This document shows, one piece after another, positions 1-9,725 of a DNA stretch of 9,725 nt. Origin of the DNA: a virus (lineage: Duplodnaviria > Heunggongvirae > Uroviricota > Caudoviricetes); the IMG/VR virus record IMGVR_UViG_2531839454_000019; one strand, written 5' to 3'. Under the pieces are notes generated by a model. It did not search any database. It saw only the letters and a program-made list of their open reading frames with translations, and was not told the origin of the DNA. The position numbers and the translations under genes are program-made. Numbering within the stretch: position 1 is the first letter of the stretch; the number at the start of each line of letters is the position of its first letter.

Positions 1-8345: not shown

Positions 8346-8870
8346 ATGAAGTTATGGCCTGTGTTGACTGGCATTGCACTCTCTTTCACTCTTATAGCAT
8401 GTAAGGCCCCGACACCACCTAAAGGTGTGCAGCCGATTACAAATTTTGACGCCAACCGCTACCTCGGAAAATGGTATGAAATAGCTCGCCTCGAGAACCG
8501 GTTCGAACGTGGTCTGGAACAGGTCAGCGCTACTTATGGAAAACGGAACGACGGAGGGATTCGTGTACTTAACCGTGGATACGATCCAACGAAAAATAAA
8601 TGGAGCGAGAGCGAAGGTAAAGCATACTTTACTGGAGATACTAAAACTGCAGCATTGAAGGTTTCGTTTTTTGGCCCCTTCTATGGTGGCTATAATGTAA
8701 TCAAACTGGATGATGAGTATAAGTATGCTCTTGTCAGTGGTCCGAACAGAGAATACCTATGGATTCTGGCAAGGACCCCAACTATTCCAGATAAAGTAAA
8801 AGCAGACTATGTGCGAACCGCTCAAAAGTTGGGATTCAATGTCAATGAATTATTATGGGTTAAACAATAA
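8346..8870 (+). CDS. blc: Bacterial lipocalin Blc-like outer-membrane lipoprotein
   Basis: MKLWPVLTGIALSFTLIAC|KAPTPPKGV... with signal peptide and lipobox LIAC. Lipocalin motifs shared with recalled E. coli Blc (NFDANRYLGKWYEIARLENRFERGLE..., SEGKAYFTGD, AALKVSFFGPFYGGYNVI, EYLWILARTPTI). Only clearly coding + strand gene in the cargo region. Confidence 0.85.
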   Translation: MKLWPVLTGIALSFTLIACKAPTPPKGVQPITNFDANRYLGKWYEIARLENRFERGLEQVSATYGKRNDGGIRVLNRGYDPTKNKWSESEGKAYFTGDTKTAALKVSFFGPFYGGYNVIKLDDEYKYALVSGPNREYLWILARTPTIPDKVKADYVRTAQKLGFNVNELLWVKQ

Positions 8871-8898
8871 AATCCCTACCCGAAATAATACTTATTAG

Positions 8899-8925
8899 AA
8901 AAAAACCAGCCTTTGGGGAGGCTGG
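8899..8925 (-). terminator. Rho-independent terminator downstream of Q (tR'-like); also at the 3' end of the convergent lipocalin gene
   Basis: Minus strand: CCAGCCT-CCCCAA-AGGCTGG (7-bp stem; + strand 8906-8925) followed by T7 (A-run 8899-8905 on +). About 100 nt downstream of the Q stop, where lambdoid phages place tR'. Confidence 0.45.
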
Positions 8926-9025
8926 CTAAATCAGGAAACAAGCTGTTATATGATAATAACTACGTTGTGATTCCAACATTTAAAATGTTAGACTAATGAC
9001 AATCAGACAGCAACTTTTCCTTTAA
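8926..9025 (-). promoter_or_regulatory. Putative late promoter (pR'-like) / qut region between Q and the tR'-like terminator
   Basis: Positional inference from lambdoid architecture (Q, then pR'/qut, then tR'). Minus strand has promoter-like hexamers (e.g. TTGTCA ... and TTGGAA ... TATCAT), but none could be assigned confidently. Confidence 0.25.
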
Positions 9026-9403
9026 TTATTTCGAACAATCAGCATCCATCTCCAATCGGAGATCCAACACCATCAGCATACCCTCCACTACGCCCTCAGC
9101 TTTCTGAAGCATCCTGCCAACCCAACAATCAGATCGCCCATGCTTACGTGCAAGCGCCATAAAAGTCATGCCGCCGACATAATAGTCCACCAATAAATCA
9201 TGCAAATCGCTGTTGTTCTTTTTCAGACGGGCCATGCACCCGCAAATGATCATCGCGTCATCGTCACAACATTGTGGGCGAGATTTTACTTTTGAAGGAA
9301 TTAATCCCTTAAAACCGGCGGCAATGGACGACCAGGTCACATCTTCATGATTATTAGCCGCCCACGCTCCCCAACGCTCAAGAACCATCTGAATATCACG
9401 CAT
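9026..9403 (-). CDS. Q: Late-gene antiterminator Q (QuuD/phage-21-type)
   Basis: [88 protein letters not shown]... closely matches recalled K-12 QuuD. ATG 9403 with GGAG 7 nt upstream; the track's longer ORF starts at a TTG (9418). Confidence 0.85.
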
Positions 9404-9427
9404 CAACTTACTCCACAAAACTCAGAC

Positions 9428-9725
9428 TGTTGTGGTTTACTGAATTTGGCCACCTGAACAGAGGTGATATGCTCACCTCAGAACAACACAGGTGCCATAA
9501 TGAAAAAAAGAAATTTCAGCGCAGAGTTTAAACGCGAATCCGCTCAACTGGTCGTTGACCAGAATTACACCGTGGCAGATGCAGCCAGCGCTATGGATGT
9601 CGGCCTTTCCACAATGACGCGATGGGTGAAACAATTACGTGATGAGCGGCAGGGAAAAACACCAAAAGCCTCCCCCATTACCCCGGAACAAATTGAAATC
9701 CGTGAGCTCAGGAAAAAGCTACAAC
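9428..9725 (+). mobile_element. IS3-family insertion sequence (IS911-like), left end and start of orfA; continues beyond window
   Basis: Terminal segment TGTTGTGGTTTACTGAATTTGGCCACCTGAACAGAGGTG begins with TG and matches the recalled IS911 left inverted repeat over its inner ~27 nt (ACTGAATTTGGCCACCTGAACAGAGGTG). It is followed ~70 nt later by an orfA with an IS911 OrfA-like N-terminus. Exact boundary uncertain by about 15 bp. Confidence 0.75.
9500..9725 (+). CDS. insN: IS3-family transposase OrfA (IS911 InsN-like), 3'-truncated by window edge
   Basis: [79 protein letters not shown]-terminus and the start of a leucine-zipper region, near-identical to recalled IS911 OrfA. Confidence 0.85.

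Follow-up and report, generated by a model that had tools for sequence, protein, structure and literature searches.

Bor and Lom of phage lambda are envelope proteins expressed in the lysogen, and a serum-resistance phenotype has been documented for Bor. Stx phages carry stx in the slot behind Q/tR′. RudS, whose gene adjoins blc in the locus studied here, is a tRNA 4-thiouridine desulfidase. The ligands of the E. coli lipocalin Blc are lysophospholipids, fatty acids and possibly tetrapyrroles (PMC8177097), and RpoS dependence is known for chromosomal blc alone (cited in PMC8177097). On the phage side, more than 50% of the lambda-type phages from E. coli of the infant gut were reported to carry blc as a moron (Mathieu et al. 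2020, PMC6969025). That blc is a frequent lambda moron is thus already published and our core finding adds nothing new to it; the phage gene is also already annotated, so that the added value over that report is modest. New details are the lineage of the lipocalin, here called ‘Blc2’ (it has no established name), its probable co-capture with rudS and a predicted one-way hairpin behind blc.

We analyzed a window of 9,725 nts from the IMG/VR virus record IMGVR_UViG_2531839454_000019 (Table 1). With a probability of about 0.7, a lambdoid (Qin-like) prophage would carry here, as accessory cargo, a functional Blc-type lipocalin of Blc2 origin, co-captured with rudS, expressed in the lysogen and silenced by Q transcription.

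The lipocalin gene and its prophage setting

The blc ORF is unbroken from its ATG start, with a Shine-Dalgarno AGGA 6 nt 5′ of this codon. Its product was recognized by the Pfam profile Lipocalin_2 (PF08212; E 7.2e-44, 149.7 bits for a cut-off of 24, profile positions 2–146 of 146) and by NCBIfam NF007786, ‘outer membrane lipoprotein Blc’ (316.1 bits, curated cut-off 267). Crystallised E. coli Blc (3mbt, 1qwd and 2aco) matched residues 16/20–174 with E values from 3.5e-69 (3mbt, the best structure match) to 8e-68, and the alignments to Blc structures, of 155–159 residues, were ungapped. Because the match to solved Blc structures is free of gaps at E ~1e-69, we take the predicted fold, an eight-stranded lipocalin β-barrel, as settled. 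The preliminary description had called the product a Blc-like lipocalin lipoprotein and had named absence of a lipocalin fold as the finding that would speak against it; profile matches and sequence matches to Blc structures were both positive.

The lipocalin SCR1 motif (G-x-W-Y/F) reads YLGKWYEIAR at residues 39–48 and the C-terminal Arg region YLWILAR at 137–143. In an alignment of 11 homologous sequences, G41, W43, Y44 and R143 were invariant, the motifs GxWYEIAR and LWIL(A/S)R were kept and the lipobox Cys was nearly invariant. The N-terminus, MKLWPVLTGIALSFTLIAC followed by Lys, combines Lys2, an uncharged h-region and a lipobox ending in Cys19. The precursor would be exported and then lipidated at Cys19 of LIAC. 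By the Lol rule of E. coli, lipoproteins with no Asp at +2 are sorted to the outer membrane; since Lys and not Asp occupies +2, phage Blc would also be sorted there. Judging from homology, its lipocalin cup may bind small hydrophobic molecules, like that of E. coli Blc.

The gene sits in a Qin/lambda-like prophage, on the strand opposite to Q and the holin gene between which it lies. Phage genes on the minus strand of the window encode the Q antiterminator, a P21-type holin, DUF1327/YdfR, lysozyme, Rz/Rz1 and a DUF1441 small terminase. The block recurs inside a full prophage carrying tail, capsid and portal genes, and the order Q-blc-rudS-HTH-holin is common to isolated phages (IdasGreatGrand, Lambda_2E9, 1H12 and others). 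The opposite-strand placement noted in the preliminary description, against the late operon, was thus seen in the window, in isolated phages and in a full prophage, each time with Q on one side of blc and the lysis genes on the other. Since genes for Q, holin, lysozyme, Rz/Rz1 and terminase flank blc, the doubt that the region might not be prophage falls away. We conclude that blc is a real, intact gene for a lipocalin of the outer-membrane Blc type and cargo of a lambda-like E. coli prophage, the match of ORF and context being confirmed as far beyond chance.

The window Q gene showed 87–88% nucleotide identity to E. coli quuD and 76–78% to the Q genes of Stx phages. In two phages with a related Q, Lambda_4C10 and Chlobot, a porin gene occupies the slot of blc. 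The lipocalin gene is cargo present or absent at a fixed slot and dispensable for lytic growth, as a moron should be. Close to the Q stop codon, the −10-like hexamer of a candidate late promoter aligned with TATAGT of these porin-carrying relatives, a slight indication that it might be PR′.

Two further cargo genes separate blc from the holin gene. The orthologue of the window rudS in phage 1H12, RudS_vir, was cloned and tested (PMC11417400). For the AraC-like gene (GC 31.5%), YdeO was the top NCBIfam match, yet far under the cut-off; compared with the intact 237-aa gene of strain LT2-3, the window copy is frameshifted by a 1-bp deletion near 6725, which splits it into ORFs of 47 and 195 aa. 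A tRNA scan found no tRNAs, and an Rfam scan of the whole window gave near blc just a sub-threshold match on the hairpin described below (28.6 bits for a gathering score of 50).

Table 1. Features of the blc locus in the 9,725-nt window
Feature	Position	Strand	Evidence
Holin; first lysis gene, downstream boundary of the cargo slot	5709..5924	-	Pfam PF04971, 1.4e-35
AraC-family (YdeO/GadX-like) regulator; third cargo gene between Q and holin	6112..6851	-	Pfam HTH_18, HTH_AraC
rudS; TudS desulfidase fused to DUF1722, 319 aa, late-operon strand	7194..8153	-	Pfam PF04463 and PF08349
Divergent blc/rudS intergenic region, 192 bp, in place of chromosomal merR	8154..8345	.	MAFFT and upstream alignments
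blc; 174-aa Blc-family lipocalin lipoprotein, ‘Blc2’ lineage	8346..8870	+	ORF, profiles, PDB matches
Lipoprotein signal peptide with lipobox L-I-A-C; Cys19 codon 8400-8402, Lys at +2	8346..8402	+	Translation
tR′-like intrinsic terminator; 9-bp GC-rich hairpin (8927-8904) and U7	8897..8927	-	Terminator scan, RNA fold
Candidate late promoter PR′ (TGGAGA-18-AATAAT), overlapping the Q stop codon	9025..9054	-	Consensus scan, 9/12 matches
Antiterminator Q, QuuD/933W-related type	9026..9418	-	Pfam PF06530, 2.5e-51

Convergent gene layout and selection on the lipocalin

Between the two convergent genes, 98 nt after the stop codon of Q and 34 nt past that of blc, lies the only terminator-like site of the region 5600–9725, reported by the scan on the minus strand only. 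The RNA hairpin folded better on this strand (−18.4 kcal/mol, z −4.4) than on the plus strand (−14.3 kcal/mol, z −1.8). Read on the blc strand, the letters after the hairpin are CUAAAUCA, which is no U-tract, and no terminator of blc itself was found, this sole downstream hairpin having its U-tract on the opposite strand. Nothing similar follows blc in chromosomal relatives, hence we assign the hairpin to the Q module of the phage; at the equivalent place, the porin-carrying relatives show a hairpin and a T-run. The hairpin is thus predicted to be a one-way tR′-like terminator for the Q/PR′ side only and not a shared one. It had been proposed to serve blc as well: the tR′-like part of that proposal stands, with the stem and U7 on the minus strand, and the double use does not.

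The layout forces late phage transcription antisense through blc. After induction, Q-modified polymerase would have to read through the hairpin and cross blc before it comes to rudS, the AraC-like gene and, further on, the lysis genes, and this antisense transcription may shut blc off.

What could drive blc was sought upstream of the gene. Aligned by MAFFT with loci from Cedecea, Klebsiella and metagenomes, this region showed motif relics, CTAATATAGTATGAAA at 8257–8272 (with TATAGT at 8261–8266) and CATACT at 8308–8313, both hexamers being −10-like. When blc upstream sequences were right-aligned (13 MerR/RudS-type loci and 4 loci without these neighbours), the chromosomal consensus was TCAATATACTACGAAT ... 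TGCACTACACTTA, at the same spacing to AAGGAG-N6-ATG as in the phage. A scan for consensus σ70 promoters returned no plus-strand site upstream of blc, and when the 192 bp between blc and rudS were compared with 17 chromosomal loci by blastn (word size 7), no HSP reached significance, so it is short motifs and spacing that speak for upstream homology. Global pairwise alignment for the merR deletion junction gave noise only; for this reason a likeness of 8164–8183 to the 5′ coding end of merR, suggested by MAFFT, was set aside.

These relics may nevertheless hold promoter function for blc. Of the region that lay upstream of it ancestrally, the gene appears to keep ~110 nt, from which it would probably be transcribed in the lysogen, towards Q; both its orientation and the retained upstream region point to expression in the lysogen. 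As the phage has no cognate MerR, this promoter relic might be inactive in E. coli or escape control.

The same layout suggests another reading, which we consider clearly unlikely: the Blc protein would be incidental and the blc transcription unit mainly regulatory, its transcript running convergently into PR′ and antisense into Q. Leaky late expression of the lysogen would then be damped, as by the antisense RNA PaQ of lambda, and induction would in turn silence blc. Read-through towards Q is made plausible by the missing U-tract on the blc strand, and the convergent arrangement is conserved, down to the slot and orientation of the porin gene in related phages. However, an antisense role needs no intact 174-aa ORF, and the family motifs and the lipobox are all kept. 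Moreover, the blc alleles of the window and Lambda_2E9 differed at 20 synonymous against 5 non-synonymous positions, a dN/dS of 0.065 which shows strong purifying selection on the Blc protein. For rudS the value was 0.11 between phage alleles, L014 rudS being left out; the alleles compared differ by 5–8% in DNA. A regulatory and a protein role are not mutually exclusive.

Two Blc lineages and the probable capture of blc with rudS

Phage Blc is 60% identical in amino acids to K-12 Blc over the full length. Among 5426 complete E. coli genomes, the chromosomal ampC-blc-gdx locus was present in 5425 and prophage blc in 1045, with the rudS-blc-Q block intact in 1010. The proposal of a second, divergent copy is borne out by these figures, and with a blc gene next to ampC in practically every genome the phage gene is not the only blc of its host. 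Among phage records having the same Q region, 12 of 359 carried blc, and the prophage-type gene was also found in plaque-forming phages. Five ‘phage’ records with lipocalin matches (3 Salmonella and 2 Acinetobacter, 127–501 kb) were left uncounted as probably not phage genomes, judged on size alone, and an APEC prophage paper (PMC7724020) deals with other matter than phage blc.

The closest relatives of phage Blc were MerR-linked lipocalins with 74–82% identity. In Enterobacter, Klebsiella, Cedecea, Buttiauxella and others, their genes diverge from the adjacent ones for an MlrA-like MerR regulator and RudS, the operon on the MerR side ending in, or consisting of, rudS; in Cedecea and Klebsiella it also holds lipid-modification genes of UfaD-like, DUF1365 (UfaO-family) and CMAS (cfa/UfaM-like) types. 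RudS was encoded within 2.5 kb, on the other strand, in 14 of the 18 loci with a lipocalin at least 74% identical to phage Blc, and MerR ~120 bp upstream in all of these 14 except Huaxiibacter L019, which has RudS without MerR. In the other 4 of the 18 close chromosomal loci (L022–L024 and L032, 71–78% identical), MerR and RudS were absent nearby. Loci with 75–79% identity to K-12 Blc were all frd/gdx(/ampC)-linked, and Buttiauxella izardii has both Blc types. From its sequence, then, phage blc is not a duplicate of the ampC-linked host gene and is assigned to a second enterobacterial Blc lineage. The rudS neighbour, the MerR-locus origin and this separate lineage had all been missed in the preliminary description.

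Phage RudS is 72–73% identical to RudS of the chromosomal blc-merR loci. As the phage holds the outer two genes of the chromosomal locus, with merR deleted between them, blc and rudS probably entered the phage together, as one block taken from a stress-response locus of other enterobacteria; parsimony favours a single event, though this is not proven. Capture was most probably long ago, since synonymous sites are saturated and GC content has drifted from ~58% to 44% (43.8% in blc for 57–58% in the relatives). No extant donor more than 82% identical was found.

An old block without its regulator might also be a neutral hitch-hiker: bacterial DNA decaying after aberrant recombination and carried along by a successful Q/lysis module. 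The loss of merR and the frameshift in the AraC-like gene would fit, and the site between Q and holin is known as a hotspot where cargo varies. We hold this for very improbable, as the blc ORF is intact in 1045 genomes and in 12 sequenced phages, both genes show the low dN/dS ratios given above, and codon composition has ameliorated to that of the phage, which speaks for long residence without decay. That the gene is merely the ordinary chromosomal blc of the host, in a region that is no prophage, finds no supporting point and can be dismissed in view of the different ampC-linked gene, the phage genes at its flanks and its presence in isolated phages.

Meaning and comparison with known systems

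As accessory cargo of lambdoid prophages in about one fifth of complete E. coli genomes, the block would account for a substantial share of strain-to-strain variation in envelope and stress functions. To our knowledge, no serum-resistance phenotype is documented for phage Blc; the Blc2 lineage and rudS, relic of a MerR-controlled stress locus, rather suggest phenotypes under near-UV, singlet oxygen or lipid peroxidation. RudS often belongs to operons that respond to light under MerR/LitR control, and it is missing from E. coli itself (PMC11417400). A more specific interpretation, tentative and in our estimate rather unlikely, sees blc and rudS as a phage remnant, deprived of its regulator, of an enterobacterial regulon for light and photo-oxidative stress. 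Blc2 would deal with damaged or photosensitising hydrophobics of the envelope and RudS would remove near-UV-sensitive s4U from tRNA, the two being wired to opposite phases of the phage. If so, E. coli would gain two functions that the species otherwise lacks: blc would be expressed in the lysogen until convergent Q-dependent transcription silences it, while this late transcription would boost rudS after UV/SOS induction and protect translation of late proteins.

Compared with chromosomal Blc of E. coli (b4149; 1qwd, 2aco and 3mbt), phage Blc has the same family model, length, lipoprotein signal and lipocalin motifs, and presumably the same fold and general ligand class. The chromosomal gene lies in frd-ampC-blc-gdx, whereas the phage slot is between Q and holin; the proteins are of different lineages, with lineage-specific residues (RLENRFERG against RFDHRFERG, ALVSGPNR against ALVCGPDR), and regulation probably differs as well. 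The closest relatives, the lipocalins of MerR/RudS-linked loci (Enterobacter, Leclercia, Klebsiella, Cedecea and Buttiauxella), share with the phage copy the divergence from the rudS-containing strand, the SD-to-ATG geometry and diverged upstream motifs. The phage copy is without merR, and without the SnoaL, SDR, UfaD-like, DUF1365 or CMAS genes where the loci have these, and lies at 44% GC in a phage late region while the loci are at ~58%.

The slot behind Q/tR′ repeatedly hosts outer-membrane cargo in convergent orientation. Porin morons of Lc/NmpC/OmpD type (PA-2 and DLP12; Lambda_4C10 and Chlobot) occupy the same place just past a related Q and a hairpin, convergently, and also encode an outer-membrane product. 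A β-barrel porin is, however, unrelated to a lipocalin lipoprotein, and the intergenic sequence and hairpin also differ. Bor and Lom of lambda are, like phage Blc, phage-borne envelope (lipo)proteins unneeded in the lytic cycle; the bor gene, too, runs against the late operon, and Lambda_2E9 carries both bor and blc, but there is no relationship in sequence or fold.

Mobilised blc is also known in E. coli from the plasmid module blaCMY-2-blc-sugE, derived from Citrobacter. A search of E. coli genomes gave 364 plasmid blc places at ~67–74% DNA identity. This module is a piece of the ampC-linked locus that insertion sequences brought onto plasmids, and is neither of the MerR/RudS lineage nor phage-borne. 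Finally, the ‘outer membrane lipoprotein Blc’ of Morganella phage IME1369_01, 54% identical, is an independent lipocalin of a temperate phage: its gene lies between the lysis genes and the small terminase gene, on the late-gene strand and with no rudS neighbour.

Blc-family lipocalin in a prophage late region

The blc ORF starts at an ATG with an AGGA Shine-Dalgarno sequence 6 nt 5′ to it. Its product matched Pfam Lipocalin_2 from end to end (E 7.2e-44), reached 316 bits on the NCBI model 'outer membrane lipoprotein Blc' (curated cut-off 267) and aligned without gaps to crystallised E. coli Blc (3mbt, 1qwd, 2aco; E 3.5e-69 to 8e-68). In the N-terminus, MKLWPVLTGIALSFTLIAC-K, a basic n-region leads into an uncharged core and the lipobox L-I-A-C, with Lys at +2. 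In an alignment of eleven Blc homologues, the lipobox Cys, GxWYEIAR and YLWIL(A/S)R were conserved. The profile and structure matches together with the lipobox bear out the preliminary description of a Blc-like lipocalin lipoprotein. According to the Lol sorting rule of E. coli, Lys in this place, not being Asp, points to the outer membrane; the phage product is thus predicted to be an outer-membrane lipoprotein.

ORFs and profile matches placed the late operon on the minus strand, with three cargo genes between Q and the holin. We observed the same block inside a complete prophage of E. coli strain LT2-3, which carries dicA/dicB/dicC immunity genes, hokD, ydfU, portal, capsid and tail genes. 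The Q-blc-rudS-HTH-holin order also recurs in the isolated phage IdasGreatGrand (99.8% identity) and in eleven records of lambda-like temperate phages of infant-gut E. coli (94% identity). The late genes being all on the minus strand and the block occurring in isolated phages and in the LT2-3 prophage, blc is indeed prophage-borne and opposed to the late operon, as had been proposed. With most close E. coli relatives the match to the window ends at about 9420, where Q begins; the remaining 300 bp (9420-9725), which lie 5′ to Q, belong to a different mosaic segment.

Features of the late region, its cargo and the putative signals around blc
Feature	Position	Strand	Remarks
Q antiterminator	9418-9026	-	late operon, first listed
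Candidate PR' (late promoter)	9054-9025		TGGAGA-18-AATAAT, overlaps Q stop codon
Hairpin AACCAGCCTTTGGGGAGGCTGGCT	8904-8927	-	98 nt past Q stop codon
blc	8346-8870	+	cargo; ORF fits these limits exactly; 174 aa
CATACT	8308-8313		32 nt 5′ of blc ATG
CTAATATAGTATGAAA	8257-8272		upstream of blc
rudS (TudS-DUF1722 fusion)	7194-8153	-	cargo; 319 aa
AraC-family YdeO/GadX-like gene	6112-6851	-	cargo
P21-type holin	5924-5709	-	late operon
DUF1327/YdfR		-	late operon, after holin
Lysozyme		-	late operon, after DUF1327/YdfR
Rz-like spanin (DUF2514)	4369-4866	-	Rz1 embedded
98-aa ORF inside Rz, other frame	4419-4715	-	lipobox-like LTSC and Pro-rich tail, as expected of Rz1
cspI/cspG-like cold-shock gene	3793-4008	-	cargo, downstream of Rz
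Rfam cspA thermoregulator	3747-4163	-	full-length match, 107 bits (gathering score 78); spans cold-shock leader and CDS
DUF1441 small terminase		-	late operon, last listed

The AraC-family gene (31.5% GC) found YdeO, then HilD and GadX, as best NCBIfam matches, all far under the cut-offs. A 1-bp deletion near 6725 splits it into ORFs of 47 and 195 aa, the reference being the intact 237-aa gene of strain LT2-3. It may relate to the YdeO-like regulators, encoded by EHEC prophages, that act on acid resistance and type III secretion.

A chromosomal blc beside ampC was sought in complete E. coli genomes: K-12 blc, located in frd-ampC-blc-gdx, had a megablast match in 5425 of 5426. The window blc, counted at ≥95% identity over ≥80% of its length, was present in 1045 genomes, and the two proteins are 60% identical, which substantiates the view of a second, divergent copy. 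The rudS-blc-Q block was intact in 1010 genomes, so that about 97% of the prophage copies reside in a fixed module. That the window gene would be the only blc of its host, in a region that is not prophage, is ruled out by the near-universal chromosomal copy, the 60% identity and the intact blocks; the other objection foreseen in the preliminary description, a missing lipocalin fold, falls as well. Of the 25 differences in 525 nt between the two groups of phage blc alleles, 20 are synonymous and 5 non-synonymous; the low dN/dS values between phage alleles, 0.065 for blc and 0.11 for rudS, argue against a decaying passenger.

Hairpin and upstream region of blc

The hairpin behind blc had been supposed to terminate both blc and Q-side transcription. 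Read on the minus strand, it forms a canonical intrinsic terminator: a GC-rich stem of 9 bp precedes U7 (-18.4 kcal/mol, z -4.4), seen as seven A's ahead of the hairpin on the plus strand. A scan of 5600-9725 gave no other terminator-like site. In the blc direction CUAAAUCA comes next (-14.3 kcal/mol, z -1.8); so read, the hairpin lacks a U-tract and does not match the terminator pattern, and the dual role is therefore not upheld. The candidate PR' has a -10 that aligns with TATAGT in related phages. Nothing similar to the hairpin was detected in the 3′ flanks of chromosomal blc relatives. Related-Q phages with a porin in the slot carry another hairpin and T-run at the equivalent position, abutting the convergent porin gene at its 3′ end. 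The U7 on the minus strand only, the position after Q and the absence from chromosomal flanks identify the hairpin as the phage's predicted tR'-like terminator, acting one way. Transcripts of blc may then run on toward Q, and Q-modified late transcription would have to pass through about 0.5 kb of blc in the antisense direction to get to rudS, the AraC-like gene and the holin. Two porin-carrying relatives (L009 3395-3476 and L010 3395-3476; alignment A2, columns about 60-95) showed an extra GC-rich hairpin, GGGGCGTnGnAACGCCCC, with flanking A/T runs, between the Q stop codon and the region aligning with the candidate PR'; in the same alignment it was absent from blc-carrying phages.

Thirteen MerR/RudS-type loci, enterobacterial chromosomal loci with a Blc of the phage lineage beside merR and rudS, are strongly conserved upstream, in the pattern TCAATATACTACGAAT ... 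GATGAAG ... TGCACTACACTTA ... AAGGAG-N6-ATG. The phage gene carries a diverged version at matching spacing, CTAATATAGTATGAAA and CATACT followed by AGGA-N6-ATG, with -10-like hexamers on the blc strand inside the CTAATATAGTATGAAA region and CATACT. On the opposite strand of the blc/rudS intergenic region, TATATT could be a relic merR promoter, now facing rudS. A consensus promoter scan gave no plus-strand promoter for blc, and blastn of its upstream region against the chromosomal loci no significant similarity; the retained motifs are only suggestive of a blc promoter. That blc has a promoter of its own active in the lysogen is thus an inference from sequence. With the cognate MerR regulator absent from the phage, blc could be expressed constitutively in E. 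coli, come under cross-regulation or stay silent.

Origin of the blc-rudS pair

The nearest non-phage proteins (75-82% identical) came from Cedecea, Scandinavium, Klebsiella, Enterobacter, Pantoea and others, E. coli's own Blc being much farther. In Cedecea lapagei and Klebsiella, blc diverges from the gene of an MlrA-like MerR regulator at a distance of about 120 bp; with 210 bits on the NCBIfam MlrA model (cut-off 417), the regulator is an MlrA paralogue rather than MlrA itself. This merR heads an operon of SnoaL, SDR, FAD amine-oxidase-like, DUF1365, CMAS (cfa-like methyltransferase), DUF2878, chalcone-isomerase-like, DUF3833 and TudS-DUF1722 genes. A metagenomic contig with an 82%-identical lipocalin has a shorter locus: blc, then merR, transthyretin-like and TudS-DUF1722 genes.

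We surveyed one genome per species, seeking neighbours by tblastn. For lipocalins ≥74% identical to phage Blc, RudS was found ≤2.5 kb away on the other strand in 14 of 18 loci, 13 of these 14 also having merR immediately upstream. Where the lipocalin shares 75-79% identity with K-12 Blc (only 57-61% with phage Blc), the locus was always frdD/gdx-linked, with or without ampC; Buttiauxella izardii has one locus of each type. This split of neighbours defines two Enterobacterales Blc lineages, and by sequence phage blc falls into the MerR/RudS-linked lineage. RudS of these loci shares 72-73% identity with the phage TudS-DUF1722 protein, and the phage layout, blc(+), 192 bp, rudS(-), is the chromosomal locus minus merR and any intervening genes. 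Huaxiibacter chinensis has, independently, a similar arrangement: its chromosomal blc/rudS locus (L019 9140-10000) contains a 136-aa ORF between the two genes and no detectable merR. Both genes were most probably captured together from a MerR-controlled stress locus; saturated synonymous sites between the phage and chromosomal genes, and the fall in GC from 57-58% in chromosomal relatives to 43.8% in the phage, indicate an old capture. One lipocalin with 99% identity to the phage product is encoded on a 2113-bp contig (L011, JARKOR010000135.1) assigned to a 'Candidatus Nanosynbacter' (Saccharibacteria) MAG; this contig almost certainly comes from an E. coli prophage and was binned wrongly.

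Comparison with known systems

RudS is a tRNA 4-thiouridine desulfidase; the E. coli counterpart of its DUF1722 part is the stand-alone YbgA only. Light-responsive MerR/LitR operons are a frequent location of RudS genes, and E. coli itself is without RudS (PMC11417400). In the same work, which does not mention a lipocalin, Jamontas et al. cloned and tested the orthologue of phage 1H12. Sharing its strand with the late operon, rudS could be expressed from Q-dependent transcripts once UV/SOS induces the phage. It seems rather unlikely to us that the phage carries blc and rudS as a pair for near-UV/photo-oxidative protection, with the two genes tied to opposite phases of its life cycle.

Rhodobacter UfaO, of the DUF1365 family, is encoded beside the FAD protein UfaD, and the bacterium needs both to make furan fatty acids in its response to singlet oxygen (PMC7380195). 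The merR-rudS operons of Cedecea and Klebsiella (L005 1049-6926, L006, L007) hold the gene types needed for this synthesis, FAD amine-oxidase-like, DUF1365 and CMAS methyltransferase; furan fatty-acid synthesis in enterobacteria under an MlrA-like regulator is an idea worth testing.

The identification as phage-borne blc is correct and already known: RefSeq annotates the gene as 'lipocalin family protein' or 'blc', and Mathieu et al. (2020) listed blc, 'a bacterial lipocalin', among morons in >50% of lambda-type phages of infant-gut E. coli (PMC6969025). The lineage assignment, the probable co-capture with rudS, the purifying selection and the correction concerning the terminator are new here. 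Lipocalin matches in five records of the phage collection (H75-H77, H80, H81), Salmonella/Acinetobacter records of 127-501 kb and by size unlike phage genomes, may not be phage-borne. Morganella phage IME1369_01 made a separate lipocalin acquisition, between lysis genes and terminase. Convergent outer-membrane cargo directly behind Q follows the known pattern of the lc/nmpC porins (Lambda_4C10, Chlobot).

Follow-up and report, generated by a model that had tools for sequence, protein, structure and literature searches.

The closest described relatives of the element discussed here are the insertion sequences of the IS911/ISEc52 group (IS3 family). In IS911, an outward-directed -35 element lies in the right inverted repeat (IRR) and a -10 element in the left inverted repeat (IRL), and hybrid outward promoters are formed at the IRR side (PMC9330008). 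The mentions of ISEc52 that we found in the literature are in surveys only. Insertion sequences within lambdoid prophages have also been described. For instance, the terminase small-subunit gene nu1 of the O157 Sakai prophage Sp4 is disrupted by an IS insertion (PMC2669165), and IS629 is present in Stx2a phages (PMC4587872). As in the O157 Sakai Sp prophages, the locus reported here has an IS within a lambdoid prophage that possibly impairs induction. However, whereas the IS of Sp4 disrupts a gene, the one studied here disrupts none and sits in the untranslated leader of the late antiterminator gene Q. Thus, any effect would be one of transcriptional polarity or disconnection rather than of gene inactivation.

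Nearer counterparts are found in complete genomes, where every full-length ISEc52 that we found next to the same prophage module lies at a deletion joint, without a target-site duplication (TSD) and with its IRL toward the late genes. In Ec40743/PM22 (H1/H2; L001 3570-4819), the IS lies within ylcG and its far side adjoins the sequence upstream of ral, with genes for DUF2528, cIII, kil, gam and bet coming next. In E5/MS 124-1 (H3/H4; L041 4981-6230), the element is upstream of rusA and its other side adjoins a truncated DUF2528 gene, after which come cIII, kil, gam and bet. In strain 504838 (L030; IS of 1250 bp, minus strand), a copy with a variant TGTT tip sits at window-equivalent position 8318, upstream of ybgA, and adjoins a fragment of int that neighbors a pectinesterase gene; this int fragment occurs on 50 contigs. 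With three independent cases, loss of the immunity and replication region at an IS looks like a recurrent event. The joints share with our locus the IS, its orientation and the module (Q, lipocalin, YbgA and AraC-type gene), but their breakpoints differ from ours, and in them the far side is visible and the early region is lost.

The window that we analyzed (positions 1-9725) is the entire draft contig AQCY01000093.1 of assembly GCA_000354335.2 (9725 bp), which extends from a partial terL gene to Q and a further 298 bp of IS. Its DUF1327/ydfR protein (EMV23691.1) occurs on one contig only in the protein collection. The left end lies inside terL, with an open frame running off, and the right end lies inside a multi-copy IS; since both are assembly breaks, they say nothing on the integrity of the prophage. 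We consider it likely, with a probability of about 0.85, that the window ends in a private ISEc52 copy whose TGTT left end lies 24 nt before Q in the ylcG-Q spacer, with the IRL facing Q and without a recognizable promoter toward Q, and that Q is reliant on transcription from beyond the IS. The features on which this reading draws are the following.

9428..9725, plus strand: left 298 bp of an ISEc52 copy (IS911-like, IS3 family), ended by the contig end; 298/298 against full 1250-bp copies.
9428..9463, plus strand: IRL of about 36 bp, with the tip TGTTGTGG in place of TGAAGTGG; from the IRL/IRR alignment in full copies.
9500..9724, plus strand: orfA, codons 1-75 (DNA-binding part of the transposase, HTH_Tnp_1), directed away from Q.
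9425..9427, no strand: GAC, the expected left copy of a 3-bp target duplication if this is a simple insertion, as identical IS copies make 3-bp TSDs.
9404..9427, minus strand: retained Q leader of 24 nt, what is left of a ylcG-Q spacer of 85 bp; matches uninterrupted loci at 100% as far as 9427.
9411-9414, minus strand: Shine-Dalgarno sequence GGAG of Q, read from the sequence.
9026..9403, minus strand: Q, late antiterminator of the QuuD type, 125 aa, intact (Pfam PF06530, E = 2.2e-51).
9025..9054, minus strand: candidate late promoter pR' directly past Q, placed by position and by a consensus scan (TGGAGA-18-AATAAT, 9/12).
8904..8927, minus strand: candidate tR' terminator, which Q would override, placed by position and by a 9-bp G+C-rich hairpin with a T-run.

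The 298 bp of IS are identical (298/298) to full 1250-bp copies from H10407 plasmid p948 and strain 504838 (L003/L004), and they match canonical ISEc52 (L001, Ec40743) at 296 of 298 positions and K-12 IS911A at 292 of 298, with two of the six substitutions at the tip. The resulting identities (99.3-100% to ISEc52 copies and 98.0% to K-12 IS911A) refer to these 298 bp only. The ISfinder threshold for the same IS is roughly >90-95% nucleotide identity. RefSeq labels the identical copies “IS3-like element ISEc52 family transposase” and flags the ISEc52 CDS as “frameshifted.” The window shares with ISEc52 the IRL, the start of orfA and the HTH_Tnp_1 domain, and it shows the same organization of IRL followed by orfA as IS911, with an IRL identical from position 5 onward when compared with K-12 IS911A (our reference for IS911). 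The IS end starts with 5'-TG (9428-9429), and the IRL aligns with the IRR in the identical full copies. The orfA start codon at 9500 lies about 70 nt inside the IRL, and the frame matches PF01527 (HTH_Tnp_1; residues 1-74, E = 1.9e-14); in one identical copy (L030), a gene called as HTH_Tnp_1 precedes one called as rve/rve_3. In the window copy, the contig ends (at 9725) before the frameshift site, DDE domain, IRR and target duplication are reached. In full copies the right end of ISEc52 reads ...GTTGACCACTTCA (also given as ...CTCGGTGGCCAGTTTTTGTTGACCACTTCA), and the IRR of full variant copies is that of the published IS911 IRR oligonucleotide of the Chandler laboratory (PMC2909936). By every feature that can be checked in 298 bp, then, the element belongs to the IS911/ISEc52 group (IS3 family), as proposed in the sequence-only reading, which had placed an IS911-like element about 25 bp before the Q start (the distance is 24 nt).

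That reading had also suggested that the outer 12 or so nucleotides of the inverted repeat differ from those of IS911. This is mostly incorrect, and what remains of it is a real but small variant of the tip. Both K-12 IS911A and ISEc52 start with TGAAGTGGTTTACTG and the window copy starts with TGTTGTGGTTTACTG, the difference being confined to IS positions 3-4 (AA to TT, window 9430-9431), so that the canonical TGAA of ISEc52 becomes TGTT. An IS911 IRL of the form TGAAGTGGCAC..., which was also considered, is contradicted by K-12 IS911A. The TGTT tip was found only in five complete genomes (H10407, 504838, ATCC 43896, L3_E36_ETEC and 025542-1), at least three of which are ETEC, and whose copies agree with the window at 298/298 positions. 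We retrieved six full copies with this tip, from H10407 plasmid p948, the chromosome of 504838 (two copies), a 504838 plasmid, ATCC 43896 and L3_E36_ETEC. All are 1250 bp long and 100% identical to each other, and perfect 3-bp TSDs (ATA, AAG, CAG, AGG and TAG) border five of them. Judged from these copies, the TGTT tip is a functional IS end, and the complete identity together with the TSDs suggests a recent active burst of this sub-variant. The ends of the variant copies are asymmetric, with TGTT in the IRL and TGAA in the IRR (L003, L004, L030, L042-L045).

At the left end of the element, homology to uninterrupted prophages and phages stops abruptly. A megablast search of window 9000-9725 against 5,426 complete E. 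coli genomes gave 100% matches to 9000-9427 in many genomes, every one of them ending at 9427, and isolated phage genomes such as that of IdasGreatGrand likewise match only up to this position. The empty site reads ...CCACAAAACTCAGAC followed directly by CAGAACGCC..., and the uninterrupted locus, in which CCACAAAACTCAGAC is followed by CAGAACGCCAATT, continues into ylcG and rusA. Measured against thousands of empty sites, the IS terminus is exactly at 9428, leaving 24 nt (9404-9427) to the Q start codon. The earlier proposal that the left end of the IS, at about 9428, abuts the ribosome-binding region of Q is thus borne out, and the GGAG is kept.

An exact search with the junction 37-mer (9413-9449) gave no match in GTDB representative genomes, IMG/VR or JGI metagenomes, and no contiguous match across the junction was found in the 5,426 complete E. 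coli genomes or in 50,697 phage records. Exact-protein look-ups with the truncated AraC-type gene and essD retrieved relatives, none of which has an IS at the Q-leader site; Q and rrrQ, also used in such look-ups, encode proteins too common to extend the sequence. L035, the nearest relative, shares 99.84% identity with window 1-9427; its site is empty, and upstream of Q it has ylcG, rusA, ybcO and ninE, the series continuing as far as P. Given the absence of the junction from the collections searched and the empty site in this relative, the insertion is, as far as these comparisons reach, private to this draft genome or strain.

The gene next to the insertion belongs to the Phage_antitermQ family (PF06530), as indicated both by a full-length match (118/118 profile positions, E = 2.2e-51) and by the synteny ylcG-Q-...-holin in relatives. 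The minus-strand reading frame opens with an ATG at 9403. The product is identical to WP_001204777.1 (“antiterminator Q family protein”), found at the matching position in L001/L002, and to a protein for which the contig collection lists 24,625 blocks; at the DNA level, Q is 99.6% identical in the isolated Escherichia phage IdasGreatGrand. The downstream candidates pR' and tR' are consensus matches only, and the tR' hairpin also lies just beyond the stop codon of the convergent lipocalin gene. We also considered whether the tip of the IS sequesters the Q ribosome-binding site and rejected this, because the Q translation-initiation region is predicted to fold in the same way whether or not the IS is present (with unremarkable z-scores).

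The orientation of the element bears directly on how Q could be transcribed. The IRL faces Q, which is on the minus strand, and orfAB is transcribed away from it on the plus strand; thus, the IS's own promoter in the IRL is directed away from Q. Consensus scans, which miss weak or non-canonical promoters, gave no sigma-70-like site within 9404-9725 on the strand of Q or, over the whole IS, on either strand. It is also the IRL, and not the IRR with its outward -35 element, that abuts Q. For these reasons we disfavor an IS-associated promoter as the driver of Q, a route that the sequence-only reading had left available. The same reading had named a Q promoter within the remaining 25 bp or so as a finding that would speak against it; the consensus scan gave no such site there, and the 24-nt remnant is too short for a promoter besides the ribosome-binding site. 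Transcription of Q would then rely solely on polymerase that comes from the far side of the IS, and Q, with the Q-dependent late and lysis expression from pR', would need it to traverse 1.25 kb or more of the IS in the antisense direction, as untranslated RNA. We consider it plausible that Q expression is compromised.

How severe the effect would be depends on what lies beyond the contig end, for which two explanations have to be weighed. The window may record a simple recent insertion, with a complete 1250-bp ISEc52, a GAC duplication and an intact ylcG-rusA-nin-P-O and immunity region on the other side; antisense read-through would still make Q, and the prophage would be inducible, perhaps with a delay. 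The right end of the IS would then be followed by GACCAGAACGCCAATTACAAGC, with GAC+CAGAACGCCAATTACAAGC as the flank on the ylcG side. Alternatively, the IS may mark a deletion or rearrangement joint, formed by an IS-mediated adjacent deletion or by recombination between two IS copies. It would then connect the Q leader with a remote stretch of DNA (for example pL-operon genes, int or some other locus), the immunity and replication genes would be gone, and an orphaned Q would belong to a non-inducible remnant of late, lysis and cargo genes. The singleton nature of the event, which occurs in no other genome searched, favors a simple insertion, as do the 99.84% identity of the flanking prophage to a relative with an intact nin region, the intact late genes of the window and the clean 3-bp TSDs that this IS variant normally gives (5/6). 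Against it stand the full-length ISEc52 copies beside this module in complete genomes, all of which lack a TSD and mark deletions. These same three independent joints, with the IRL always toward the late genes, are what supports a joint in the window; however, no precedent shares either flank with it, and the late genes of the window are undecayed except for a frameshifted cargo regulator, which is also found in uninterrupted relatives. In addition, the precedents are older and clonally spread events, and stabilized deletions are therefore over-represented among them (survivorship bias). Overall, we give a deletion or rearrangement joint an even chance, and we hold the simple insertion as a tentative alternative, with a chance slightly below even.

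Transcription across the element also enters this comparison. In classical lambda genetics, N-modified polymerase overrides the polarity of IS insertions. Without N, an untranslated RNA of 1.25 kb should be strongly polar through Rho. A phage that uses N could therefore still express Q across a simple insertion, which would be strongly polar unless N-type antitermination is used. N-type genes (N36 or N_peptide) are present in relatives with this Q (L006, L009, L014), and the antisense strand of the IS has two weak terminator-like matches against 1.5 expected by chance, both of which suit a simple insertion that remains transcribed. On the other hand, the relatives that share the nin region of the window (L005, L012, L029) have an early region of the YdaS/YdaT type with no Pfam N family listed. 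The draft nature of the data could point elsewhere, to a chimera joining the Q region to an IS copy from another place in the genome, as the junction is known from one draft assembly and the contig ends in a multi-copy repeat. The break, however, coincides with the very first base of an IS end whose position is known independently from five TSD-flanked copies elsewhere. A real insertion predicts such a coincidence and a random mis-join would not produce it, which is a strong argument against both a chimeric assembly and a chance match; we therefore regard an artifact as very improbable. The contig probably stops inside the IS because the repeat could not be assembled. De Bruijn assemblers usually extend less far into a repeat than the 298 bp seen here, and thus the ISEc52 copy could itself be interrupted or truncated near the contig end. 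Whether by insertion or by deletion, the private ISEc52 end before Q would leave that gene dependent on distant transcription, and it is plausible by analogy that the prophage is cryptic, as had been proposed earlier, because three independent related loci show ISEc52 as an early-region deletion joint.

The proposal that cargo and lysis genes are retained holds insofar as these genes are present downstream of Q, but the AraC-type cargo gene is frameshifted. In this AraC-family gene (6112-6851, minus strand), a 1-nt deletion near 6726 relative to a 243-aa allele leaves a 195-aa C-terminal ORF. This 195-aa product has 239 indexed blocks in the collection, among them the uninterrupted prophage of 025542-1 (chromosome CP035832). 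A cargo pair at 7194-8870 comprises a YbgA-type protein (2-thiouracil desulfurase and DUF1722 domains) and, encoded on the opposite strand, a Blc-like lipocalin; it sits between the candidate tR' and the lysis genes and accompanies this Q allele in very many E. coli prophages. The prophage is also mosaic, with a junction at about 5708, at the 3' end of the holin gene. Over 5708-9427, the window shares 99.7-99.8% identity with the prophages of 025542-1 and 504838 (L028, L030), which have a different lysozyme cassette (165 aa), and left of about 5708 lies a Qin-type cassette with ydfR, rrrQ, rzpQ, cspI, ymcF, ynfN and gnsB.

The recurrence of ISEc52 beside this module could be taken further. ISEc52 might repeatedly domesticate lambdoid prophages in a stereotyped way, with the IRL toward Q and the late module and with flanking deletions that drop immunity and replication while cargo (lipocalin, YbgA and AraC-type) and lysis genes are kept. 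The window would then show this process at its first step, the IS being lodged in the Q leader, and the asymmetric TGTT/TGAA ends might bias the element to one-ended adjacent deletions. We regard this scenario as speculative and unlikely.

Nothing in the locus is mechanistically new, as lambdoid prophages commonly carry IS insertions and IS-mediated deletions, which are well documented, and it has little importance beyond this strain, the IS copy being identical to ones in published genomes. For annotation, the lesson is that a contig from the short-read era that breaks in a repeat should not be used for claims on prophage integrity. If Q is silenced, this prophage would be a further example of one that has been disarmed while its cargo and lysis genes persist.
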